From Escherichia coli (GTDB lineage Bacteria > Pseudomonadota > Gammaproteobacteria > Enterobacterales > Enterobacteriaceae): a DNA stretch of 64,000 nucleotides. Where the stretch lies: the NCBI RefSeq assembly GCF_003334305.1, contig NZ_QOWS01000026.1; one strand, given 5' to 3'. A model generated the notes under the pieces. That model saw nothing but the letters and a program-made list of their open reading frames with translations, was not told the DNA's origin and ran no database searches. Positions 1 to 64,000 of this stretch are shown in pieces. How positions within the stretch are numbered: position 1 is the first letter of the stretch; the number at the start of each line of letters is the position of its first letter. The translations under genes were made by a program, and so were the position numbers.

Positions 1-639
1 CTTGCCGCTCAGTCGGCGCTTTTGCATCGTCCGCGTCCAGCTTTTCGATAACCCGGCGGCGGAGAGTAAACGGTGATATTGATCGTCATCAAACGGCATA
101 TGCCATGCGATGGCGGCAGCCTCCTGCACGGTCACATCGCTGACACGGGAAACCAACTCCAGCGGCGCGTCCGCAGACACTTTCCCTGGCGCTATCACGC
201 TATACAACCACCCCACCTTACCTGTGTTTTGCATCAACTGCGCTATATCGCTGATATCAAAATGGTAATTGAGTTTATAGCAAGGCGAGCGCGGCTGGCT
301 GACCTGAATTAATGCCTCTCCCCAGCGGAAAATATCGCCCATATAAACATTACTTTCCGTGAGACCGTCGGTTGAGAGATTTTCGCCAAACGCAGGCGCA
401 ACAAACAACTCCGCCTGTTCCGGAAATTCCCGCGCCCAGTAGAGATAATGCTCACGAGGATAATGACACAGCGCTCTGTCTGGTCCGCCGTGAACCTTTT
501 TCTCCGCCTGCTCGTCACCTTCCAGCCCCAGCTCCGTCAGCATCAACTCACCATCAACCTGGATTTTGGCAATTGCGCTGGGTTTGCCTTCGGGATAAGC
601 CTGAATCTTGCCTGTGTATACATCAACCGGATATCGCAT
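1..639 (-). CDS. yiiM: MOSC-domain protein YiiM, 5' part only (runs off window start)
   Basis: Minus-strand frame from ATG at 639 is open to position 1; translation begins MRYPVDVYTGKIQAYPEGKP, recognised as YiiM. Not in ORF track because it has no stop in window. Confidence 0.85.
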   Translation of the reverse strand, partial: MRYPVDVYTGKIQAYPEGKPSAIAKIQVDGELMLTELGLEGDEQAEKKVHGGPDRALCHYPREHYLYWAREFPEQAELFVAPAFGENLSTDGLTESNVYMGDIFRWGEALIQVSQPRSPCYKLNYHFDISDIAQLMQNTGKVGWLYSVIAPGKVSADAPLELVSRVSDVTVQEAAAIAWHMPFDDDQYHRLLSAAGLSKSWTRTMQKRRLSGK

Positions 640-730
640 CTGTTCCCTCTCCACGAGAAATTTCCCCATTAGACCATATTTATTTTATGTCAGGCGTGCT
701 GTTTTCGCGGTAAGTATCCAGGCAGGAACT

Positions 731-764
731 CAATAGCAAACCGGACGAACGTTAGTTCATCCGG
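731..764 (-). terminator. Possible kdgT terminator hairpin
   Basis: Imperfect inverted repeat ccggacgaac/gttcatccgg just downstream of kdgT stop, followed on minus strand by a T-rich tract. Confidence 0.35.
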
Positions 765-787
765 CTGTGGGGATTAAGGAAGCAGGT

Positions 788-1771
788 TTATTTCACCGTA
801 CCTAAAATTTCGATTTTCGCTGCTCTGGCTTTGACTTTACGTGACCAGATAGAGGTAAGAATTGGCACCAGAATCGAAGTCACAATGACCGCCGTCGCTA
901 CCAGCGAAGTTGCTGCCGGAGCCATCGGTTTAAACGCAGGCACCATTTCTGCAATCAGCACAGGTGTCGCTACCGCGGCCCCTGCGGAACTGGAAGCGGC
1001 AATTCCGGCAGTGCCATCGCCACCGCCAATCAATTTATCGGCGATAATCAACGGAATACCGGTCACGATAATTACTGCCACACCCAACAGGATCCCCAGC
1101 AAACCAGTCTGGGCAATCACAGTCAAATCAATGGTATTGCCCAGCGCGAAGGCAAAGAATGGAATCAGCGTTTGCACCGCTTTGCTGAAAAATTCTCGTA
1201 ATTCAGGGTCAAGGTTCCCCAGGGCAAAGCCCACCAGGAACGGTAATACTGCGCCGACGAAAACATGCGGTTCAAACGAGGCAATCCCTGCAGTGCCCAG
1301 AATAATCATCGTCATGAGCGGCCCGGACTCCAACGACATCAACACAAATGCCCCAGCTTCTTCTTTTGTGCCGTACTGCTGCATGATGGAAGCGTAAAGT
1401 CCGCCATTGGTCATATCCATCGCCGCCACCAGCGCCAGCGTTGAAAGTCCGGCAAAGAATCCAACTTCAACACCATGTTCCGGAATAATGCGCGAGGCAA
1501 TTGCCGCAACCACCCACGCGACGGCAATTTTTGTTACCACCAGCGTACCGGATTTACGCAATACCGTTCCCGTCGCGCTTAATTTTATTGACGCCCCCAT
1601 GCAAAAAAACCACACCGCCAGAATGGGCACCGTACCGGTAATCATCCCGTTGGTGAATGATCCAAAATATTTCCCCGCCCCCGGCGAGAAGGTGTGGCAC
1701 AGTGCGCCAAGGAATAGCGGGACGAGCATCATCCCCCCCGGGATTTTCTCAATCGAGCGTTTTATCTGCAT
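788..1771 (-). CDS. kdgT: 2-keto-3-deoxygluconate permease
   Basis: ORF 788..1813; protein from internal Met [13 protein letters not shown] (327 aa) matches KdgT; polytopic membrane protein. Confidence 0.93.
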
Positions 1772-1890
1772 TTCCATCACCTGTCGGCATATTTTTAAGG
1801 GCTGATGCGTCATTCCTCAATGGAGCATCAGTGTTGATGGAAACGAAGATAGACATTCATTTAATCAATAAAAGTGATCAAAACCACATC

Positions 1891-1910
1891 AATTGAAACA
1901 CTGTTTTATT
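1891..1910. promoter_or_regulatory. KdgR operator-like site upstream of kdgT
   Basis: aattgaaacactgttttatt resembles the KdgR box (TGAAACA-N-TGTTTCA), about 120 bp upstream of kdgT start. Confidence 0.5.
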
Positions 1911-1947
1911 TTTATCGGATCATTGTTTTTATTTTGAAATTGATCAC

Positions 1948-1983
1948 AAAAAAACCACCGCCGTTGGCGATGGTTCATTTTTT
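1948..1983 (-). terminator. sodA rho-independent terminator (bidirectional hairpin)
   Basis: Stem ccaccgcc/ggcgatgg with gtt loop, flanked by A-run and T-run; downstream of sodA stop. Confidence 0.6.
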
Positions 1984-2030
1984 AAGCTGATATGCGGCCT
2001 ATACGCCTCATTGCAGCAGGCGGCAAATGA

Positions 2031-2651
2031 TTATTTTTTCGCCGCAAAACGTGCCGCTGCTTCGTCCCAGTTCACCACGTTCCAGAACTCTTTAATGTAG
2101 TCCGGACGGCGGTTCTGGAATTTCAGGTAGTAAGCATGTTCCCACACATCCAGGCCCAGAATCGGGAAGCCGGAAGCGCCAGAAATAGCTTCACCCATCA
2201 GCGGAGAATCCTGGTTAGCAGTAGAAACCACCGCCAGTTTATCGCCTTTCAGCACCAGCCATGCCCAGCCGGAACCAAAGCGGGAAGCTGCCGCTTTTTC
2301 AAATTCTGCTTTGAAGTTATCAACGGAGCCGAAGTCACGTTCGATAGCCGCTTTCAGGTCACCCTGCAGGGTGGTGCCTTTTTTCAGACCTTTCCAGAAC
2401 AGGCTGTGGTTAGCGTGACCGCCAGCGTTGTTGCGCAGTACGGTTTTCTTGTCTGCTGGCAGCTGGTCCAGTTTGGTGATCAGCTCTTCAACCGGCAGGT
2501 TGGCAAATTCTGGCAGGCTTTCCAGCGCCGCGTTGGCGTTGTTTACGTAGGTCTGATGGTGTTTGGTGTGGTGGATTTCCATGGTCTGCTTATCGAAGTG
2601 CGGTTCCAGGGCATCGTAAGCATACGGCAGGGATGGCAGGGTATAGCTCAT
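2031..2651 (-). CDS. sodA: Mn superoxide dismutase
   Basis: Translation [36 protein letters not shown]..., 206 aa from second in-frame ATG. Confidence 0.96.
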
Positions 2652-2721
2652 ATTCATCTCCAGTATTGTCGGGCGGCCGATTGTTAATGCCGCGTAAGCA
2701 GTTGGTTCATTATAGTTAATT

Positions 2722-2746
2722 AAATGATATTGAAAATGATTATCAA
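2722..2746. promoter_or_regulatory. Fur-box-like site in sodA promoter
   Basis: aatgatattgaaaatgattatcaatg resembles the GATAATGATAATCATTATC consensus, about 70-95 bp upstream of sodA. Confidence 0.45.
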
Positions 2747-2935
2747 TGCCGTACTTTTCGTAAGGGTATGGTTTTGCAGGAAAATGCCCGAGATGTGAAG
2801 CAAATCACCCACTTAATGCCGTGATTGCCAGTAAATCGACAACGGCGGCAACAGGCGAAAGGTTAATCGACAGCACGATTTTTACACTCATCTCGTCGGA
2901 GATGTGAAGCGACGAAAAATGATGAGGATAAGAAG

Positions 2936-3970
2936 ATGAGTAACGCGATTACGATGGGGATATTTTGGCATTTGATCGGCGCGGCCAGTGCAGCCTGTTT
3001 TTACGCTCCGTTCAAAAAAGTAAAAAAATGGTCATGGGAAACCATGTGGTCAGTCGGTGGGATTGTTTCGTGGATTATTCTGCCGTGGGCCATCAGCGCC
3101 CTGTTACTACCGAATTTCTGGGCGTATTACAGCTCGTTTAGTCTCTCTACGCTGCTGCCTGTTTTTCTGTTCGGCGCTATGTGGGGGATCGGTAATATCA
3201 ACTATGGCCTGACCATGCGTTATCTCGGCATGTCGATGGGAATTGGCATCGCCATTGGCATTACGTTGATTGTCGGTACGCTGATGACGCCAATTATCAA
3301 CGGCAATTTCGATGTGCTGATTAACACCGAAGGCGGACGCATGACGTTGCTCGGCGTTCTGGTGGCGCTGATTGGCGTAGGGATTGTAACTCGAGCCGGG
3401 CAGTTGAAAGAGCGCAAGATGGGCATTAAAGCCGAAGAGTTCAATCTGAAAAAAGGGCTGGTGCTGGCGGTGATGTGCGGCATTTTCTCTGCCGGGATGT
3501 CCTTTGCGATGAACGCCGCAAAACCGATGCATGAAGCCGCTGCCGCACTAGGCGTCGATCCACTGTATGTCGCTCTGCCAAGCTATGTCATCATCATGGG
3601 CGGCGGCGCGATCATCAACCTCGGTTTCTGTTTTATTCGTCTGGCAAAAGTGAAGGATTTGTCGCTAAAAGCCGACTTCTCGCTGGCAAAACCGCTGATC
3701 ACTCACAATGTGTTACTCTCAGCACTGGGCGGGTTGATGTGGTATCTGCAATTCTTTTTCTATGCCTGGGGCCACGCCCGCATTCCGGCGCAATATGACT
3801 ACATCAGTTGGATGCTGCATATGAGCTTCTATGTATTGTGCGGCGGTATCGTCGGGCTGGTGCTGAAAGAGTGGAACAATGCAGGACGCCGTCCGGTAAC
3901 GGTGTTGAGCCTCGGTTGTGTGGTGATTATTGTCGCCGCTAACATCGTCGGCATCGGCATGGCGAATTAA
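2936..3970 (+). CDS. rhaT: L-rhamnose:proton symporter
   Basis: 344 aa [29 protein letters not shown]..., recognised as RhaT; GAGG Shine-Dalgarno 8 nt upstream. Confidence 0.96.
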
Positions 3971-4815
3971 TCTTTCTGCGAATTGAGATGACGCCACTGG
4001 CTGGGCGTCATCCCGGTTTCCCGGGTAAACACCACCGAAAAATAGTTACTATCTTCAAAGCCACATTCGGTAGAAATATCACTGATTAACAGGCGGCTAT
4101 GCTGGAGAAGATATTGCGCATGACACACTCTGACCTGTCGCAGATATTGATTGATGGTCATTCCAGTCTGCTGGCGAAATTGCTGACGCAAAACGCGCTC
4201 ACTGCACGATGCCTCATCACAAAATTTATCCAGCGCAAAGGGACTTTTCAGGCTAGCCGCCAGCCGGGTAATCAGCTTATCCAGCAACGTTTCGCTGGAT
4301 GTTGGCGGCAACGAATCACTGGTGTAACGATGGCGATTCAGCAACATCACCAACTGCCCGAACAGCAACTCAGCCATTTCGTTAGCAAACGGCACATGCT
4401 GACTACTTTCATGCTCAAGCTGACCGATAACCTGCCGCGCCTGCGCCATCCCCACGCTACCTAAGCGCCAGTGTGGTTGCCCTGCGCTGGCGCTAAATCC
4501 CGGAATCGCCCCCTGCCAGTCAAGATTCAGCTTCAGACGCTCCGGGCAATAAATAATATTCTGCAAAACCAGATCGTTAACGGAAGCGTAGGAGTGTTTA
4601 TCGTCAGCATGAATGTAAAAGAGATCGCCACGGGTAATGCGATAAGGGCGATCGTTGAGTACATGCAGGCCATTACCGCGCCAGACAATCACCAGCTCAC
4701 AAAAATCATGTGTATGTTCAGCAAAGACATCTTGCGGATAACGGTCAGCCACAGCGACTGCCTGCTGGTCGCTGGCAAAAAAATCATCTTTGAGAAGTTT
4801 TAACTGATGCGCCAC
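3967..4815 (-). CDS. rhaR: AraC-family rhamnose regulator RhaR
   Basis: ORF track gives 3967..4989; the 282-aa form starts at GTG 4815 (..[12 protein letters not shown]..) with GAGG SD; AraC-type HTH at C-terminus. Confidence 0.9.
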
Positions 4816-4888
4816 CGTGGCTACCTCGGCCAGAGAACGAAGTTGATTATTCGCAATATGGCGTACAAATACGTTGAGAAGATTCGCG

Positions 4889-5725
4889 TTATTGCAGAAA
4901 ACCATCCCGTCCCTGACGAATATCACGCGGTGACCAGTTAAACTCTCGGCGAAAAAGCGTCGAAAAGTGGTTACTGTCGCTGAATCCACAGCGATAGGCG
5001 ATGTCAGTAACGCTGGCCTCGCTGTGGCGTAGCAGATGTCGGGCTTTCATCAGTCGCAGGCGGTTCAGGTATCGCTGAGGCGTCAGTCCCGTTTGCTGCT
5101 TAAGCTGCCGATGTAGCGTACGCAGTGAAAGAGAAAATTGATCCGCCACGGCATCCCAATTCACCTCATCGGCAAAATGGTCCTCCAGCCAGGCCAGAAG
5201 CAAGTTGAGACGTGATGCGCTGTTTTCCAGGTTCTCCTGCAAACTGCTTTTACGCAGCAAGAGCAGTAATTGCATAAACAAGATCTCGCGACTGGCGGTC
5301 GAGGGTAAATCATTTTCCCCTTCCTGCTGTTCCATCTGTGCAACCAGCTGTCGCACCTGCTGCAATACGCTGTGGTTAACGCGCCAGTGAGACGGATACT
5401 GCCCATCCAGCTCTTGTGGCAGCAACTGATTCAGCCCGGCGAGAAACTGAAATCGATCCGGCGAGCGATACAGCACATTGGTCAGACACAGATTATCGGT
5501 ATGTTCATACAGATGCCGATCATGATCGCGTACGAAACAGACCGTGCCACCGGTGATGGTATAGGGCTGCCCATTAAACACATGAATACCCGTGCCATGT
5601 TCGACAATCACAATTTCATGAAAATCATGATGATGTTCAGGAAAATCCGCCTGCGGGAGCCGGGGTTCTATCGCCACGGACGCGTTACCAGACGGAAAGA
5701 AATCCACACTATGTAATACGGTCAT
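4889..5725 (-). CDS. rhaS: AraC-family rhamnose regulator RhaS
   Basis: 278 aa [44 protein letters not shown]..., recognised as RhaS. Confidence 0.95.
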
Positions 5726-8738
<3,013 letters not shown>

Positions 8739-8743
8739 ACACT

Positions 8744-8869
8744 GCCGGATGCGGCGCGAGCGCCTTATCCGGCCTACAGGTCGGCAACAGTTGTAGGCCT
8801 GATAAGACGCGACAGCGTCGCATCAGGCATTGATTGCCGGATGCGGCACGAGCGCCTTATCCGGCCTAC
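8744..8869. repeat. REP/BIME cluster (three REP units)
   Basis: gccggatgcggcgcgagcgccttatccggcctac at 8744..8777, an inverted copy at 8793..8828, and a third at 8836..8869. Confidence 0.85.
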
Positions 8870-8912
8870 GGGTCGTGCATCTGACAACACCGAATTTACA
8901 GGAACACAGAAC

Positions 8913-9737
8913 ATGCAAAACATTACCCAGTCCTGGTTTGTCCAGGGAATGATCAAAGCCACCACCGATGCCTGGCTGAAAGGCTGGGACGAGCGCAACG
9001 GCGGCAACCTGACGCTGCGCCTGGATGACGCCGATATCGCGCCTTATAAAGACAACTTCCATGCACAACCGCGCTATATCCCGCTCAGCCAGCCCATGCC
9101 TTTACTGGCAAATACACCGTTTATTGTCACCGGCTCCGGCAAATTCTTCCGTAACGTCCAGCTTGATCCTGCAGCTAACTTAGGCGTCGTAAAAGTCGAC
9201 AGCGACGGCGCGGGCTACCATATTCTCTGGGGGTTAACCAACGAAGCCGTTCCAACTTCTGAACTTCCGGCTCACTTTCTCTCCCACTGCGAGCGCATTA
9301 AAGCCACCAACGGTAAAGATCGGGTGATCATGCACTGCCACGCCACCAACCTGATCGCCCTCACCTATGTACTGGAAAACGACACCGCGGTCTTTACTCG
9401 CCAACTGTGGGAAGGCAGCACCGAGTGTCTGGTGGTATTCCCGGATGGCGTTGGCATTCTGCCGTGGATGGTGCCCGGCACGGACGAAATCGGCCAGGCG
9501 ACCGCACAAGAGATGCAAAAACATTCGCTGGTGTTGTGGCCCTTCCACGGCGTCTTCGGCAGCGGGTCGACGTTGGATGAAACATTCGGTTTAATCGACA
9601 CCGCAGAAAAATCAGCACAAGTATTAGTGAAGGTTTATTCGATGGGCGGCATGAAACAGACCATCAGCCGTGAAGAGTTGATAGCGCTCGGCAAGCGCTT
9701 CGGCGTTACACCACTAGCCAGTGCGCTGGCGCTGTAA
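8913..9737 (+). CDS. rhaD: Rhamnulose-1-phosphate aldolase
   Basis: 274 aa from ATG 8913 ([33 protein letters not shown]...); track ORF starts upstream inside the REP cluster. Confidence 0.95.
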
Positions 9738-9746
9738 GGAGCAAAC

Positions 9747-10061
9747 ATGATCCGCAAAGCCTTTGTCATGCAGGTTAACCCCGACGCTCACGAAGAGTAT
9801 CAGCGTCGGCATAACCCCATCTGGCCGGAACTGGAAGCAGTGTTGAAATCTCACGGTGCGCATAACTACGCCATTTACCTCGACAAAGCGCGTAATCTGC
9901 TGTTTGCCACGGTAGAGATTGAATCTGAAGAGCGCTGGAATGCGGTTGCCAGTACTGATGTTTGCCAACGTTGGTGGAAATATATGACCGACGTCATGCC
10001 CGCGAACCCGGATAACAGCCCGGTGAGTAGCGAACTGCAAGAAGTGTTTTACCTGCCGTAA
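9747..10061 (+). CDS. rhaM: L-rhamnose mutarotase
   Basis: 104 aa [33 protein letters not shown]..., recognised as RhaM (YiiL). Confidence 0.93.
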
Positions 10062-10068
10062 TTGCCTA

Positions 10069-10104
10069 ATGTGCCGGAGACGCCTCCGGCACAATATTTT
10101 TAAT
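10069..10104 (+). terminator. rhaBADM operon terminator
   Basis: Perfect stem gtgccggag/ctccggcac followed by aatattttta. Confidence 0.7.
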
Positions 10105-10373
10105 TTCGATTTGAAAAATAAACATATTACACCTTCAGTTAATATATCCCGGTAACTTATATTTCCCCGATGCATTGTGAGTAAATCACAAAAATAATGA
10201 ATAACTCATTAATGATTCATGTGGTTTATTTAAATAACCATTATGTGCATTACTCCGCAAATCTGACCTTTCACTCTGTCTCAAATTGTCATTGTTTACC
10301 GACATATCGCCTCTCATCACTTAATCGCTCCACCATTACAATTGATTAAAATATATTTCATGGAGTCCGATTA

Positions 10374-10820
10374 ATGGCAGCTCTTACTGCAAGCTGTATT
10401 GACCTGAATATTCAGGGCAATGGCGCTTATTCCATTCTGAAGCAGTTGGCGACAATGGCGTTACAAAACGGTTTTATCACCGACTCACACCAGTTCCTGC
10501 AAACCCTGCTGCTGCGCGAAAAAATGCACTCTACTGGATTTGGTTCCGGCATCGCCGTGCCGCACGGTAAAAGCGCCTGCGTTAAACAACCGTTCGTGTT
10601 ATTCGCCCGCAAAGCGCAGGCTATTGACTGGAAAGCCAGCGATGGCGAAGACGTCAATTGCTGGATCTGCCTCGGCGTGCCGCAAAGCGGCGAAGAGGAT
10701 CAGGTCAAAATCATCGGTACACTGTGTCGCAAAATTATCCACCAGGATTTTATTCACCAACTGCGACGAGGCGACGCCGACCAGGTGTTTGCCTTGTTAA
10801 ATCAAACCCTCAGCTCATAA
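10374..10820 (+). CDS. frvA: PTS fructose-like IIA component
   Basis: 148 aa ORF MAALTASCIDLNIQGNGAYSILKQLA...; PTS EIIA fold with His in GSGIAVPHGK. Confidence 0.92.
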   Translation: MAALTASCIDLNIQGNGAYSILKQLATMALQNGFITDSHQFLQTLLLREKMHSTGFGSGIAVPHGKSACVKQPFVLFARKAQAIDWKASDGEDVNCWICLGVPQSGEEDQVKIIGTLCRKIIHQDFIHQLRRGDADQVFALLNQTLSS

Positions 10821-10830
10821 GGAAGTGGCG

Positions 10831-12282
10831 ATGGAGTCATCCTTACGTATTGTCGCGATCACCAACTGCCCCGCCGGGATCGCTCACACCTACATGGTGG
10901 CGGAAGCCCTGGAACAGAAAGCCCGTTCTCTCGGCCATACCATAAAAGTGGAAACTCAAGGGTCCAGTGGCGTTGAAAACCGCTTATCCAGCGAAGAGAT
11001 TGCCGCTGCCGATTACGTCATTCTCGCTACCGGGCGTGGCCTGAGCGGCGATGACCGGGCGCGGTTTGCCGGGAAGAAGGTTTATGAGATTGCCATCTCC
11101 CAGGCGTTGAAAAATATCGACCAGATTTTCAGTGAATTACCAACAAACTCGCAGCTTTTTGCCGCAGATAGCGGCGTGAAGCTCGGCAAACAGGAAGTAC
11201 AAAGCGGCAGCGTAATGAGCCACCTGATGGCGGGCGTCTCTGCGGCGCTGCCGTTTGTTATCGGTGGCGGTATCCTGGTGGCGCTTGCCAACATGCTGGT
11301 GCAGTTCGGCCTGCCGTATACCGATATGTCGAAAGGCGCGCCGTCGTTTACCTGGGTGGTTGAATCCATCGGTTATCTCGGCTTCACCTTTATGATCCCC
11401 ATCATGGGCGCTTATATTGCCTCGTCGATTGCCGATAAACCCGCTTTCGCTCCGGCGTTTCTGGTTTGCTATCTGGCGAATGACAAAGCCCTGCTCGGCA
11501 CCCAGTCAGGTGCGGGATTCCTCGGCGCGGTGGTGCTGGGGCTGGCGATTGGCTATTTCGTCTTCTGGTTCCGTAAAGTGCGCCTTGGCAAAGCATTACA
11601 ACCGCTGCTCGGTTCAATGCTGATCCCGTTCGTTACTCTGCTGGTTTTCGGCGTGCTCACTTACTACGTTATCGGACCGGTAATGTCCGACCTCATGGGC
11701 GGGTTGCTGCACTTCCTGAACACCATTCCTCCATCAATGAAATTTGCGGCAGCGTTTCTGGTCGGTGCGATGCTGGCGTTCGATATGGGCGGCCCCATCA
11801 ATAAAACCGCCTGGTTCTTCTGCTTCTCACTGCTGGAAAAACACATTTATGACTGGTACGCCATCGTCGGCGTTGTCGCGCTGATGCCGCCCGTCGCGGC
11901 GGGTCTTGCGACGTTCATTGCGCCCAAACTGTTTACCCGACAGGAAAAAGAGGCTGCCAGTAGTGCCATTGTGGTCGGTGCCACAGTCGCAACCGAACCG
12001 GCTATACCTTACGCTCTGGCAGCTCCGTTGCCGATGATTACCGCCAATACGCTGGCGGGTGGCATTACCGGCGTGCTGGTGATCGCTTTCGGAATCAAAC
12101 GTCTGGCACCTGGTTTGGGTATCTTTGACCCGCTGATCGGCCTGATGTCGCCGGTGGGTTCGTTTTATCTGGTGCTGGCGATTGGCCTCGCGCTGAACAT
12201 TTCATTCATTATCGTCCTGAAAGGATTGTGGTTACGCCGCAAAGCGAAAGCCGCGCAACAGGAGCTTGTCCATGAACATTGA
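10831..12282 (+). CDS. frvB: PTS fructose-like IIBC component
   Basis: 483 aa from ATG 10831 (MESSLRIVAITNCPAGIAHTYMVAEALE...); IIB Cys motif then polytopic IIC domain. Confidence 0.92.
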   Translation: MESSLRIVAITNCPAGIAHTYMVAEALEQKARSLGHTIKVETQGSSGVENRLSSEEIAAADYVILATGRGLSGDDRARFAGKKVYEIAISQALKNIDQIFSELPTNSQLFAADSGVKLGKQEVQSGSVMSHLMAGVSAALPFVIGGGILVALANMLVQFGLPYTDMSKGAPSFTWVVESIGYLGFTFMIPIMGAYIASSIADKPAFAPAFLVCYLANDKALLGTQSGAGFLGAVVLGLAIGYFVFWFRKVRLGKALQPLLGSMLIPFVTLLVFGVLTYYVIGPVMSDLMGGLLHFLNTIPPSMKFAAAFLVGAMLAFDMGGPINKTAWFFCFSLLEKHIYDWYAIVGVVALMPPVAAGLATFIAPKLFTRQEKEAASSAIVVGATVATEPAIPYALAAPLPMITANTLAGGITGVLVIAFGIKRLAPGLGIFDPLIGLMSPVGSFYLVLAIGLALNISFIIVLKGLWLRRKAKAAQQELVHEH

Positions 12283-13342
12283 GTTACTGCAACAGTTGTG
12301 CGAAGCCAGCGCCGTCAGCGGCGATGAACAGGAAGTTCGCGACATTCTGATAAACACGCTGGAACCTTGCGTTAATGAAATCACCTTTGATGGTCTGGGC
12401 AGCTTTGTTGCCCGTAAGGGGAATAAAGGTCCAAAAGTTGCCGTTGTCGGGCATATGGATGAAGTCGGCTTTATGGTCACCCACATCGACGAGAGCGGTT
12501 TTCTGCGCTTCACCACCATTGGCGGCTGGTGGAATCAGTCGATGCTCAACCACCGGGTAACCATACGCACACACAAGGGATTTAAAATCCCTGGTGTGAT
12601 TGGTTCCGTCGCGCCTCATGCGTTAACGGAAAAGCAAAAGCAACAACCGCTGTCATTTGATGAGATGTTCATTGATATTGGCGCGAACAGTCGCGAAGAA
12701 GCGGAAAAGCGCGGCGTTGAAATTGGCGATTTTATTAGCCCGGAAGCCAATTTTGCCTGCTGGGGCGAAGATAAAGTAGTCGGAAAGGCGCTGGATAACC
12801 GCATCGGCTGCGCGATGATGGCGGAGCTACTACAGACAGTAAATAACCCAGAAATTACGCTGTACGGCGTTGGCAGTGTGGAAGAAGAAGTTGGGCTACG
12901 CGGGGCACAAACCTCGGCGGAACACATTAAACCGGATGTGGTGATTGTGCTGGATACCGCTGTCGCAGGTGATGTTCCGGGCATTGATAACATTAAATAC
13001 CCGCTGAAACTGGGCCAGGGGCCGGGGCTGATGCTGTTTGACAAGCGCTACTTCCCCAACCAGAAACTGGTAGCAGCGTTTAAAAACTGTGCCACGCAGA
13101 ATGATTTACCGCTGCAATTTTCCACCATGAAAACCGGAGCGACGGATGGCGGGCGCTACAACGTGATGGGCGGCGGGCGTCCGGTTGTCGCGCTGTGTCT
13201 GCCAACTCGTTATCTGCACGCCAACAGCGGTATGATTTCAAAAGCCGATTACGATGCTCTGCTCACGCTGATACGGGGTTTTCTGACCACCTTAACTGCG
13301 GAGAAAGTCAACGCGTTTAGCCAGTTCCGTCAGGTGGATTAA
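12272..13342 (+). CDS. frvX: M42-family peptidase/endoglucanase-like FrvX
   Basis: 356 aa from ATG 12272 (MNIELLQQLCEASAVSGDEQEVRDIL...), overlapping frvB stop by 11 nt. Confidence 0.92.
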   Translation: MNIELLQQLCEASAVSGDEQEVRDILINTLEPCVNEITFDGLGSFVARKGNKGPKVAVVGHMDEVGFMVTHIDESGFLRFTTIGGWWNQSMLNHRVTIRTHKGFKIPGVIGSVAPHALTEKQKQQPLSFDEMFIDIGANSREEAEKRGVEIGDFISPEANFACWGEDKVVGKALDNRIGCAMMAELLQTVNNPEITLYGVGSVEEEVGLRGAQTSAEHIKPDVVIVLDTAVAGDVPGIDNIKYPLKLGQGPGLMLFDKRYFPNQKLVAAFKNCATQNDLPLQFSTMKTGATDGGRYNVMGGGRPVVALCLPTRYLHANSGMISKADYDALLTLIRGFLTTLTAEKVNAFSQFRQVD

Positions 13343-15090
13343 TGCTAAACGAACGCCAGTTAAAGATTGTCGATCTGCTGGAGCAACAGCCGCGCACGCC
13401 TGGTGAGCTGGCGCAACAGACTGGCGTTTCAGGCAGGACCATCCTGCGTGATATTGACTATCTCAACTTTACCCTTAACGGCAAAGCCCGCATTTCCGCC
13501 AGTGGTAGTGCGGGCTATCAGCTGGAAATCTTCGAGCGCCGCAGCTTTTTTCAGTTGCTGCAAAAGCACGATAACGACGATCGGCTGCTGGCACTGTTAT
13601 TACTGAATACCTTTACTCCCCGTGCGCAACTCGCCTCGGCGCTTAATTTGCCAGAAACGTGGGTCGCAGAGCGTCTGCCCCGGTTAAAACAGCGTTATGA
13701 ACGCGCTTGTTGCCTGGCCAGCCGCCCCGGTTTGGGCCATTTCATTGATGAGACAGAAGAGAAGCGCGTTATCTTGCTGGCGAACTTGCTGCGCAAAGAT
13801 CCGTTTTTAATTCCGCTGGCGGGCGTAACACGAGACAACCTTCAGCATTTATCCACGGCCTGCGACAACCAACACCGCTGGCCGCTCATGCAGGGTGATT
13901 ATCTCTCCAGCCTGATTCTGGCGATTTACGCCCTGCGTAATCAACTGACCGATGAGTGGCCGCAATATCCCGGTGACGAGATAAAACAAATCGTTGAACA
14001 TAGCGGTCTGTTTCTTGGTGATAACGCTGTAAGAACCCTGACAGGTTTGATAGAGAAACAGCATCAGCAAGCGCAGATAATTTCTGCCGATAATGTGCAG
14101 CGGTTGCTGCAAAGGGTGCCGGGCATCGCGTCATTGAATATTATTGATACGCAGCTGGTTGAGAACATTACCGGGCATTTATTACGTTGCCTTGCCGCAC
14201 CGGTGTGGATTGCTGAGCACCGCCAAAGCAGCATGAATAACCTGAAAGCCGCCTGGCCTGCGGCCTTTGATATGAGTCTGCACTTTATTACGCTACTGCG
14301 TGAACAGCTCGATATTCCCCTTTTCGACAGCGATCTGATCGGTTTGTATTTTGCCTGTGCGCTGGAACGGCATCAAAACGAACGCCAGCCGATCATTTTG
14401 CTCTCGGACCAGAACGCGATTGCCACTATTAATCAGCTCGCCATTGAGCGCGATGTTTTACATTGTCGGGTGATTATTGCCCGTAGCTTAAGCGAACTTG
14501 TTGCCATTCGCGAAGAGATTGAGCCGTTATTGATCATTAACAACAGCCATTATTTACTGGATGACGCGGTAAATAATTACATCACCGTAAAAAATATCAT
14601 TACGGCTGCCGGTATCGAACAAATAAAACATTTTCTGGCGACGGCATTTATTCGCCAACAGCCGGAGCGTTTTTTCTCTGCCCCCGGAAGTTTTCATTAT
14701 TCGAATGTACGCGGTGAAAGCTGGCAACATATTACCCGGCAAATTTGTGCGCAATTAGTCGCACAACACCATATTACCGCCGATGAAGCACAACGCATCA
14801 TCGCCCGCGAAGGCGAAGGTGAAAACCTGATTGTTAATCGCCTCGCCATCCCACATTGCTGGAGCGAACAGGAGCGACGTTTTCGTGGATTTTTTATTAC
14901 CCTCGCCCAACCAGTTGAGGTGAATAACGAAGTCATTAACCATGTCTTGATCGCCTGCGCCGCCGCCGATGCGCGTCATGAGCTAAAAATATTTAGCTAT
15001 CTGGCAAGCGTATTGTGTCAGCATCCGGCAGAGGTTATTGCCGGGTTAACAGGATATGAGGCATTTATGGAGTTACTTCACAAGGGGTGA
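13342..15090 (+). CDS. frvR: frv operon transcriptional regulator
   Basis: 582 aa ORF MLNERQLKIVDLLEQQPRTPGELAQQTGVSGRTILRDIDYL..., N-terminal HTH; start overlaps frvX stop (TAATG). Confidence 0.92.
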   Translation: MLNERQLKIVDLLEQQPRTPGELAQQTGVSGRTILRDIDYLNFTLNGKARISASGSAGYQLEIFERRSFFQLLQKHDNDDRLLALLLLNTFTPRAQLASALNLPETWVAERLPRLKQRYERACCLASRPGLGHFIDETEEKRVILLANLLRKDPFLIPLAGVTRDNLQHLSTACDNQHRWPLMQGDYLSSLILAIYALRNQLTDEWPQYPGDEIKQIVEHSGLFLGDNAVRTLTGLIEKQHQQAQIISADNVQRLLQRVPGIASLNIIDTQLVENITGHLLRCLAAPVWIAEHRQSSMNNLKAAWPAAFDMSLHFITLLREQLDIPLFDSDLIGLYFACALERHQNERQPIILLSDQNAIATINQLAIERDVLHCRVIIARSLSELVAIREEIEPLLIINNSHYLLDDAVNNYITVKNIITAAGIEQIKHFLATAFIRQQPERFFSAPGSFHYSNVRGESWQHITRQICAQLVAQHHITADEAQRIIAREGEGENLIVNRLAIPHCWSEQERRFRGFFITLAQPVEVNNEVINHVLIACAAADARHELKIFSYLASVLCQHPAEVIAGLTGYEAFMELLHKG

Positions 15091-15091
15091 A

Positions 15092-15120
15092 CTGTGTCGG
15101 ATGCGCCGCATCCGACACTG
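15092..15120. terminator. Bidirectional terminator hairpin between convergent frvR and yiiG
   Basis: Perfect inverted repeat gtgtcggatgcg/cgcatccgacac immediately after frvR stop and before yiiG stop. Confidence 0.6.
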
Positions 15121-15139
15121 CATTTATCATCAAAAACGT

Positions 15140-16180
15140 TTAACGCAGGCTATTATAGTCATCAACCATTTCGTTGTACTCGCGTAATGCTCTCGGGAAA
15201 GAGTCGTCGACCATCCAGCTTGAGTTTGCGTCCTGCAGTTGCTCTTTATCCCAGTCAGAGTACGGGACTTTATCTCTGACGCGGCGAACGTATTTTTTAG
15301 CCTCGAGTTGATACTGGCCTGCCGAATTAATAAACGAGAAATTCATGCCGCCTTTATCCGCTTCTTTGGCCTGCGCCACCAGCGTTTCCAGTTCAGACAC
15401 TTTCTTCATTGCCGCTTCTGCATCAAACTTATCTTGCGATATCAGGTTATTAATTTGTTTCGCTGAAATCATGACTGCCAGAGAGTAATAGTGGAATGTT
15501 TTCCCTTCTCTTTCTTCAATATTTTTCAGTTCCGCAAGCTGGCGCTTATCGTTAATTTCCTGAATCGCCGCATGATAAGATTCTGCTACAGGTTCAAAGG
15601 CTTCCAGATTTTTTAAGAATGTCTGGTGCAGCGTTTTCCCTTTCGCAAACGCATCGTCTTTATAATTTTCCTGGGTGTAATATTTATCCATTTCGTTAAT
15701 GGTATTACCCAACGCCACGGCAGCATCGATATAACTCACCGCCACGCCATCAATTGGTTGCAGCGCAGGCGTTAACGCCACAGCACTTTTTACGCCTTTT
15801 TCACACTCAGCGAGGTTGGATTCACTAATGCCGTAGATGCCATAAACAGTACGCTCTTCACCGGTAGGCCCCTGTTTAAAATCTTTCAGCCAGTCAGCAT
15901 AACGCGCCAGACTGCTCTGTACAGGGATCTGTAACTTGTTATAGCACTTGATATAGACATCCATTTTTTCGTCGAAAACCGCTTGTTCATCGACCACCGG
16001 TTGCGCAGGTGTTTCAGGTTTAGCTTCTGCTTTTGCAACGGGAGCTTCAGGAGCTGGTGCGGCAGGTTGACTATTGGCAGGCGGGGGCGTTTCTGTTTCG
16101 GCTTTTTTATCATCACAACCCGTCAGACCGAGGGCCATGATGGCGACTATAATAGCGGAAGATAATAAATTCCTTTTCAT
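15140..16180 (-). CDS. yiiG: DUF3829-type lipoprotein YiiG
   Basis: 346 aa ORF MKRNLLSSAIIVAIMALGLTGCDDKK...; lipobox LTGC, then a Pro/Ala-rich linker. Confidence 0.9.
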   Translation of the reverse strand: MKRNLLSSAIIVAIMALGLTGCDDKKAETETPPPANSQPAAPAPEAPVAKAEAKPETPAQPVVDEQAVFDEKMDVYIKCYNKLQIPVQSSLARYADWLKDFKQGPTGEERTVYGIYGISESNLAECEKGVKSAVALTPALQPIDGVAVSYIDAAVALGNTINEMDKYYTQENYKDDAFAKGKTLHQTFLKNLEAFEPVAESYHAAIQEINDKRQLAELKNIEEREGKTFHYYSLAVMISAKQINNLISQDKFDAEAAMKKVSELETLVAQAKEADKGGMNFSFINSAGQYQLEAKKYVRRVRDKVPYSDWDKEQLQDANSSWMVDDSFPRALREYNEMVDDYNSLR

Positions 16181-16288
16181 TTAATTGCCTTATAAATATA
16201 TAGATAAGAGAATGAACATAATAAATGAAAAAAGAAAACACCACTACACGCGTTTTATTTATAAATAAAATAATAAAATTCACGAAAT

Positions 16289-16332
16289 GAATAAGTCCTG
16301 CAATTTAATATATATCGCAGGACTTATTTTAA
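16289..16332 (-). terminator. fdhD terminator hairpin
   Basis: Inverted repeat aataagtcctgc/gcaggacttatt with AT-rich flanks directly downstream of fdhD stop. Confidence 0.5.
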
Positions 16333-17166
16333 TTAATTGCTCAAACGCTGCGGATGGGTATAAACCGTTGCCCGACCCGGTTTACAAAAACCTACCAGTG
16401 TCAGATTACAGCGCTCAGCCACTTCTACAGCAAGCGTGGTCGCGGCAGACACCGCAAACAAAATCTCTACGCCGCACATCGCCGACTTTTGCACCATTTC
16501 ATAACTGGCACGACTGGAAACCAGTACCGCACCTTGCTGCCAGCTTTCCCCTTCTTGTGACCGGCGGCCTAACAGTTTGTCCAGCGCCACATGGCGACCC
16601 ACATCTTCATGCCCGCCGACCAGTTCGCCAGATGGCAACATCCAGGCAGCGGCGTGAGTACAACCAGTCAGTTGCCCCACTGGCTGAAAATCGTTGAGAT
16701 GACGTAATGCATCATCCAGTTTGTTGAGATCAAACGTCTGGGTGAACGGTAGCGGCTGCACCGGTTTTCCGATGTCATTAAGTTGCTCCACGCCGCATAC
16801 GCCACAGCCCGTACGTCCCGCCAGCGCCCGGCGGCGCTCCTTCAACCCCATAAAGCGGCGGCTGGAAAGCTCAATTTGTACTTCAAGACCATTACAGGAA
16901 GGAACGACATCCATGCCGAAGATATCGCGCGGACTTTCTATTATCCCCTCGGAAAGCGAAAAACCGAGCGCAAAGTACTCAAGGTCTTTGGGCGACGCCA
17001 TCATCACCACATGCGAAATGCCGTTGTAGACCAGCGCAACGGGAACTTCTTCCGCGACCTCATCTAACCGTGGGTGTTGTAAATCATCACGCCGCCATAA
17101 CTCAATTTGACGAACACCTGTGATATTTGTCACATTTTCGATTTCTTTTCGCTGTGTTTTTTTCAC
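16333..17166 (-). CDS. fdhD: Formate dehydrogenase accessory sulfurtransferase
   Basis: 277 aa [31 protein letters not shown]..., recognised as FdhD. Confidence 0.95.
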
Positions 17167-17359
17167 TTTCTCTTAACCGGATAAGAACACACACACCAAC
17201 ATTATAGTATTCTGTTACAAACCCTTCCTGGATGGAGGGAAATTGAGCCAATTCTGGACCTTTGCGGCCCCTTCCGCAAAGAAAAATAACTCCCACTCCC
17301 TGCACACGCAGCAAGCGAATGTAAATGGGACGTGACAATGTCGAAACAAGGAGCAATCC

Positions 17360-20300
17360 ATGCAGGTCAGCAGAAGGCAGTTCTTTAAGATCTGCGCTGG
17401 CGGTATGGCAGGCACCACGGCAGCGGCACTGGGTTTTGCACCCAGCGTAGCGCTCGCGGAAACCCGGCAGTATAAACTGCTGCGCACCCGCGAAACCCGT
17501 AATACCTGCACCTATTGTTCCGTAGGCTGTGGGCTGTTGATGTACAGCCTCGGTGACGGAGCAAAAAACGCCAAAGCATCTATCTTCCATATCGAAGGCG
17601 ATCCGGATCACCCGGTCAACCGCGGTGCACTTTGTCCGAAAGGCGCTGGCCTGGTGGATTTCATCCACTCCGAAAGCCGTCTGAAGTTTCCGGAATACCG
17701 TGCGCCAGGTTCTGATAAATGGCAGCAAATCAGTTGGGAAGAGGCGTTTGATCGCATCGCCAAACTGATGAAAGAAGACCGCGATGCTAACTACATTGCG
17801 CAAAACGCCGAAGGCGTGACTGTTAACCGCTGGCTCTCCACCGGGATGCTGTGTGCTTCCGCGTCGAGTAACGAAACCGGCTATTTAACGCAAAAATTCT
17901 CCCGCGCGCTGGGTATGCTCGCGGTCGACAACCAGGCGCGTGTCTGACACGGACCAACGGTAGCAAGTCTTGCTCCAACATTTGGTCGCGGTGCGATGAC
18001 CAACCACTGGGTCGACATCAAGAACGCCAACCTCGTCGTGGTGATGGGCGGTAACGCCGCTGAAGCTCACCCGGTCGGGTTCCGCTGGGCGATGGAAGCC
18101 AAAATTCACAACGGCGCGAAGCTGATTGTGATCGATCCTCGCTTTACGCGTACGGCGGCGGTAGCTGACTACTATGCCCCTATTCGTTCCGGTACTGACA
18201 TTGCTTTCCTGTCAGGCGTATTGCTGTACCTGCTGAACAATGAAAAATTCAACCGCGAATACACCGAAGCCTATACCAACGCAAGCCTGATAGTGCGTGA
18301 GGATTACGGCTTTGAAGATGGCCTGTTCACCGGCTACGACGCGGAAAAACGCAAGTACGATAAATCCTCCTGGACTTATGAACTGGACGAAAACGGCTTC
18401 GCCAAACGCGATACCACGCTGCAACATCCGCGCTGCGTGTGGAACTTGCTGAAACAGCACGTTTCCCGCTACACGCCAGATGTGGTTGAAAACATCTGTG
18501 GTACGCCAAAAGACGCGTTCCTGAAAGTCTGCGAATACATCGCAGAAACCAGTGCTCACGATAAAACTGCCTCGTTCCTCTATGCCCTCGGCTGGACGCA
18601 ACACTCCGTTGGTGCGCAAAACATTCGTACGATGGCGATGATCCAGCTGCTGCTCGGCAATATGGGGATGGCCGGCGGCGGCGTTAACGCCCTGCGCGGT
18701 CACTCCAATATTCAGGGGCTGACGGACCTGGGGCTGCTGTCGCAGAGTCTGCCAGGTTACATGACGCTGCCAAGCGAGAAGCAGACCGATCTGCAAACCT
18801 ACCTTACCGCCAACACGCCAAAACCGCTGCTGGAAGGCCAGGTAAACTACTGGGGCAACTACCCGAAATTCTTCGTCTCTATGATGAAGGCCTTCTTTGG
18901 TGATAAAGCGACGGCGGAAAATAGCTGGGGCTTTGACTGGTTGCCGAAGTGGGATAAAGGCTACGACGTCCTGCAATACTTCGAGATGATGAAAGAAGGC
19001 AAGGTCAATGGCTATATCTGCCAGGGCTTTAACCCTGTTGCCTCATTCCCGAACAAAAACAAAGTGATCGGTTGTCTGTCGAAACTGAAGTTCCTCGTCA
19101 CCATCGACCCGCTGAACACTGAAACCTCTAACTTCTGGCAGAACCACGGTGAGCTGAACGAAGTTGACTCGTCGAAGATCCAGACCGAAGTGTTCCGTCT
19201 GCCATCGACCTGCTTCGCAGAAGAGAACGGTTCAATCGTTAACTCAGGTCGCTGGTTGCAGTGGCACTGGAAAGGTGCGGACGCCCCGGGGATTGCGCTG
19301 ACTGATGGCGAGATCCTCTCCGGTATCTTCCTGCGCTTGCGCAAGATGTATGCCGAACAGGGTGGCGCGAACCCGGACCAGGTGCTGAACATGACCTGGA
19401 ACTACGCCATTCCGCATGAGCCGAAGTCGGAAGAAGTAGCGATGGAGAGCAACGGTAAGGCGCTGGCCGATATTACCGATCCGGCAACCGGTGCGGTTAT
19501 CGTCAAGAAAGGCCAACAACTTAGCTCGTTCGCCCAATTGCGCGATGACGGTACAACCTCCTGTGGCTGCTGGATTTTCGCCGGTAGCTGGACGCCGGAA
19601 GGCAACCAGATGGCGCGTCGTGATAACGCCGATCCGTCTGGCCTCGGTAACACGCTGGGCTGGGCATGGGCATGGCCGCTTAACCGCCGCATTCTGTATA
19701 ACCGCGCCTCCGCAGATCCGCAGGGTAACCCGTGGGATCCGAAGCGTCAGTTGCTGAAATGGGACGGCACTAAGTGGACCGGCTGGGATATTCCGGACTA
19801 CAGCGCAGCGCCTCCGGGTAGCGGCGTCGGGCCGTTTATCATGCAGCAGGAAGGCATGGGGCGTCTGTTTGCCCTCGATAAGATGGCGGAAGGTCCGTTC
19901 CCGGAACACTACGAGCCGTTTGAAACGCCGCTGGGAACTAACCCGCTGCATCCAAACGTTATCTCGAACCCGGCTGCACGTATCTTTAAAGACGACGCCG
20001 AAGCATTGGGTAAAGCCGATAAGTTCCCGTATGTCGGAACCACCTATCGTCTGACCGAGCATTTCCACTACTGGACCAAACACGCGCTGTTGAACGCGAT
20101 TTTGCAACCAGAGCAGTTTGTGGAAATCGGGGAGTCGCTGGCGAATAAACTTGGCATTGCCCAGGGCGATACCGTGAAAGTCTCCTCCAACCGTGGCTAT
20201 ATCAAGGCCAAAGCGGTGGTGACCAAACGTATTCGTACACTGAAAGTGAACGGCAAAGATATCGATACCATCGGTATTCCGATTCACTGGGGCTATGAAG

Positions 20301-20410
20301 GCGTAGCTAAAAAAGGCTTTATTGCCAATACGTTAACGCCATTCGTTGGTGATGCGAACACGCAGACGCCGGAGTTTAAGTCCTTCCTTGTGAATGTGGA
20401 AAAGGTGTAA
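17360..20410 (+). CDS. fdoG: Formate dehydrogenase-O catalytic subunit (selenoprotein; in-frame UGA at 17945..17947 read as Sec)
   Basis: ORF track shows 17360..17947 and 17996..20410 in the same frame, split only by TGA; flanking residues ..VDNQARV-U-HGPTVASLAPTFGRG.. match the Sec site of FdoG; twin-arginine signal SRRQFFK at N-terminus. Confidence 0.95.
17945..17990 (+). other. UGA-Sec codon and putative SECIS hairpin
   Basis: In-frame TGA followed by a short hairpin (gcaag/cttgc) within the ~40 nt window where bacterial SECIS elements lie. Confidence 0.65.
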
Positions 20411-20422
20411 CGGAGACGACAT

Positions 20423-21325
20423 ATGGCTTATCAATCTCAAGATATCATTCGTCGTTCCGCGACTAACGGTCTGACCCCCGCGCCTCAGGCGCGGGACTTC
20501 CAGGAAGAAGTGGCGAAACTCATCGACGTCACCACCTGTATCGGCTGTAAAGCCTGTCAGGTGGCGTGTTCAGAGTGGAACGACATTCGCGATACCGTCG
20601 GCAATAACATTGGGGTGTACGACAACCCCAATGATTTAAGCGCCAAATCGTGGACGGTAATGCGCTTCTCGGAAGTGGAGCAGAACGACAAACTGGAATG
20701 GCTGATCCGCAAAGACGGCTGTATGCACTGTTCCGATCCAGGCTGCCTGAAAGCGTGCCCGGCGGAAGGTGCAATTATTCAGTATGCCAACGGTATCGTC
20801 GACTTCCAGTCCGAGCAGTGCATTGGCTGCGGTTATTGCATTGCGGGCTGTCCGTTCGACATTCCGCGCCTCAACCCGGAAGACAACCGCGTCTACAAAT
20901 GTACGCTGTGCGTTGACCGCGTGGTGGTTGGGCAAGAACCAGCCTGCGTGAAGACCTGCCCAACGGGCGCGATTCACTTCGGTACGAAAGAGTCGATGAA
21001 AACGCTGGCGAGCGAGCGCGTTGCTGAGCTGAAAACCCGCGGTTACGACAATGCGGGTCTGTACGATCCGGCAGGCGTCGGTGGTACACACGTCATGTAC
21101 GTGCTGCACCATGCTGACAAGCCAAATCTGTATCATGGCTTGCCGGAGAACCCGGAAATCAGCGAAACCGTGAAATTCTGGAAAGGCATCTGGAAACCGC
21201 TCGCGGCTGTTGGCTTTGCGGCTACCTTTGCGGCCAGTATCTTCCACTACGTGGGTGTCGGTCCGAACCGTGCGGATGAGGAAGAGAATAATCTGCACGA
21301 AGAGAAAGACGAGGAGCGCAAATGA
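20423..21325 (+). CDS. fdoH: Formate dehydrogenase-O iron-sulfur subunit
   Basis: 300 aa ORF with multiple CxxCxxCxxxCP ferredoxin motifs and a C-terminal TM anchor. Confidence 0.95.
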
Positions 21326-21957
21326 AACGACGTGACACCATCGTGCGCTACACCGCGCCGGAACGTATCAACCACTGGATCACCGCCTTCTGCTTCATCC
21401 TGGCGGCGGTGAGCGGGCTGGGCTTTTTGTTCCCGTCCTTCAACTGGTTGATGCAAATCATGGGCACACCGCAGCTGGCGCGAATTCTGCACCCGTTTGT
21501 CGGCGTGGTTATGTTTGCCTCGTTCATCATCATGTTTTTCCGTTACTGGCATCACAACCTAATCAATCGGGATGATATCTTTTGGGCGAAGAATATTCGT
21601 AAGATCGTCGTCAACGAGGAAGTAGGTGACACCGGGCGTTATAACTTCGGTCAGAAATGCGTTTTCTGGGCGGCGATTATTTTCCTGGTTCTGCTGCTGG
21701 TGAGCGGCGTGATTATCTGGCGTCCTTATTTTGCGCCTGCTTTCTCAATCCCGGTGATCCGATTCGCGTTAATGCTGCATTCATTTGCCGCAGTGGCGTT
21801 AATTGTGGTTATCATGGTGCATATCTACGCCGCCCTTTGGGTGAAAGGCACGATTACCGCCATGGTGGAAGGATGGGTTACCAGCGCCTGGGCGAAGAAA
21901 CATCACCCGCGCTGGTACCGTGAGGTCCGCAAGACAACGGAAAAGAAAGCTGAATGA
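21322..21957 (+). CDS. fdoI: Formate dehydrogenase-O cytochrome b556 subunit
   Basis: 211 aa polytopic membrane [26 protein letters not shown]...; ATGA overlap with fdoH. Confidence 0.95.
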
Positions 21958-22883
21958 GTATTCGCATAATCCCGCAAGATGAGCTGGGTTCAAGCGAGAA
22001 ACGTACGGCGGATATGATTCCGCCGTTATTGTTCCCTCGGCTCAAGAATTTATACAACCGCCGCGCCGAGCGTCTGCGCGAGCTGGCAGAAAATAATCCG
22101 CTGGGTGATTACCTGCGCTTTGCTGCGCTTATCGCCCACGCCCAGGAAGTGGTGCTGTACGACCATCCGCTGGAGATGGATCTGACCGCGCGCATTAAAG
22201 AAGCCAGCGCACAGGGCAAGCCCCCGCTGGATATTCACGTTCTGCCGCGTGATAAGCACTGGCAAAAGCTGCTGATGGCGCTGATTGCTGAGCTGAAACC
22301 TGAAATGAGCGGCCCGGCGCTGGCAGTGATTGAGAATCTGGAGAAGGCATCGACTCAGGAGCTGGAAGATATGGCCAGCGCACTGTTTGCCTCTGATTTC
22401 TCATCCGTCAGCAGCGATAAAGCGCCGTTTATCTGGGCTGCACTGTCGCTCTACTGGGCGCAGATGGCCAATCTGATCCCCGGCAAAGCCCGCGCTGAAT
22501 ACGGCGAGCAACGTCAATATTGCCCGGTTTGTGGTTCTATGCCGGTGTCCAGCATGGTGCAAATTGGCACCACTCAGGGTCTGCGTTACCTGCACTGCAA
22601 CCTGTGTGAAACCGAATGGCACGTAGTGCGCGTAAAATGCAGCAACTGCGAGCAGAGCGGCAAACTGCATTACTGGTCGCTGGATGACGAACAGGCCGCG
22701 ATTAAAGCCGAAAGCTGCGATGACTGTGGCACTTACCTGAAGATTCTTTATCAGGAAAAAGAACCGAAAGTTGAAGCCGTGGCAGATGACCTCGCTTCTC
22801 TGGTACTGGACGCGCGAATGGAGCAAGAAGGCTATGCCCGCAGTTCCATCAACCCGTTCCTGTTTCCGGGTGAAGGGGAGTAA
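21954..22883 (+). CDS. fdhE: Formate dehydrogenase formation protein FdhE
   Basis: 309 aa ORF with paired CxxC motifs; ATGA overlap with fdoI. Confidence 0.95.
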
Positions 22884-23127
22884 TCTCTGACGTTTTCCGG
22901 GTGGCGCTGGTCGCCCGGATTACAGCTCATAGGGTGTGACGACACCATCTCTCGTATTCCGCGTTACCCATTCAAGATCATGCCGCAATTGTCTGTTTGC
23001 CTCGTTCTTCCCTCCAACACATCGATAAGGTTATGGGTATGTCACTGATGACAAGCGTATGATTGCCTGATGCGCTGCGCTTATCAGCCCTACCAATAAA
23101 CTTCAATATATTGAATTTGCATGACTT

Positions 23128-23161
23128 TGTAGGCCGGATAAGGCGTTCACGCCGCATCCGG
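23128..23161. repeat. REP element
   Basis: gtaggccggataaggcgttcacgccgcatccggc, between convergent fdhE and yiiF. Confidence 0.75.
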
Positions 23162-23212
23162 CATGAACAACGCGCACGTTGTCAGCAATCTGATTGACAT
23201 CATTTTTTCCCA

Positions 23213-23431
23213 TTACCATTCCTCGCGCAGCTTACGCTGATATTCGACACCATCTTCCTCACACCCTTGCCAGATGCCAGGAACACTGGTTCTTGCTGTT
23301 TGCGATTGATTTATCAGGTATTGATCTACCGCTTCCCTTAATAGGTCCGCACGAGGAAGATTACGCTGCACCTCGAGATCATCAAGTTGCTTAATCACCT
23401 CATTCGATAAATCGAGTAAAATTCTGCCCAT
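23213..23431 (-). CDS. yiiF: Ribbon-helix-helix (CopG-like) small protein YiiF
   Basis: 72 aa from ATG 23431 ([39 protein letters not shown]...); the in-frame ATG at 23455 is an alternative start. Confidence 0.8.
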
Positions 23432-23540
23432 ATCTATACCTGCCAGAGAGTTCATAAATATCTCGCCAATATCATTTTTGAATCTATGGAGAGAAAAGTA
23501 CCCTTGCCGAATCTTTAAAGAAAGCTCATTTACGCATCAT

Positions 23541-23590
23541 TTTTTATTTTTGCGAGGCGTTTTCCAGATACGATGTAACAGTTGCAGTTA
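23541..23590 (-). repeat. Conserved upstream element, copy 1 (before yiiF)
   Basis: Core tttgcgaggcgttttccaga at 23549..23568 (plus strand); shares an extended ~45 bp match with copy 2, including gttgcagtt. Confidence 0.6.
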
Positions 23591-23673
23591 TTATAAGTTC
23601 AAGTAAAACAGCCTTGTATTAATACCAGAATAAGGGCATCTGTTTTTTTATATTCAAGAATGAAAAATTTTTT

Positions 23674-23892
23674 TCATTCCTTATGCTCCTTACACTGATC
23701 ATCAACACCAACTGTCTCACCCCTTTGCCTGCCTCTCTTTGCTTTACGCACCGGAAATTGCTGCCGCTCCAGATATTGCTCAACCGCTTCGCGTAAAATT
23801 GCAGATCGTGAAACCTTACGCCAGCCCCGAAGCTTGTTCAGCCGTTTAATTGCCTCTTCTGATAAATGAAGAAAAACCGTATTCATCGCCAT
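23674..23892 (-). CDS. yiiE: Ribbon-helix-helix (CopG-like) small protein YiiE
   Basis: 72 aa from ATG 23892 (MAMNTVFLHLSEEAIKRLNKLRGWRKVSRSAILREAVEQYL...) with AAGGTGG SD 5 nt upstream. Confidence 0.85.
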   Translation of the reverse strand: MAMNTVFLHLSEEAIKRLNKLRGWRKVSRSAILREAVEQYLERQQFPVRKAKRGRQRGETVGVDDQCKEHKE

Positions 23893-23979
23893 TACCACCA
23901 CCTTACATATATTACTCATTAATGTATGTGCGAAAATTACGCCGGAAAATCATTTAAAAAAAGCGGATTTTTGCATGTT

Positions 23980-24029
23980 GTTTTGTTTTTGCGAGGTGTT
24001 TTCCAGAAATAATAAGAGTGTTGCAGTTG
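23980..24029 (-). repeat. Conserved upstream element, copy 2 (before yiiE)
   Basis: Core tttgcgaggtgttttccaga at 23988..24007, then gttgcagtt at 24020..24028. Confidence 0.6.
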
Positions 24030-24318
24030 TTTCATTTATTACTCAAAAATGGTTTAGTTATCGCCCAGGATGAGTTATGGATGCTATGAATATATTATAT
24101 TCAGGGATGTTTATTTTTTGATTGGATCTTTATTTGCATAATCTGAATGGTGTACCCGAAAAATGTCAGCATCCTAACAGCACCCGGATTTAAGGTGAAA
24201 TTAATCATCCATCACAGACCGGTCAGTACTGCCACCAACCGGTCTTTACTTGTTCATCGTTATAATTTTGTTGGTAACAGTTCGGGAAACAAGGAATTCC
24301 TTCCGGAACCCCCCGGTA

Positions 24319-24411
24319 TCATCCGATAGCATTGACGTCAATCATCAGCGCGACGATGAGTTTTTTTAATCGCATCATAGGGTGGCGACGTTCAGCACGA
24401 TTACGGGTCAT
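24319..24411 (-). CDS. Hypothetical 30-aa ORF downstream of antitoxin gene
   Basis: ATG at 24411 preceded by CAGGAG with a 7-nt spacer; translation MTRNRAERRHPMMRLKKLIVALMIDVNAIG. Below the ORF-track size cutoff; no homology assessed. Confidence 0.25.
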   Translation of the reverse strand: MTRNRAERRHPMMRLKKLIVALMIDVNAIG

Positions 24412-24496
24412 AGCAAAACTCCTGGGCAGGCGACCACTATGCCGCTTTCACAGGAGTTCTGAATGCTAGTGCTTTCTGTATGGCATAACCATGCCT

Positions 24497-24787
24497 CTAA
24501 CGGTTAAGTGCTTGCAGCACATGTTGCGGATCATTGGCAATCGCTCGCAGCAAAGCCTTTGCAGGCCCGGTCGGTGAACGTCGCCCCTGCTCCCAGTTAC
24601 GCAACGTGTCTACGCTTACAGAAATAAGATCGGCAAATTTAGATTGTGACAACCCTGAAGCGCGGCGTATTTCTTTGATTTTCATAGCATCAACTTCAAA
24701 AGTCCGCGAAGGCTGTCGCGTTCCTTCAATAATTTCATTCATCTGGGCCATGCTGTGAGTCAACCGCTCAAAAAGTGCCTTATCCAT
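24497..24787 (-). CDS. XRE-family HTH antitoxin-like protein (HigA-like)
   Basis: 96 aa ORF; ..IKEIRRASGLSQSKFADLISVSVDTLRNWEQGRRSPTGPAKALLRAI.. is a typical XRE helix-turn-helix; start directly abuts the toxin ORF stop. Confidence 0.75.
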   Translation of the reverse strand: MDKALFERLTHSMAQMNEIIEGTRQPSRTFEVDAMKIKEIRRASGLSQSKFADLISVSVDTLRNWEQGRRSPTGPAKALLRAIANDPQHVLQALNR

Positions 24788-25099
24788 TTACCACCTCGTA
24801 TTTAACAACCGGAGCATTGCTTTTTCCTGGGGAGACAGATCATCTTTAATACCCTTACGATAAATAAGCAGTAATCTGATCTCATAATGTTTAACCTGAT
24901 GAAAGTAAATAACCCTGACACCAGCACGTTTCCCCTTTCCTCCTGAAACCCATCGAACCTTTCTTAACCCACCAGTTTCAGGTATTACCTCACCATAGTC
25001 AGGATTCAAGGCCAGGAAAAACTGAAAACGACTGAATTCATCGTCGGTCAGCAGTTTTTGAACATCTTCAGTAAAAATTTCCGTTTCGATGAAGAGCAT
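24788..25099 (-). CDS. RelE/ParE-superfamily (HigB-like) toxin-like protein
   Basis: 103 aa ORF MLFIETEIFTEDVQKLL...GGLRKVRWVSGGKGKRAGVRVIYFHQ...LLLIYRKGIKDDLSPQEK...; motif pattern matches RelE-like toxins that pair with a downstream HTH antitoxin. Confidence 0.7.
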   Translation of the reverse strand: MLFIETEIFTEDVQKLLTDDEFSRFQFFLALNPDYGEVIPETGGLRKVRWVSGGKGKRAGVRVIYFHQVKHYEIRLLLIYRKGIKDDLSPQEKAMLRLLNTRW

Positions 25100-25136
25100 A
25101 ATTATACGCCATTGGCTTAGAGTAACAATCCTTTTT

Positions 25137-25153
25137 GTACGTCATTGACGTAC
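25137..25153. promoter_or_regulatory. Perfect palindrome, candidate operator of the toxin-antitoxin operon
   Basis: gtacgtcaTtgacgtac (8-bp arms) 38 bp upstream of the toxin start codon. Confidence 0.4.
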
Positions 25154-25215
25154 CCTTGAAACCACTAGCTTACTGATAGTGCTCCAGCAAAACCACGTCT
25201 CTGCCGGGTTTGTCT

Positions 25216-25240
25216 TTAGATTTGCGAGGCGCTTTCCAGA
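25216..25240 (-). repeat. Conserved upstream element, copy 3 (before toxin gene)
   Basis: Core tttgcgaggcgctttccaga at 25221..25240, about 120 bp upstream of the toxin ATG, in the divergent intergenic region shared with the esterase gene. Confidence 0.55.
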
Positions 25241-25327
25241 TTTTTCACGCCCGTGAATTTCCCTGTATCCATCCAGCAAAAACGGGTGTATAAGACTGTA
25301 CATTCATACAGCAAAATAAGTTCTACT

Positions 25328-26236
25328 ATGGCACTGGAAAAAGGAATTGCAGAGTTAGTCGAAAAGTTTATCGCTGCGGGTCGCCCCTCATCGCGTCAAC
25401 AAAGTATTGCGCAGCGCAGGGAGGGCTATATCGCCAGCGCTGTCCTTGCGGGTGAGACAGAAACGCGGGTAGATATTCAGACTATCGAACTTGAAGGGAT
25501 GACCTTACGAATAGTGTCGCCGCTGAATGCCCCGACATTACTCCCGACGATAATTTATTACTACGGTGGCTGTTTTGTTAGCGGCGGGTTCGCAACTCAC
25601 GACAACCAGCTGCGCCAGTTAGCCTATTACGGGCAATGTCGGGTTATTGCCGTCCAGTATCGGCTGGCACCGGAACATACTTTCCCCGCCGCCCATGATG
25701 ATGCGCAACGAGGTGCAGAAATAGTCTGGCAACACGCCGAACGACTCGGCGTTGATAAACAACGTATAACTCTTGCCGGTGACAGTGCGGGCGGACATCT
25801 GGCGCTGGTAACTGCTTTGCGATTAAAGCGTGCTGGCGAGTGGCAACCGGCACAACTCATCTTAATTTATCCTATGCTTGATGCGACTGCGCATTTCGAA
25901 AGCTACATACGCAATGGTCACGATTACATCATCACACGCGACACTTTACTGAGCGGCTTTGAGATGTATCTGCCAGGCATTGAACGCAGGCATCCTGAAG
26001 CCAGCCCTCTTTGGCGCGATGATTTCAATGGCTTGCCACCTGTACATATCATTACCGCTGAATACGACCCACTTTGCGATGAAGGTGAAGCGTTGTATCA
26101 CCGCATGACAGGGCAAGGAGTGCAATGCACCTGCCAACGCTACCTTGGCGTTATCCACGGATTTTTTCAGTTAGGTGGTATCAGCGAGGCCGCGCGATCG
26201 GCACTACGGGATGTTGCCTGGAGAGCGGGAAGGTAA
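25328..26236 (+). CDS. Alpha/beta-hydrolase fold esterase/lipase (HSL-like family)
   Basis: ORF track 25253..26236 (GTG); first ATG at 25328 (MALEKGIAELV...). Contains GDSAGG nucleophile elbow, acidic residue in EYDPL and His in GVIHGF; oxyanion-hole region reads YYGGCF rather than HGGG. Confidence 0.7.
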   Translation: MALEKGIAELVEKFIAAGRPSSRQQSIAQRREGYIASAVLAGETETRVDIQTIELEGMTLRIVSPLNAPTLLPTIIYYYGGCFVSGGFATHDNQLRQLAYYGQCRVIAVQYRLAPEHTFPAAHDDAQRGAEIVWQHAERLGVDKQRITLAGDSAGGHLALVTALRLKRAGEWQPAQLILIYPMLDATAHFESYIRNGHDYIITRDTLLSGFEMYLPGIERRHPEASPLWRDDFNGLPPVHIITAEYDPLCDEGEALYHRMTGQGVQCTCQRYLGVIHGFFQLGGISEAARSALRDVAWRAGR

Positions 26237-26251
26237 CTTCGGACCTGGGCC

Positions 26252-26284
26252 CTGAAAAGGTTTTCAGATTGAAAACCTTTTCAG
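26252..26284. terminator. Strong inverted repeat between convergent esterase gene and yiiD
   Basis: 12-bp perfect arms gaaaaggttttc / gaaaaccttttc with loop agatt; no clear U-tract on either strand. Confidence 0.35.
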
Positions 26285-26299
26285 TCAAGTAAAACGCCC

Positions 26300-27289
26300 C
26301 TACTCTTCTTCGTTCCCGCCCTCTTCATACGGGCCAAATGGCTTCGCGGGCAGAACGATATACGTGCCTTCAAACACTGCACCCGGCGTCTCGTCGCCAA
26401 AGATTTCAACTTGCATCTGCACCCGTGCTTTTCGTCCGCGCGCCAGACGGTCGAGATCGCCGCTTAAGGCACCAAGGTCGGCTATCGCATGAGGTTTACC
26501 GCTAATCGGCTTGCTGTAGCGGATATGCGCATCCGCCAGAATAATCGTTCCGCCGAGATGGCGTTCGCGCAGCATCAGCCAGATAAGCCCCCAACCGGTG
26601 AGCGTCGCCAGCGAGAATAAACTCCCGGCAAACAGCGTATGGTGCGGATTCTGATTGCCGGTTTCCGGCATGGTGGTGATAAATTTTTGCCCGGTATATT
26701 GTTGAATGCGCACGCCCATTTTTTCGCTTAATGGAATGTGTTCATACCACGCCTGTTGCAGCTGGGCGCACCAGTCACCGCGATGCAGAATATCATCCAG
26801 AGTGGCAACGGGTTTAATCATCAAAAAATGGCGAATCGGCGTGGTAGTTGGGGTGGTGATCTCCCCCTGATTAATGAATCCCAGCTTGGCGAAAAACTCC
26901 ACCGCGTCTTCACGGGCGCTACAGGTCACGCGCTTAACGCCTTCCTGACGCGCCACCGACTCCAGGGTCATCGCCATCAGCGTTCCTAACCCTTTGTCCT
27001 GCACGTCGGGATGAACGGCCATAAAGCGAATGGACGCTTCATTGTCGGCATTAATATACAATCGGCCTACCGCCACCAGATTACCCTGCTCGTCGACGAC
27101 CATCTGGTGATGCGCCATCGCATCCCACGCGTCGCGTTCCGAACCTTTTGGTTGATGCAGGGGCTTACGCAACATTTCCCAGCGAAACTGATAGTAACGC
27201 TCTAATTCTTCTTCTGTTTGTGGAACCCGAAGGTGATACATAGCGATACTCTCTCTTGTTTCCCGTGACAACCCTGGAAGCTGGCTCAT
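26300..27289 (-). CDS. yiiD: GNAT acetyltransferase / thioesterase fusion protein YiiD (FabY)
   Basis: 329 aa [43 protein letters not shown]..., recognised as YiiD. Confidence 0.92.
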
Positions 27290-27723
27290 ACCTGCAACCA
27301 GAATGTCACGGGGCCATCATTGACCAGCGATACCTGCATATCGGCAGCGAAGCGTCCTGTTTGCGTGTTCATCTCTTGCTGGCGGCAGCGTTCGACGAAA
27401 TAGTCATATAACGCCTCTGCGCGATCCGGTGATGCGCCTTTGGAGAAACTTGGGCGCATCCCTCGTTCGGTATCTGCGGCGAGGGTAAACTGGGAAACCA
27501 CCAGTACACTGCCGCCCGCCTGTTGCACGTTGAGATTCATCTTGCCTTCGGCATCGCTAAAGATGCGGTAGCCGAGCACACGCTCGCACAGACGGTTTGC
27601 TTTCTGTTCGTCGTCATCCTTTTCGACACCCAATAACACCAAAAGTCCCGCGCCAATTTCGCCCGTCACTTCTCCCTCCACGGTGACGCTGGCACGGGTT
27701 ACGCGTTGAATTAATGCAATCAT
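27286..27723 (-). CDS. dtd: D-aminoacyl-tRNA deacylase
   Basis: 145 aa [40 protein letters not shown]...; 4-nt overlap with yiiD. Confidence 0.95.
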
Positions 27724-28592
27724 GGTTCGTCGTCTTCTTCTTGTTCAGCTGCTTGTTTTAGTTTGCGGTATTCCCCGAGAGTGACAGTAATTTCCGCGCC
27801 AAGCAAGACGATACACCATGTCCAGTAGACCCAAACAAAGAGAATGGGGATCACCGCCAGCACGCCGTAAATGAGCTGATATGACGGGAACATGGTGATA
27901 TAAAGCGCGAAACCTTTCTTTCCTGCTTCGAACAGGAGTGCAGCGACAAACGCGCCGACAATCGCGTCGCGGTTAGGTACGCGGATGGTAGGAACAATGC
28001 TGTACAGCAACCAGAAGGAGATCCACGACAACAGCAGCGGAAAAATACGCAGCACGTTGTCGATGACAGTATTGAGATCGCTCGCCCAGCGCAGGGAGAG
28101 CAAATAGGAACTGATCGCCAGACTGGCCCCTGCCAGCAGCGGCCCCAGCGTTAAAATCATCCAGTACACGGCAAACGAGTAAATTTTTGGTCGCGCTCGT
28201 TTACTGCGCCAGATGGTATTCAACGCGCTATCGATGGAGTACATCAACAATAATGCGGTGACGATCAGCCCGCACGCGCCAACGGCGGTCATCTTGTTGG
28301 AATTGGCAACAAATTGTTCGATATACCGCTGAATAACATCGCCAGTAGCAGGCAGAAAGTTGGCAAAAATAAAGTGACGCAACTGAATGCTGACGTCGGA
28401 AAACATGGGAAAAGCGGCGAAAAGCGCAAAAACAACGGCAACCAGCGGCACTAATGAGAGCAAAGACACATAGGCAAGGTTACCTGCCAGGGTTGTCATG
28501 TTGTCCTCATCAATACGTTGCCAGAGTAGTTTTAGCCAGGCCCATAGTGGACGAGTACGGTGCCTGGCTTTGTCCTGAATGGTTTTTAGCAT
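27720..28592 (-). CDS. yihY: YihY/BrkB-family inner membrane protein
   Basis: 290 aa polytopic membrane ORF; overlaps dtd start by 4 nt. Confidence 0.9.
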
Positions 28593-29185
28593 AACACCTT
28601 CGCGAAATAGTCCGGGATGGTGGTTTTATCTTTCACCAGAATACTGGTAATGCCCAGCTGATTGGCTCCTTCTATATTATCGGCGTTATCGTCGAAAAAG
28701 ACCGTATCGCTGGGTGAAAAACCTTCCGCCTGCAAAACATGCTGGTAAATTCGTGCTTCAGGTTTGCGCATCCCCAGATCTTGCGACAGATAGATATGGT
28801 CAGCAGCATCACGAATTTCCGGGTATTCTTCCGGCCAGAAGGTGGTATGCAGGCGGTTGGTATTGGAAAGCACCACCACGCGATGCCCCTGCTCACGCAG
28901 TTTATGCATGATGGCGATCACTTCCGGGCGCAGCGCAACAAACACCGCCTGCCAGCCGTGAGAGAACTGCTCGTAGCTTAGCGGTAGAGCCATCTCATGA
29001 CACAGCGCCTCTGCGAACGCTTCGTCGCTAATTTCCCCACGCTCATGCTGATGAAACGCCTCCCCCATATGAAAACTCTTCTTAAGCGATGCCAGCGGAA
29101 TACGCGTTAAATCGCTCCAGGCTCCCAGCACACGGTTAAAGTCGATATCGACAATCACATTACCTAAATCAAAGATATAGAGCAT
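28586..29185 (-). CDS. yihX: HAD-family alpha-D-glucose-1-phosphate phosphatase
   Basis: 199 aa from ATG 29185 ([19 protein letters not shown]...) with GGAGG SD; HAD motif DxGxV at N-terminus. Confidence 0.92.
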
Positions 29186-29283
29186 TTTTGCCTCCTTTCG
29201 CGCCACAAGAAATTAACTGTAGCGGGAAAGGATGGGTTTGGCTATGTGGCAAGGTATGAAGCCAGGTTAACGGTCACAAAAAT

Positions 29284-30069
29284 CTACGCGTCTTCCTGGG
29301 GAAGAATGATTTCAATTTGGCTGTCTTGTAAGCGTGATTTTAGCGCAGCGGGCGGCAGCTCGTCGGTAAAGAGCGCAGTGACCTGTGCCACGTTACCAAT
29401 TTCAACCGCCGCCGAAGCATGATACTTAGTGTGATCGGCGACCAGCAGAATATTTCTCGCGTGCGCCATCATCGTTTTCACCACGTTAGCTTCGTTTACA
29501 TCAAACTCCATCAACGCGCCATCGCTCTCAATCGCCCCAACGCTTGTTACCAGATAATCAGCACGAAAATCAGCCACAAAGGACGCCGCTGAAGGGCCAA
29601 TGATCCCGCTATTATGAGAGCGCAACGTACCGCCGGGCACCATCACTTCAAAGCGCGGGTTGTGGTAAAGAATATGCGCCACACGCAGGCTGTTGGTGAT
29701 TATCCGCAAATGATTATGGTTAAGTAACGCCCGGGCAACATGCTCAACAGTCGTACCAATGGTGATAAATATTGTTGAACCATCAGGAATATAGTCTGCC
29801 ACCGCTTCGGCAATCGCTTTTTTTTCCTCGGTTTGCGAAACCTCACGCTGCTCGAACGCCGTATTAACGACGCTGGAAGCCCGACCCGCGCCACCGTGAT
29901 GGCGCGTAATCAGGCCTTGCTCGCTTAATTTACGAATATCCCGGCGGACCGTCTGCGTGGAGACATCCAGCAGATTTGCCAGCTCATCAATATTCATATA
30001 CCCACGCTCGGCGATCAGCATGAGGAGTTGGTCGTGCCGCGGGTTACCGGTTAGTTCGGTAAGGCTCAT
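29284..30069 (-). CDS. csqR: DeoR-family repressor of sulfoquinovose catabolism
   Basis: 261 aa from ATG 30069 (MSLTELTGNPRHDQLLMLIAERGYMNIDELA...); DeoR HTH plus sugar-binding domain; K-12 yihW. Confidence 0.92.
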   Translation of the reverse strand: MSLTELTGNPRHDQLLMLIAERGYMNIDELANLLDVSTQTVRRDIRKLSEQGLITRHHGGAGRASSVVNTAFEQREVSQTEEKKAIAEAVADYIPDGSTIFITIGTTVEHVARALLNHNHLRIITNSLRVAHILYHNPRFEVMVPGGTLRSHNSGIIGPSAASFVADFRADYLVTSVGAIESDGALMEFDVNEANVVKTMMAHARNILLVADHTKYHASAAVEIGNVAQVTALFTDELPPAALKSRLQDSQIEIILPQEDA

Positions 30070-30102
30070 GAAAATTCCTCGAAAAACCATCACCCTGGCA
30101 TT

Positions 30103-30999
30103 TTATACAAAAAGTGACAAAAAAGATCGGGTTTGATCACAGTCAGGGATCCCGGCTCGTCCACCGGGACGTGTGCATTTTAACGCCGCTACACCGCTGG
30201 CGAAGCGGACTGACTCCGCTAAATCCCCACTTGTTGCCAGCGCCACCGCCAAAGCGCCGTGAAAAACATCACCCGCACCTGTGGTATCTACCACATCAAC
30301 TTTGAAGGCCGGTTGATGCTGACGCCCACCATTTTCCAGCCAGTCGCAGCCTGCGCTACCCTGGGTCACATAGACATGACCATTTGTGAGCGTTTGTGCC
30401 TGTTTTAGCGCACTGGCCATCTCTTTCACGCCCGTTAAGCGCGCCAGACCCGGTTCTGAAAAGGCCGCGTGATCGCTTAATGCCACCAGCTCACTGATAT
30501 CCTGCGGCGTAATGTCCCCGTCCAGAACGGTCATCACACCCGCCTGACGGGCCAGGGTGAAGGCTTTTTTAGCGCCGTCGTGCCAGCGTACATCTGCCAG
30601 CACAACATCCCACTGAGAGAAATCAATTTCCTCCAACCACTCTGCGTCAGGCAGCAGATCCGGGCTGGGGTAGTTAATGATTATCCGCTCGCCTTTGGTA
30701 TCCACCATGATGGCGGATTGCGAAGATTTCGCCTGGTTATACCGTTTGGTGTAACGGGTGTTAACGCCCCAGGATTCCAGCTCTGCCAGCAGGCTGTTGC
30801 CCGTGTCGTCATCACCTACGCGACCAATAAAATCGACCTGCGCCCCCAGCCTTGCCGCCGCAACCGCTGCCGTCGCCGCTGGCCCGCCACCAACTTCCGT
30901 ATAATTTCTCGCCACGTATTTACCGCTCTCCGTCGGTAACCCTTCCACGTAATAGATGCGATCCATCACGGTTATACCTACACAAGCAACACGAATCAT
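30103..30999 (-). CDS. yihV: 6-deoxy-6-sulfofructose kinase
   Basis: 298 aa from ATG 30999 (MIRVACVGITVMDRIYYVEG...), PfkB-family kinase. Confidence 0.93.
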   Translation of the reverse strand: MIRVACVGITVMDRIYYVEGLPTESGKYVARNYTEVGGGPAATAAVAAARLGAQVDFIGRVGDDDTGNSLLAELESWGVNTRYTKRYNQAKSSQSAIMVDTKGERIIINYPSPDLLPDAEWLEEIDFSQWDVVLADVRWHDGAKKAFTLARQAGVMTVLDGDITPQDISELVALSDHAAFSEPGLARLTGVKEMASALKQAQTLTNGHVYVTQGSAGCDWLENGGRQHQPAFKVDVVDTTGAGDVFHGALAVALATSGDLAESVRFASGVAALKCTRPGGRAGIPDCDQTRSFLSLFV

Positions 31000-31052
31000 G
31001 GTCATTCCTTAAACATTTTGGGATGCGTTCATTTTAATTTCACCAATTGTTT

Positions 31053-31147
31053 AAAAAGTGACGGCTGTCAATTTTTTGACGATAAATTACAAATACGATC
31101 AAAAACAGACAAGCAAAGCATGTCATAAATGACAAAAAGTGACATCA
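31053..31147. promoter_or_regulatory. Repeated AAAAAGTGAC-type palindromic motifs in yihV/yihU divergent region
   Basis: aaaaagtgacggctgtcaatttttt at 31053..31077 and tgtcataaatgacaaaaagtgacatca at 31121..31147; a third copy at about 30108..30125 upstream of csqR. Confidence 0.5.
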
Positions 31148-31166
31148 CTGTATTCAGGAGAGGGTT

Positions 31167-32063
31167 ATGGCAGCAATCGCGTTTATCGGTTTAGGACAAA
31201 TGGGTTCGCCAATGGCGAGCAATTTATTGCAGCAAGGGCATCAACTTCGCGTCTTTGATGTGAACGCCGAAGCTGTGCGGCATCTGGTAGACAAAGGTGC
31301 GACTCCCGCCGCCAACCCAGCGCAGGCCGCTAAAGATGCCGAATTTATCATTACCATGTTGCCGAATGGCGATCTGGTGCGCAACGTGTTGTTCGGTGAA
31401 AACGGCGTTTGCGAAGGCTTATCTACCGATGCGCTGGTCATTGATATGTCCACCATCCATCCGCTGCAAACCGATAAATTGATTGCCGATATGCAAGCCA
31501 AAGGCTTCAGCATGATGGATGTTCCGGTAGGCCGTACTTCTGCAAATGCCATTACCGGTACTCTGTTACTGCTGGCTGGCGGCACCGCTGAACAAGTTGA
31601 ACGTGCCACACCGATCCTGATGGCGATGGGCAGTGAGTTGATCAACTCTGGCGGTCCGGGCATGGGGATCCGCGTTAAGCTCATCAACAACTACATGAGC
31701 ATCGCGCTCAATGCGCTTTCGGCAGAAGCCGCCGTTTTGTGCGAAGCCCTGAATCTTCCCTTCGATGTTGCCGTCAAAGTGATGAGCGGTACCGCCGCCG
31801 GTAAAGGTCACTTCACCACTTCCTGGCCAAACAAAGTCCTCAGCGGAGATCTTTCTCCCGCCTTCATGATCGATCTTGCCCATAAGGATCTTGGCATCGC
31901 CCTTGATGTCGCCAACCAGCTGCATGTGCCAATGCCGCTGGGGGCCGCCTCACGGGAGGTTTATAGCCAGGCGCGCGCAGCGGGTCGCGGTCGCCAGGAC
32001 TGGTCCGCCATTCTGGAACAGGTCCGTGTCAGTGCCGGGATGACTGCCAAAGTAAAAATGTAA
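31167..32063 (+). CDS. yihU: 3-sulfolactaldehyde reductase
   Basis: 298 aa [36 protein letters not shown]..., NAD-binding Rossmann motif GLGQMG. Confidence 0.95.
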
Positions 32064-32086
32064 CGACTGGATAAAGGAATAAATGA

Positions 32087-32965
32087 ATGAATAAGTACAC
32101 CATCAACGACATTACGCGCGCATCGGGCGGTTTTGCCATGCTGGCGGTCGATCAGCGCGAAGCCATGCGCATGATGTTTGCCGCGGCTGGGGCACCCGCT
32201 CCGGTAGCCGATAGCGTTTTAACTGATTTCAAAGTTAACGCTGCAAAGGCCCTCTCGCCTTATGCCTCGGCGATTCTGGTAGATCAACAATTCTGCTACC
32301 GCCAGGTGGTTGAGCAAAACGCGATTGCCAAAAGTTGCGCCATGATTGTCGCCGCCGATGAGTTCATTCCTGGCAACGGTATTCCGGTCGATAGCGTGGT
32401 TATTGACCGCAAAATCAATCCGCTACAGATCAAACAAGACGGTGGCAAAGCCTTAAAACTGCTGGTGCTGTGGCGTAGTGATGAAGATGCGCAGCAACGT
32501 CTGGATATGGTGAAAGAGTTCAACGAACTGTGCCACTCACACGGTCTGGTAAGCATCATTGAGCCAGTCGTCCGCCCACCGCGTCGTGGCGATAAATTCG
32601 ATCGCGAACAAGCGATCATCGATGCCGCCAAAGAGCTGGGCGACAGTGGCGCTGACCTCTACAAAGTTGAAATGCCGCTTTATGGCAAAGGTCCGCAACA
32701 AGAGCTTCTCTGTGCTTCACAACGTCTGAATGACCATATCAATATGCCATGGGTGATCCTCTCTTCCGGTGTCGACGAAAAACTGTTCCCGCGTGCCGTA
32801 CGCGTGGCAATGACGGCGGGCGCATCGGGATTCCTGGCAGGCCGTGCAGTCTGGGCATCGGTCGTCGGTTTACCAGACAACGAGCTGATGCTGCGTGACG
32901 TTTGCGCACCGAAATTACAACAACTTGGCGATATCGTCGACGAAATGATGGCTAAACGCCGCTAA
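32087..32965 (+). CDS. yihT: 6-deoxy-6-sulfofructose-1-phosphate aldolase
   Basis: 292 aa ORF, class I aldolase family, recognised as YihT. Confidence 0.93.
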
Positions 32966-32981
32966 GATGAGGATAAAAGGA

Positions 32982-34223
32982 ATGAAATGGTTTAACACCC
33001 TAAGCCACAACCGTTGGCTGGAACAGGAAACCGACCGCATCTTTGATTTTGGTAAAAATTCCGTAGTGCCGACTGGTTTTGGCTGGTTAGGCAATAAAGG
33101 GCAAATCAAAGAAGAGATGGGCACCCATCTGTGGATCACCGCTCGTATGTTGCACGTTTATTCCGTTGCTGCGGCGATGGGTCGACCTGGCGCTTACTCG
33201 TTGGTTGATCACGGTATCAAAGCCATGAACGGCGCACTGCGTGATAAAAAATATGGCGGCTGGTATGCCTGCGTGAATGACGAGGGCGTGGTGGATGCCT
33301 CCAAACAGGGCTATCAACACTTCTTTGCTCTGCTGGGTGCCGCCAGCGCCGTCACAACGGGTCACCCGGAAGCGCGCAAGCTGCTCGATTACACCATTGA
33401 AATTATCGAGAAATATTTCTGGAGCGAAGAAGAGCAGATGTGCCTGGAATCCTGGGACGAAGCCTTCAGCAAAACCGAAGAGTACCGCGGCGGCAATGCC
33501 AATATGCACGCGGTGGAAGCTTTCTTGATTGTTTATGACGTCACTCACGACAAAAAATGGCTGGATCGCGCGATTCGCGTGGCTTCCGTGATTATCCACG
33601 ACGTCGCCAGAAATAATCATTATCGCGTTAACGAACACTTCGATACCCAGTGGAATCCGCTGCCGGATTACAACAAAGATAACCCGGCGCATCGCTTCCG
33701 CGCGTTTGGAGGTACACCAGGCCACTGGATCGAATGGGGCCGTTTAATGCTGCACATCCATGCTGCCCTGGAAGCCCGTTGCGAACAACCACCAGCATGG
33801 CTGCTAGAAGATGCCAAAGGTCTGTTTAACGCCACCGTGCGCGATGCCTGGGCACCCGATGGCGCGGACGGGATTGTTTATACCGTTGACTGGGAAGGAA
33901 AACCGGTGGTCCGCGAACGTGTACGTTGGCCTATCGTCGAAGCAATGGGTACGGCCTACGCGCTCTACACCGTCACTGGCGATCGCCAGTATGAAACCTG
34001 GTATCAAACATGGTGGGAGTACTGCATTAAGTACCTGATGGACTATGAAAATGGTTCCTGGTGGCAGGAGCTGGATGCGGACAATAAGGTCACCACCAAA
34101 GTCTGGGACGGCAAACAGGATATTTATCACCTGCTGCATTGCCTGGTGATCCCGCGTATCCCGTTAGCGCCCGGCATGGCTCCAGCGGTTGCAGCGGGTC
34201 TGCTGGATATTAATGCGAAATAA
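32982..34223 (+). CDS. yihS: Sulfoquinovose isomerase
   Basis: 413 aa from ATG 32982 ([21 protein letters not shown]...), AGE-family fold. Confidence 0.93.
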
Positions 34224-34261
34224 CTGATCTGAAAATAGGGTGCGGGTTTTCCCCTCACCCT

Positions 34262-34310
34262 AACCCTCTCCCCAAAGGGGCGAGGGGACCGTCCGGTGCA
34301 GTTTTTGGGT
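34262..34310 (+). terminator. GC-rich inverted repeat after yihS
   Basis: ccctctcccc-aaa-ggggcgagggg at 34265..34288, then a T-run at about 34303..34307. Confidence 0.4.
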
Positions 34311-34336
34311 TTGACATCAGCCTCACGGGAGGCTGT

Positions 34337-35263
34337 ATGTCGTTAATTAAGGTGCCTTGTATGCAAATCACCAATATGCATTGCAGTGGACAGACCGTTT
34401 CACTTGCCGCGGGGGATTATCACGCGACCATTGTGACCGTCGGTGCTGGTCTGGCTGAATTAACCTTTCAGGGTTGTCATTTAGTCATCCCGCACAAACC
34501 CGAAGAGATGCCGCTGGCGCATCTGGGTAAAGTGCTTATTCCGTGGCCGAACCGGATCGCCAACGGCTGTTACCGCTATCAGGGGCAGGAATATCAGTTA
34601 CCCATTAATGAACATAGTTCAAAAGCCGCTATTCACGGGCTGCTTGCCTGGCGAGACTGGCAAATTAGTGAATTAACCGCCACCAGCGTTACCCTGACAG
34701 CTTTTCTGCCGCCCAGTTACGGCTATCCGTTTATGCTGGCTTCACAAGTTGTTTATTCGCTCAACGCACACACGGGTCTTTCCGTTGAGATCGCAAGCCA
34801 GAATATCGGCACTGTCGCAGCGCCTTATGGCGTGGGTATTCATACTTATTTAACCTGCAACTTAACATCTGTTGATGAATATCTGTTCCAGCTTCCGGCA
34901 AACCAGGTTTATGCCGTTGATGAACACGTAAATCCGACAACGCTTCACCACGTTGATGAGCTGGATTTAAATTTCACGCAGGCGAAAACAATAGCCGCGA
35001 CAAAAATCGACCACACCTTTAAAACCGCTAATGATCTGTGGGAAATAACCATTACCCATCCACAACAGGCGCTTTCGGTTAGCCTTTGTTGCGATCAACC
35101 CTGGGTACAAATTTATAGCGGTGAAAAATTACAGCGTCAGGGACTGGCAGTTGAACCTATGAGTTGCCCGCCTAACGCCTTTAATTCAGGTATCGACTTA
35201 TTATTACTGGAACCAGGAAAACCGCACCGCCTGTTTTTTAACATTTACGGACAGAGAAAATAA
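34337..35263 (+). CDS. yihR: Aldose-1-epimerase family mutarotase
   Basis: 308 aa ORF MSLIKVPCMQITNMHCSGQTVSLAAGDYHATIV...; GGGAGG SD upstream. Confidence 0.93.
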   Translation: MSLIKVPCMQITNMHCSGQTVSLAAGDYHATIVTVGAGLAELTFQGCHLVIPHKPEEMPLAHLGKVLIPWPNRIANGCYRYQGQEYQLPINEHSSKAAIHGLLAWRDWQISELTATSVTLTAFLPPSYGYPFMLASQVVYSLNAHTGLSVEIASQNIGTVAAPYGVGIHTYLTCNLTSVDEYLFQLPANQVYAVDEHVNPTTLHHVDELDLNFTQAKTIAATKIDHTFKTANDLWEITITHPQQALSVSLCCDQPWVQIYSGEKLQRQGLAVEPMSCPPNAFNSGIDLLLLEPGKPHRLFFNIYGQRK

Positions 35264-35461
35264 CTTGTATTGATTAGCAGTCAAAATCATTGAAGAACAT
35301 TTCACTCGCTAAAGGCAACATTATGTATCTTCAATTTATTAAGTTAAAAACAGCTCAGCTTCTGTAAAGTTTTTATATATCAGTTTTATGAGAATCATTT
35401 TACATAAGCCTGTAATAACAGGAAGGCAACAATCTCGTTCTCAACTCTATGGAGATTAGTT

Positions 35462-37498
35462 ATGGATACGCCACGTCCACAGTTATTAGATTTTCAATTT
35501 CATCAGAATAACGACAGTTTTACCCTACATTTTCAACAACGTCTTATTTTAACCCATAGCAAAGATAATCCTTGTTTATGGATTGGCTCAGGTATAGCGG
35601 ATATCGATATGTTCCGCGGTAATTTCAGCATTAAAGATAAACTACAGGAGAAAATTGCGCTTACCGACGCCATCGTCAGCCAGTCACCGGATGGTTGGTT
35701 AATTCATTTCAGCCGTGGTTCTGACATTAGCGCCACGCTGAATATCTCTGCCGACGATCAGGGCCGTTTATTGCTGGAACTACAAAACGACAACCTTAAC
35801 CACAACCGTATCTGGCTGCGCCTTGCCGCTCAACCAGAGGACCATATCTACGGCTGCGGCGAACAGTTTTCCTACTTCGATCTGCGTGGCAAACCGTTCC
35901 CGCTATGGACCAGTGAACAAGGCGTTGGTCGCAACAAACAAACCTATGTCACCTGGCAGGCCGACTGCAAAGAAAATGCGGGCGGCGACTATTACTGGAC
36001 TTTCTTCCCACAGCCTACGTTTGTCAGCACGCAGAAGTATTACTGCCATGTTGATAACAGTTGCTATATGAACTTCGACTTTAGTGCCCCGGAATACCAT
36101 GAACTGGCGCTGTGGGAAGACAAAGCAACGCTGCGTTTTGAATGTGCTGACACATACATTTCCCTGCTGGAAAAATTAACCGCCCTGCTGGGACGCCAGC
36201 CAGAACTGCCCGACTGGATTTATGACGGAGTAACGCTCGGCATTCAGGGCGGGACGGAAGTGTGCCAGAAGAAACTGGACACCATGCGTAACGCGGGCGT
36301 GAAGGTCAACGGCATCTGGGCGCAGGACTGGTCCGGTATTCGTATGACCTCTTTTGGCAAACGCGTGATGTGGAACTGGAAGTGGAACAGCGAAAACTAC
36401 CCGCAACTGGATTCACGCATTAAGCAGTGGAATCAGGAGGGCGTGCAGTTCCTGGCCTATATCAACCCGTATGTTGCCAGCGATAAAGATCTCTGCGAAG
36501 AAGCGGCACAACACGGCTATCTGGCAAAAGATGCCTCTGGCGGTGACTATCTGGTGGAGTTTGGCGAGTTTTACGGCGGCGTTGTCGATCTCACTAATCC
36601 AGAAGCCTACGCCTGGTTCAAGGAAGTGATCAAAAAGAACATGATTGAACTCGGCTGCGGCGGCTGGATGGCTGACTTCGGCGAGTATCTGCCCACCGAC
36701 ACTTACCTGCATAACGGCATCAGCGCCGAAATTATGCATAACGCCTGGCCCGCGCTGTGGGCGAAATGTAACTACGAAGCCCTTGAAGAAACGGGCAAGC
36801 TCGGCGAGATCCTTTTCTTTATGCGCGCCGGTTCTACCGGTAGCCAGAAATACTCCACCATGATGTGGGCGGGCGACCAGAACGTCGACTGGAGTCTCGA
36901 CGATGGCCTGGCGTCGGTTGTCCCGGCGGCGCTGTCGCTGGCAATGACCGGACATGGCCTGCACCACAGCGACATTGGCGGTTACACCACCCTGTTTGAG
37001 ATGAAGCGCAGCAAAGAGCTGCTGCTGCGCTGGTGCGATTTCAGCGCCTTCACGCCGATGATGCGCACCCACGAAGGTAACCGTCCTGGCGACAACTGGC
37101 AGTTTGACGGCGACGCAGAAACTATCGCCCATTTTGCCCGTATGACCTCCGTCTTCACCACCCTGAAACCTTACCTGAAAGAGGCTGTCGCGCTGAATGC
37201 GAAGTCCGGCCTGCCGGTTATGCGCCCGCTGTTCCTGCATTACGAAGACGATGCGCACACTTACACCCTGAAATATCAGTACCTGTTAGGTCGCGACATT
37301 CTGGTCGCTCCGGTGCATGAAGAAGGCCGTAGCGACTGGACGCTCTATCTGCCGGAGGATAACTGGGTCCACGCCTGGACGGGTGAAGCGTTCCGGGGCG
37401 GGGAAGTTACCGTTAATGCGCCCATCGGCAAGCCGCCGGTCTTTTATCGCGCCGATAGCGAATGGGCGGCACTGTTCGCGTCGTTAAAAAGCATCTAA
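35462..37498 (+). CDS. yihQ: Sulfoquinovosidase (GH31 alpha-glycosidase)
   Basis: 678 aa ORF MDTPRPQLLDFQFHQNNDSFTLHF..., GH31 catalytic region WxDxGE. Confidence 0.95.
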   Translation: MDTPRPQLLDFQFHQNNDSFTLHFQQRLILTHSKDNPCLWIGSGIADIDMFRGNFSIKDKLQEKIALTDAIVSQSPDGWLIHFSRGSDISATLNISADDQGRLLLELQNDNLNHNRIWLRLAAQPEDHIYGCGEQFSYFDLRGKPFPLWTSEQGVGRNKQTYVTWQADCKENAGGDYYWTFFPQPTFVSTQKYYCHVDNSCYMNFDFSAPEYHELALWEDKATLRFECADTYISLLEKLTALLGRQPELPDWIYDGVTLGIQGGTEVCQKKLDTMRNAGVKVNGIWAQDWSGIRMTSFGKRVMWNWKWNSENYPQLDSRIKQWNQEGVQFLAYINPYVASDKDLCEEAAQHGYLAKDASGGDYLVEFGEFYGGVVDLTNPEAYAWFKEVIKKNMIELGCGGWMADFGEYLPTDTYLHNGISAEIMHNAWPALWAKCNYEALEETGKLGEILFFMRAGSTGSQKYSTMMWAGDQNVDWSLDDGLASVVPAALSLAMTGHGLHHSDIGGYTTLFEMKRSKELLLRWCDFSAFTPMMRTHEGNRPGDNWQFDGDAETIAHFARMTSVFTTLKPYLKEAVALNAKSGLPVMRPLFLHYEDDAHTYTLKYQYLLGRDILVAPVHEEGRSDWTLYLPEDNWVHAWTGEAFRGGEVTVNAPIGKPPVFYRADSEWAALFASLKSI

Positions 37499-37543
37499 TC
37501 ACATCCGCCCGTGGGGAAACTCATGGGCAAAGGGAGAACATCG

Positions 37544-38929
37544 ATGAGTCACATCACAACGGAAGATCCAGCAACTTTACGCCTGCCCTTTAAAGAGAAA
37601 CTCTCTTACGGTATTGGCGACCTGGCCTCTAACATCCTGCTGGATATCGGTACGCTTTATCTTTTGAAGTTTTATACCGACGTTCTGGGGCTGCCAGGCA
37701 CCTATGGCGGCATTATCTTTTTGATTTCAAAATTCTTTACTGCGTTTACCGATATGGGTACCGGCATTATGTTGGATTCCCGACGCAAGATCGGTCCAAA
37801 AGGTAAGTTCCGTCCTTTTATTCTGTATGCGTCATTCCCGGTCACCTTACTGGCGATCGCCAACTTTGTCGGCACACCGTTTGATGTCACCGGTAAAACG
37901 GTGATGGCCACTATTCTGTTTATGCTTTACGGACTGTTTTTCAGCATGATGAACTGCTCCTACGGCGCAATGGTTCCCGCTATCACCAAAAACCCCAACG
38001 AACGCGCCTCACTGGCGGCATGGCGTCAGGGCGGCGCTACGCTGGGCCTGCTGCTGTGCACGGTGGGATTCGTGCCAGTGATGAATCTTATCGAGGGTAA
38101 TCAGCAACTTGGCTATATCTTCGCCGCCACGCTGTTTTCACTGTTCGGCCTGCTGTTTATGTGGATCTGCTACTCAGGCGTGAAAGAGCGTTATGTCGAA
38201 ACCCAACCAACCAATCCGGCGCAAAAGCCTGGCCTGTTGCAATCTTTCCGCGCAATTGCCGGTAACCGCCCACTGTTCATTCTGTGTATTGCCAACCTCT
38301 GCACCTTAGGGGCGTTTAACGTCAAGCTCGCCATTCAGGTCTATTACACCCAGTACGTACTTAACGATCCCATCCTGTTGTCGTATATGGGATTTTTCAG
38401 CATGGGCTGTATTTTCATCGGCGTGTTCCTGATGCCTGGCGCAGTCAGACGTTTTGGTAAGAAGAAGGTCTATATCGGCGGCCTGCTGATTTGGGTGCTG
38501 GGCGATCTGCTCAACTATTTCTTCGGCGGCGGCTCGGTCAGCTTTGTGGCGTTCTCCTGCCTGGCGTTCTTCGGCTCAGCGTTTGTTAACAGCCTGAACT
38601 GGGCGCTGGTTTCCGACACCGTCGAGTACGGCGAGTGGCGCACCGGCGTGCGTTCGGAAGGAACGGTCTACACCGGTTTTACCTTCTTTCGCAAAGTGTC
38701 TCAGGCGCTGGCTGGTTTCTTCCCCGGCTGGATGCTGACGCAAATTGGCTATGTGCCGAACGTCGCACAGGCTGACCACACCATTGAAGGGTTACGCCAG
38801 TTGATCTTCATCTACCCAAGCGCACTGGCGGTAGTCACCATTGTGGCGATGGGTTGCTTCTACAGCCTGAACGAGAAGATGTATGTCCGCATTGTGGAAG
38901 AGATAGAAGCCCGTAAACGCACGGCGTAA
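37544..38929 (+). CDS. yihP: GPH-family sugar:cation symporter
   Basis: 461 aa from ATG 37544 (MSHITTEDPATLRLPFKEKLSYGIGDLASN...) with AGGGAG SD; track ORF starts at upstream GTG 37511. Confidence 0.88.
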   Translation: MSHITTEDPATLRLPFKEKLSYGIGDLASNILLDIGTLYLLKFYTDVLGLPGTYGGIIFLISKFFTAFTDMGTGIMLDSRRKIGPKGKFRPFILYASFPVTLLAIANFVGTPFDVTGKTVMATILFMLYGLFFSMMNCSYGAMVPAITKNPNERASLAAWRQGGATLGLLLCTVGFVPVMNLIEGNQQLGYIFAATLFSLFGLLFMWICYSGVKERYVETQPTNPAQKPGLLQSFRAIAGNRPLFILCIANLCTLGAFNVKLAIQVYYTQYVLNDPILLSYMGFFSMGCIFIGVFLMPGAVRRFGKKKVYIGGLLIWVLGDLLNYFFGGGSVSFVAFSCLAFFGSAFVNSLNWALVSDTVEYGEWRTGVRSEGTVYTGFTFFRKVSQALAGFFPGWMLTQIGYVPNVAQADHTIEGLRQLIFIYPSALAVVTIVAMGCFYSLNEKMYVRIVEEIEARKRTA

Positions 38930-38971
38930 TAATAATAAACGACGCCCTGCGGGGCGTTATAAGGAGTGATT

Positions 38972-40375
38972 ATGTCTGACCATAATCCACTGACATTAAA
39001 ACTGAATCTGCGGGAAAAAATCGCCTATGGTATGGGCGACGTCGGTTCGAATTTAATGCTCTGCATCGGTACTCTGTATCTCCTCAAATTTTATACCGAT
39101 GAATTAGGGATGCCTGCTTACTATGGCGGGATTATCTTTCTGGTGGCGAAGTTTTTTACCGCGTTTACCGATATGCTCACCGGATTTTTACTCGACTCGC
39201 GGAAAAATATTGGGCCTAAAGGCAAATTTCGTCCCTTTATTTTATATGCAGCGGTTCCGGCGGCGTTAATTGCAACGCTCCAGTTTATCGCCACCACCTT
39301 TTGTTTGCCGGTTAAAACGACGATTGCCACCGCGCTGTTTATGATGTTTGGACTTTCATACAGTCTGATGAACTGCTCGTATGGTGCGATGATCCCGGCA
39401 ATTACCAAAAACCCGAATGAGCGCGCGCAGCTCGCGGCTTACCGCCAGGGTGGTGCAACCATAGGGCTATTGATTTGTACCGTGGCGTTTATTCCGTTGC
39501 AGTCGCTTTTTTCTGACTCAACCGTCGGTTATGCCTGTGCGGCACTTATGTTCTCCATTGGCGGCTTTATTTTTATGATGCTGTGCTACAGAGGCGTCAA
39601 AGAGCATTATGTGGACACAGCGCCAACCGGACATAAAGCCAGTATTCTCAAATCTTTTTGCGCGATATTTCGTAATCCACCATTGCTGGTTTTATGCATT
39701 GCTAACCTGTGTACTCTGGCGGCATTTAATATCAAACTGGCGATTCAGGTCTATTACACCCAGTATGTGCTGAATGATATTAATTTATTGTCGTGGATGG
39801 GATTCTTCAGTATGGGATGCATCCTCGTCGGCGTATTACTGGTGCCAGTAACTGTAAAATGTTTTGGTAAAAAACAGGTTTATTTAGCTGGCATGGTGCT
39901 ATGGGCGGTGGGTGATATCCTGAATTATTTCTGGGGAAGTAACTCTTTCACTTTCGTCATGTTCTCTTGTGTCGCCTTTTTTGGCACGGCCTTTGTAAAC
40001 AGCCTGAACTGGGCACTGGTACCAGATACCGTAGATTACGGTGAATGGAAAACCGGTATTCGTGCCGAAGGTTCTGTTTATACCGGTTATACCTTCTTTC
40101 GTAAAATTTCTGCCGCACTTGCTGGCTTCTTGCCAGGCATTATGCTGACGCAAATTGGTTATGTTCCCAACATCGCGCAAAGCGATGCGACATTACAGGG
40201 TTTGCGTCAGCTCATTTTTATCTGGCCTTGTGCACTGGCAATTATTGCTGCATTGACGATGGGATTCTTTTACACACTCAATGAAAAACGGTTTGCATTG
40301 ATTATTGAGGAAATCAACCAACGCAAAAATAAAGAGATGGCGACAGAAGAAAAAACGGCTTCCGTAACGTTATAA
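38972..40375 (+). CDS. yihO: GPH-family sulfoquinovose transporter
   Basis: 467 aa from ATG 38972 (MSDHNPLTLKLNLREKIAYGMGDVGSN...) with AAGGAG SD; paralog of the adjacent yihP. Confidence 0.9.
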   Translation: MSDHNPLTLKLNLREKIAYGMGDVGSNLMLCIGTLYLLKFYTDELGMPAYYGGIIFLVAKFFTAFTDMLTGFLLDSRKNIGPKGKFRPFILYAAVPAALIATLQFIATTFCLPVKTTIATALFMMFGLSYSLMNCSYGAMIPAITKNPNERAQLAAYRQGGATIGLLICTVAFIPLQSLFSDSTVGYACAALMFSIGGFIFMMLCYRGVKEHYVDTAPTGHKASILKSFCAIFRNPPLLVLCIANLCTLAAFNIKLAIQVYYTQYVLNDINLLSWMGFFSMGCILVGVLLVPVTVKCFGKKQVYLAGMVLWAVGDILNYFWGSNSFTFVMFSCVAFFGTAFVNSLNWALVPDTVDYGEWKTGIRAEGSVYTGYTFFRKISAALAGFLPGIMLTQIGYVPNIAQSDATLQGLRQLIFIWPCALAIIAALTMGFFYTLNEKRFALIIEEINQRKNKEMATEEKTASVTL

Positions 40376-40442
40376 ATGTCAATAGCCGCTATTTCCATCC
40401 TGGTGGGTGGCGGCCTCCCTACGTTTAAAAAATGGACTTATT

Positions 40443-41135
40443 ATGAAAAAGATTAATGCAATAATTTTATTATCTTCTCTGACCTCTGCCTCGGTATTTG
40501 CTGGCGCATACGTCGAAAACAGGGAGGCATATAATCTTGCCTCCGATCAGGGCGAGGTTATGCTACGTGTGGGTTATAACTTCGATATGGGCGCGGGTAT
40601 TATGTTAACCAATACCTACACCTTTCAGCGAGAAGATGAACTAAAACATGGCTATAATGAAATTGAAGGTTGGTATCCTTTATTCAAACCAACCGATAAA
40701 TTAACCATCCAGCCCGGTGGCTTAATTAATGATAAGAGTATCGGTTCGGGTGGTGCAGTGTATCTGGACGTCAACTATAAATTTGTACCATGGTTTAATC
40801 TGACAGTACGAAATCGCTATAACCATAATAACTATAGTTCAACAGATTTGAGCGGGGAACTGGATAATAATGACACCTATGAAATTGGCACCTACTGGAA
40901 TTTTAAAATCACCGATAAATTTTCCTATACATTTGAGCCACATTACTTCATGCGAGTGAATGACTTTAATAGTAGCAACGGGAAAGATCATCATTGGGAA
41001 ATCACTAACACCTTCCGTTACCGTATTAATGAACACTGGCTCCCTTATTTCGAATTGCGCTGGTTAGACCGCAACGTCGAACCGTACCACCGCGAGCAAA
41101 ACCAGATCCGTATCGGGACGAAGTATTTCTTCTGA
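40443..41135 (+). CDS. ompL: Outer membrane porin L
   Basis: 230 aa from ATG 40443 (MKKINAIILLSSLTSASVFAGAYVEN...), signal peptide, C-terminal ..YFF typical of beta-barrel OMPs. Confidence 0.9.
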   Translation: MKKINAIILLSSLTSASVFAGAYVENREAYNLASDQGEVMLRVGYNFDMGAGIMLTNTYTFQREDELKHGYNEIEGWYPLFKPTDKLTIQPGGLINDKSIGSGGAVYLDVNYKFVPWFNLTVRNRYNHNNYSSTDLSGELDNNDTYEIGTYWNFKITDKFSYTFEPHYFMRVNDFNSSNGKDHHWEITNTFRYRINEHWLPYFELRWLDRNVEPYHREQNQIRIGTKYFF

Positions 41136-41144
41136 TGTGAAACT

Positions 41145-41222
<78 letters not shown>

Positions 41223-41225
41223 TAA

Positions 41226-42491
41226 TTAAGCTTCAGCCGCCAGCATCTCTTTCTTACGTTGGCTAATACGCTTAACCAGCATTACGGAAACCACCGCACC
41301 ACAGAATGCGAAGCAGGCCATAATGCCAAACACGATTTTGTAGCCAATAATCCCCGGATTTAAATCCAGAATGTAGCCATACAGACTGAAGCAGAACATC
41401 GCCGGGGCGTAACCAATAAAGCTACCCAACGCCATCGCCGCGCCTGTTTTATTTTCAGCAATTTTTGCTTCGCCGATAGGTGCAAAAAATACGGCTCGCT
41501 GTGTAAAGACTATCGCGCCAAAGCCCAGCGTACATGCCATCCCTAAATAGACCGGCATACTTTCGTGCGGCAGCATAATCAACAGTACGAGCGCAGCGGT
41601 ACTGATGATAAAGGTGTAGCATAGATATTTACTCGGCGATTTCAGGATCTTATCTGAAATCATGCCACCAATCGGTCCACCAATCATTTTCAGACAGTAT
41701 TGGTTAATGATGCCGTAAGCCCCCACCAGCGCAACGGGCAATAGATAGATGTTTTTCAGGAATGGAATGAAGAATGTCAGGCCACAGTAAACCGCGTAAA
41801 CGAAGAAGACGTTAAAAGCGATAAGCCAGATGGTTTTGTCTCTCAGCACCGAGGTCATACTGGTGTTTTGCGATGCTCCGTCTTCTTTTTTCACCTCAAC
41901 GGACGGTGCCTCTTCTTTGTCATTCAGGACAAAGAAAATAATAATGCCTACGGCAATCACAATAAGGGAATAGAACCAGATGCCTGCTTTAAAACCCAAT
42001 AAGCCACTGCCAAACCAGGTAAATACTGCCAACGCAGAAAATGCCACCACGGTATCGACAATGCCACGCCCTGTTTCGAAGAAGCCAAACAACCGACCTT
42101 GTTGTTCGCTATTGCCCAATCGACTTACCGACTTGAGCAAGACCGGCCAGTTCATCATGTCGCAAGTAACGCCAAATAGCGCCCAGACAAAGAGGATGCC
42201 CCAATACCCCGGCATTGTCGTCAAATAAACACCCAGTAATCCTGTCGCAATGAGTGAGAATGACATGGTGTATCTGCGCGGTAGTTTATCGGCAAAATAA
42301 ATAGACAGAAAAAAACCCACTGTCGTGACAAATGAGTTTACCGACATAGCATTACCAATTTGACCATTGGTCAAATGGAAATATTCCTGCATCGGGATAT
42401 AAAACGCATCTTTCAGCGACGGTAATTTATAAATTGTACCGCCACACAATGTTAATAGACTAAATAACGCCCATTTCTTTTTCGTGAGCAT
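41226..42491 (-). CDS. yihN: MFS-family transporter
   Basis: 421 aa ORF, 12-TM profile, recognised as YihN. Confidence 0.9.
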   Translation of the reverse strand: MLTKKKWALFSLLTLCGGTIYKLPSLKDAFYIPMQEYFHLTNGQIGNAMSVNSFVTTVGFFLSIYFADKLPRRYTMSFSLIATGLLGVYLTTMPGYWGILFVWALFGVTCDMMNWPVLLKSVSRLGNSEQQGRLFGFFETGRGIVDTVVAFSALAVFTWFGSGLLGFKAGIWFYSLIVIAVGIIIFFVLNDKEEAPSVEVKKEDGASQNTSMTSVLRDKTIWLIAFNVFFVYAVYCGLTFFIPFLKNIYLLPVALVGAYGIINQYCLKMIGGPIGGMISDKILKSPSKYLCYTFIISTAALVLLIMLPHESMPVYLGMACTLGFGAIVFTQRAVFFAPIGEAKIAENKTGAAMALGSFIGYAPAMFCFSLYGYILDLNPGIIGYKIVFGIMACFAFCGAVVSVMLVKRISQRKKEMLAAEA

Positions 42492-42592
42492 AACATCCCC
42501 TAAGCGATTTTTAAAATCACTGTTTTAAAGGCAATAAGATACCGACCATTCATATGGAATGGTTTTATTAACTGCGTATGAGTTAAAACTTA

Positions 42593-43573
42593 TTAGTGGT
42601 TCAGAAGATGGTTTGCCTCTTGTTTGATTTGTTGTAGTACGTTACGCACATGATTTATCTGATTAATTGCATCTTCTTTTTCTTTACGTAACCGCGCATC
42701 CAGTAAATGATTTTCTGGCAATGGTGTTTCACTCATCTGGCGATAAGGGATCCACGGATTATCATCTTCGTCTTCAAAGCGGAACGCCGGCGCATAGTAA
42801 TCAACCTCTTCTTCCAGGCCATATGCCGTCACCTGCGGCTCATCATCACCCAGGCATATAAGGTGCGTTAATAACGCTTTGAACGGCATATCACCCTGAC
42901 CTGAAATACAGGCTTTATGACCCAGGCCACCCGGTTCTTTAACGATCAAGGCATCTTTGATATGGACCTGGGTAATATGCGGCGCCATCGTTTTTAAAGC
43001 GTCGATGGGATGCTCATTTGCATTGATCATGTTCGCAAAATCAAACAGTAAGGAAAGAGATTCCATCTCACTTTCTTTGACCAGCGACACCAGCTCATGG
43101 CTTTTTAAATCTTCATGCTGTTCGATCGTAAAAGTCAGGCCGCTGTCCTGATACGTTTCCCGTACATAGGCAATGTCGTTAGCGATGATCGATAATACGT
43201 CGCGCAAATTACCTTCATAACGTGGATAAAAACGTACGGACGATGCCCCAGTTTTCAACGCAATGGCGACGGCTTCGTCAATAGATGCCTTATCTGAGGC
43301 GCTGGTTTCAATATGAATATCAAGGTTCAGACGGCGGGCTTTATCTCCAAAGGCAGAGAGTTCTTTATCGTCCATATTACCAAGAGAAAAACGCTCGCCA
43401 TCCAGAACATGGATTTTGACGCCACGTAGATTATTTTCACTTGCGATATCAAGTAAATCAGCAGGCAACACTCTTTCCAGCCGCATATTTAAATGAAAGG
43501 CATAAGCATGTAAATAAAGAGGAAGAGTGTCGACACGTTGTAGAATCTTTCTTGCGTTATTTATTGTCACCAT
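42593..43573 (-). CDS. yihM: Sugar-phosphate isomerase/epimerase (TIM-barrel) family protein
   Basis: 326 aa ORF MVTINNARKILQRVDTLPLYLHAYAFHLNMR..., recognised as YihM. Confidence 0.9.
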   Translation of the reverse strand: MVTINNARKILQRVDTLPLYLHAYAFHLNMRLERVLPADLLDIASENNLRGVKIHVLDGERFSLGNMDDKELSAFGDKARRLNLDIHIETSASDKASIDEAVAIALKTGASSVRFYPRYEGNLRDVLSIIANDIAYVRETYQDSGLTFTIEQHEDLKSHELVSLVKESEMESLSLLFDFANMINANEHPIDALKTMAPHITQVHIKDALIVKEPGGLGHKACISGQGDMPFKALLTHLICLGDDEPQVTAYGLEEEVDYYAPAFRFEDEDDNPWIPYRQMSETPLPENHLLDARLRKEKEDAINQINHVRNVLQQIKQEANHLLNH

Positions 43574-43580
43574 AAAACAC

Positions 43581-44291
43581 CTACAGATTAATGATGAGGT
43601 CTACGGCCTCAAATCGCCAATATTCAATATCTATCTGGACAATATTGCCTTGCTGGTCGGCGCGATGCTTTTCAATTAAGATCGCTGGCATACCCGCAGA
43701 ACCGCCAAGATACTTGCTGATATCGCCCGGCATTCTGACGGGTTTGAAAATCAATTTTTTTACTACCGTCTCTTTTTGGTAGCACTTTTCCCAGACTGCA
43801 GAAAATGAGTGGTTTTCAAGTTGTTCAATAAAACCCGGAGCAACTTCAGGATTAATATATGTTTCGTGATAGAAAACTTTATGTCCTTCCAGCGCCCCCC
43901 AGCCGGTGATGCGATAGAGTTCAGTTGATGGTGTCACTGCAATCAGTGGCGCGAGCGTCTTGGGAATATCGCTGGTACGGTTTTTCTCGGTAAACCCCCA
44001 GGAAGGCTCTCGTCCTTGCTCAATTGCGGCCCGCTGAAAGCTCGCCGACAACTCCGGACTGTAATTAAATCGCGGCTGGGTCACGAACCACCCCTTACGA
44101 TCCTTACGGAAGATTTTGGATTCTGCCTCGAGGTTCAACAACGCCTGGCGCAGCGTCATACGTTTAATGCCCAGCAGTTCTCCCAGCTCTCTTTCTGAAG
44201 GGAGTTTTCCACCCGGCGTGGTGATGCCATCTTTCAACCACCGATCCAGTTTCTCTTTTGCATTTTCTACGGTGGATTGATTCTCCGCCAT
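43581..44291 (-). CDS. yihL: GntR-family transcriptional regulator
   Basis: 236 aa ORF with N-terminal wHTH (..ERELGELLGIKRMTLRQAL..) and UTRA-like C-terminal domain. Confidence 0.9.
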   Translation of the reverse strand: MAENQSTVENAKEKLDRWLKDGITTPGGKLPSERELGELLGIKRMTLRQALLNLEAESKIFRKDRKGWFVTQPRFNYSPELSASFQRAAIEQGREPSWGFTEKNRTSDIPKTLAPLIAVTPSTELYRITGWGALEGHKVFYHETYINPEVAPGFIEQLENHSFSAVWEKCYQKETVVKKLIFKPVRMPGDISKYLGGSAGMPAILIEKHRADQQGNIVQIDIEYWRFEAVDLIINL

Positions 44292-44455
44292 TGTTTAATC
44301 CTTTTGGTTTAAACCAGATGAAGCATCTTACGCTTACGCCAAAAAAGAAAGCAATTAACGGCGTATGACTTTGCAGATAATTGTGACAAAGCTCTCTATT
44401 GACGTAATCCCAGACTTATAAGGGAGATACTCGCATTGGTGTGCGCTCACGACAG

Positions 44456-44492
44456 GTAAAAAAAAACCTGCCAGCGATGGCAGGTTTTTTAT
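44456..44492 (-). terminator. typA (bipA) rho-independent terminator
   Basis: Stem cctgccagcgatggcagg flanked by A- and T-runs, 16 bp downstream of typA stop. Confidence 0.7.
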
Positions 44493-44507
44493 AACTAAAA
44501 AACGAAA

Positions 44508-46331
44508 TTAATCGTCTTTCGGTGCGCGGTTGGCGCGGCGACGATCGTTTTCCGTCAGGTGACGTTTACGAATACGGATAGAGGTCGGAGTCACTTCTAC
44601 TAGTTCGTCATCATCGATGAACTCCAGAGCTTGTTCCAGAGTCATGCGGATAGGCGGAACCAGAACAACGGCTTCGTCAGTACCGGAAGCACGCATGTTG
44701 GTCAGTTTCTTACCGGTCAGGCAGTTTACCGTCAGGTCGTTAGAGCGGCTATGAATACCGATAATCTGACCTTCGTAAACTTCTGCACCGTGACCGAGGA
44801 ACAGCTTACCGCGATCCTGCAGACCGAACAGCGCGAACGCGACCGCTTTACCCTGACCGTTAGAGATCAGTACGCCGTTCTGACGCTGACCCACTTCACC
44901 CGGACGTACGTCGTCGTAGTGGCTGAAGGTGGAGTACAGCAGACCAGTACCGGAAGTCATGGTCATGAACTCAGAACGGAAGCCAATCAGACCACGGCTT
45001 GGGATCACGTAGTCGAGACGTACGCGGCCTTTACCGTCTGGATTCATGTTTTTCAGGTCGCCTTTACGTTCGCCCAGCGCCTGCATTACAGAACCCTGAT
45101 GCTGTTCTTCAACGTCCAGAGTCACGTTTTCATATGGCTCTTGTTTACGACCGTCGATTTCACGGAAGATAACTTTCGGACGGGATACCGCCAGTTCGAA
45201 ACCTTCACGACGCATGTTTTCGATCAGAACAGACAGGTGTAGTTCGCCACGACCAGAAACGCGGAACGCATCAGCGTCTTCGGTTTCTTCTACGCGCAGC
45301 GCAACGTTGTGTACCAGTTCTTTGTTCAGACGATCCAGGATCTGACGAGACGTTACGAACTTACCTTCTTTACCGCAGAACGGCGAGGTGTTAACGCAGA
45401 AGAACATAGAAACGGTCGGCTCATCAACGGAGAGTGCCGGCAGCGCTTCAACGTTTTGCGTGTCGCAAACGGTGTCAGAAATGTTCAGTTCGCCAAGGCC
45501 CGTGATCGCAACGATATCGCCAGCTTCCGCCAGGTCGGTTTCGATACGTTCCAGACCGAGGTGGCCCAGCACTTTACCGACTTTCGCGTTGCGGGTTTTG
45601 CCTTCGCTATCGATGATAGTGACCTGCTGGTTCGGCTTCACTTTACCGCGCTTGATGCGGCCAATGCCGATAACGCCAACATAGCTGTTGTAATCGAGCT
45701 GAGAAATCTGCATCTGGAACGGACCGTCAAGGTCAACGTCCGGCGCAGGAACGTGGTCAACAATCGCCTGGTACAGCGGGGTCATGTCTTCCGCCATATC
45801 TTCGTGGTCCAGACCCGCGATACCGTTCAGCGCAGAAGCGTAAACGATCGGGAAGTCCAACTGCTCGTCGGTCGCGTCGAGGTTAACGAACAGATCGAAT
45901 ACCTGATCCACAACCCAATCAGGACGCGCGCCAGGGCGGTCAACTTTGTTGATAACAACAATCGGCTTCAGGCCGTAAGCAAACGCTTTTTTGGTTACGA
46001 AGCGCGTTTGCGGCATCGGGCCGTCAAATGCGTCAACCACCAGCAGCACTGAGTCTACCATGGACATTACACGTTCAACTTCACCACCGAAGTCGGCGTG
46101 CCCCGGGGTATCAACGATGTTGATACGGTAATCATTCCATTTGATAGCGGTGTTTTTCGCGAGGATGGTAATCCCACGCTCTTTCTCCAAATCGTTGGAG
46201 TCCATCACGCGCTCTTGGGTTTCGGCACGAGAGTCGAACGTACCGGATTGTTGGAGCAGCTTGTCTACCAGGGTGGTTTTACCATGGTCTACGTGCGCGA
46301 TGATGGCGATATTACGCAATTTTTCGATCAC
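44508..46331 (-). CDS. typA: Ribosome-associated translational GTPase BipA/TypA
   Basis: 607 aa ORF (M)[25 protein letters not shown]...; first codon is GTG at 46331. Confidence 0.96.
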
Positions 46332-46482
46332 AACTTTGCCTCAGGCATTAGAAATAGCGCGTTATTGTACACGGATTAATCGCACTACAAAACAGGATCA
46401 CAAACATCCTCCGCAAACAAGTATTGCAGAGTCCCTTTGTGATCGCTTTCACGGAGCATAAAAAGGGTTATCCAAAGGTCAT

Positions 46483-46573
46483 TGCACCAACATGGTGCTT
46501 AATGTTTCCATTGAAGCACTATATTGGTGCAACATTCACATCGTGGTGCAGCCCTTTTGCACGATGGTGCGCA
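46483..46573. promoter_or_regulatory. NtrC enhancer-like sites upstream of glnA
   Basis: Repeated TGCACCA/TGGTGCA dyads: tgcaccaacatggtgc (46483..46498), gcactatattggtgca (46516..46531), tggtgcagcccttttgcacgatggtgcgca (46544..46573). Confidence 0.6.
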
Positions 46574-46602
46574 TGATAACGCCTTTTAGGGGCAATTTAA
46601 AA

Positions 46603-46620
46603 GTTGGCACAGATTTCGCT
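46603..46620 (+). promoter_or_regulatory. sigma-54 promoter glnAp2
   Basis: TTGGCACAGATTTCGCT: GG and GC dinucleotides at the -24/-12 spacing, about 85 bp upstream of glnA ATG. Confidence 0.8.
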
Positions 46621-46703
46621 TTATCTTTTTTACGGCGACACGGCCAAAATAATTGCAGATTTCGTTACCACGACGACCATGACCAATCCAGGAGAGTTAA
46701 AGT

Positions 46704-48113
46704 ATGTCCGCTGAACACGTACTGACGATGCTGAACGAGCACGAAGTGAAGTTTGTTGATTTGCGCTTCACCGATACTAAAGGTAAAGAACAGCACGTCA
46801 CTATCCCTGCTCATCAGGTGAATGCTGAATTCTTCGAAGAAGGCAAAATGTTTGACGGCTCCTCGATTGGCGGCTGGAAAGGCATTAACGAGTCCGACAT
46901 GGTGCTGATGCCAGACGCATCCACCGCAGTGATTGACCCGTTCTTCGCCGACTCCACCCTGATTATCCGTTGCGACATCCTTGAACCTGGCACCCTGCAA
47001 GGCTATGACCGTGACCCGCGCTCCATTGCGAAGCGCGCCGAAGATTACCTGCGTTCCACTGGCATTGCCGACACCGTACTGTTCGGGCCAGAACCTGAAT
47101 TCTTCCTGTTCGATGACATCCGTTTCGGATCATCTATCTCCGGTTCCCACGTTGCTATCGACGATATCGAAGGCGCATGGAACTCCTCCACCCAATACGA
47201 AGGTGGTAACAAAGGTCACCGTCCGGCAGTGAAAGGCGGTTACTTCCCGGTTCCACCGGTAGACTCGGCTCAGGATATTCGTTCTGAAATGTGTCTGGTG
47301 ATGGAACAGATGGGTCTGGTGGTTGAAGCCCATCACCACGAAGTAGCGACTGCTGGTCAGAACGAAGTGGCTACCCGCTTCAATACCATGACCAAAAAAG
47401 CTGACGAAATTCAGATCTACAAATATGTTGTGCACAACGTAGCGCACCGCTTCGGTAAAACCGCGACCTTTATGCCAAAACCGATGTTCGGTGATAACGG
47501 CTCCGGTATGCACTGCCACATGTCTCTGTCTAAAAACGGCGTTAACCTGTTCGCAGGCGACAAATACGCAGGTCTGTCTGAGCAGGCGCTGTACTACATT
47601 GGCGGCGTAATCAAACACGCTAAAGCGATTAACGCCCTGGCAAACCCGACCACCAACTCTTATAAGCGTCTGGTCCCGGGCTATGAAGCACCGGTAATGC
47701 TGGCTTACTCTGCGCGTAACCGTTCTGCGTCTATCCGTATTCCGGTGGTTTCTTCTCCGAAAGCACGTCGTATCGAAGTACGTTTCCCGGATCCGGCAGC
47801 TAACCCGTACCTGTGCTTTGCTGCCCTGCTGATGGCCGGTCTTGATGGTATCAAGAACAAGATCCATCCGGGCGAAGCCATGGACAAAAACCTGTATGAC
47901 CTGCCGCCAGAAGAAGCGAAAGAGATCCCACAGGTTGCAGGCTCTCTGGAAGAAGCACTGAACGAACTGGATCTGGACCGCGAGTTCCTGAAAGCCGGTG
48001 GCGTGTTCACTGACGAAGCAATTGATGCGTACATCGCTCTGCGTCGCGAAGAAGATGACCGCGTGCGTATGACTCCGCATCCGGTAGAGTTTGAGCTGTA
48101 CTACAGCGTCTAA
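46704..48113 (+). CDS. glnA: Glutamine synthetase
   Basis: 469 aa [42 protein letters not shown]...; GGAGAG SD. Confidence 0.97.
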
Positions 48114-48346
48114 TAGTTGAAGTTGTACTACCCGGCGCAACAACGCCGGAGGTTCAAACCAGGCCCATCTGGCGTAATTGTTGCAGCCAGTTTGAACACG
48201 GACAGCGCGCAGAACCCGGAGCGTACACTGGTACGTGAGGAGTTCGAGCACTGCCCAGGTTCAAAATGGCAAATAAAATAGCCTGATGGGACTGGTTTTT
48301 AGTTGCCGTGGAAATTTCAGCCCATCTCTGCATGGGCTTTTTTCTC
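48114..48346 (+). ncRNA. glnZ: glnA 3'UTR; probable GlnZ 3'UTR-derived sRNA
   Basis: About 230 nt between glnA stop and its intrinsic terminator; assignment rests on the published location of GlnZ, not on a recognised sequence. Confidence 0.45.
48317..48346 (+). terminator. glnA terminator
   Basis: Stem agcccat / atgggct followed by tttttt. Confidence 0.7.
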
Positions 48347-48431
48347 CGTCAATTCTCTGATGCTTCGCGCTTTTTATCCGTAAAAAGCTATAATGCACTA
48401 AAATGGTGCAACCTGTTCAGGAGACTGCTTT

Positions 48432-49481
48432 ATGGCAACAGGCACGCAGCCCGATGCTGGGCAGATCCTCAACTCGCTGATTAACAGTATTTTGTTAATC
48501 GATGACAACCTGGCGATCCATTACGCCAACCCTGCCGCGCAACAACTGCTCGCCCAAAGCTCCCGCAAATTGTTTGGTACACCGTTACCGGAACTGTTGA
48601 GCTACTTCTCATTAAATATCGAGCTGATGCAAGAAAGTCTGGAGGCGGGGCAAGGTTTTACCGATAACGAAGTGACGCTGGTCATCGACGGGCGCTCGCA
48701 TATCCTTTCTGTGACGGCCCAGCGTATGCCGGACGGCATGATCCTGCTGGAGATGGCTCCGATGGATAACCAGCGCCGCTTAAGTCAGGAACAGCTACAG
48801 CACGCCCAGCAGGTTGCTGCCCGTGATTTAGTGCGCGGCCTGGCACATGAGATTAAAAATCCGCTTGGCGGTTTACGTGGCGCGGCGCAGCTGCTCAGCA
48901 AAGCGTTACCTGACCCATCACTACTCGAATATACCAAAGTGATTATCGAACAGGCGGACCGGCTGCGAAATCTGGTCGACCGTCTGTTGGGGCCGCAGCT
49001 GCCCGGTACGCGCGTTACCGAAAGTATTCACAAAGTGGCTGAACGCGTGGTAACGCTGGTGTCGATGGAACTGCCGGACAACGTGCGGTTGATTCGTGAT
49101 TACGATCCCAGCCTGCCGGAACTGGCGCACGACCCGGATCAAATTGAACAGGTCTTGCTGAATATTGTGCGCAATGCGCTACAGGCGCTGGGGCCGGAAG
49201 GCGGTGAAATCATTCTGCGTACCCGCACCGCGTTTCAACTGACCTTACACGGCGAGCGCTACCGGCTGGCGGCGCGGATTGATGTGGAAGATAACGGGCC
49301 GGGCATTCCGCCTCATTTGCAGGATACGCTGTTTTACCCGATGGTCAGCGGCCGCGAAGGTGGCACCGGGCTTGGCTTATCCATCGCTCGTAATTTGATT
49401 GATCAGCATTCAGGCAAAATTGAATTTACCAGTTGGCCAGGGCATACCGAGTTCTCGGTTTACCTGCCTATCAGGAAATAA
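48432..49481 (+). CDS. glnL: Nitrogen regulation sensor kinase NtrB
   Basis: 349 aa ORF with H-box (..[11 protein letters not shown]..) and G-box ATPase motifs. Confidence 0.96.
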
Positions 49482-49492
49482 AGGTGACGTTT

Positions 49493-50902
49493 ATGCAACG
49501 AGGGATAGTCTGGGTAGTCGATGACGATAGTTCCATCCGTTGGGTGCTTGAACGTGCGCTCGCTGGAGCGGGTTTAACCTGTACGACATTTGAGAACGGC
49601 GCGGAAGTACTGGAGGCGCTGGCGAGCAAAACGCCGGATGTGCTGCTTTCAGATATCCGTATGCCGGGAATGGACGGGCTGGCGCTGCTCAAGCAGATTA
49701 AACAGCGCCATCCAATGCTTCCGGTCATCATTATGACCGCACATTCCGATCTGGATGCTGCCGTCAGCGCCTATCAACAAGGTGCGTTTGATTATCTGCC
49801 CAAACCGTTTGATATCGACGAAGCAGTGGCGCTGGTTGAGCGCGCTATCAGTCATTACCAGGAACAGCAGCAGCCGCGTAATATTCAGCTTAACGGCCCA
49901 ACGACCGATATCATCGGCGAAGCGCCAGCCATGCAGGACGTGTTCCGTATTATCGGTCGGCTTTCGCGTTCTTCTATTAGCGTGCTGATTAACGGCGAAT
50001 CCGGCACCGGTAAAGAACTGGTCGCTCATGCCCTGCATCGCCACAGTCCGCGCGCCAAAGCGCCGTTTATCGCGCTGAATATGGCAGCTATCCCAAAAGA
50101 TTTGATCGAATCAGAACTGTTTGGCCACGAGAAAGGCGCGTTTACTGGCGCGAATACCATTCGTCAGGGGCGTTTTGAACAGGCCGATGGCGGTACATTA
50201 TTCCTCGACGAAATTGGTGATATGCCGCTGGATGTGCAGACGCGTTTGCTGCGCGTGCTGGCAGACGGTCAGTTTTACCGCGTTGGCGGCTATGCGCCGG
50301 TGAAAGTGGATGTGCGGATTATCGCTGCCACTCACCAGAATCTCGAACAGCGAGTGCAGGAAGGTAAGTTCCGTGAGGATCTGTTCCACCGCCTGAACGT
50401 TATCCGCGTTCATCTGCCGCCGCTGCGCGAACGTCGGGAAGATATTCCCCGTCTGGCGCGCCATTTTTTACAGGTTGCCGCGCGCGAACTGGGCGTAGAA
50501 GCGAAGTTACTGCATCCGGAAACCGAAGCTGCTCTGACGCGTCTGGCGTGGCCAGGCAACGTGCGCCAGCTGGAAAACACCTGCCGCTGGCTAACGGTGA
50601 TGGCCGCCGGGCAGGAAGTGTTGATTCAGGATTTGCCCGGCGAACTGTTTGAATCAACGGTTGCGGAGAGTACTTCGCAAATGCAACCGGACAGCTGGGC
50701 GACGCTTCTTGCGCAGTGGGCAGACAGAGCGCTGCGTTCCGGTCATCAAAATCTGCTTTCCGAAGCGCAGCCAGAGCTGGAGCGGACGTTACTGACGACC
50801 GCGTTGCGACATACGCAGGGGCATAAACAGGAAGCGGCGCGGCTACTCGGCTGGGGCCGCAACACCCTGACGCGTAAGTTAAAAGAGCTGGGGATGGAGT
50901 GA
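49493..50902 (+). CDS. glnG: Nitrogen regulation response regulator NtrC
   Basis: 469 aa from ATG 49493 ([25 protein letters not shown]...); receiver domain, AAA+ GESGTGKE and GAFTGA motifs, C-terminal HTH. Confidence 0.96.
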
Positions 50903-51013
50903 TTCACAGCTTGTGTGTAAAGATTGATTATTGAGCGCAAATTGCTGGTATTTTACGCTTTACTGTTCCGATAAGTTCAGTATGATCTTGCCCGGAAAAC
51001 GGGGAGAGTCATT

Positions 51014-51124
51014 ATGCTGGAATCAATAATTAATCTGGTATCGAGTGGCGCAGTTGACAGCCACACACCGCAAACTGCCGTTGCTGCCGTGCTGTGTGCC
51101 GCAATGATTGGGCTGTTTAGTTGA
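51014..51124 (+). CDS. yshB: Small membrane protein YshB (36 aa)
   Basis: MLESIINLVSSGAVDSHTPQTAVAAVLCAAMIGLFS preceded by GGGGAGAG SD; matches the small ORF annotated between glnG and hemN in K-12. Confidence 0.7.
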   Translation: MLESIINLVSSGAVDSHTPQTAVAAVLCAAMIGLFS

Positions 51125-51158
51125 GTTTCAGATTGCTGATGAAGTGCTCTTTGTTCAT

Positions 51159-51246
51159 GCCGGATGCGGCGTGAACGCCTTATCCGGCCTACAAAAGCAA
51201 TATTTTCAACAGGTTTTGTAGGCCTGATAAGCGTAGCGCATCAGGC
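51159..51246. repeat. REP/BIME (two inverted REP units)
   Basis: gccggatgcggcgtgaacgccttatccggcctac and gtaggcctgataagcgtagcgcatcaggc. Confidence 0.85.
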
Positions 51247-51313
51247 AATCTTGTTCTCAGCACATTGATGGCGCTTTCGTTTTCTACTTTGTAAACGAAG
51301 CGCCATTCACTAT

Positions 51314-52687
51314 TTAAATCACCCGTGAGAACTGCTGCATCCGCGCTTTCTGGCGCAGATAGGTATCAAAGCACATGCAAATGTTGCGGATCAGCAAGCG
51401 ACCTTTCGCCGTCACCTGTATTCCCTTCTCATCCACATCCACCAGCCCATCTTTTGCTAACGGGGCGAGCAGCTTGAGATCTTCCGCAAAGTAATCAGCG
51501 AAGTGCAAATCCCACTGTTTCTCAATAGGGGCGTAATCCAGACGGAAGTTGCAGATGAGCGACTTAATCACATCGCGGCGAATACAGTCATCACGCGTTA
51601 GCGCAATACCACGCCACAGCGCATTGCCTTGTTCATCCACTTGCTGATAGTACTGCTTCAACTCTTTCTGGTTCTGCGCGTAGCAGTCGCCAATCATGCT
51701 GATGGCGGAAACGCCCATCCCCAGCAGATCGGTATCGCCCTGAGTGGTGTAGCCCTGGAAGTTACGATGCAGCACGCCTTCACGCTGGGCCACCGCCAGC
51801 TCGTCATCCGGACGGGCAAAGTGATCCATACCGATAAACTGATAGCCCGATTGCGTCAGGAAGGCGATGGTTTCCTGCAGGATATCGAGTTTTTGCTGCG
51901 GACTCGGCAGGTCAGCATCTTTGATTTTGCGCTGAGCAGCAAAAATGGTCGGCAGATGCGCGTAGTTAAAGACACTCAGACGATCGGGGTTCAGCTCCGC
52001 CACACGTTTCAGGGTAAAGGCGAAACTCTCCGGCGTCTGTTTCGGCAGGCCGTAAATCAGGTCGATGTTGGTGGAGGTAAAACCAATCTCACGCGCATGG
52101 TTAAGCAGTGCAAAGATGAACTCTTCATCCTGCTCGCGGTTAACCAGACGTTGCACTTCTTTGTTGAAGTCCTGCACGCCCATGCTCAGGCGATTAAAGC
52201 CTTCGGCGCGTAAATGATCGAGTACATCCAGTTCGATTTCCCGCGGATCGACTTCGATCGAAATCTCCGCATCGGCATTGAACTGGAAGTTTTCGCGCAG
52301 CAGCTTCATCAGGCGGCTGATTTGCGCTTTATTCAGATACGTCGGCGTTCCGCCGCCCCAGTGCAATTGGCTGACGTGACGCCCGGCGAACAGCGGTGCA
52401 CGATGGACGATTTCTTGCTCCAGCGCGTCCAGATACTGATCGGCCTTGTGCTGCTGGCGAGTAACAATCTTATTGCAACCGCAGAAGTAACAAAGCTTAT
52501 GGCAGAACGGGATATGTACGTAGAGAGATAATGGACGCTCAGGATAGCGCGCCACGGCTTGTAAAAACGCCTGTTCGCCGAAGTCTTCTGAAAACTCCAG
52601 CGCGGTCGGGTACGAGGTGTATCGTGGCCCGGAATAGTTATATTTCTGGATCAGGGCCAGATCCCAGTCGATTTGCTGTACAGACAT
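51314..52687 (-). CDS. hemN: Oxygen-independent coproporphyrinogen III oxidase (radical SAM)
   Basis: 457 aa from ATG 52687 (MSVQQIDWDLALIQKYNYSGPRYTSYPTALEF...), radical-SAM CxxxCxxC (..FCHKLCYFCGC..). Confidence 0.95.
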   Translation of the reverse strand: MSVQQIDWDLALIQKYNYSGPRYTSYPTALEFSEDFGEQAFLQAVARYPERPLSLYVHIPFCHKLCYFCGCNKIVTRQQHKADQYLDALEQEIVHRAPLFAGRHVSQLHWGGGTPTYLNKAQISRLMKLLRENFQFNADAEISIEVDPREIELDVLDHLRAEGFNRLSMGVQDFNKEVQRLVNREQDEEFIFALLNHAREIGFTSTNIDLIYGLPKQTPESFAFTLKRVAELNPDRLSVFNYAHLPTIFAAQRKIKDADLPSPQQKLDILQETIAFLTQSGYQFIGMDHFARPDDELAVAQREGVLHRNFQGYTTQGDTDLLGMGVSAISMIGDCYAQNQKELKQYYQQVDEQGNALWRGIALTRDDCIRRDVIKSLICNFRLDYAPIEKQWDLHFADYFAEDLKLLAPLAKDGLVDVDEKGIQVTAKGRLLIRNICMCFDTYLRQKARMQQFSRVI

Positions 52688-52875
52688 GCTCACTCCTTCC
52701 GATGGCGTCTCTGGCGGCTACGGCGTACCGGCGGATGCCCGTTTCGGGTCATCAGCCGGTTGCGCAGCCACTTTTGTCGCCGCGACAACCGCTGTAGTTT
52801 AACGAATAACCACACCAGATAACATATAACCGGAAGGGTTATCAGCAGAACGGGAAGGCCCACGGCGGCAATCCG

Positions 52876-53385
52876 TTAGTTGCCCCGCAGCAGACGCATC
52901 ATGTCTTCTTGCTTCTCGTCTTCTTCCTCTTCTTCGTCATCGTCATAAGAGAGGCCGAGTTTCTGCATCAACTCATCAATACGATCCAGTTTAGCATCCA
53001 CCCAGGATTGCTCTTCGGCACTCAGGGTTTCGCCTGCTTCCAGACGTTCCAGCAGCGCATCCAGACGCTCATCCGTTTCCAGTAATTCCAACTCCGCCTG
53101 CGGTGAAAGCATAGGTTTCTCACTCTTCGGTTTGTGCTGTTTGGTGACTTTTTCAGTCACGCCCAATGGAATAGGGGTTTTACTGCCAATACGTGGATCT
53201 TTTGGTGCGTTCTGGCCTTTGCTGCCTGACGTGGTGTTTCCGCCCGCTGCGCGGCTGCCCGGCGCATGACCACGACGTTTTTTCTGACGCTTGCGATCAC
53301 GAGCTTCCTGATCCAGCTCCTCGCGTGTTTTTCGACGCGCTTTTGCATGACCTTTGCTGCGTGAGTTTGAAGATGATGGTTTCAT
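52876..53385 (-). CDS. yihI: Der GTPase-activating protein YihI
   Basis: 169 aa from ATG 53385 ([27 protein letters not shown]...), basic N-terminus and acidic C-terminus. Confidence 0.9.
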
Positions 53386-53451
53386 AATGGTTCGTCTTTT
53401 AGCCGTTTTATTCAGTATAGATTTGCGGCGGAATCTAACAGAAAGCAAGCA

Positions 53452-53696
53452 AAGAAAAAAGGCGACAGATTACTCTGTCGCCTTTTTTCCTGACTCATAA
53501 CCCTTAACGGGTCTTACAATCCTTGCAGGCCGCCAACACACCCTGTTTTTCCTTTAGCCGGAACAATCCGTGTTGATTCCATTTCCGTTTAATTACGTCT
53601 CCGGACGTTTGTCTTCCTGACAATCCTCTGTCTTCGCCTCCTGGCGCTCCTGACCCTCATCCTGAGTCATTGTTCCTGTTAGCGTCCTCGCTCTAT
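53452..53696 (-). ncRNA. csrC: CsrC small RNA (CsrA-sequestering)
   Basis: Minus-strand region dense in GGA/AGGA motifs ending in the hairpin ggcgacagagtaatctgtcgcc plus U-tract, 67 bp upstream of yihI; ends are approximate. Confidence 0.75.
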
Positions 53697-53966
53697 GGGT
53701 GCTACTTTACGCCTTTGCTTTAAACAAACAATCAACCGCCATCAGTATTTGCACATTTTCAGAGTTTTATATAAAAGCAATTCACTGATTTATATAGCTT
53801 ATTTGACATGCATCGCAGAATTTTCTCTGCTATTTCGCATAAAGACTATCGGCAATGTCTCACAAAGCGTATGGCTTTTACTTACAACGCTCACGCCGAA
53901 AAATCCGCCTTTTATTATGGTTCAGGTATAATCGCCACAAAGCTTTGACTGACGGAGACGACCGCT

Positions 53967-54599
53967 TTGACTAATTTGAATTATCAACAGACGCATTTTG
54001 TGATGAGTGCGCCTGATATTCGCCACCTACCTTCCGATACCGGAATTGAAGTGGCTTTTGCAGGCCGTTCCAACGCAGGTAAATCCAGCGCGCTGAACAC
54101 GCTGACTAACCAGAAAAGCCTGGCTCGTACCTCAAAAACCCCAGGGCGCACCCAGCTTATCAACCTGTTTGAAGTGGCTGACGGCAAGCGTCTGGTTGAC
54201 TTGCCTGGGTACGGTTATGCGGAAGTCCCGGAAGAGATGAAGCGCAAATGGCAGCGTGCGCTCGGCGAATACCTCGAAAAACGTCAGAGCCTGCAAGGTC
54301 TGGTGGTGCTAATGGATATTCGCCATCCGCTGAAAGATTTGGATCAGCAGATGATTGAGTGGGCGGTAGACAGCAATATCGCCGTTCTGGTGCTGCTGAC
54401 CAAAGCGGACAAACTGGCAAGCGGCGCACGTAAAGCGCAATTGAATATGGTGCGTGAAGCTGTACTGGCGTTTAACGGTGATGTGCAGGTTGAAACGTTT
54501 TCTTCGTTGAAGAAACAAGGCGTGGACAAGCTGCGGCAGAAACTGGATACCTGGTTTAGCGAGATGCAGCCTGTAGAAGAAACGCAGGACGGCGAATAA
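53967..54599 (+). CDS. engB: Ribosome biogenesis GTPase EngB (YihA)
   Basis: 210 aa ORF (M)[21 protein letters not shown]...GRSNAGKSS...; first codon is TTG at 53967 with GGAG 8 nt upstream; the ATG at 54003 is an alternative. Confidence 0.9.
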
Positions 54600-54620
54600 T
54601 TTTCTTGCCTTAATGCTTGT

Positions 54621-54699
54621 GCCGGATGTGGCGTATCCGGCCCGTAAATTCAATAGATTACAATTCTACCGTTGGCCTGATAAACATAGCGCATCAGGC
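54621..54699. repeat. REP-like palindromic units
   Basis: gccggatgtggcgtatccggc and ggcctgataaacatagcgcatcaggc. Confidence 0.5.
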
Positions 54700-54724
54700 A
54701 TTACGGATCTTTTCTTTCGCCCAA

Positions 54725-54833
54725 TAAAAAACGCCCCAGTCATTACTGACTGGGGCGGCTAAAATATTCAGCCAAATCCGATTACGTGAAGTAAAAGGTC
54801 TGAAAGATAGAACATCTTACCTCTGTACCCTAC
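54725..54833 (-). ncRNA. spf: Spot 42 small RNA
   Basis: Minus-strand sequence GTAGGGTACAGAGGTAAGATGTTCTATCTTTCAGACC...GCCGCCCCAGTCAGTAATGACTGGGGCGTTTTTTATT matches Spot 42 including its terminator; lies between engB and polA as in K-12. Confidence 0.88.
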
Positions 54834-54980
54834 GCGACTAACTTTACTCTTTTTTGTTCAGTTCAGAAAGCACTTTTTGTAATTTTTTTTCAGTTGTTGC
54901 ATAGGAATTTCTAATAGCCATCACAAAACGTGACAGCTTATGTTGCTTACTTACGAAAAAAGGGCATGTTCAGGCGAATC

Positions 54981-57767
54981 TTAGTGCGCCTGATCCCAGT
55001 TTTCGCCACTCCCCACTTCCACCAGCAACGGCACATCCAGACGGGTACAGTTTTCCATCAGTTGATGAATCTGCTTCGCGACGGCATCAACATCATCTTT
55101 ATGAACTTCAAATACCAGTTCATCGTGTACCTGCATGATCATACGTACACGCGGTTGCTCAGCCTGTAACCACGCATCAACGGCAATCATCGCCCGTTTG
55201 ATAATGTCGGCGGCGGTTCCCTGCATTGGCGCGTTAATGGCTGCACGTTCAGCCGCTGCACGACGAGCACCATTGCTGGATTTGATATCCGGCAGATACA
55301 GACGGCGTCCGTCCAGCGTTTCAACGTAGCCCTGCTCTTTCGCCTGAGCACGGGTGCGTTCCATATACTCCAGCACGCCAGGGTAGCGTTCGAAGTAAAG
55401 GTCCATGTACTTCTGCGCTTCTTTACGTGGAATGTTCAATTGCCGCGCCAGACCGAAAGCACTCATGCCATAAATCAGACCAAAGTTGATCGCTTTCGCG
55501 CTACGGCGTTGCTCGCTGGTGACGGTTTCCAGTGGCAAACCAAACACTTCTGCCGCCGTTGCCCGGTGGATATCTTTTCCTTCCGCGAATGCGGTCAGCA
55601 AGCCTTTGTCACGCGAGAGATGCGCCATAATGCGCAGTTCAATCTGCGAGTAGTCCGCTGAGACAATCACATAATCCTCTGGCGCAATAAACGCCTGGCG
55701 GATACGACGACCTTCTTCATTACGCACCGGAATGTTTTGCAGGTTAGGATCGGTTGACGATAAACGTCCCGTTGCAGTTACTGCCTGGTGATAAGAGGTA
55801 TGCACACGCCCGGTTTTCGGGTTGATCATCAGCGGCAGCTTGTCGGTGTAAGTCGACTTTAGCTTCGCCAGACCACGATACTCCAGAATCACTTTTGGCA
55901 ACGGATAGTCCAGCGCCAGTTCTTCCAGTACCTCTTCCGACGTTGACGGCGCGCCACCCGGCGTTTTCTTCAGCGGTTTAATGCCCTGTTTTTCAAACAG
56001 AATGGTTTGTAACTGCTTGGTGGAAGAAAGGTTAAATTCCTCACCTGCAATTTCATGCGCTTTCTTTTCCAGCTCAGCCAGACGAAGGGTGAGCTCTTCA
56101 GAATGATTGTGCAGCACTTTCGGATCGATCTTCACACCGTTACGTTCAATGCGTGAAAGCACCGGCACCAGCGGCATTTCGATATTCTCGAAGACGTTCA
56201 ACGGCCCTTTGTGTTTTTGCAGATCTGGCCACATTTTCAGATGCAACTGCAAGGTGACATCTGCATCTTCGGCGGCGTAACGTCCGGCTTCTTCGAGGGC
56301 AATCTGGTTAAAGGTCAGTTGATTTTTGCCTTTACCCGCAATCTCTTCAAAAGTGATGGTTTTGTGCTTCAACCAACGTTCCGCGAGGCTGTCCATATCG
56401 TGACGCCCGGCAACGCTATTGAGAATGTAGGACTCCAGCATGGTATCAAACGCAATCCCACGCAGCTCAATGCCGTAATTCGCCAGAATACCGCGATCGT
56501 ATTTCAGGTTTTGCCCGACCTTCAGCGCCTTTTCATCTTCCAGCAGCGGTTTTAGCAACTCGAGTGCACGCTCGCGAGAGATTTGATCGGGCGCGTCAAG
56601 ATAATCATGAGCAACCGGAATATATGCCGCTACGCCTGGCTCGATAGCAAAAGAAAGCCCGACCAGGTTAGCAGAGATGTTATCAAGGCTGTCGGTTTCG
56701 GTATCAAATGCAAATACCGGCGCTTTTTCCAGCTTCGCAATCCACGCTTTCAGTGTTTCTTCATCAAGGATGGTGACGTAGTTGTCATAAGAAATCACCG
56801 TTGCCGTCACTTCTGGTGCTTCGTCTGCAACACTGGTTTCCTGTGGCTTCGCGGCTGGTTTTGCCCCTTTGGCCTGTAACCATTTGCCCGCTTCGACATC
56901 AGCAGTCCAGCGTTTGAACTCATACTTTTTGAACAGCCCCAACAACTCTTCCGCTGCCGGTTGCTGCACTTCCAGTTGTTCACAGGTCAGCTCCAGTTCA
57001 ACGTCGGTTTTAATCGTCGCCAGCTGGTATGAGAGATAAGCAACTTCTTTGTTTTGCTCGAGCTTCGCTGCCATTGTTTTCGCGCCACGGAAGCTCAACC
57101 CAGCAATTTTTTCTGGCTCGGCATACAGCGTATCCAGCCCGCCCAGACCTTGCAGCAATGCCTGCGCGGTTTTTTCACCGACGCCCGGTACGCCAGGAAT
57201 GTTATCGGAGGAGTCACCCATCAGCGCCAGGAAATCGATGATCAGTTCTGGCGGCACGCCGTACTTATTCACCACCTCTTCCGGTCCGAGGATGGTATTC
57301 GTCATGGTATTGATAAGCGTAATATTTGGCGTCACCAGCTGCGCCATATCTTTATCGCCAGTGCTGATCAGCACCGGACGCCCGGCTTTTTCGGCTTCGC
57401 GCGCCAGAGTACCGATAACGTCGTCCGCTTCTACGCCAGAAACCGCCAGCAGCGGCAGTCCCATCGCTTTAACCATCGCGTGCAGGGGTTCGATTTGTGC
57501 TCGCAGATCGTTCGGCATTGGCGGGCGATGTGATTTGTAATGTTCAAACAGTTCATCACGAAAGGTTTTTCCCTTGGCGTCAAAGACCACCGCTGCATGC
57601 GTCGGTTTATATTGCATGATCAGACTGCGCAGCATGTTGAGGACACCATACATCGCACCGGTCGGCTCGCCTGCGCTGTTAGTCAGCGGGGGAAACGCGT
57701 GATATGCGCGATAAAGATAAGATGAACCATCTACAAGGATAAGTGGATTTTGGGGGATCTGAACCAT
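54981..57767 (-). CDS. polA: DNA polymerase I
   Basis: 928 aa [45 protein letters not shown]... Confidence 0.98.
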
Positions 57768-57890
57768 AATGTCCGTGCCTGTTTATCAGATTATGGGTAA
57801 AGGATGCCACAGACAGGATGAAAACATGAGTTTTTCACCGCTTTTCGTGAAAATCTTTTGTAGATCTTCTGGATCGCTCGCAAATCGTCA

Positions 57891-57899
57891 TGTGGATAA
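57891..57899. promoter_or_regulatory. DnaA box in polA promoter region
   Basis: tgtggataa is an exact match to the DnaA box consensus TTATCCACA on the other strand; a second near-match tgtggatag at 58032..58040. Confidence 0.55.
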
Positions 57900-58130
57900 C
57901 TTTGTGCATAAATTATTTACATCGCTTTTAATTTATTATCATGCTTTTTACAGCATGATGTTTGTCTTTGTTTTTCATGCAGTTAAAAATAAAGCCATCC
58001 CTAATAATTGAGATAATGGGATTTTTTCTAATGTGGATAGATATGAATTATTTTTCTCCTTAAGGATCATCCGTTATTTGGGTCGTTTTCTGCTAAAATC
58101 TGCGCCTTGCGCTTCTTTAGCGCACTGTCT

Positions 58131-59063
58131 ATGGCTAACCTTTTGAATAAATTCATTATGACGAGAATACTCGCTGCGATAACCCTTTTGCTGAGTATCG
58201 TATTGACCATTTTGGTCACTATTTTTTGTTCCGTCCCGATCATCATTGCCGGGATTGTAAAACTATTGCTACCTGTGCCAGTCATTTGGCGAAAGGTTTC
58301 GCGTTTTTGTGATTTTATGATGTATTGCTGGTGTGAAGGTCTGGCGGTATTACTGCATCTGAACCCACACCTGCAATGGGAAGTTCACGGGCTGGAAGGG
58401 TTAAGTAAGAAGAACTGGTATCTGCTTATTTGTAACCACCGTAGTTGGGCAGATATTGTCGTACTATGCGTGCTGTTTCGTAAGCACATTCCGATGAATA
58501 AATATTTCCTCAAGCAACAGCTGGCCTGGGTGCCATTTCTTGGCCTGGCGTGCTGGGCGCTGGATATGCCGTTTATGAAGCGTTATTCCCGCGCTTATTT
58601 ATTACGTCATCCGGAGCGACGTGGTAAAGATGTTGAAACCACTCGGCGTTCTTGTGAAAAGTTTCGCCTGCATCCCACCACCATTGTCAATTTCGTTGAA
58701 GGCTCCCGTTTCACGCAAGAAAAACATCAGCAAACCCACTCCACTTTTCAAAACTTGTTGCCACCAAAGGCGGCAGGCATTGCGATGGCGCTAAATGTAC
58801 TGGGTAAACAATTCGATAAACTGCTTAATGTTACGCTGTGTTATCCGGACAATAACCGTCAGCCGTTCTTCGATATGTTAAGCGGTAAACTGACGCGAAT
58901 TGTCGTTCATGTGGATTTACAGCCTATTGCCGATGAGTTACATGGCGACTACATCAATGACAAAAGCTTTAAGCGCCATTTTCAGCAATGGCTGAACTCA
59001 CTGTGGCAGGAAAAAGACCGACTTCTGACGTCGTTGATGTCATCACAGCGGCAGGACAAGTAA
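58131..59063 (+). CDS. yihG: PlsC-like acyltransferase YihG
   Basis: 310 aa from ATG 58131 ([21 protein letters not shown]...), acyltransferase motif ..[12 protein letters not shown].. Confidence 0.9.
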
Positions 59064-59067
59064 ATTT

Positions 59068-59097
59068 TGCTCGCCTCTGAATGAGCAGAGGCGAGTG
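59068..59097. terminator. Bidirectional terminator hairpin between convergent yihG and yihF
   Basis: Inverted repeat ctcgcctctg / cagaggcgag with AT-rich flanks. Confidence 0.55.
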
Positions 59098-59103
59098 AGT
59101 ATT

Positions 59104-60534
59104 TTAATGAACAAAACGTCCGGCACGAGACATAAATTCTTCTTCGCTCATCTCCTGTCCGTTAAAAACAACTTTACCCGGTGTATAACGCAGTTGCAGC
59201 GAGGCGGTATTGTTGTCAATCGTGATTAACTGAAACATCTGACCTAAGGTCATCATCCCGCTGATTTGTTTATCAGCCCGCTTTTGCGCTTTTTCCGCAT
59301 CCATTCCTTCAGATAAATTAAGCTGTTTTGCGGTTTCTGTGGCGACATTAAGCGGTAACTTCACATCAAAATTGAGCGATTTAATATCTTTGTTTGTGGA
59401 TGATGAAGATTTGGCTGGGTCGGCAATACTGATATCCAGATTGGCATTTAGTTCGCCGAGTGCGTTCTTCCATTTTACCGGTTGTTTAATGGTCGGCTCA
59501 CTTTTTTGTAATAACGGTAAATACTCTTTGAACAATGCAGCATTCACTTCTTGCAGAGCAACTTCATCGTTTGCTAACTCAGGGTGTGCAGCAAGCTGCT
59601 TCTGCATTGCAATGTTATACTGGATGATAAATTGGCGCACCGCTGAGGGATCAATAGATTCAGCAATCAATGACCACTCACCACTACCGAGTTGCTGATT
59701 CCCTTTTGTTAACTTATCAAGTTCGTAGGTCAGATTGACATTGATATAATCTTTGTCTTTAACGCGATCCAGCCTGGTTTTTGCAACGAAAGCATCGATT
59801 TGGGCAACGTCTTCCCCGTGATTGATAATGTTAATCTGATTAAATTTCGACTCGCTTTCACCAACCGGAAATTTCTTTTCTTCTAATCGCGCCAGAGAAT
59901 CAATGGTAAAACTTTTTGCCGTTACTTTGTTCATTGGTGATAATTGCAGAACAATATCTTCGACTTTGCCTTCAATATCCAGGTTAGACAATGAACTACC
60001 ATCACCATTAAAAGTAAACTGGCCCTCACCAAAAGAAAACTTTCCATACTCTGCAGGGGCAACATCTAATGTCGTAGAGAATGAGCCACCAAACGCGAAT
60101 CGCAATGTCGCTTCCACGGGCGATTTATTTTTCGCGGCGATAAATAGCGGTTGTGTCAGTTCATTATTCACTAAGTTCACTTTTGCCGCTGCCAGTGCTG
60201 GGATGACATTACCATGCATTAACATTGTGATGGGCAACGGACCGTGCTCAACATCCACATCAAATACAACTTTCTGGCCTGGCTTGATATTGAGATCGGG
60301 TGCACCGTTATCGAATGTCATTTGCATTTGAAAACGGGAATTAAAAAAGCCTTTGTCAAAATTTTGATAACTTAACGTCATATCGTAGGCATGTTCACCT
60401 TTCTTTTTAGCATCGTTAAAATCTTTAATAAATTTTTCGACACCAGGCTGAATTTGTGTACCTGTGTACCATGTGCCACCACCCCAGATTACGGCTAACG
60501 CAACAATAACACCTGTAGCTGACTTACGTATCAT
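59104..60534 (-). CDS. yihF: DUF945-family protein YihF
   Basis: 476 aa from ATG 60534 (MIRKSATGVIVALAVIWGGGTWYTG...), N-terminal signal/anchor. Confidence 0.88.
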   Translation of the reverse strand: MIRKSATGVIVALAVIWGGGTWYTGTQIQPGVEKFIKDFNDAKKKGEHAYDMTLSYQNFDKGFFNSRFQMQMTFDNGAPDLNIKPGQKVVFDVDVEHGPLPITMLMHGNVIPALAAAKVNLVNNELTQPLFIAAKNKSPVEATLRFAFGGSFSTTLDVAPAEYGKFSFGEGQFTFNGDGSSLSNLDIEGKVEDIVLQLSPMNKVTAKSFTIDSLARLEEKKFPVGESESKFNQINIINHGEDVAQIDAFVAKTRLDRVKDKDYINVNLTYELDKLTKGNQQLGSGEWSLIAESIDPSAVRQFIIQYNIAMQKQLAAHPELANDEVALQEVNAALFKEYLPLLQKSEPTIKQPVKWKNALGELNANLDISIADPAKSSSSTNKDIKSLNFDVKLPLNVATETAKQLNLSEGMDAEKAQKRADKQISGMMTLGQMFQLITIDNNTASLQLRYTPGKVVFNGQEMSEEEFMSRAGRFVH

Positions 60535-60639
60535 ATAAATATTCCCTGATAAAACAGCAAAACTTTGAATATCCACTTATGCTGAAATAATGTCCAGCGG
60601 CAGGATGCATTATCAGAATGTATTTATATTTATTAAATA

Positions 60640-60670
60640 ATAAAAAAAGCCCGTGAATATTCACGGGCTT
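60640..60670 (-). terminator. dsbA terminator
   Basis: Stem agcccgtgaatattcacgggct followed on minus strand by a T-run, just downstream of dsbA stop. Confidence 0.7.
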
Positions 60671-60688
60671 TATGTAATTTACATTTAA

Positions 60689-61315
60689 TTATTTTTTCTC
60701 GGACAGATATTTCACTGTATCAGCATACTGCTGAACAAAAACATCCATATTGCTGGTATCCATGCCCTGCGGATTCAGCTGATATTTACCGTTAACAAAC
60801 ATCGCCGGAACACCACGCAATTGCACGTCAGCTGCAGCTTTTTCCTGCTGAGCGACCAGAGATTTCACCACGAAGCTGTTCCACGCCGCGTCGTACTCTT
60901 CACCTTTAATACCTGCGTTGATAAATACATCGCGGATATCAGATGCTGAACGAATGGTCTGGGTTTTCTGTACGCCTTCAAACAGCGGAACAGTCACTTT
61001 GTCTTCCACGCCCAGCGCCATCGCCACAGCCCATGCCTGAGTCAGATCTTTGCCCAGGTCACCACCCATGAAGTTGACGTGGTATTTAGTCATCTTCACG
61101 CCTTCCGGCAGTTTTTTCTTCACATTATCAGAAATATGCAGAACTTCTTCAAACTGATAGCAGTGCGGACAGAAGAAAGAGAAAAACTCCAGCACTTGCG
61201 GCGCGCCAGCTACCGGTTTTTCCAGGGTAGTGTACTGTTTACCATCTTCATACTGCGCCGCCGATGCGCTAAACGCTAAAACTAAACCAGCCAGCGCCAG
61301 CCAAATCTTTTTCAT
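60689..61315 (-). CDS. dsbA: Periplasmic thiol:disulfide oxidoreductase
   Basis: 208 aa ORF with signal peptide and active site CPHC. Confidence 0.97.
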
Positions 61316-61331
61316 GATCTACTCTCTCCGA

Positions 61332-62318
61332 TTAATACATAGGTGTTAATTGTAAAGGGGGTTCTTGTAGAACTTTTGCCTGTTCTATAAAAGTCGCCGT
61401 TTGTCGCAGCCAGTAATCTTCCCCGGTTAACCACGGGAAATTTTTCGGGAACGCGGGATCAGCCCAACGCCGCATTAGCCAGGCAAGATAATAAACCAAA
61501 CGCATGGCGCGTAAAGGTTCAATCAGTCCGATTTCAGCGGTGTCGAACTCGCTAAATTCTTCATAAGCTTCAATAATAGTTTCCAGTTGCATCCGCTGCT
61601 CGGCTTTATCGCCATTGAGCAACATCCACAAATCCTGAATAGCTGGACCATTACGTGCATCATCCAGATCAACAAACATTGGACCATCGCGCCAGAGAAT
61701 ATTCCCGGCGTGGCAGTCTCCATGTAGCCGCAGAACGGTGAAGTCTTCCCGCCAGTGTGCTGTAACGGCGGCGATCAGCTCATCTGTCGCTTTCAGGAAT
61801 GCCGCTTTCAACCCGGAAGGCATCAGTGTAGCGTCCTCAAACAGCTTGCGTGGCTCAATGAGATATTCATTCAGACCGATGGTCGGGCGATGGATAAAAA
61901 GCTGTTTGCGCCCCGTCTGGTGCATACGCCCTAAATAACGCCCAACCGCTTCCATCTGATCGATATTATCAGCTTCGAACTGGCGACCACCGACGCTTGG
62001 AAAAACAGCGAAATAAAATCCCTGATGATTCAATAAAGTCTGACCGTTAAAGGCCACAGGTGCTGCGACCGGAACTTCATCATTTACCAACTGCAACGCA
62101 AATTGATGTTCTTCGAGGATTTGATCGGCTGTCCAACGTTCAGGGCGATAAAATTTGACGACAAAACGTCGACGATCTTCGTCCTGAAATTGATAGACAC
62201 GGTTTTCATAGCTGTTAAGCGGGGTAAGACCGGAATCCACCCGGATCCCTTGCTCAAATAGAGCATCCATGATGGTATCCGGGTGTAGTGTCTGGAAAGT
62301 AAAAGCGCTGTTGTTCAT
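61332..62318 (-). CDS. srkA: Stress response Ser/Thr kinase SrkA (YihE)
   Basis: 328 aa ORF MNNSAFTFQTLHPDTIMDALFEQGIRVDSG..., kinase catalytic motif HGDCHAGN. Confidence 0.93.
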   Translation of the reverse strand: MNNSAFTFQTLHPDTIMDALFEQGIRVDSGLTPLNSYENRVYQFQDEDRRRFVVKFYRPERWTADQILEEHQFALQLVNDEVPVAAPVAFNGQTLLNHQGFYFAVFPSVGGRQFEADNIDQMEAVGRYLGRMHQTGRKQLFIHRPTIGLNEYLIEPRKLFEDATLMPSGLKAAFLKATDELIAAVTAHWREDFTVLRLHGDCHAGNILWRDGPMFVDLDDARNGPAIQDLWMLLNGDKAEQRMQLETIIEAYEEFSEFDTAEIGLIEPLRAMRLVYYLAWLMRRWADPAFPKNFPWLTGEDYWLRQTATFIEQAKVLQEPPLQLTPMY

Positions 62319-62394
62319 CCCATCATCCGGAAAACATTACGAATGATGAAGGATATCATTTCACGATGATTTTGGTGGCACCGCTTACAAGCTT

Positions 62395-62664
62395 TTACTC
62401 TTTAATTACGCCACGAGCGCGTAACAGCGCCGTTTTGAAGTCTTCTTCATAATCTTTCTGCAAACCCGGGATCACCGCATCTTTCGCGGAATCACGCATT
62501 TTCAGGTGATAGATCAGAATGTCATCCGTCAAATCCGCCAGTTCGCCGTCAAAACCTGACTCTTTCGCCAGTTTCTGCAAAAATTGCAACAGGTTAAGGT
62601 CTGGCTCTTTTTGCCAGGCTGGCTGGAGGAGTTCAATAACTTCATTCAGACGTTTACATTTCAT
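62395..62664 (-). CDS. yihD: Small protein YihD (DUF1040)
   Basis: 89 aa from ATG 62664 ([29 protein letters not shown]...) with AAGGAG SD. Confidence 0.88.
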
Positions 62665-62733
62665 AGTAATGCTCCTTACTCTTGAGACAGACACGTTAGC
62701 AGGGTCAATCCCACAATAAAAGAGGCGATATCG

Positions 62734-63318
62734 GTGAATCTGATGACGACGATAACAGGCGTTGTGCTGGCAGGCGGTAAAGCCAGACGAATGGGCGGCG
62801 TAGATAAAGGATTGCTTGAATTAAACGGCAAACCATTATGGCAACATGTCGCTGACGCGCTTATGACGCAGCTCTCTCACGTCGTGGTTAATGCCAATCG
62901 CCATCAGGAAATCTATCAGGCAAGCGGTCTGAAAGTGATTGAAGATTCACTGGCGGATTACCCAGGCCCTCTGGCAGGAATGCTTTCAGTAATGCAGCAG
63001 GAAGCAGGCGAGTGGTTTTTGTTTTGTCCGTGCGATACTCCTTATATTCCCGAGGATTTAGCAGCCCGGCTTAATCATCAGCGCAAAGATGCGCCTGTCG
63101 TGTGGGTCCACGACGGTGAACGCGATCACCCGACTATTGCTCTGGTAAACCGCGCAATTGAGCCTTTATTACTGGAATATCTGCAAGCAGGAGAACGCCG
63201 GGTAATGGCATTTATGCGTCTGGCTGGCGGTCATGCGGTTGATTTCAGCGATAATAAAGATGCATTTATTAACGTGAATACGCCAGAGGAGCTTGCCCGA
63301 TGGCAGGAAAAACGATGA
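62734..63318 (+). CDS. mobA: Molybdenum cofactor guanylyltransferase
   Basis: 194 aa ORF (M)[27 protein letters not shown]...; first codon is GTG with AGAGG SD. Confidence 0.93.
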
Positions 63319-63827
63319 TACCGTTACTCGCCTTTGCCGCGTGGAGTGGTACCGGAAAAACTACGCTTTTGAAACAACTGATCCCGGCATTATGCGCCAG
63401 AGGGATCCGTCCAGGGCTGATTAAGCATACGCACCATGATATGGATGTTGATAAGCCAGGCAAAGATAGCTATGAGCTGCGCAAGGCTGGCGCGGCACAA
63501 ACCATCGTTGCCAGCCAGCAACGATGGGCCTTGATGACGGAAACACCAGACGAAGAAGAGCTGGATCTACAGTTTCTCGCAAGTCGAATGGATACCTCAA
63601 AGCTGGATTTGATTCTGGTCGAAGGGTTTAAGCATGAAGAGATCGCAAAGATTGTGCTGTTTCGCGATGGAGCCGGACATCGACCTGAAGAATTAGTGAT
63701 AGACAGGCATGTTATTGCTGTAGCCAGTGATGTGCCGCTTAATCTTGATGTCGCATTACTGGATATTAATGATGTTGAGGGGCTGGCTGATTTTGTGGTG
63801 GAGTGGATGCAAAAGCAGAACGGATAA
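63300..63827 (+). CDS. mobB: Molybdopterin-guanine dinucleotide biosynthesis adapter protein
   Basis: 175 aa ORF with P-loop GTGKTT; overlaps mobA end. Confidence 0.92.
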
Positions 63828-63830
63828 GCA

Positions 63831-63870
63831 AGAGTAGGCTGGATAAGACGCGCCAGCGTCGCATCCGGCA
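63831..63870. repeat. REP-like palindrome
   Basis: aggctggataagacgcgccagcgtcgcatccggc. Confidence 0.55.
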
Positions 63871-63889
63871 TTTTTTTCTGCGCCAATGC

Positions 63890-63916
63890 AAAAAGGCCAT
63901 CCTGACGGATGGCCTT
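63890..63916 (-). terminator. rRNA operon terminator
   Basis: Stem ggccatcctgacggatggcc followed on minus strand by a T-run, directly 3' of the 5S rRNA gene. Confidence 0.7.
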
Positions 63917-63928
63917 CTGCTTAATTTG

Positions 63929-64000
63929 ATGCCTGGCAGTTCCCTACTCTCGCATGGGGAGACCCCACACTACCATCGGCGCTACGGCGTTTCACTTCTG
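63929..64000 (-). rRNA. rrf: 5S ribosomal RNA, 3' portion (runs off window end)
   Basis: Plus strand atgcctggcagttccctactctcgcatggggagaccccacactaccatcggcgctacggcgtttcacttctg is the reverse complement of the 5S rRNA 3' region. Confidence 0.9.

Follow-up and report, generated by a model that had tools for sequence, protein, structure and literature searches.

The window, that is, the whole stretch of 64,000 nt analysed here, contains the rhamnose locus of E. coli with the gene order rhaT/rhaR/rhaS/rhaBAD. Both rhaR (3967..4815) and rhaS (4889..5725) lie on the minus strand, flanked by rhaT (2936-3970, plus strand), which is convergent, and by rhaBAD (beginning at 6013, plus strand), which is divergent. 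The rhaS coding sequence comprises 278 codons and a TAA stop at 4891-4889, and that of rhaR comprises 282 codons and a TAA stop at 3969-3967; the RefSeq coding sequences of strain H15 and of K-12 MG1655 map exactly onto the latter. The rhaR gene is located directly downstream of rhaS, an arrangement that was checked in the window and in 21 relatives, and an untranslated spacer of 73 nt (4816..4888, minus strand) separates the rhaS TAA from the GTG codon at 4815. RhaR belongs to the AraC/XylS family: a cupin sugar-binding domain of the AraC type precedes two AraC helix-turn-helix units. Without L-rhamnose, the expression of rhaSR is very low. Strain H15 matches the window with 100% identity over the 1.9 kb from 3900 to 5800 and differs from it at 11 positions over all 64,000. 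Of 5426 complete E. coli genomes, 5412 carry at least 80% of this 1.9-kb stretch. RhaR of K-12 (b3906, NP_418342.2, 282 aa) is encoded by the same gene, with the same start codon and neighbours; compared with it, the RhaR of the window shows strain-level substitutions only, and two residues differ in the crystallised N-terminal domain (S/N and V/M).

The minus strand carries an open reading frame of 340 codons that begins at 4989 and reaches its stop at 3967, as the initial annotation had reported, and the GTG at 4815 lies in the same frame, exactly 58 codons downstream of 4989. The 58-codon extension (4816..4989, minus strand) covers the spacer, in which 24 of the 58 codons fall, and the last 101 nt of rhaS including its stop codon, read one base out of phase. 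For a start at 4989, an overlap with rhaS of about 100 bp had been given; the overlap is 101 nt from 4989 and 17 nt from 4905. The initial annotation also described an ATG at 4989 and a second ATG at 4905. However, the codon at 4989 (4987..4989, minus strand) is GTG, and therefore the ATG at 4905 (4903..4905, minus strand, 30 codons upstream of GTG 4815), which is indeed present, is the sole in-frame upstream ATG and not a second one. The ORF listing behind the frame 3967-4989 shows M for any start codon. A further in-frame GTG is located at 4924..4926 (minus strand), 37 codons upstream of GTG 4815, and the first upstream in-frame stop is a TGA at 5047..5049 (minus strand), 78 codons before the GTG start.

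The length of this open run was compared with that of neighbouring genes. In the equivalent H15 region, which has 56 complete annotated genes, the longest stop-free run upstream of an annotated start was that of rhaR (78 codons, followed by 59, with a median of 11), and no other gene there had an in-frame start beyond 25 codons upstream. A chance estimate from the mean of 16 codons suggests that about 0.7% of genes, or about 30 per E. coli genome, would reach 78 codons. The run is thus probably a local outlier of a kind expected genome-wide, which would need no special explanation.

Translation start of rhaR

In RefSeq, rhaR is 849 nt long (282 aa) and begins at GTG 4815 in H15, K-12 MG1655, BL21 and seven more strains; BL21 and these seven come from different lineages and sample the range of identities within the species. 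The K-12 record is NP_418342.2, and its ".2" suffix indicates that the protein record was replaced once. The long frame was compared with the NCBIfam RhaR equivalog models NF010025 and NF010027 (282 positions each), and profile positions 2-281/282 matched residues 60-339/340, with scores of 573.5 bits (cut-off 525) and 565 bits (cut-off 384) that both pass. Profile position 2 corresponds to residue 60, and therefore position 1 corresponds to the codon at 4815; the first 58 residues of the 340-aa frame were without a match in these profiles. In the Pfam search, AraC_binding was assigned to residues 80-210 and HTH_AraC to residues 243-284 and 295-334 (340-aa numbering), so that the first domain begins at residue 80, and nothing credible was found in residues 1-58.

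The structural and paralog data pointed to the same codon. The chains of the RhaR N-terminal domain in PDB entries 5U93 and 5U9E begin MAHQLKLL (5U9E two residues further in), which corresponds to the codon at 4815 read as Met, and these constructs reflect the depositors' expression choice and not the native N-terminus. In the paralog RhaS, residue 8 was aligned with residue 69 of the long frame; RhaS residue 1 therefore corresponds to residue 62, three residues inside the RhaR start.

A scan of species-representative genomes yielded 39 loci, and the junction was aligned for 31 sequences, 28 of which, including the window, are from Enterobacteriaceae. At the aligned rhaR start, 25 of these 28 sequences have GTG and three have TTG, with GAGG or GGGG before it. 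In the window, the start codon (4813..4815, minus strand) occupies this GTG/TTG column, and the Shine-Dalgarno GAGG (4824..4827, minus strand), 8 nt before the GTG, occupies the position at which GAGG or GGGG is kept across genera. The calculated anti-SD duplex of GTG 4815 is -7.2 kcal/mol with good spacing, which is within the best 6.5% of the 20-mers of the region.

Annotation, family profiles, structure constructs, the RhaS paralog and the 28-sequence comparison all agree with the earlier proposal that the conserved protein begins at GTG 4815 with a GAGG Shine-Dalgarno sequence. We consider it highly probable that rhaR is translated from GTG 4815 with this Shine-Dalgarno sequence, giving a RhaR of 282 residues, and that the upstream 58 (in fact 78) codons are non-coding in this frame; ribosomes would not be expected to start at 4905 in vivo. 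The start of rhaR is settled already in RefSeq and in the family models; the curated annotation is correct, and the finding is a known one. The supplements of the initiation-mapping papers INRI-seq and TRAINSPOTTER hold no entry for rhaR or b3906, and a full-text literature search, the reach of which did not extend to the original RhaR papers, gave nothing on the RhaR N-terminus. Among E. coli sugar regulators, lacI, cra and mlc have a fixed non-ATG start; the GTG start is near-universal in the species and is commonly regarded as a means of keeping regulator levels low (PMC11445065). Like these genes, rhaR has a GTG start; unlike them, it is the second gene of an operon, whereas lacI, cra and mlc are monocistronic.

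Origin of the upstream open frame

An in-frame stop was found 2-17 codons upstream of the rhaR start in 25 of the 28 sequences, and in 13 of these 25 it was the TGA of a TGAGG Shine-Dalgarno sequence, located at codon -4. GAGG is separated from GTG by 7 nt in most genera and by 8 nt in E. coli (GAGG-TAGCCACG-GTG), where CGAGG and not TGAGG is present. With 7 nt, the TGA within TGAGG falls in frame as codon -4. In E. coli, the 8-nt gap and the CGAGG together remove this stop, and the frame then meets no other as it passes through the 73-nt spacer and into the rhaS 3' end, one base out of phase. Across the 28 sequences, the length of the rhaS-rhaR spacer ranged from 71 to 154 nt and fell in all three phases, partly via palindromic insertions.

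Long open frames occurred in three members of the 28-sequence set: the window, the near-identical Escherichia sp. MOD1 (65 codons) and one Citrobacter freundii isolate, the open run of which (64 codons) is without an ATG. The Citrobacter freundii frame is an independent accident and is unrelated to the E. coli case. In the divergent "E. coli" genome E69, the spacer is 72 nt long, and this length difference of 1 nt shifts the upstream frame and places a TGA at -4. In two divergent Escherichia genomes, a rhaS cysteine codon is TGC and not TGT, which eliminates GTG 4989.

Variation within E. coli was assessed in the 10 strains. The 78-codon open frame, ATG 4905 and GTG 4926 were kept in all of them, whereas GTG 4989 was present in four and missing in six. 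The spacer part of the extension showed three amino-acid-changing and two silent differences in the rhaR frame, which are too few for a test and give no hint of protein-level constraint. Because the 58-codon extension lies outside all family profiles and 25 of the 28 sequences carry in-frame stops, we judge it to be non-coding in the rhaR frame and probably a lineage-specific by-product. The comparison thereby supplies an evolutionary reason for the long frame in E. coli and for not reading this frame as protein.

The rhaS-rhaR spacer

The initial annotation had noted that the ambiguity of the start could matter for the coupling of rhaR to rhaS. The junction gives no support to this idea, with an untranslated gap of 73 nt, no overlap and no unusual RNA structure in the spacer. 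Overlap coupling in operons relies on ATGA or TAATG start/stop junctions. Compared with such overlap-coupled pairs, rhaR has a gap and a separate Shine-Dalgarno sequence, and a likeness would arise only if ATG 4905, with its 17-nt overlap, were the start. No Rfam family was found in the E. coli spacer (the best match, on the other strand, had E = 9.6), and no promoter-like site was found between rhaS and rhaR. The one terminator-like hairpin, at 4920-4906, is weak and no more than chance would produce. Folding of the E. coli spacer was compared with that of shuffled controls and gave z = +0.15 (101 nt) and z = +0.69 (spacer plus start), which is nothing unusual. Because the E. coli spacer has no start/stop overlap, Rfam family, promoter or unusual fold, rhaR initiation is probably independent of rhaS translation and occurs at its own ribosome-binding site. 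Initiation would take place there 73 nt after the rhaS stop, without start/stop overlap.

The spacers of the other species share sequence boxes. Outside Escherichia and Citrobacter amalonaticus, an almost invariant AATCACCGTTTTTT is located about 13 nt after the rhaS stop, with an AATAAT box further on. The E. coli counterparts are a degenerate CTCAACGTATTTG (4878-4866) and AATAAT (4851-4846). The box of the other genera, TCACCGTTTTTTAC, resembles TCGACGTTTTTTAC upstream of E. coli rhaS, a likeness that prompted the idea of the spacer as a relic half-site of a RhaR/RhaS operator. A second likeness was noted between CGCGAATCTTCTC (4888-4876) and CGCGACCTTCTC (5961-5950), with a pattern that was defined after both copies had been seen. 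The idea was rejected as coincidence, as local alignments of each species' own rhaS-upstream region with its own spacer were at chance level (p = 0.42 for the window, and above 0.05 in 21 of 22 species).

An alternative that is compatible with a start at GTG 4815 was considered for the spacer RNA, namely that a spacer hairpin covers the rhaR Shine-Dalgarno sequence and GUG, so that the translation of rhaR needs ribosomes finishing rhaS, also in E. coli. In single-sequence folds, a recurrent pairing joined UCACCG to CGGUG of the start region, and the bases after UCACCG to the Shine-Dalgarno sequence. The first 45 nt of the spacer were then scored against the cognate region from -15 to +6 and compared with dinucleotide shuffles. 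In most genera, the cognate regions were more complementary than the shuffles, with z = -4.6 at the strongest (Atlantibacter), whereas the values for Escherichia were +0.2 to +0.9. Cognate pairs also outperformed foreign pairs in eight of nine non-Escherichia clades (Wilcoxon p = 0.008), so that in the other genera the 5' part of the spacer exceeds both shuffled and foreign sequences in its complementarity to its own ribosome-binding region. The opposite was observed in Escherichia, where the cognate pair was 2.75 kcal/mol worse than the foreign pairs.

The alignment-based measures were divided. By a column-wise count, 68.7% of the cells were paired, compared with 37-50% for slid partners, and the covariation score, likewise column-wise and from an unfitted MAFFT alignment, was 0.173, compared with 0.125 for shuffles and 0.05-0.10 for slid partners. 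By the more conservative measure, however, pairs changed on both sides were at chance level (7 versus 6.2 in shuffles, with 179 of 500 shuffles reaching 7), and RNAalifold returned no consensus structure on the plain MAFFT alignment of the spacers. In the window itself, the fold was not stronger than that of controls (z = +0.15 to +0.7), the 5' arm against the ribosome-binding region gave z = +0.38, and the motif that is conserved in the other genera is degenerate in E. coli. The data are thus suggestive of a start-masking hairpin in the other genera, and in the E. coli window such a hairpin is undetectable. We consider it improbable that a hairpin of this kind makes rhaR translation dependent on rhaS in E. 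coli. A broader reading, to which we give a low but larger probability, is that in many Enterobacteriaceae outside E. coli the spacer may act as a conserved regulatory RNA with a nearly invariant AAUCACCGUUUUUU box and an AAUAAU box; a long hairpin formed by these would hide the rhaR Shine-Dalgarno sequence and GUG and would set the RhaS:RhaR ratio or couple the translation of rhaR to rhaS. The E. coli version would have decayed, and this decay would also have opened the upstream frame.

Longer forms of RhaR

Some bacterial genes use two functional in-frame starts. In infB and clpB, such starts give a long and a short isoform, and conservation across genera extends to both starts and to the residues between them. 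Like infB and clpB, rhaR has an upstream in-frame ATG with an open frame between the two starts; unlike in these genes, the upstream start and the residues after it are limited to E. coli and its closest relative and are without a profile match. A RhaR of 312 residues from ATG 4905, made in addition to or in place of the 282-residue form and coupled to the nearby termination of rhaS, was weighed on this background. The calculated masses are 32.3 kDa for the 282-residue form, 35.6 kDa for the 312-residue form and 38.8 kDa for the 340-residue form. The ATG is located 14 nt before the rhaS stop, it is kept together with the open frame in 10 of 10 E. coli strains, and RhaR was reportedly numbered as 312 residues in the original sequence paper and in later mutational work. 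The purine-rich AGGGAcGG before the ATG gives a calculated anti-SD duplex of -7.8 kcal/mol (bulged AGGGA-c-GG). However, only 1 nt separates the end of this stretch from the ATG, which is far from a usual spacing; its sequence is imposed by the rhaS codons that encode Q-G-R-D-G, and it is also the 3' arm of the small hairpin at 4920-4906. No RhaR profile matches the 30 extra residues and no other genus encodes them, with stops or frame shifts in 25 of the 28 sequences, and the three changing and two silent spacer differences show no sign of protein-level constraint. Weak initiation at ATG 4905 is conceivable from the sequence alone, yet it is unsupported, and we regard a 312-residue RhaR as very unlikely. 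For GTG 4926, the calculated duplex is only -2.4 kcal/mol.

Translation of the full 340-aa frame from GTG 4989 can be dismissed almost entirely: although it is the longest ORF and is found as a deposited protein of the vector pSCrhaB2 and of a few E. coli genomes, its GTG is without a Shine-Dalgarno sequence (calculated duplex +0.7 kcal/mol), lies 101 nt inside rhaS and is missing in six of 10 E. coli strains and in two divergent Escherichia genomes.

The rhaR start ambiguity is real in automatic annotation, and it is ordinary and resolved already. Public protein collections contain the K-12 RhaR sequence in each of the lengths 282, 312 and 340 aa. The 312-aa form is given in many deposited annotations and is carried, like the 282-aa form, by at least 1000 contigs, and the 340-aa form is carried by four. 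A preference for ATG or for the longest ORF still leads gene callers to a RhaR of 312 or 340 aa, which stands in these collections beside the curated one of 282 aa. The scientific value of settling this point is small and its practical value modest: in the long forms every residue number is shifted by 30 or 58, which can misdirect the design of constructs. The 340-aa sequence is also named as the RhaR of the rhamnose-inducible vector pSCrhaB2, and a 288-aa form also occurs.

Conserved boxes and palindromes in the rhaS-rhaR spacer

The spacer between rhaS and rhaR (73 nt in the window, 4816-4888) was compared with its counterparts in the rha loci of other genomes. In relatives (loci L006-L034, at approximately 2420-2500), the spacer contains two boxes, AATCACCGTTTTTT, which hardly varies, and AATAAT; these box-bearing spacers belong to Kluyvera, Silvania, Leclercia, Buttiauxella, Cedecea, Atlantibacter, and others. 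The counterparts of the two boxes in the window lie at 4878-4866 and 4851-4846, respectively. In the predicted folds, the AATCACCGTTTTTT box and its 3' neighbours were paired with the GUG start codon and the Shine-Dalgarno sequence of rhaR. Alignment-free and column-wise tests of the sequences were suggestive, although not conclusive, of such pairing between the spacer box and the rhaR start region. The E. coli copy of the box was degenerate and gave no signal in the pairing tests.

In eight loci, the stretch between rhaS and rhaR carries inserted palindromes, which are either REP/BIME-like (GCCGGATG...CATCCGGC) or of another GC-rich kind; the loci are those of Citrobacter amalonaticus (L004, L009, and L033), Buttiauxella gaviniae and noackiae (L019 and L021), and Atlantibacter and C. 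freundii M21 (L022, L024, and L029). The insertion point has the conserved boxes on one side and the Shine-Dalgarno sequence on the other. These palindromes lengthen the spacer to 134-154 nt, which shows that large insertions are tolerated and that the spacer is non-coding.

Resemblance to the rhaS-rhaB regulatory region

The sequence CGCGAATCTTCTC (4876-4888, minus strand), with which the spacer begins, is similar to CGCGACCTTCTC (5950-5961, minus strand) in the rhaS-rhaB intergenic regulatory region, a site that we take to be part of the RhaS-binding region of rhaBAD. The pattern common to both had only two matches in the window, the very two sequences from which it was derived. Since the motif was not conserved in the other genera, the likeness was judged to be a coincidence.

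RhaR lengths and neighbouring genes

In public protein collections, RhaR of E. coli/Shigella appears under one shared name in four lengths (282, 288, 312, and 340 aa), and the 288-aa version was found in Shigella dysenteriae and E. coli alike. At its 3' end, rhaR is convergent with rhaT; the two genes overlap by 4 nt (3967-3970), and the stop codons of both lie within the palindrome TTAA at these positions. In the annotation of E. coli strain H15, which carries the equivalent region (L050), RefSeq lists the MFS transporter gene yihN (3905547-3906812 of the H15 record) as a pseudogene interrupted by an internal stop and a small hypothetical gene near yihA/yihI (3894368-3894534) as frameshifted.

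Follow-up and report, generated by a model that had tools for sequence, protein, structure and literature searches.

REP elements at six sites in a 64,000-base stretch of the Escherichia coli chromosome, with a BIME-2 of strain-variable unit number between rhaA and rhaD

E. coli genomes hold about 300-600 REPs each according to the literature (Ton-Hoang et al. 2012, PMC3333891). A GTAG foot, or CTAC when the unit is inverted, is part of the definition of a REP, and the orientation convention of the same authors was followed here, in which REP denotes a unit with a 5' GTAG foot and iREP a unit with a 3' CTAC foot (PMC3333891). BIME-2 elements are defined by alternating y and z2 units with short linkers, and variation in unit number between strains at one locus is documented for them; BIME-1 elements (RIP/RIB) are built from a y unit, an L linker with an IHF site and a z1 unit (PMC3333891). 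REPs of E. coli are substrates of the RAYT (TnpA-REP) transposase. The gene for this enzyme occupies a single locus, yafL–lfhA (lfhA being called fhiA there), and is carried by about two-thirds of strains (Ton-Hoang et al. 2012, PMC3333891).

Two described clusters come closest to the one treated below. EcoCyc REP299a-i lies within rhaBAD of K-12, no more than 15 nt from the upstream gene, and among eight such large REP clusters it is singled out as the sole one inside an operon (bioRxiv 10.1101/2024.07.17.603846). Its name was taken from that preprint because no repeat features are present at these loci in the RefSeq tables of K-12 and of strain A7. REP325 is a y/z2 tandem between co-oriented genes of an operon; the upstream mRNA is stabilised there and the downstream gene attenuated about 8-10-fold, in part through Rho (bioRxiv 10.64898/2026.03.23.713779). 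Across the genome, upstream/downstream expression ratios are raised in tandem gene pairs parted by REPs. The same work stresses that the effect of a REP varies with its context and that mRNA half-lives are not as a rule prolonged by terminal REPs (bioRxiv 10.64898/2026.03.23.713779).

The window, by which the whole analysed stretch of 64,000 bases is meant, was aligned with 0 mismatches to positions 183807 down to 119808 of E. coli strain A7 (NZ_CP028767.1). Its counterpart in K-12 MG1655 runs from about 4,103,460 down to 4,040,792, at 97.7-99.7% identity to the window. The gene order is yiiM, kdgT, sodA, rhaT, rhaRS, rhaBADM, frv, yiiG, fdhD, fdoGHI-fdhE, yiiFE, a small islet, fabY…yih (sulfoquinovose) genes, bipA, glnALG, yshB, hemN, yihI, csrC, yihA, spf, polA, yihG…mobAB and rrfA. 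Positions 7000-10500 were matched by megablast in 5,426 of 5,426 complete E. coli genomes, the annotated features beneath the match being rhaB, rhaA, rhaD, rhaM and frvA.

Several features of this stretch and its source genome were recorded in passing. At 24290-26299, about 2.0 kb without BLAST match to K-12 replaces about 0.47 kb of K-12 between yiiE and fabY; an alpha/beta hydrolase, a hypothetical protein and a NadS-family protein are annotated there in A7, possibly a toxin–antitoxin-like pair. Rfam matches at gathering score were CsrC (53443-53696, minus strand), Spot 42 (54725-54843, minus strand), ES222 (46413-46520, minus strand, upstream of glnA) and STnc370 (44455-44523, minus strand, upstream of bipA/typA). 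An Rfam SECIS match (17942-18000, plus strand) marks the in-frame UGA of fdoG, a gene that was split by the ORF lister into 17360-17947 and 17996-20410. A PGAP pseudogene ('frameshifted hypothetical protein', 53503-53669; A7 130138-130304) lies wholly within the CsrC sRNA gene and is most likely an annotation artefact. Far from the window, and unrelated to REPs, A7 carries a P4-like satellite/prophage island beside a tRNA-Thr gene, with an integrase, a pair formed by an ATP-dependent nuclease and a UvrD-like helicase, and psu and ogr/delta homologues.

REP units at six sites and their arrangement

REP units at six sites had been proposed in an earlier note, together with a pattern search using REP motifs, which was run on the window. 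With 2 mismatches allowed, the head motif GCCGGATGCGGCG was found 20 times where shuffles predict 2.85; with 3 allowed, the tail motif CGCCTTATCCGGCCTAC was found 7 times where they predict 0.14. In 0 shuffles was either count equalled. An nhmmer profile made from the units and run over the whole window yielded 10 strong units, with E values of 1e-6 to 1e-11, and 2 weak truncated remnants (54620-54642 and 41195-41218). Matches outside the six sites were sub-significant throughout (--max, whole window). A hairpin-pattern scan agreed with nhmmer on ten full units, confined to the six listed sites. From the motif counts and the two scans the REP observation is therefore real, complete at site level and far beyond chance, and all six sites are occupied. 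The units and linkers are the following.

8743-8777, plus strand: site 1 unit a, y-type, iREP orientation (TGCC...CTAC); nhmmer E = 2e-11; RNA hairpin of -21.3 kcal/mol
8778-8792, no strand: site 1 linker of 15 nt between the CTAC and GTAG feet, AGGTCGGCAACAGTT
8793-8829, plus strand: site 1 unit b, z2-type, REP orientation (GTAG...GGCA); nhmmer E = 1.6e-9
8835-8869, plus strand: site 1 unit c, y-type, iREP orientation; found by nhmmer and hairpin pattern
23064-23093, plus strand: site 2 z1-type unit, iREP orientation, foot mutated from GGCCTAC to GCCCTAC; nhmmer E = 2.5e-7
23094-23128, no strand: site 2 L linker of 35 nt, with an IHF-consensus match
23129-23163, plus strand: site 2 y-type unit, REP orientation; nhmmer E = 1.5e-11
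41144-41178, plus strand: site 3 y-type unit, iREP orientation, 9 nt past the ompL stop codon; found by nhmmer
41196-41222, plus strand: site 3 truncated REP-like hairpin GTTGGCCGGATTAAGCACATCCGGCCA with an 8-bp stem; -15.0 kcal/mol; weak nhmmer match, E = 0.9
51158-51192, plus strand: site 4 y-type unit, iREP orientation, 34 nt past the yshB stop codon; found by nhmmer
51193-51217, no strand: site 4 L-like linker of 25 nt; best IHF-consensus match weak (2 mismatches)
51218-51247, plus strand: site 4 z1-type unit, REP orientation, intact; found by nhmmer
54620-54642, plus strand: site 5 y-type unit, truncated by an internal deletion; weak nhmmer match
54643-54670, no strand: site 5 L-like linker with IHF-consensus match ATTCAATAGATTA, 1 mismatch, at 54648-54660
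54671-54700, plus strand: site 5 degenerate z1 in REP orientation (Rz1), foot GTTG and not GTAG, between yihA and the spf 3' end; nhmmer E = 1e-6
63834-63870, plus strand: site 6 lone z2-like unit, REP orientation, 6 nt past the mobB stop codon; found by nhmmer

The coordinates of the earlier note lay within 1-3 bases of these refined ones, and the site 2 unit at 23064-23093 had been missed. The y unit claimed for site 2 is present, as part of a two-unit BIME-1 (z1, IHF-type linker, y) and not as a single unit. Two further stretches counted as units, 41196-41222 and 54620-54642, do hold REP-like sequence and were reclassified as truncated remnants, not full REPs.

By direct reading the units are imperfect palindromes of 30-37 nt, with y, z1 and z2 subtypes all recognisable. 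The GTAG/CTAC foot is present in 9 of the 10 full units, the exception being 54671-54700 (GTTG), and unit orientation alternates inside each cluster. Subtypes and feet agree with the way in which they are defined by Ton-Hoang et al. 2012 (PMC3333891). There is little doubt that the REPs of the six sites are of the standard E. coli kind and arranged as BIMEs. The REP-containing query was placed at a median of 8 positions per genome by megablast against complete E. coli genomes.

All REP units are extragenic and lie between annotated gene 3' ends (A7 PGAP annotation). Site 1 separates co-oriented genes, and sites 2 to 6 fall between the convergent pairs fdhE/yiiF (2), ompL/yihN (3), yshB/hemN (4), yihA/spf (5) and mobB/rrfA (6), so the proposed restriction to convergent or co-oriented gene ends holds throughout; none of the six sites falls in a divergent promoter region of the A7 annotation.

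Folding energies are -13 to -22 kcal/mol for single units and -6 to -12 kcal/mol for degenerate ones. Of the stem cells in the ten units 97% are paired, with compensatory changes between y and z at two stem positions (G-C to U-A and G-C to A-U). The stem is asymmetric in every unit: either a C following GAUG and a U preceding UAUC are left unpaired, or there are AA/GC internal loops. Alignment column 10 is unpaired across REP units.

A perfect 12+1+12 palindrome, GTGTCGGATGCG-C-CGCATCCGACAC (15094-15118, -18.2 kcal/mol on either strand), was noted between the convergent ends of frvR and yiiG. It was rejected as a REP; CGGATGCG is shared with the units, but the GTAG foot, the stem asymmetry and the y/z loop are missing. 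It is probably a two-way 3'-end hairpin.

Sites 2 (23064-23163) and 4 (51158-51247) are BIME-1 elements, each with y and z1 units in inverse orientation, in single copy and joined by an L linker, and site 5 is a decayed, degenerate BIME-1. All three resemble the described BIME-1/RIP/RIB in their inverse y and z1 units, A+T-rich linkers of 25-35 nt, single copy and position at the end of a transcription unit (PMC3333891). They depart from it in the truncated y and degenerate z1 of site 5, in the mutated z1 foot of site 2 and in the short linker and weak IHF match of site 4. The IHF consensus WATCAANNNNTTR was matched in the L linkers with 1 mismatch at site 2 (ATTCAATATATTG, 23104-23116, minus strand) and at site 5, and with 2 mismatches at site 4; about 0.04 matches with 1 mismatch are expected per 40-nt stretch. 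The K-12 homologue of the site 2 z1 unit is at 4080093. Between yshB and hemN the BIME-1 is intact in the window, while in K-12 its z1 has lost 10 nt and a further z2 is present. At site 3 the stem of the truncated hairpin ends 5 nt from the yihN stop codon.

A separate difference from K-12 was seen in the glnA–glnL spacer (the glnZ sRNA region), where about 190 nt (48126-48318) are unrelated to K-12. A REP is present in this spacer in K-12 (4056524) and none in the window; conservation resumes at about 48319, with the 3' terminator part.

A T run straight after the REP hairpin was found by direct reading at site 6 only, where T7 (63871-63877) directly follows the unit, opposite the end of the rrnA 5S gene. 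The terminator scanner, which looks for Rho-independent terminators (a G+C-rich hairpin and a T run), flagged none at sites 1-4 and 6, and its sole call near site 5 was rejected as belonging to spf and not to the REP. The site 6 hairpin with its T7 run looks like a mobAB terminator by direct reading, although the scanner gave no flag. An rrn terminator hairpin sits between the 5S gene and site 6, at about 63885-63915; the 5S rRNA gene of the rrn operon (rrfA in K-12) is cut by the window end (63931-64000, minus strand).

The rhaA–rhaD cluster and its alleles

Site 1 (8743-8869) is a BIME-2, with y and z2 units alternating over short linkers in the order iy, 15 nt, Rz2, 5 nt, iy (y–z2–y). Sequence and annotation both bear out the earlier description of three units parting rhaA from rhaD in one operon. 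The rhaA stop codon occupies 8736-8738, and the hairpin base of unit a begins 5 nt beyond it. Comparison with catalogued BIMEs identified the cluster with the locus of REP299a-i, nine REPs in K-12. The two are the same in locus, rhaA-side flank (GGGTAAACAC/TGCCGGATG), rhaD leader, y and z2 units, 15-nt and 5-nt linkers, and orientation. They differ in unit number, 9 against 3, the difference being three 92-bp y+z2 periods; the spacer measures 450 nt in K-12 and 174 nt here.

Neither a sigma-70-like promoter nor an intrinsic-terminator-like site was found in the rhaA–rhaD spacer by sequence scan, which fits transcription of rhaD through the BIME from the rhaB promoter. Expression of rhaD from that promoter is the established operon structure (also bioRxiv 10.1101/2024.07.17.603846). 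A consensus search of the 15-nt linker (8778-8792) gave no IHF-like site. The RNA of the spacer folds at -86.3 kcal/mol (z = -6.0 vs shuffles), and in the minimum-energy fold unit a and the inverted unit b form one long hairpin, unit c folding alone.

The start drawn for rhaD by the ORF lister, ATG 8841, lies inside unit c and shares the reading frame of the true start. Annotation places the latter at 8913, preceded by AGGA at a distance of 9 nt, and the 8841-8912 extension is an ORF artefact induced by the REP.

The Rfam model RF02564 (naRNA4) was matched at 8796-8866 on the minus strand, over units b and c, with 73.3 bits against a gathering score of 59.5. The plus strand of the same interval also scores (50.8 bits) because REPs are near-palindromic. 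Read literally, a score above the gathering threshold would make site 1 a discrete small RNA of the naRNA4 type, nucleoid-associated, antisense to rhaBAD and putatively HU-binding and DNA-condensing. Such a gene is very improbable here: what the model captures is simply a y–z2 pair, and a scan of both strands between 8600 and 9000 gave no promoter-like site. The function of naRNA4 is moreover disputed, the laboratories that proposed it now reporting no stable HU-naRNA4-DNA complex, no nucleoid change upon deletion or over-expression of REP325, and about 1-2 RNA copies per cell (bioRxiv 10.64898/2026.03.23.713779). An sRNA gene was rejected as the main reading of site 1 on these three grounds, and the Rfam match is taken to mark a REP pair.

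Alleles of the spacer were compared in 12 sequences, namely K-12, ten further genomes and the window. In 11 of the 12 the number of units is 1, 3, 5, 7 or 9, always as iy(Rz2 iy)n and in 92-bp steps. The remaining one has IS1397 within the BIME; in this strain, Z1323HEC0300, the element sits in the loop of a z2 unit and parts rhaA from rhaD. IS1397 is a REP-specific insertion sequence (PMC1525189). The first y unit is kept in all sampled genomes, each time 5 nt beyond the rhaA stop codon. One strain type, of which strain a15 is an example, has a single y unit and a palindromic low-copy repeat of about 160 bp in the spacer. The repeat has the arms CCCTCACCCC…GGGGTGAGGG; the median number of places per genome is 3, and 787 genomes (~14%) have it complete. 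It is presumably akin to boxC/MITE-type elements. Rough allele frequencies were taken from an evenly spaced sample of 60 genomes.

1 unit: about 23%
1 unit with the MITE-like insert: about 13%
3 units, as in the window: about 20%
5 units: about 13%
At least 7 units, or interrupted: 28-30%

The share of the last class is in line with the 30% of genomes in which no match spans 80% or more of the query. The range of 1 to 9 units, together with the MITE-like and IS1397 insertions, suggests that the exact structure of the spacer is under weak constraint.

Possible effects on transcripts and on DNA

The reading preferred here is that the units of site 1 would be transcribed within the flanking mRNAs and form stable G+C-rich hairpins. 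The effects proposed for rhaA–rhaD are extrapolated from published work on other REPs. In the rhaBAD transcript the hairpins would most likely shield the upstream rhaB-rhaA segment from decay by 3'-to-5' exonucleases, and transcription into rhaD-rhaM would probably also be partly attenuated, possibly with Rho. The first hairpin may in addition hinder termination of rhaA translation, because it begins 5 nt after the stop codon. A REP no more than 15 nt from a stop codon reportedly lowers translation and has been proposed to impede termination (work of Liang, Rudd and Deutscher, 2015). The net effect expected is that rhaBA would be uncoupled from rhaD expression, to an extent set by the strain-variable unit number.

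REP325, the yjdM–yjdN BIME-2 from which naRNA4 derives, resembles site 1 in being a y/z2 tandem between co-oriented genes of one operon and in matching the same Rfam model. It differs in locus, in having six two-unit repeats and in that its effects on the flanking genes were measured, the effect at rha being argued by analogy. Classical studies of operons, malE-malF among them, reportedly point in the same direction as REP325 (Newbury et al. 1987; Espéli et al. 2001; Khemici and Carpousis 2004). At the convergent sites the hairpins would act as two-way 3'-end structures serving both transcripts, and the BIME-1 linkers would provide additional putative IHF binding sites.

On a more far-reaching reading, the variation in unit number would not be neutral slippage. 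The number of units (1-9; 3 here) could be a selected, heritable 'dial' for the RhaB/RhaA : RhaD/RhaM ratio, which a lineage without RAYT would have frozen at an intermediate setting. Such a dial would determine the ratio of the enzymes and therefore, lineage by lineage, the flux from rhamnulose-1-phosphate to lactaldehyde. This is regarded as quite improbable.

A main role at the level of DNA was weighed against the action on transcripts. Site 1 would then be a gyrase binding and cleavage site relieving the supercoils that strong transcription of rhaBAD produces, and sites 2, 4 and 5 putative architectural sites bound by IHF where transcription units end. Binding of IHF, Pol I and gyrase to REP/BIME elements and a role as topological insulators are described in the literature (PMC3333891, PMC1525189). 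The L linkers of sites 2 and 5 contain the IHF-consensus matches given above, and all sites lie where converging or strong transcription would build positive supercoils. The match at site 4 is weak, however, and no long-range chromosome organisation dependent on REPs was found in recent work, in which control of supercoiling was not excluded (bioRxiv 10.64898/2026.03.23.713779). As the main role it is considered unlikely, while IHF at BIME-1 and gyrase at BIME-2 are plausible as additional candidate roles beside the preferred action of the hairpins on transcripts.

Origin of the units and significance

A rayT gene was found in 3575 of 5426 E. coli genomes and is absent from about a third. At the yafL–lfhA locus of strain A7, the canonical locus, hicA/hicB are present in place of rayT. 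This replacement is known mainly from clade B1 (Ton-Hoang et al. 2012, PMC3333891). Since the identical genome A7 has hicAB at the normal rayT locus, the REPs of the window are probably inherited relics; most likely they are vertically inherited and no longer mobilised. They would descend from elements of the REPIN type once spread by the RAYT (TnpA-REP) transposase. The inverted REP doublets of the window, with the GTAG foot and the stem mismatch required for cleavage by TnpA-REP, resemble those of the REPIN–RAYT systems described by Bertels and Rainey, Nunvar and Ton-Hoang. They differ from active systems in that A7 is without rayT at its sole known chromosomal site, and the doublets here are probably immobile. 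Without mobilisation, changes in copy number at site 1 would arise by slippage or unequal exchange.

In strain A7, IS621 (IS110-family) lies between yiiM and cpxA, just upstream of window position 1. The insertion point is right behind the GTAG foot of a z2 REP that is present in K-12 at 4103511; IS621 is a known REP-targeting insertion sequence.

The units could on these grounds be nothing but selfish or neutral relics of RAYT spread, kept at gene 3' ends as harmless, the change in unit number being neutral slippage or unequal recombination between the 92-bp repeats. The replacement of rayT by hicA/hicB in A7 and the absence of rayT from a third of the genomes agree with this, as do the decayed units at 23064-23093, 41196-41222, 54620-54642 and 54671-54700 and the tolerance of the rhaA–rhaD spacer for 1 to 9 units, the MITE-like insert and IS1397. 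Against it stand the first y unit and its fixed 5-nt distance from the rhaA stop codon in every sampled genome, the 97% stem pairing with compensatory changes, and the presence of REPs at all six sites in K-12 as well, as seen by genome comparison. Comparable REPs also affect neighbouring genes measurably (bioRxiv 10.64898/2026.03.23.713779). Neutrality is accordingly held to be possible but rather doubtful; a selfish origin is itself compatible with a local effect at present and overlaps with the preferred action of the hairpins on transcripts.

The REP/BIME finding at the six sites is correct, was slightly incomplete at site 2 and is ordinary: the elements, their positions and the kind of polymorphism are all known. 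Its significance is slight beyond correct annotation, REP/BIME elements having been described since the 1980s and the rhaA–rhaD cluster having already been catalogued in K-12. REP hairpins also explain artefacts of ORF callers, as when the rhaD ORF is drawn upstream. The rhaA–rhaD spacer is a handy natural allelic series (1, 3, 5, 7 and 9 units) for relating REP copy number to operon expression, and this series is relevant because rhaBAD parts are common in expression vectors.

Follow-up and report, generated by a model that had tools for sequence, protein, structure and literature searches.

The frvABXR operon of Escherichia coli: a candidate PRD-regulated phosphotransferase cassette with an embedded M42 aminopeptidase

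Positions 10374-15090 of the 64,000-nucleotide stretch of Escherichia coli DNA analysed here (hereafter the window) are occupied by the frvA-frvB-frvX-frvR operon, which has long been annotated; the window as such contains nothing new. The region matches that of E. coli H15 at 100% identity, in which the RefSeq annotation is likewise frvA, frvB, frvX and frvR, and has a nucleotide identity of 97.5% over the operon to K-12, where the same four genes are b3900-b3897 of strain MG1655. Gene order and chromosomal site, between rhaM and yiiG, are common to this strain and K-12, and the proximal promoter regions are identical; the differences are allelic only, and in the distal leader amount to an indel of 13 bp and a small number of SNPs. 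The operon is said to have been first described through genome analysis in the 1990s, by Reizer et al. in 1994. The genes, and a feature following them, are:

10374-10820, + strand: frvA, 148 aa, phosphotransferase system (PTS) EIIA of the Fru/Mtl type
10831-12282, + strand: frvB, fructose-family PTS EIIB-EIIC, 483 aa if translation starts at the ATG; the GTG at 10825 could also serve as start
12272-13342, + strand: frvX, 356 aa, M42 (TET-type) metallo-aminopeptidase
13342-15090, + strand: frvR, 582-aa regulator
15094-15118, no strand assigned: hairpin with an 11-bp stem and a GCC loop, where frvR and yiiG converge

Open reading frames lie exactly at the positions given in a preliminary description of the locus, and its gene identities agree with NCBIfam, Pfam and RefSeq. 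All four proteins exceed the cut-offs of curated NCBIfam equivalogs: FrvA scores 290 bits against 151 (NF007389), FrvB 1034 against 806 (NF008493), FrvX 839 against 569 (NF007367) and FrvR 1051 against 426. The operon structure is likewise as described, with four genes in a row and junctions that, read from the sequence, consist of a 10-nt gap (frvA-frvB), an 11-nt overlap (frvB-frvX, with the ATG at 12272 and the TGA at 12280-12282) and a 1-nt overlap, TAATG (frvX-frvR). Overlapping stop and start codons had been reported, and are found in the strict sense at the last of these; the frvB-frvX overlap is genuine, but is not of this kind. By this arrangement the genes are translationally coupled. 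The hairpin beyond frvR may form the transcript end for both frvR and yiiG; it has no T-run on either strand, and the terminator scan did not report it. The earlier statement that neither the substrate nor the part played by FrvX is clear agrees with a literature search, which found no paper defining a substrate or reporting constitutive expression, and no regulator study or H-NS data for frv.

The transporter appears complete in its phosphorylation sites. FrvA is also above the cut-off of TIGR00848 and contains the phospho-histidine motif GIAVPHG, with His64 in the G-x-A-x-P-H context, while FrvB, also above the cut-offs of TIGR00829 and TIGR01427, has the EIIB cysteine, Cys13, within ITNCPAGIAHT in a domain fused to a fructose-type EIIC. 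The protein is strongly conserved, with 100% amino acid identity to O157 FrvB at a dS of 0.135, and 77% identity to the homologue in Listeria newyorkensis. Among its best non-Frv matches is the mannosylglycerate transporter MngA, by analogy with which a fructose-family PTS can plausibly take conjugates as cargo. A recent duplication relating FrvA to the EIIA domain of FrvR was considered and rejected, as BLASTP finds no similarity between them.

FrvX matches Pfam Peptidase_M42 (PF05343) at 2e-102 over model positions 1-292 of 292, and solved M42 enzymes with E-values from 4e-87 to 1e-67. When aligned to 1vhe, 5ds0 and 1y0r, the metal-binding and catalytic residues are all present (His61, Asp175, Glu205/Glu206, Asp228 and His316); each has its counterpart in 1y0r and 1vhe, and none varies among FrvX, YpdE and SgcX. 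Judged by these residues, FrvX is predicted to be a catalytically intact M42 aminopeptidase. All three of these E. coli M42 paralogues sit inside orphan PTS clusters, and a survey was made in which one genome per species was scanned with M42 motifs and the 80 best loci were searched for Fru/Gat/Asc-type PTS genes and FrvR. The only positives were six FrvX orthologues (at least 64% identity), and no Fru/Gat/Asc-type PTS gene was found within 8 kb of any of the other 74 M42 loci, with a query set that would overlook components of the Glc, Man and Lac families. A general association between M42 peptidases and the PTS was therefore rejected, the link being clade-specific rather than a property of the family.

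The preliminary description had noted a 582-aa regulator, which can be specified further as a PRD-type protein with the Mga/AtxA and MtlR/LicR fold and an EIIA domain containing an invariant histidine. A winged helix-turn-helix at residues 1-63 and a second at approximately 77-135 are followed by a helical PRD-like region (approximately 139-345), an alpha/beta EIIB-like domain (approximately 349-440) and an EIIA(Mtl/Ntr)-like domain (approximately 450-582), most similar to EIIA-Ntr, in which His505 is invariant. Pfam identifies HTH_11 (8e-10) and PTS_EIIA_2 and does not recognise the PRDs, which are too divergent; of their histidines only His279 is invariant, the second canonical position, His344, not being so. 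The cysteine typical of EIIB(Gat) was looked for in the first strand-loop of the EIIB-like domain (IILLSDQNAIAT), and is absent. FrvR has a sub-threshold match to NF053736 (AcpB/EbpR/MafR) and no sequence-level match to solved structures; its modelled fold aligns best with MgaSpn, AtxA and AcpB. With the fold matched by two methods, FrvR is predicted to be a PRD-type, PTS-controlled, activator-like protein, for which the logic of phosphorylation can be borrowed, by analogy, from MtlR and LicR. Members of the family were found in Enterobacterales and in Listeria sensu lato, as well as in a few unassigned contigs, and nowhere else.

Upstream of frvA, the intergenic region that begins after the end of rhaM at 10061 contains the following:

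10063-10185, no strand assigned: distal part of the leader, found only in the K-12-type haplotype, which lacks a porin gene
10070-10093, + strand: intrinsic terminator of the upstream rha operon, with a 10-bp stem including seven G-C pairs, then a T-run (terminator scan)
10244-10259, no strand assigned: CRP-like dyad TGTG-N8-CGCA, lying 130 nt before the frvA ATG and centred at about -97 from the inferred start site
10287-10305, no strand assigned: cassette-specific dyad TGTCA-N8-CGACAT, a candidate FrvR operator centred at about -53.5
10337-10342, + strand: -10 hexamer TACAAT
10362-10365, + strand: Shine-Dalgarno sequence GGAG of frvA, invariant in the enterobacterial alignment

The terminator is predicted to insulate frv from rha transcription. 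Of the two dyads, the CRP-like one has three mismatches to the ten specified bases of TGTGA-N6-TCACA; eight of nine enterobacterial leaders have TGTG-N8-CACA at -129 to -131 from the ATG, the ninth having CGTG at the aligned position, and the element is absent from Listeria leaders. All the Enterobacteriaceae lineages examined have the candidate FrvR operator as TGTC-N10/11-GACA, 86-88 nt before the ATG, and in three Listeria species it takes the form TGTCAY-N7-GTGACA, invariably placed 32 nt ahead of the -10 hexamer; as the spacing is the same here, the layout is kept from E. coli to Listeria. It is the sole match to its pattern in the 64-kb window. The hexamer itself conforms to TAnnAT, invariant in 14 aligned leaders of Enterobacterales and Listeria, while the -35 position (TCATCA, 10314-10319) matches TTGACA at three of six bases. 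A sigma-70 consensus scan over 5.5 kb found nothing in the leader and a single match inside frvR, against 5.4 expected by chance. From these features we infer a transcription start at approximately 10349 and assign the dyads to FrvR and CRP; the promoter looks activator-dependent. A search of Rfam at E<=1 for structured RNAs or riboswitches in the leader gave only a chance CRISPR-repeat match inside frvR, and a 50-codon open reading frame at 10197-10349 was treated as spurious, as it spans the conserved dyads and lies in part within a strain-variable stretch.

Populations of E. coli differ in what precedes this promoter. In O157-type strains, approximately 1.7 kb takes the place of 10063-10185, comprising a divergent RafY-like glycoporin gene (Pfam Porin_8 at 5e-152) and a 289 bp spacer, and the distal leader has no alignment to the O157 locus between positions 1564 and 3286 of the latter (L002). 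The porin-less haplotype is present in 2828 of 5426 genomes, as two sub-variants that are 88% alike; comparison of its 123-bp distal leader with the porin locus, the partner operon described below and the other sequences examined gave no significant match. The flank upstream of frv is a rearrangement scar, and in other genera the partner operon stands there. The operon as a whole is absent from approximately 22% of complete E. coli genomes (about 1200 of 5426), and hence dispensable, and at least one strain has a frameshift in frvR.

The leader was previously described as very AT-rich, which is correct: 10105-10373 has a GC content of 32.0%, against 50.5% for the window, and only 0.45% of 269-bp windows are equally AT-rich. 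Since the 64 kb contain nine comparable stretches, however, it falls at the ordinary extreme of what intergenic DNA in E. coli shows, and is no singular anomaly. The accompanying reading, that this composition is consistent with silencing, is not backed by anything specific, because only the 0.3-kb leader is AT-rich and the frv coding DNA, at 50-56% GC, is not H-NS-like; because the distal leader takes the place of a porin gene in some strains only; because the proximal leader has two phylogenetically fixed dyads and a -10 hexamer with no usable -35, features characteristic of promoters that stay off until their activator is present; and because the regulator is predicted to be an activator-like protein under PTS control.

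The coding sequences show the signature of constraint, with dN/dS of 0.04-0.16 between genera and 0-0.16 within E. coli; values for frvX are 0.09-0.15, and that for frvR within E. coli is 0.06. The genes are accordingly under purifying selection, and hence functional. The A-BC-X-R order recurs at unrelated chromosomal sites, in Hafnia and in a further contig (L005), and in E. coli, Enterobacter and Trabulsiella it is found without neighbouring sugar genes, which indicates that frvABXR is a self-contained, horizontally mobile four-gene PTS cassette that behaves as a unit. Several genera, including Citrobacter, Klebsiella and Buttiauxella, have a partner operon back-to-back with the cassette; its products are a PfkA-like kinase, a class II ketose-bisphosphate aldolase and a second PTS. 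Co-regulation of this partner by FrvR is unsupported, as TGTC-N10-GACA occurs only on the frvA side and the partner side has a perfect CRP box; its kinase and aldolase would fit a plain ketohexose as well as a conjugate. Base composition was uninformative as to the direction of transfer between Listeria and Enterobacterales, the cassettes being near their hosts' GC content.

The slot between transporter and regulator varies in the enzymes it contains. M42 peptidase genes occupy it alone in Enterobacterales, whereas in three Listeria species the peptidase is accompanied by a MalY/PatB-type C-S lyase (362 bits to TIGR04350, cut-off 340; E. coli MalY is the best solved match at 6e-102), and in contig L102 a PLP enzyme, the lyase, stands alone. 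M42 peptidases and C-S lyases both require an amino acid with a free alpha-amino group. Such alternation of M42, M42 with lyase, or PLP enzyme alone points to an amino acid moiety as the target of the enzymes and, taken together with the promoter, the selection and the rearranged flank, suggests that the substrate may be a sugar-amino acid conjugate.

A mechanism can be proposed on this basis. When no substrate is available, phosphoryl groups from PEP would pass through EI and HPr to FrvA and FrvB and pile up on FrvR, at His505 and/or His279; phosphorylated FrvR would be inactive and the frv promoter silent, which would explain why the operon looks cryptic in the laboratory. Transport of the substrate would drain phosphate from FrvA and FrvB, leaving FrvR dephosphorylated at the inhibitory site and able to bind the dyad at approximately -53 and recruit RNA polymerase, with help from CRP-cAMP. 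The substrate itself would combine a sugar with an amino acid or short peptide, and FrvA and FrvB would import it and phosphorylate its sugar part; FrvX would then hydrolyse the alpha-amide bond, removing the amino acid part, and the sugar phosphate product would enter central metabolism via housekeeping enzymes. We know of no precedent for amide cleavage in a PTS pathway. As a whole, this explanation, of a PRD-activated PTS cassette for a sugar-amino acid or sugar-peptide conjugate with FrvX as the hydrolase, is given an even chance of being right. The further proposal, that this might be the first PTS dedicated to such a conjugate, possibly one joined via cysteine, with the amino acid part removed by a lineage-specific module (M42 in Enterobacterales, aminopeptidase with MalY-type C-S lyase in Listeria, lyase alone elsewhere), is tentative and rather unlikely.

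The membership of FrvA and FrvB in the fructose PTS family would equally suit a plain ketohexose PTS, for a fructose-, tagatose-, psicose- or sorbose-like sugar, with FrvX an accessory or moonlighting protein that is merely co-transcribed and does not act on the cargo. The divergent kinase and aldolase operon of several genera is a classic ketohexose-phosphate route, and the nearest non-cassette relatives of FrvX are ordinary YsdC-like aminopeptidases that lack PTS neighbours. Such a system is nevertheless unlikely, given that frvX, translationally coupled to both of its neighbours, holds the same slot in all Enterobacterales cassettes, even where the partner operon is lacking, and is constrained in sequence; the gain or exchange of another amino acid-processing enzyme in Listeria and L102 is also hard to explain if the cargo has no amino acid part.

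Alternatively, the operon might be an evolutionary relic in E. coli, the remnant of a larger locus stripped of its partner genes, switched off through H-NS acting on the AT-rich leader and having no present physiological role. The low GC content of the leader, the failure to find a consensus promoter in it, the rearranged flank with its lost porin or partner operon, and the deletions and frvR frameshift would all accord with this, as would a ChIP-chip study in which frvA is among the genes with altered RNA polymerase binding in an rpoZ mutant, many nearby entries in the published list being prophage or putative genes (PMC5811629). It is made quite improbable by the strong purifying selection within E. 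coli, evident in FrvB and frvR, by proximal promoter elements that are identical in K-12 and the source strain and conserved across genera, by a coding GC content unlike that of typical H-NS targets, and by proteomics of LB-grown K-12, in which FrvA protein was detected (PMC9508795). The likeness of FrvR to the global virulence regulators MgaSpn, AtxA and AcpB, and of its EIIA domain to EIIA-Ntr, could instead indicate a phosphorelay with a mainly sensory or regulatory function, comparable to PTS-Ntr or to Mga-type virulence regulators, with FrvR controlling genes elsewhere and FrvA and FrvB serving as a sensor rather than a nutritional transporter. This seems very improbable: the EIIC membrane domain of FrvB is complete and extremely conserved, within the 64 kb the dyad is found solely ahead of frvA, and an enzyme gene is always in the cassette.

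E. coli is the best-studied bacterium, and frvABXR, among its orphan PTS systems, has presented the puzzle of its substrate and its embedded peptidase for three decades. The comparative results supply concrete targets in the candidate operator and -10 hexamer, and in the candidate regulatory histidines, His505 and His279, mutation of which should unlock the operon. They also define a testable class of substrate, sugar-amino acid conjugates with a free alpha-amino group, and identify environmental Listeria species, whose cassette has an extra informative enzyme, as a natural model. If correct, the conjugate reading would widen the known range of PTS imports, and give a rationale for other pairings of PTS with peptidase or lyase in E. 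coli (fry, sgc and malXY).

Among known systems, FrvR resembles MtlR, LicR and ManR, as well as Mga, AtxA and AcpB, in its two winged helices, helical PRD-like region and EIIB-like domain, and MtlR and LicR in its C-terminal EIIA(Mtl)-type domain with an invariant histidine; the operator-like dyad upstream of a -35-less promoter likewise recalls the PRD activators of Bacillota. It differs from PRD activators in having PRDs invisible to Pfam, one invariant PRD histidine and an EIIB-like loop without cysteine. The fry cluster (fryB-fryC-ypdF-ypdE-fryA) and the sgc cluster (sgcXBCQAER) are orphan PTS clusters with M42 paralogues sharing the metal ligands of FrvX, YpdE being 36% and SgcX 29% identical to it, and the activity of YpdE as an aminopeptidase has been documented (mentioned in PMC3511314). 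However, fry has its own EI-HPr-EIIA, other regulators and a second aminopeptidase, YpdF, beside YpdE, and sgc has a Gat-type PTS and different regulators.

The lyase of the Listeria cassettes links them to malXY of E. coli, MalY being its best solved relative; MalY is encoded next to a PTS transporter gene. A peptidase acting ahead of a PatB-type C-S lyase is a known route for breaking down cysteine conjugates, as with Cys-Gly-conjugated thioalcohol precursors in Staphylococcus hominis (PMC7385124). The E. coli frv operon differs from both in having no lyase gene, such that any connection to cysteine conjugates would be an extrapolation from Listeria. The logic proposed for frv matches that of mngRAB, in which a fructose-family PTS for 2-O-alpha-mannosyl-D-glycerate is paired with the intracellular hydrolase MngB, and that of the phospho-beta-glucosidase systems. 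Like these, frv is a minimal cassette of transporter, one hydrolase and regulator, but its hydrolase is a metallo-aminopeptidase rather than a glycosidase, and the bond cleaved would be an amide.

The preliminary description of 10374-15090 as a PTS operon enclosing an M42 peptidase-like gene holds at those exact coordinates, where the ORFs, NCBIfam and Pfam matches, gene junctions and motifs all agree. Between 10000 and 15300, the window is 100% identical to E. coli H15, in which the annotated genes are rhaM, frvA, frvB, frvX, frvR and yiiG, and the same gene set is found in K-12 MG1655 (b3901 to b3896). Hence frvABXR is a known, annotated operon, and nothing in its identification is novel. 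Its constituent genes are:

10374-10820, + strand: frvA, ORF above the NCBIfam equivalog cut-off for FrvA
10831-12282, + strand: frvB, ORF above the NCBIfam equivalog cut-off for FrvB
12272-13342, + strand: frvX, ORF above the NCBIfam equivalog cut-off for FrvX
13342-15090, + strand: frvR, ORF above the NCBIfam equivalog cut-off for FrvR

FrvX matches the Pfam family Peptidase_M42 at 2e-102 and retains all the M42 metal-binding and catalytic residues (His61, Asp175, Glu205/206, Asp228 and His316), while FrvR matches HTH_11 and PTS_EIIA_2. Phosphorylation motifs are present in both FrvA (GIAVPHG, His64) and FrvB (ITNCPAGIAHT, Cys13). The 11 nt overlap of frvB and frvX, with AGGAG positioned 8 nt ahead of the frvX ATG, and the common TAATG junction of frvX and frvR confirm translational coupling. 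A perfect 11 bp hairpin separates the convergent frvR and yiiG (15094-15118), with a T-run on neither strand, and is no canonical intrinsic terminator. Elsewhere in the window, a formate dehydrogenase alpha-subunit ORF (17360-17947) ends after 195 codons at a stop we take to be, probably, the known selenocysteine TGA; in the RefSeq record of strain H15, a full-length (3051 bp) alpha-subunit gene begins at the same position, and a split into 195 and 804 residues recurs in the gene calls of other genera.

Full-text literature searches found only incidental mentions of frv, none of which defines its substrate, the mechanism of its regulator or control by H-NS. For instance, frvA is listed among the genes at which an rpoZ mutation alters RNA polymerase occupancy (PMC5811629), and FrvA has been detected by proteomics in LB (PMC9508795). 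M42 enzymes, of which E. coli has three, were formerly mis-annotated as cellulases (PMC3511314).

Of 5426 complete E. coli genomes, 4185 carry the operon at ≥80% coverage, and frvA and frvB have been classed as accessory genes in an ST131 lineage. The rhaM-frvA interval (window 10062-10373) is a three-state polymorphism in this species: a divergent gene for a RafY-like glycoporin accompanies frv, as in O157; frv is present without the porin, as in the window and K-12 (2828 genomes, with two leader sub-variants); or the porin is present and frvABXR deleted, as in IHE3034. The segment at 10063-10185 is a replacement specific to the window's haplotype. The porin gene (Pfam Porin_8) was located at:

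L002 (O157-type locus) 1603-2997: RafY-like porin gene
L003 (a second porin-bearing locus) 2594-3988: RafY-like porin gene

Around 200 plasmid sites, presumably on raffinose plasmids, match the porin sequence as well. At rearranged loci, the adjoining yiiG is a pseudogene by annotation, either truncated or frameshifted (L003 4342-5030; L004 7407-8048). All four frv genes are under purifying selection, with dN/dS of 0.04-0.16 between genera, and FrvB shows 100% protein identity within E. coli at a dS of 0.135; the operon, where present, is therefore no decaying pseudogene. In strain SW4848, frvR is frameshifted.

The AT-rich leader was likewise borne out: 10105-10373 is 32% GC, matched by only 0.45% of equal-sized windows, and the GC content of the frv genes is 50-56%. 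This composition had been considered consistent with silencing. Nine comparably AT-rich stretches were found within the 64 kb, and such low GC is ordinary for intergenic DNA here, since the yiiG-fdhD spacer (16181-16332) reaches 22%; silencing of the frv leader by H-NS is possible but unsupported. Upstream of the leader is the strong terminator of rhaM (10070-10093). Within the leader, an Rfam search found no match and a consensus scan no sigma-70 promoter, and its proximal 170 bp are the same in this strain and K-12. Footprinting by alignment of frvA upstream regions, from nine and later fourteen lineages, identified the following elements:

10244-10259: second dyad, TGTG-N8-C(A/G)CA, at a fixed ~130 nt ahead of the ATG, in Enterobacterales only
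10287-10305: first dyad, TGTC-N10/11-GACA (half-sites 10287-10290 and 10301-10304), 86-88 nt ahead of the frvA ATG in all Enterobacteriaceae examined
10337-10342: -10 hexamer TACAAT (TAnnAT), 32 nt after the first dyad in both Enterobacteriaceae and Listeria

Transcription is predicted to start near 10349. The -35 position agrees with the consensus at only 3/6 bases, and the second dyad resembles a CRP site, with three mismatches in E. coli. Judged from sequence, this layout is the predicted anatomy of a promoter that would be silent until an activator binds. The first dyad, which is a perfect repeat (TGTCAY-N7-GTGACA) in three Listeria species, is the strongest candidate FrvR operator, because it has been carried with the cassette into a phylum without CRP. 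The leader is best read as an activator-dependent, probably CRP-dependent promoter adjoining a rearrangement scar.

A seven-gene operon adjoins the cassette back-to-back in Citrobacter, Klebsiella, Buttiauxella, Superficieibacter and two more lineages:

L011 (frv-bearing contig) 1704-6555: partner operon, divergent to frvA; also in L005, L008, L012, L019 and L022

This encodes a PfkA-like kinase, a PTS IIB protein and a IIC protein (L-ascorbate family), a class II ketose-bisphosphate aldolase, an 89 aa helical protein with no family match, a IIA protein and a 186 aa P-loop protein (GIPASGKST), and its promoter has a perfect CRP box, TGTGA-N6-TCACA. The partner operon is decayed in Salmonella houtenae and missing from E. 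coli, Enterobacter, Trabulsiella and Hafnia, the last of which has the four-gene cassette at an unrelated site; the conserved, mobile unit is therefore frvA-frvB-frvX-frvR. Other genes are found around it. Buttiauxella has two hexapeptide-repeat (Mac/LacA-like) acetyltransferase genes between the partner operon and frvA (L019 6713-7958), and a hexapeptide acetyltransferase gene and an alpha/beta-hydrolase gene are near the cassette of L. fleischmannii (L100 2464-4688). On the frvR-to-fdhD side in Klebsiella huaxiensis, an insertion (L012 12109-19662) carries a LevR-type sigma-54 activator, a mannose-family PTS, a GH88 unsaturated glucuronyl hydrolase and a KdgM porin.

The family of FrvR homologues is small (135 clusters retrieved with the E. 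coli query, 32 with that from Listeria) and spans Enterobacterales, Listeria sensu lato and several other contigs. Four clusters (P0039, P0055, P0091 and P0100), with up to 1875 members, hold shortened E. coli FrvR of 320-448 aa beside the full-length clusters, and may be either contig-edge fragments or common frvR truncations. No related solved structure was detectable by sequence. An AlphaFold model built from 29 sequences (pLDDT 85) aligned over ~490 columns with MgaSpn, AtxA, an Enterococcus Mga-family protein and AcpB (Foldseek E 2e-10 to 1e-5), and the modelled architecture thus appears to be that of a PRD-type, PTS-controlled regulator. Invariant histidines are His505 in the EIIA motif AIPHCW, His279 in a PRD-like helix and His76. 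FrvR shares with MtlR and LicR their typical extra C-terminal EIIA domain and, on this model, would act like an activator of that type; full membership of that class is not claimed, since the EIIB-like domain has no Cys at the canonical position and the second of the PRD histidines varies.

The two other M42 paralogues of K-12 also lie within orphan PTS clusters, fryB-fryC-ypdF-ypdE-fryA and sgcXBCQAER. This association is not a property of the M42 family, as judged by a species-wide scan covering 74 further M42 loci (35-43% identity; Bacillota, Chloroflexi, archaea and Akkermansia), none of them with Fru/Gat/Asc-type PTS genes within 8 kb. The scan did bring up a bona fide frv cassette in Listeria newyorkensis, with identities to the E. 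coli proteins of 77% (FrvB), 64% (FrvX) and 35% (FrvR). Between frvX and frvR it has an additional gene for a PatB/MalY-family C-S lyase (TIGR04350, above cut-off), the best solved relative of which is E. coli MalY (6e-102); the Listeria enzyme scores higher against MalY (345 bits) than against PatB of staphylococci (260 bits). The five genes of L. fleischmannii and L. booriae are identical in kind, and on a further contig, L102, a class I/II aminotransferase-fold PLP enzyme (Pfam Aminotran_1_2) occupies the slot between transporter genes and frvR, the M42 gene being absent:

L025 (L. newyorkensis) 9122-10297: lyase gene
L100 (L. fleischmannii) 7833-8987: lyase gene
L101 (L. booriae) 7820-8995: lyase gene
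L102 2239-3405: PLP enzyme gene

This variation indicates that the slot holds interchangeable enzymes acting on an amino acid with a free alpha-amino group. Combined with how few genes the cassette contains, this interchangeability points, by inference, to a cargo consisting of a sugar and an amino-acid or peptide moiety; a plain ketohexose is a serious rival. With these comparisons, the long-standing question of the frv substrate and its peptidase can be tested directly. A sugar joined to such a moiety would be split intracellularly once phosphorylated, by analogy with MngA/MngB.

Follow-up and report, generated by a model that had tools for sequence, protein, structure and literature searches.

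What the proline- and alanine-rich segment of the YiiG lipoprotein is, and whether its length differs between strains, are the questions raised by yiiG of Escherichia coli. They were addressed with the copy of the gene carried by a 64,000-nucleotide stretch of contig NZ_QOWS01000026.1, referred to here as the window, and with its relatives in complete genomes and protein collections.

yiiG encodes a full-length DUF3829 protein

The yiiG open reading frame of the window is intact and matches, at 100% DNA identity, the yiiG gene in E. coli EC11, which bears the RefSeq label "YiiG family protein." The gene sits 3' of fdhD (16333-17166), on the same strand, and is convergent with frvR (13342-15090), the layout also found in K-12. 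A match to yiiG was found in 5,387 of 5,426 complete E. coli genomes. The gene and its globular domain are placed as follows.

15140..16180, minus strand: yiiG coding sequence, 346 amino acids plus stop, short-linker allele (open reading frame list, ATG start)
15143..15991, minus strand: DUF3829/YiiG all-alpha domain, residues 64-346, 10 helices (Pfam, AlphaFold, conservation in 137 sequences)

The first-pass annotation described the domain as DUF3829-like. The affiliation stands, but "like" is too weak, since residues 68-344 match PF12889 (DUF3829) over model positions 2-285 of 285 with an E value of 3.8e-103, making YiiG a true full-length member. The family comprises 955 representatives at 50% identity among 1.84 billion proteins. 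Matches to YiiG in the AFDB were exclusively DUF3829/YiiG proteins, all unnamed, and the literature terms YiiG just an "uncharacterized lipoprotein" (PMC11742677). The sole NCBIfam result, to the mycobacterial lipoprotein LppK (NF053526), scored 18.8 bits against a curated cut-off of 125, spanned only the signal peptide and the low-complexity region, and was rejected.

In an AlphaFold2 model, ten helices cover residues 65-343 with pLDDT values above 95, mostly 97 to 99. An alignment of 137 sequences revealed invariant or near-invariant residues (Y94, Y167, Y168, D176, and N336), two conserved motifs (GPTGKE and YYxQENYKDDxFAKGKxLH, the latter spanning Y167-H185), and a conserved cysteine pair, Cys79/Cys126. 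From their conservation, the two cysteines could form a periplasmic disulfide, and YYxQENYKDDxFAKGKxLH may be a ligand-binding or active site. A PDB sequence search with YiiG found no relative, and a fold search returned only generic four-helix bundles and three Bacteroides DUF3829-like structures, 3IEE (BF3319), 3RH3 (BT_1908), and 4YJW (BVU_3067), as weak matches (TM 0.27-0.34, 12-15% identity). These three are structural-genomics entries without an assigned function and therefore offer no mechanistic lead. Gene neighborhood was likewise rejected as a route to function: four distant homologues (from Xenorhabdus, Ottowia, an alpha-proteobacterial contig, and an enteric MAG) have no common neighbors, and the linkage of fdhD and yiiG is confined to enterics.

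The segment before the domain is of low complexity and predicted to be disordered

15992..16114, minus strand: 41-amino-acid Pro/Ala/Glu/Lys-rich low-complexity linker, residues 23-63, predicted disordered (composition, entropy, pLDDT, indel site)

The linker that joins Cys22 to the domain reads DDKKAETETPPPANSQPAAPAPEAPVAKAEAKPETPAQPVV. The peptide quoted in the first-pass annotation, ETETPPPANSQPAAPAPEAPVAKAEAKPETPAQP, is found verbatim in the translation; the Pro/Ala/Glu-rich composition given there stands, while the length of roughly 45 amino acids does not, the measured linker being slightly shorter at 41. Proline and alanine each account for 24% of it, and proline makes up 10 of 41 linker residues versus 7 of 283 domain residues (Fisher P = 4e-6). 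Its Shannon entropy is 2.93 bits versus 3.80 ± 0.12 bits for 41-residue windows of the domain. The low complexity of the linker is far beyond chance.

Disorder prediction, a check suggested in the first-pass annotation, is in agreement with this picture. In the AlphaFold2 model, which used a 137-member family alignment, residues 23-63 lack secondary structure at pLDDT values of about 47-72, and helix 1 starts at residue 65, leaving 42 unstructured residues after Cys22. According to the model, YiiG would therefore have a long disordered linker in the sense of El Rayes et al., whose definition asks for more than 22 residues ahead of the first secondary-structure element, counted from the Cys. 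The linker is thus modeled as a disordered tether, with low pLDDT serving as a proxy for disorder, and a Pro-rich segment of this kind could also take an extended polyproline-II form. We conclude that yiiG is a known, annotated, ordinary gene and that the segment is a normal lipoprotein tether with no anomaly. The practical value of this result is chiefly annotation hygiene.

The N terminus predicts a lipid anchor in the inner membrane

16118..16180, minus strand: signal peptide, residues 1-21, MKRNLLSSAIIVAIMALGLTG, with a positive n-region (K2, R3) and a hydrophobic core (translation; pLDDT <50)
16115..16126, minus strand: lipobox L-T-G-C, with Cys22 as predicted lipidated mature residue 1 (translation)
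16109..16114, minus strand: Asp23-Asp24, mature positions +2 and +3, putative Lol-avoidance (inner-membrane retention) signal (translation and published rule)

The N terminus of YiiG, MKRNLLSSAIIVAIMALG-LTGC, has the form of a standard lipoprotein signal peptide whose lipobox contains Cys22. It has the sequence features of a signal peptidase II substrate, namely, a [LVI][ASTVI][GAS]C lipobox with its Cys within approximately residues 15 to 35, and it agrees with the PROSITE PS51257-type pattern as well. The signal peptide and LTGC lipobox in the translation back the earlier statement that YiiG is, as far as its sequence predicts, a lipoprotein.

Immediately after the lipidated Cys stands an Asp-Asp pair that went unremarked in the first-pass annotation. 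Asp at +2 with Asp, Glu, or Gln at +3 leads to inner-membrane retention of E. coli lipoproteins (bioRxiv 10.1101/2021.01.05.425367), and Cys22-Asp23-Asp24 conforms to this rule. The pair is invariant in all Escherichia and Salmonella orthologues examined. Because Asp-Asp adjoins Cys22, YiiG should escape Lol extraction and remain in the inner membrane, so that an inner-membrane anchor is predicted from the +2/+3 signal. YiiG was absent from the supplements of a sucrose-gradient membrane-localization proteome study.

The same N terminus occurs in AcrA, an established inner-membrane lipoprotein whose LTGCDDK we take to be identical to YiiG in the lipobox and at +2, +3, and +4; AcrA differs from YiiG in being a membrane-fusion protein, its fold is unrelated, and its flexible segment is much shorter. 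Long disordered linkers are common among lipoproteins but are typical of outer-membrane ones and have been tied to outer-membrane trafficking, and of eight validated inner-membrane lipoproteins, DcrB alone possesses such a linker (bioRxiv 10.1101/2021.01.05.425367). The +2/+3 rule has exceptions, and the retention signal and the long linker of YiiG point in somewhat different directions. A long tether on a predicted inner-membrane anchor is an uncommon combination, of which YiiG would be the second example after DcrB. The two proteins share an inner-membrane retention signal and a linker of more than 22 residues (bioRxiv 10.1101/2021.01.05.425367) but have unrelated globular domains, and the location of DcrB is experimentally established, whereas that of YiiG is predicted. 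YiiG thus joins DcrB as a candidate for a rare class, inner-membrane lipoproteins with a long disordered linker, and such a class bears on models that assign linkers to outer-membrane sorting.

Linker length differs between strains and genera

The first-pass annotation predicted that the linker varies in length between strains. Alignment bears this out, with linkers of 37 to 46 amino acids in Escherichia and 50 to 72 in Salmonella, and rather than being invariant among E. coli strains, the linker is 5 residues longer in K-12 than in the window. YiiG of K-12 (DH1) has 351 residues, with an additional EAKPT in the linker. The K-12 DNA reads CTGAAGC-GAAACCTA-CTGAAGC versus a single CTGAAGC in the window, a 15-bp indel bounded by 7-bp direct repeats.

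16044..16050, minus strand: single CTGAAGC at the junction of the 15-bp deletion (DNA alignments; junction probe)

The linker is 46 amino acids long in the outgroups E. marmotae, E. albertii, and E. fergusonii. Since all of them share this length, the short allele of the window is a derived 15-bp deletion. With junction probes, the short junction (window type, 346 amino acids) was found in 1,531 and the long junction (K-12 type, 351 amino acids) in 2,031 of the 5,426 complete genomes. The number of genomes with at least 99% identity to the window across the first 400 bp, 1,536, is close to the short-junction count, which argues for a single tight haplotype behind the short allele rather than repeated origins. 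Alleles were also sampled from 60 evenly spaced genomes among the 3,912 that retain the 5' part of yiiG; 23 were short, 33 carried the additional 15 bp, 2 carried an additional 3 bp, 1 had a 12-bp deletion in the domain, and 1 was a fragment. The variant with the 12-bp deletion (H79, 388 bp) was rejected as a linker allele because the deletion falls outside the first 260 bp of the gene and hence in the domain. Variation within E. coli is therefore modest and not hypervariable; in essence, two alleles are common, a few others are rare, and each is a tight haplotype. As each common allele forms a tight haplotype, this is an inherited polymorphism and not a hypermutable tract.

Linker lengths across genera were taken from protein clusters at 90% identity. 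Linkers of 37, 41, 42, 44, and 46 amino acids were found in Escherichia and of 50, 58, 61, and 72 in Salmonella, while the domain is 283 amino acids long and gap-free in every cluster of the two genera compared for linker length. At least seven indel events are required, all of them within the linker, which makes up about 14% of the mature length; the probability of this under uniform placement is about 1e-6. In Escherichia and Salmonella, yiiG thus supplies a clean natural series of linker lengths, from 37 to 72 residues, on an invariant domain.

A search of the E. coli linker DNA for tandem repeats found none, only short dispersed direct repeats. Without a tandem repeat, the E. coli gene does not qualify as a VNTR or contingency-type locus, whereas the Salmonella orthologue does. 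In Salmonella enterica GCA_016435165.1 (L007 4172-4273), a 33-bp tandem repeat is present in 3.1 copies with 92% matches. The unit encodes PAAKPETATQx, and one, two, or three copies give proteins of 355, 366, or 377 amino acids.

Substitutions follow another pattern. Within Escherichia, identity is 72 to 98% in the linker versus 76 to 84% in the domain, and between Escherichia and Salmonella it is 44 to 54% in the linker and 71 to 73% in the domain. Judged from these alignments, the linker evolves mainly through indels, with substitution conservation at about the level of the domain within Escherichia. The linker motifs QPAxPAP and KPETPAQP persist from Escherichia to Salmonella, and the N-terminal DDKKAETE and C-terminal PAQPVV of the linker are nearly invariant within Escherichia. 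This conservation hints at a constraint beyond that on a purely passive spacer.

The wider family was surveyed through 204 members in which the domain N terminus is present, 126 of them with a recognizable lipobox. Among these 126, the linker has a median length of 41 amino acids (range, 6 to 86). In members with an ordinary signal peptide, mostly alpha-proteobacterial-looking, the domain begins at about residue 27 without a linker. In these members, the linker therefore goes together with the lipid anchor, as a tether would.

A tolerant tether is the favored explanation for the linker and its alleles

The observations are probably best explained jointly by a lipoprotein with a disordered tether, slippage-type indels that are tolerated in it, and a derived 15-bp allele. 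The signal peptide would be cleaved at the lipobox and Cys22 lipidated, yielding a periplasmic lipoprotein; Asp-Asp would block Lol extraction, keeping YiiG in the outer leaflet of the inner membrane. The 41-residue Pro/Ala/Glu/Lys tether would then hold the 283-residue helical DUF3829 domain off the membrane. Having no fold to preserve, the tether would tolerate in-frame indels, which would be accepted essentially nowhere else in YiiG. The repetitive linker DNA, with its GAAGC, AAACCT, and CCTG motifs, would favor replication slippage between short direct repeats, a mechanism suggested by the repeats that flank the indels. In the window allele, a derived 15-bp deletion between CTGAAGC repeats strips EAKPT from the ancestral 46-residue linker, and this allele is inherited as a single haplotype by the approximately 28% of sequenced E. 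coli that carry it. In Salmonella, the corresponding linker region has turned into a genuine 33-bp tandem repeat of one to three copies.

Comparable tethers are known. RcsF, Pal, NlpD, and LpoB resemble YiiG in that tens of unstructured residues tether the folded domain to the lipidated Cys; unlike YiiG, they are Lol substrates without Asp at +2, and their linkers assist trafficking to the outer membrane. Pro/Ala/Glu(/Lys)-rich spacers near a membrane anchor also occur in the envelope, as the AAEAP regions of Neisseria H.8, Lip, and Laz and the Glu-Pro/Lys-Pro spacer of TonB. The Neisseria proteins differ from YiiG in being outer-membrane or surface proteins with true pentapeptide repeats and TonB differs in being anchored by a transmembrane helix; none of them has a DUF3829 domain.

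The length of the linker matters for Pal (PMC12826056), and the linker of YiiG might by analogy be a molecular ruler whose adaptive length alleles tune the reach of the DUF3829 domain toward a partner or the peptidoglycan, in line with proposals made for Pal and RcsF. Length-dependent disordered lipoprotein linkers are documented for both proteins (PMC12826056; bioRxiv 10.1101/2021.01.05.425367), the linker sequence is fairly conserved within Escherichia, and both common alleles occur at high frequency. However, these alleles differ by just 5 of 46 residues, each is a single haplotype of the kind that neutral inheritance would produce, and linker length across the family runs from 6 to 86 amino acids with no fixed value. 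Approximately 27% of strains also lack the YiiG protein entirely. We regard a ruler as improbable. About equally doubtful is the proposal that the linker bears a short linear motif, such as QPAxPAP or KPETPAQP, that docks a periplasmic partner and leaves the spacer role secondary. Both motifs are retained between Escherichia and Salmonella despite a linker identity of 44 to 54%, and the ends of the linker, DDKKAETE and PAQPVV, are near-invariant within Escherichia, but the short evolutionary distance might account for that conservation. Distant lipobox-bearing members are similar only in composition and conserve no such motif, and the deletion in the window and the Salmonella repeat both alter the spacing around the motifs in genes that are still kept.

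Still less probable, and in our judgment very unlikely, is that YiiG is an outer-membrane or surface-exposed protein whose linker varies under immune or phage pressure, as in the AAEAP-repeat lipoproteins H.8, Laz, and Lip of Neisseria. The composition of the linker is like that of the AAEAP region, and the 11-amino-acid repeat varies in copy number in Salmonella. Long disordered linkers are, moreover, typical of outer-membrane lipoproteins (bioRxiv 10.1101/2021.01.05.425367). Against this, Asp at +2 and +3, the canonical E. coli inner-membrane retention signal, is invariant in the enteric orthologues, alleles are few and a tandem repeat is absent in E. coli, and substitutions in the linker are not raised within Escherichia. 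The reading we favor thus remains that of an inner-membrane tether, as predicted from the N terminus, in which indels are tolerated.

A common 5' deletion truncates yiiG in about a quarter of strains

Widespread loss of the 5' part of yiiG, in about a quarter of strains, went unremarked in the first-pass annotation. The first 400 bp of the gene are kept in 3,912 of the 5,387 genomes with any match, so that about 1,475 genomes (27%) carry a 5'-truncated pseudogene. Carriers include Nissle 1917, the type strain ATCC 11775, and an ST69 isolate. In the loci compared (L003, L004, L013, and L014, around position 1500), the deletion junction is identical in GN25, Nissle 1917, the ST69 isolate, and JNE120442 and reads ...GTAGTGGCGTT/AACGCC..., with the slash marking the junction. 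It lies at an 8-bp microhomology, GTGGCGTT, with one copy upstream of the gene and another at gene position 400. A junction probe detected the deletion in at least 1,047 genomes, a lower bound because single-nucleotide polymorphisms break the 28-base seed. Approximately 463 to 478 bp in size, the deletion takes out the promoter region, signal peptide, and linker, together with some 70 residues from the start of the domain; what is left of the gene is marked as a pseudogene in RefSeq. The corresponding sites in the window are as follows.

16237-16244, minus strand: GTGGTGTT, corresponding to the upstream breakpoint of the common 5' deletion (alignment with deleted alleles)
15774..15781, minus strand: GTGGCGTT at gene position 400, downstream breakpoint of the common 5' deletion (alignment)
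15711-15718: second in-gene copy of GTGGCGTT, 63 bp from the copy at 15774-15781; both copies encode AVAL

The spacing of 63 bp between the two in-gene copies explains a rarer in-frame allele of 330 amino acids that lacks 21 residues (P0009 and P0010, the latter on 29 contigs). Rare deletions within the domain (P0004, P0014, and P0016) cluster near these in-gene copies.

Several further observations concern disruption of the gene. In E. coli FT130 (L006 3001-4370), IS1A is inserted about 40 bp into yiiG. The yiiG remnants of Nissle 1917 (L004 2409-3488) and the ST69 isolate (L013 2545-3624) are also cut at the 3' end, and in both genomes a carbohydrate porin gene stands at the place of frvR, indicating that these lineages lack the frv operon at this position.

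The literature fits a picture in which yiiG is dispensable and perhaps costly. The yiiG region is a replicated hotspot of mobile-element insertion in E. coli isolate collections (bioRxiv 10.1101/527788), mutations in the yiiG promoter and start codon were selected under antibiotics in E. coli (PMC11742677), and a YiiG-family gene of Stenotrophomonas acquired frameshifts or a missense mutation in populations evolved under three antibiotics (PMC11047544). On the basis of these three reports and of the one ancient 5' deletion in approximately 27% of genomes, YiiG could be viewed as an envelope protein on a long inner-membrane tether that is dispensable and costly, so that its loss has been favored repeatedly, with a domain that affects permeability or stress signaling and linker alleles that modulate the effect. 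We consider this fuller scenario unlikely. The frequent loss of yiiG in nature and in laboratory evolution provides a handle on DUF3829 function.

Flanking DNA, internal sites, and a divergent allele

16181..16332, minus strand: very AT-rich gap between fdhD and yiiG, where the yiiG promoter and ribosome-binding site must lie (sequence)
15094..15118, no strand assigned: strong hairpin with an 11-bp stem within the 49 bp that separate the convergent stop codons of frvR and yiiG (-22.4 kcal/mol, z = -3.4)

Scans for promoter and terminator consensus sequences gave no match in 15000-16400, and the fdhD-yiiG gap held no match to the sigma-70 consensus. Resistance mutations are said to fall in the annotated yiiG promoter (PMC11742677). 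The hairpin at 15094..15118 has no U-tract on either side, which is why the terminator scan did not call it, and it looks REP-like. An Rfam search in and around yiiG returned one match, at chance level (E = 0.67). Within the gene, gcgcgttatgctgac (window 15893-15907, minus strand), which encodes ARYAD, is a listed MarA ChIP-seq target in enterotoxigenic E. coli (ETEC) (PMC5684230).

A divergent yiiG allele of 347 amino acids, with 83 to 86% DNA identity, is carried by about 147 genomes. In one of them, E. coli 30821_1#280 (L012 2638-6781), two genes are inserted between fdhD and yiiG; the insertion was inspected in this single genome and is only apparently common to all of the approximately 147. 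It encodes a 611-amino-acid ATP-binding protein and a 768-amino-acid hypothetical protein. PADLOC gave only weak TmtA-like matches for the two genes, over the N terminus of the ATPase; being too weak, these matches led us to set aside an identification as a defense system. The two-gene insertion could be an uncharacterized defense-type island.

Follow-up and report, generated by a model that had tools for sequence, protein, structure and literature searches.

An in-frame UGA codon followed by a SECIS element in fdoG of Escherichia coli, and its probable reading as selenocysteine

The stretch of DNA analysed here, called the window below, comprises 64,000 nt from Escherichia coli. The locus of interest encodes formate dehydrogenase-O (FDH-O) and is made of the following genes.

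16333..17166, - strand: fdhD, sulfurtransferase/chaperone for FDH maturation, divergent from fdoG (ORF list; RefSeq)
17360..20410, + strand: fdoG, catalytic (alpha) subunit of formate dehydrogenase-O, a single CDS of 1016 codons, with selenocysteine (Sec) almost certainly encoded at codon 196
20423..21325, + strand: fdoH, beta Fe-S subunit (TIGR01582, 478.7 bits; RefSeq)
21322..21957, + strand: fdoI, gamma cytochrome b556 subunit (453.3 bits with the FdoI-specific model NF007924 and 243.6 with the FdnI one; RefSeq)
21954..22883, + strand: fdhE, FDH accessory protein (profile match; RefSeq)

The succession fdoG-fdoH-fdoI-fdhE, with fdhD divergent, is the arrangement of the FDH-O operon. A match upstream of fdoG to the FdoG-1 5′-UTR thermometer (RF02778) reached 34.7 bits, below the threshold of 50, and such an element is not claimed; folding of this 5′-UTR gave z = -0.99, with the Shine-Dalgarno GGAG engaged only in a weak 3-bp stem. 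Separately, a 135-nt repeat pair was seen to carry REP/BIME-type palindromes. Its identification as ERIC was rejected, the ERIC2 primer motif remaining unmatched at up to 3 mismatches.

In the list of open reading frames, fdoG is present as two ORFs of the + strand, both starting from an ATG, at 17360..17947 (195 aa) and 17996..20410 (804 aa). Their starts are 636 nt apart, or 3 × 212, and the two ORFs therefore share one frame, as the preliminary description of this DNA had reported when it placed the split at a TGA. Translated in this single frame, 17360..20410 gives 1016 sense codons, a sole internal stop and a terminal TAA. The internal stop is the following codon.

17945..17947, + strand: UGA codon 196, most probably recoded as selenocysteine, the predicted Mo ligand (aligned to known Sec codons)

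This TGA aligns with those of K-12 fdoG (codon 196), fdnG (codon 196) and fdhF (codon 140). The alignment to the FdnG and FdhF Sec sites that had been suggested as a check thus gave the expected result, and the junction between the two ORFs does correspond, as had been rightly proposed from sequence alone, to the known Sec position of formate dehydrogenase-O. We conclude that codon 196 is, with very little doubt, decoded as Sec and does not terminate translation; no evidence contradicting this explanation was found.

The closest reference for the gene is K-12 fdoG (b3894), which has the same length of 3,051 nt, the TGA at the same codon, 60 identical nucleotides from the UGA onwards, and the same operon and neighbours. 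The two genes differ by 29 nt and 2 aa (1014 of 1016 residues identical): K689 in the window is S in K-12, and V963 is A, neither of them falling in the Sec/SECIS region. FdnG, in contrast, is 77.1% identical at the amino acid level, and is the product of a paralogous gene lying in the FDH-N operon, whereas the window locus is an FDH-O operon. From these comparisons, the window gene is the ortholog of K-12 FdoG, and not of FdnG. In strain A7, RefSeq nevertheless names it ‘fdnG’, as one CDS of 3,051 nt running across the TGA, and K-12 fdoG is likewise annotated as a single CDS. The preliminary description had warned that a naive annotation would produce a pseudogene here; the current RefSeq/PGAP annotation does not, and reads through the TGA.

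Could the TGA be an artefact of sequencing or assembly, or a genuine nonsense mutation that has turned fdoG into a pseudogene? We give the artefact no credit, as an independent complete genome, that of E. coli strain A7, is 100% identical to the window over its 64,000 nt, and the TGA segment is found exactly in thousands of assemblies. A pseudogene would account for the fact that mechanical ORF calling cuts fdoG in two, but it does not account for the conservation of the stop codon. The 83-nt segment comprising the TGA and the SECIS occurs in every one of the 5,426 complete genomes of E. coli, with an exact match in 5,321 records, and the same TGA is shared by 104 loci of the FdnG/FdoG type that belong to many phyla and keep long open frames on either side. 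In the window itself, the 820 codons past the TGA stay open and fit the family profile end to end, and a curated SECIS directly follows the TGA. The pseudogene reading is effectively refuted.

Continuity of the protein across the TGA was observed at the level of its domains, of which the relevant ones are listed here.

17369..17389, + strand: Tat motif S-R-R-Q-F-F-K, residues 4-10, recognised by eye from the translation
17489..17668, + strand: [4Fe-4S] cluster domain (Pfam Molybdop_Fe4S4), residues 44-103, E = 5.4e-16
17678..19126, + strand: molybdopterin oxidoreductase domain (Pfam PF00384), residues 107-589, straddling the TGA, E = 6.1e-28

The in-frame ATG at 17996 leaves room for a different interpretation, with two genes instead of one: a gene for a 195-aa Fe-S protein that the TGA terminates, followed by one for an 804-aa protein initiated at this ATG. 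The domains argue strongly against it: PF00384 starts within the 195-aa piece and finishes within the 804-aa piece, and the single NCBIfam profile TIGR01553 is covered contiguously, by positions 1-194 before the TGA and 196-1009 after it, so that exactly one position is skipped. The C-terminal part alone scores 1280.6 bits with this profile, for a cut-off of 814.2. Moreover, the protein sequence of the 16 codons separating the TGA from the ATG (HGPTVASLAPTFGRGA) is conserved and can be aligned to FdnG and FdhF, the ATG itself corresponds to the conserved internal Met213, and FdnG in its solved structure is a single chain. Two separate genes are therefore most improbable.

Read as one protein, FdoG shows the order of Pfam domains expected for the family (Fe4S4, molybdopterin, MGD-binding). 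When its translation, with X written at position 196, was used as query against the PDB, the top match was the selenoprotein FdnG (1kqf_A), aligned over the full length with 1905 bits; none of the matched chains was named FdoG. This structure, 1KQF, is that of formate dehydrogenase-N, an enzyme with the same domain order as FdoG but paralogous to it. The SRRQFFK sequence probably acts as a twin-arginine signal motif, by analogy with what is established for FdnG and FdoG, which both face the periplasm (PMC6239281).

The RNA features found around the UGA are the following.

17942..18000, + strand: SECIS element, full match to Rfam SECIS_3 (RF01989), 84.3 bits, model positions 1-59 of 59
17948..17990, + strand: SECIS hairpin, lower and upper helix (Rfam structure line and ViennaRNA MFE)
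17959..17976, + strand: apical mini-helix GGUAGCAAGUCUUGCUCC, the probable SelB-binding part, with bulged U17 at 17961 and loop bases G23 at 17967 and U24 at 17968
17991..18010, + strand: 3′ tail past the hairpin, an unexplained extension in which synonymous sites are constrained in Enterobacterales

The score of the SECIS_3 match is well above the gathering score of 63 (E = 8e-20 in a local scan, 1.4e-18 in a scan of the whole window). Its paired part has exactly the coordinates 17948..17990, for which the preliminary description had advised a structure prediction, and ViennaRNA folds the same region. Membership of SECIS_2, the fdhF type (RF01988), was rejected, the score being 28.1 bits for a threshold of 70. 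The stability of the hairpin did not distinguish it from background: its MFE of -14.6 kcal/mol corresponds to z = -0.76, and 41 of 200 shuffled sequences fold as well. Stability above background is not a defining trait of the SECIS family, but as stability by itself was no better than chance, thermodynamics was dropped as support. Given this unremarkable energy, the evidence consists of the covariance-model score, the covariation across species and the conservation of synonymous sites. Hence, of the short hairpin announced earlier after the UGA, the existence is upheld by the SECIS_3 match, the fold and the covariation, with a support that is comparative and not energetic.

Covariation was analysed on 69 distinct cross-species sequences, collected with a search pattern anchored on the coding context only; 6 chance matches to this pattern had neither a long ORF nor such a hairpin. 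In the 69 sequences, the apical helix is paired at 97.7%, and both sides have changed in 4 of its 7 pairs. The covariation score was reached by none of 500 shuffles, with a statistic that carries no phylogenetic correction. Two of the pairs, 17962/17974 and 17965/17971, involve third-codon positions under an invariant Val and an invariant Leu. The lower helix (17948-17957 with 17982-17990) behaves differently: it is paired at 84.4% across species, with zero compensatory changes. Its Rfam consensus register was set aside for the window, as it leaves the mismatches A.C (17949/17989) and A.G (17953/17985); the window's lower helix pairs best after a shift of one nucleotide, in the register given by ViennaRNA, with G17988 bulged. 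Because compensatory changes are absent there, we claim no defined structure for the lower helix, and consider only the apical helix as structurally well supported.

The apical helix also presents the bases expected for recognition. U17 and U24 are invariant in 69 of 69 sequences and G23 is kept in 67, and all three lie at the same offsets from the UGA as in K-12 fdhF. In work from the Boeck laboratory, U17 and G23/U24 were reportedly defined as the SelB contact bases of fdhF. The fdhF SECIS, the archetypal bacterial one (RF01988), resembles that of the window in several respects, namely a hairpin placed immediately after the UGA, the bulged U at +17, G and U at +23 and +24 counted from the U of UGA, a mini-helix with a GG/CC base, and ARV-U-HGP as flanking peptide. 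It differs in the apical stem, which has 4 bp and a GGUC loop in fdhF, compared to 5 bp and a GUC loop in the window (or 4 bp and AGUCU), and in the sequence of the lower stem. As to the proteins, FdhF is cytoplasmic, has 715 aa and is 33.5% identical to FdoG.

Near-cognate read-through of UGA occurs at a low level in E. coli, and one may ask whether codon 196 is read mainly in this way, by a Trp or Cys tRNA, rather than by SelB and Sec-tRNA(Sec). This has hardly any probability in our opinion. The SECIS is conserved and has its SelB-contact bases in the canonical places, and the sel machinery is complete: selAB and selD are found in 5426 of 5426 complete E. coli genomes and selC in 5425 of 5426, with the tRNA-Sec annotated in strain A7 at 4741380..4741474. 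The two findings foreseen as fatal to the Sec reading, segments in different frames and a genome devoid of sel genes, were thus not encountered, the segments being in one frame and selA, selB, selC and selD being present. Furthermore, the bis-MGD cofactor is described as coordinated with a selenocysteine ligand in all three E. coli FDHs (PMC6239281), for formate oxidation with Sec-Mo ligation in literature that concerns K-12.

Conservation at the nucleotide level extends beyond the hairpin. Overall, fdoG and fdnG have 74.8% nucleotide identity, and their longest identical run is 71 nt, at 17942..18012, so that the K-12 fdnG SECIS, itself an RF01989 element, is the same as that of the window over these 71 nt, which include the full-length match to the model. 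This block does not vary across Providencia, Photorhabdus and Yersinia, in which the third positions on either side of it show 31-46% identity, the flanks being saturated. In Enterobacterales, synonymous sites are nearly frozen from codon 195 to 217 (17942..18010). The frozen stretch overshoots the hairpin's 3′ end by about 20 nt, and conservation drops sharply at codon 218. It is tempting to think that in Enterobacterales the recoding element of fdoG/fdnG is larger than the canonical SECIS hairpin, a proposal that we regard as rather unlikely. The long block could come from an extended lower helix enclosing the UGA, with GUC (17942-44) facing GAC (17998-18000), from an extra contact with the ribosome or SelB, or from the SECIS RNA having a second function, in regulation. 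A more mundane alternative is the use of preferred codons (GGT, GCG, ACC, AAC, CAC) combined with gene conversion between the paralogs. The GUC/GAC helix is 96-100% pairable, with changes that are wobble only. For a further outer helix, CCAG/CUGG (17932-35/18007-10), the pair 17935/18007 is found as GC 59, GU 17, AC 15 and AU 11 times, which is hardly above independence. In view of these wobble-only changes and near-independence, extended outer helices are not established as the explanation of the block.

Taken with the SelB/SECIS mechanism described in PMC8124441, and following the E. coli K-12 paradigm, expression of fdoG would proceed as follows. The mRNA just 3′ of the UGA would fold into the SECIS hairpin (17948..17990), whose apical mini-helix (17959..17976) would expose the bulged U at +17 and the G and U at +23 and +24. 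SelB, the specialised elongation factor, would bind this mini-helix through its C-terminal domain while carrying Sec-tRNA(Sec), the selC product, made by SelA with selenophosphate supplied by SelD. With the UGA in the A site, the tethered SelB would compete with RF2 to deliver Sec-tRNA(Sec). Sec196 would then become a ligand of the molybdenum in the bis-MGD cofactor, and the folded FdoG would be exported by Tat and join FdoH and FdoI in the respiratory formate dehydrogenase-O. For FdoG, these steps, from the binding of SelB and the insertion of Sec to the ligation of Mo and the export by Tat, are in this way deduced from established knowledge.

Sec196 of FdoG and its SECIS belong to established E. 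coli biology, already handled by RefSeq annotation and by Rfam, and they bring no biological novelty. The element offers all the same a clean case of covariation in a SECIS apical stem at synonymous codon positions, which now and then drives paired amino-acid changes, and the synonymous constraint reaching past the hairpin in Enterobacterales is a mildly informative by-product. For genome scanning, fdoG is useful as a positive control, in which an in-frame UGA splitting a molybdoenzyme gene points to Sec recoding, and not to a pseudogene.

The mechanical ORF list holds two entries for fdoG, 17360..17947 (+, 195 aa) and 17996..20410 (+, 804 aa), which begin 636 nt (3 x 212) from each other and therefore share a common frame. 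One-frame translation of 17360..20410 gave 1016 sense codons, a sole interruption, TGA 17945..17947 (codon 196), and a terminal TAA, so that the same-frame split proposed in the preliminary description is real, at the coordinates given there. The window was found to be identical (100.000% over 64,000 nt, ungapped) to the reverse complement of NZ_CP028767.1:119808-183807, the chromosome of E. coli strain A7 (record position = 183808 - p, p being the window position), which opened the rest of the genome to inspection.

Codon-level comparison placed the window TGA at the in-frame TGA of K-12 fdoG (codon 196), fdnG (196) and fdhF (140), with the peptide context ARV-U-HGP common to all four. This is the known selenocysteine (Sec) position, as had been claimed; that the TGA is a sequencing error is contradicted. 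Between the read-through product and K-12 FdoG (b3894), 2 of 1016 residues differ (29 nt in the genes); identity is 77.1% with K-12 FdnG and 33.5% with FdhF. On the 1009 positions of NCBIfam model TIGR01553, the upstream piece covers 1-194 and the downstream piece 196-1009, contiguously, precisely the Sec column being skipped. The reading of the 195-aa and 804-aa ORFs as two separate genes, which the ORF list would suggest, is contradicted. The protein features are:

FdoG N-terminus, twin-arginine motif SRRQFFK, seen in the translation
residues 44-103, Pfam Fe4S4 domain, preceding the Molybdopterin oxidoreductase domain
residues 107-589, Pfam Molybdopterin oxidoreductase domain, crossing codon 196
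residues 894-1009, Pfam MGD-binding domain, after the Molybdopterin oxidoreductase domain

In a PDB search the closest solved structure was the selenoprotein FdnG (1kqf_A), aligned over its full length at 1905 bits; next came Desulfovibrio-type 'selenocysteine-containing' FDH alpha subunits.

The hairpin announced 3' of the UGA was recovered as well. Rfam SECIS_3 (RF01989) matched 17942..18000 over the whole model length, at 84.3 bits where the gathering score is 63 (E = 8e-20 in a local scan of 17000..20600, 1.4e-18 in a whole-window scan), and its paired part, 17948..17990, is exactly the stretch first proposed. The fdhF-type SECIS_2 subfamily was rejected for this hairpin (just 28.1 bits, the threshold being 70). 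Counted from the U of UGA, a bulged U stands at +17 (17961), G at +23 (17967) and U at +24 (17968), the same bases at equal offsets as in K-12 fdhF; in the Boeck-laboratory work on the fdhF and fdnG hairpins these are the SelB-contacted bases. With ViennaRNA the expected hairpin forms at -14.6 kcal/mol, no better than shuffled sequence (z = -0.76), which means that stability alone is no evidence.

Support for the hairpin comes from comparative data. Paralogs fdoG and fdnG share 74.8% nt identity, and identical codons at only 60% of identical amino acids; their longest identical run, 71 nt (17942..18012), lies directly over the SECIS. Loci were then collected from one genome per species with the pattern GCN CGN GTN TGA CAY GGN CC, which is limited to coding context, so that the RNA downstream of the TGA was not pre-selected. 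Among the 120 matching loci, 104 were FdnG/FdoG-type, with a long open frame to either side of the TGA, 10 were fdhF-type and 6 chance matches in short ORFs, none of these 6 showing a similar hairpin. The window 59-mer was unchanged in 17 loci (Providencia, Photorhabdus, Yersinia, Klebsiella, Citrobacter, Enterobacter, Superficieibacter, E. albertii), in the most distant of which flanking third-codon positions agree with the window at just 31-46%.

Pairs were counted in A1, where 69 distinct sequences are aligned without gaps. Pairing reaches 97.7% in the apical helix (17959-17966 with 17970-17976), and both partners have changed in 4 of the 7 pairs there. For the whole 16-pair structure the covariation score was 0.221, versus 0.121 +/- 0.006 after shuffling (reached by 0 of 500 shuffles), and pairing dropped from 90% to 27-50% when the 3' partners were slid. 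The pairs that vary most are 17962/17974 (GC 52, AU 9, CG 4) and 17965/17971 (AU 42, CG 22, GC 3); both link third-codon positions, and the Val and Leu encoded there are invariant, so that protein constraint cannot account for their covariation. Passage of UGA196 by near-cognate read-through is contradicted. The lower helix (17948-17957 with 17982-17990) is far weaker than the apical one, being 84.4% paired with zero compensatory changes, and a one-nt shift of register gives its best pairing in the window. In 8 of 8 distinct sequences Ala202 to Ser (GCN to TCN) comes with Ala205 to Gly (GCN to GGN), all eight keeping a U.G pair at 17963/17973 (A1 columns 22 and 32); RNA structure thus appears to drive paired amino-acid substitutions beside the active-site Sec.

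Third-codon identity to the window was measured in 12 divergent enterobacterial loci. It was 0.08-0.75 at codons 181-194 (single-codon Met186 excepted), 0.83-1.00 at codons 195-217 (17942..18010), and fell abruptly to 0.08 at codon 218, so that in Enterobacterales the constrained block passes the hairpin 3' end (17990) by about 20 nt (17991..18010). A 71-nt block, 17942..18012, is identical in the two paralogs and across distant genera. In a consensus fold GUC/GAC (17942-44/17998-18000) may act as closing pairs, though no compensatory changes support them, and an outer CCAG/CUGG helix is weakly supported. Tail positions vary outside Enterobacterales (0.36-0.66) and include just five free synonymous sites, every one a preferred codon; codon bias together with gene conversion between the paralogs may therefore be enough, and a genuine recoding element extended past the SECIS hairpin seems improbable.

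The Sec machinery is in place. Among 5,426 complete E. coli genomes, selA-selB and selD turned up in every one (5426) and selC in all but one (5425), which gave no match by megablast; tRNA-Sec is annotated in A7 at 4741380..4741474. Absence of sel genes, which would have spoken against recoding, is thus not the case. No tRNA gene was found within the 64,000-nt window, as expected since the sel genes have other chromosomal locations. Each of the 5,426 genomes has the 83-nt TGA+SECIS segment (exact in 5,321 records); the best place per record may be either fdoG or its paralog fdnG. That fdoG is a nonsense pseudogene is contradicted.

Several independent results oppose each of the four rival readings, and textbook Sec recoding of UGA196 is the best supported one: the initial observation holds and its interpretation gains support. 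Sequence features, covariation and presence of the machinery come directly from this analysis. From the K-12 literature, SelB-GTP-Sec-tRNA(Sec) would dock on the apical SECIS mini-helix, UGA196 would be decoded as selenocysteine in competition with RF2, and Sec196 would be the residue that ligates the molybdenum of bis-MGD; binding by SelB, insertion of Sec, ligation of Mo and export by Tat would all proceed as described there. The SelB/SECIS mechanism is summarised in PMC8124441, and PMC6239281 states for FdhF, FdoGHI and FdnGHI alike that selenocysteine is a ligand in the coordination of bis-MGD.

Other features of the window were recorded. mobA and mobB (62734..63827, +; coordinates transferred from the annotation of A7), some 42 kb away from fdoG, encode molybdenum cofactor guanylyltransferase and its partner, which make the MGD cofactor form needed by FdoG. 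A sub-threshold match to Rfam RF02778, 'FdoG-1 5' UTR thermometer' (17153..17389, +; 34.7 bits, gathering score 50, E = 3.9e-06), extends over the fdhD-fdoG intergenic region and the fdoG start; folding of 17290..17395 gave an unremarkable result (z = -0.99), the Shine-Dalgarno not being clearly sequestered. Two segments of ~135 nt, 23061..23193 and 51128..51250, form an inverted pair (83% identical); the former lies downstream of fdhE and carries REP/BIME-type palindromes (GCCGGATAAGGCG...CGCATCCGGCA), and no ERIC2 motif was found in it. Further Rfam matches above gathering score are:

8796..8866, -, naRNA4/CssrE, rhaA-rhaD intergenic
44455..44523, -, STnc370, at the typA 3' end
46413..46520, -, ES222, upstream of typA
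53443..53696, -, CsrC sRNA, 278.7 bits
54725..54843, -, Spot 42, adjoining polA

Probably an artefact of annotation, an A7 RefSeq pseudogene, 'hypothetical protein; frameshifted; internal stop' (record 130138-130304, window 53504..53670), lies wholly within CsrC.

The neighbours of fdoG are:

16333..17166, fdhD, divergent from fdoG
20423..21325, fdoH
21322..21957, fdoI, gamma subunit
21954..22883, fdhE

The gamma subunit scored 453 bits with the FdoI-specific NCBIfam model versus 244 with that of FdnI. In the E. coli collection copy number is usually 2 (fdoG and fdnG), with 1 or 3 in some genomes; the fdoG query gave 7 places on plasmids, and best identity was just 60-80% in 9 records. In A7 and other listed E. 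coli genomes, PGAP labels the ortholog 'fdnG: formate dehydrogenase-N subunit alpha', because TIGR01553 is common to both. The naming is imprecise, the gene being the fdoG ortholog beside genes annotated fdoH and fdoI. A pseudogene call had been expected from naive annotation; RefSeq carries a single 3,051-nt CDS spanning the TGA in both A7 and K-12, and the PGAP label is a matter of naming. The recoding of fdoG is not new, and reference genomes annotate it correctly. The mis-annotation feared at first does happen outside well-curated genomes, as in mycobacterial annotations, where a homologous FDH gene is split at the UGA into 'fdhA' and 'fdoG' (bioRxiv 10.64898/2026.03.03.709296).
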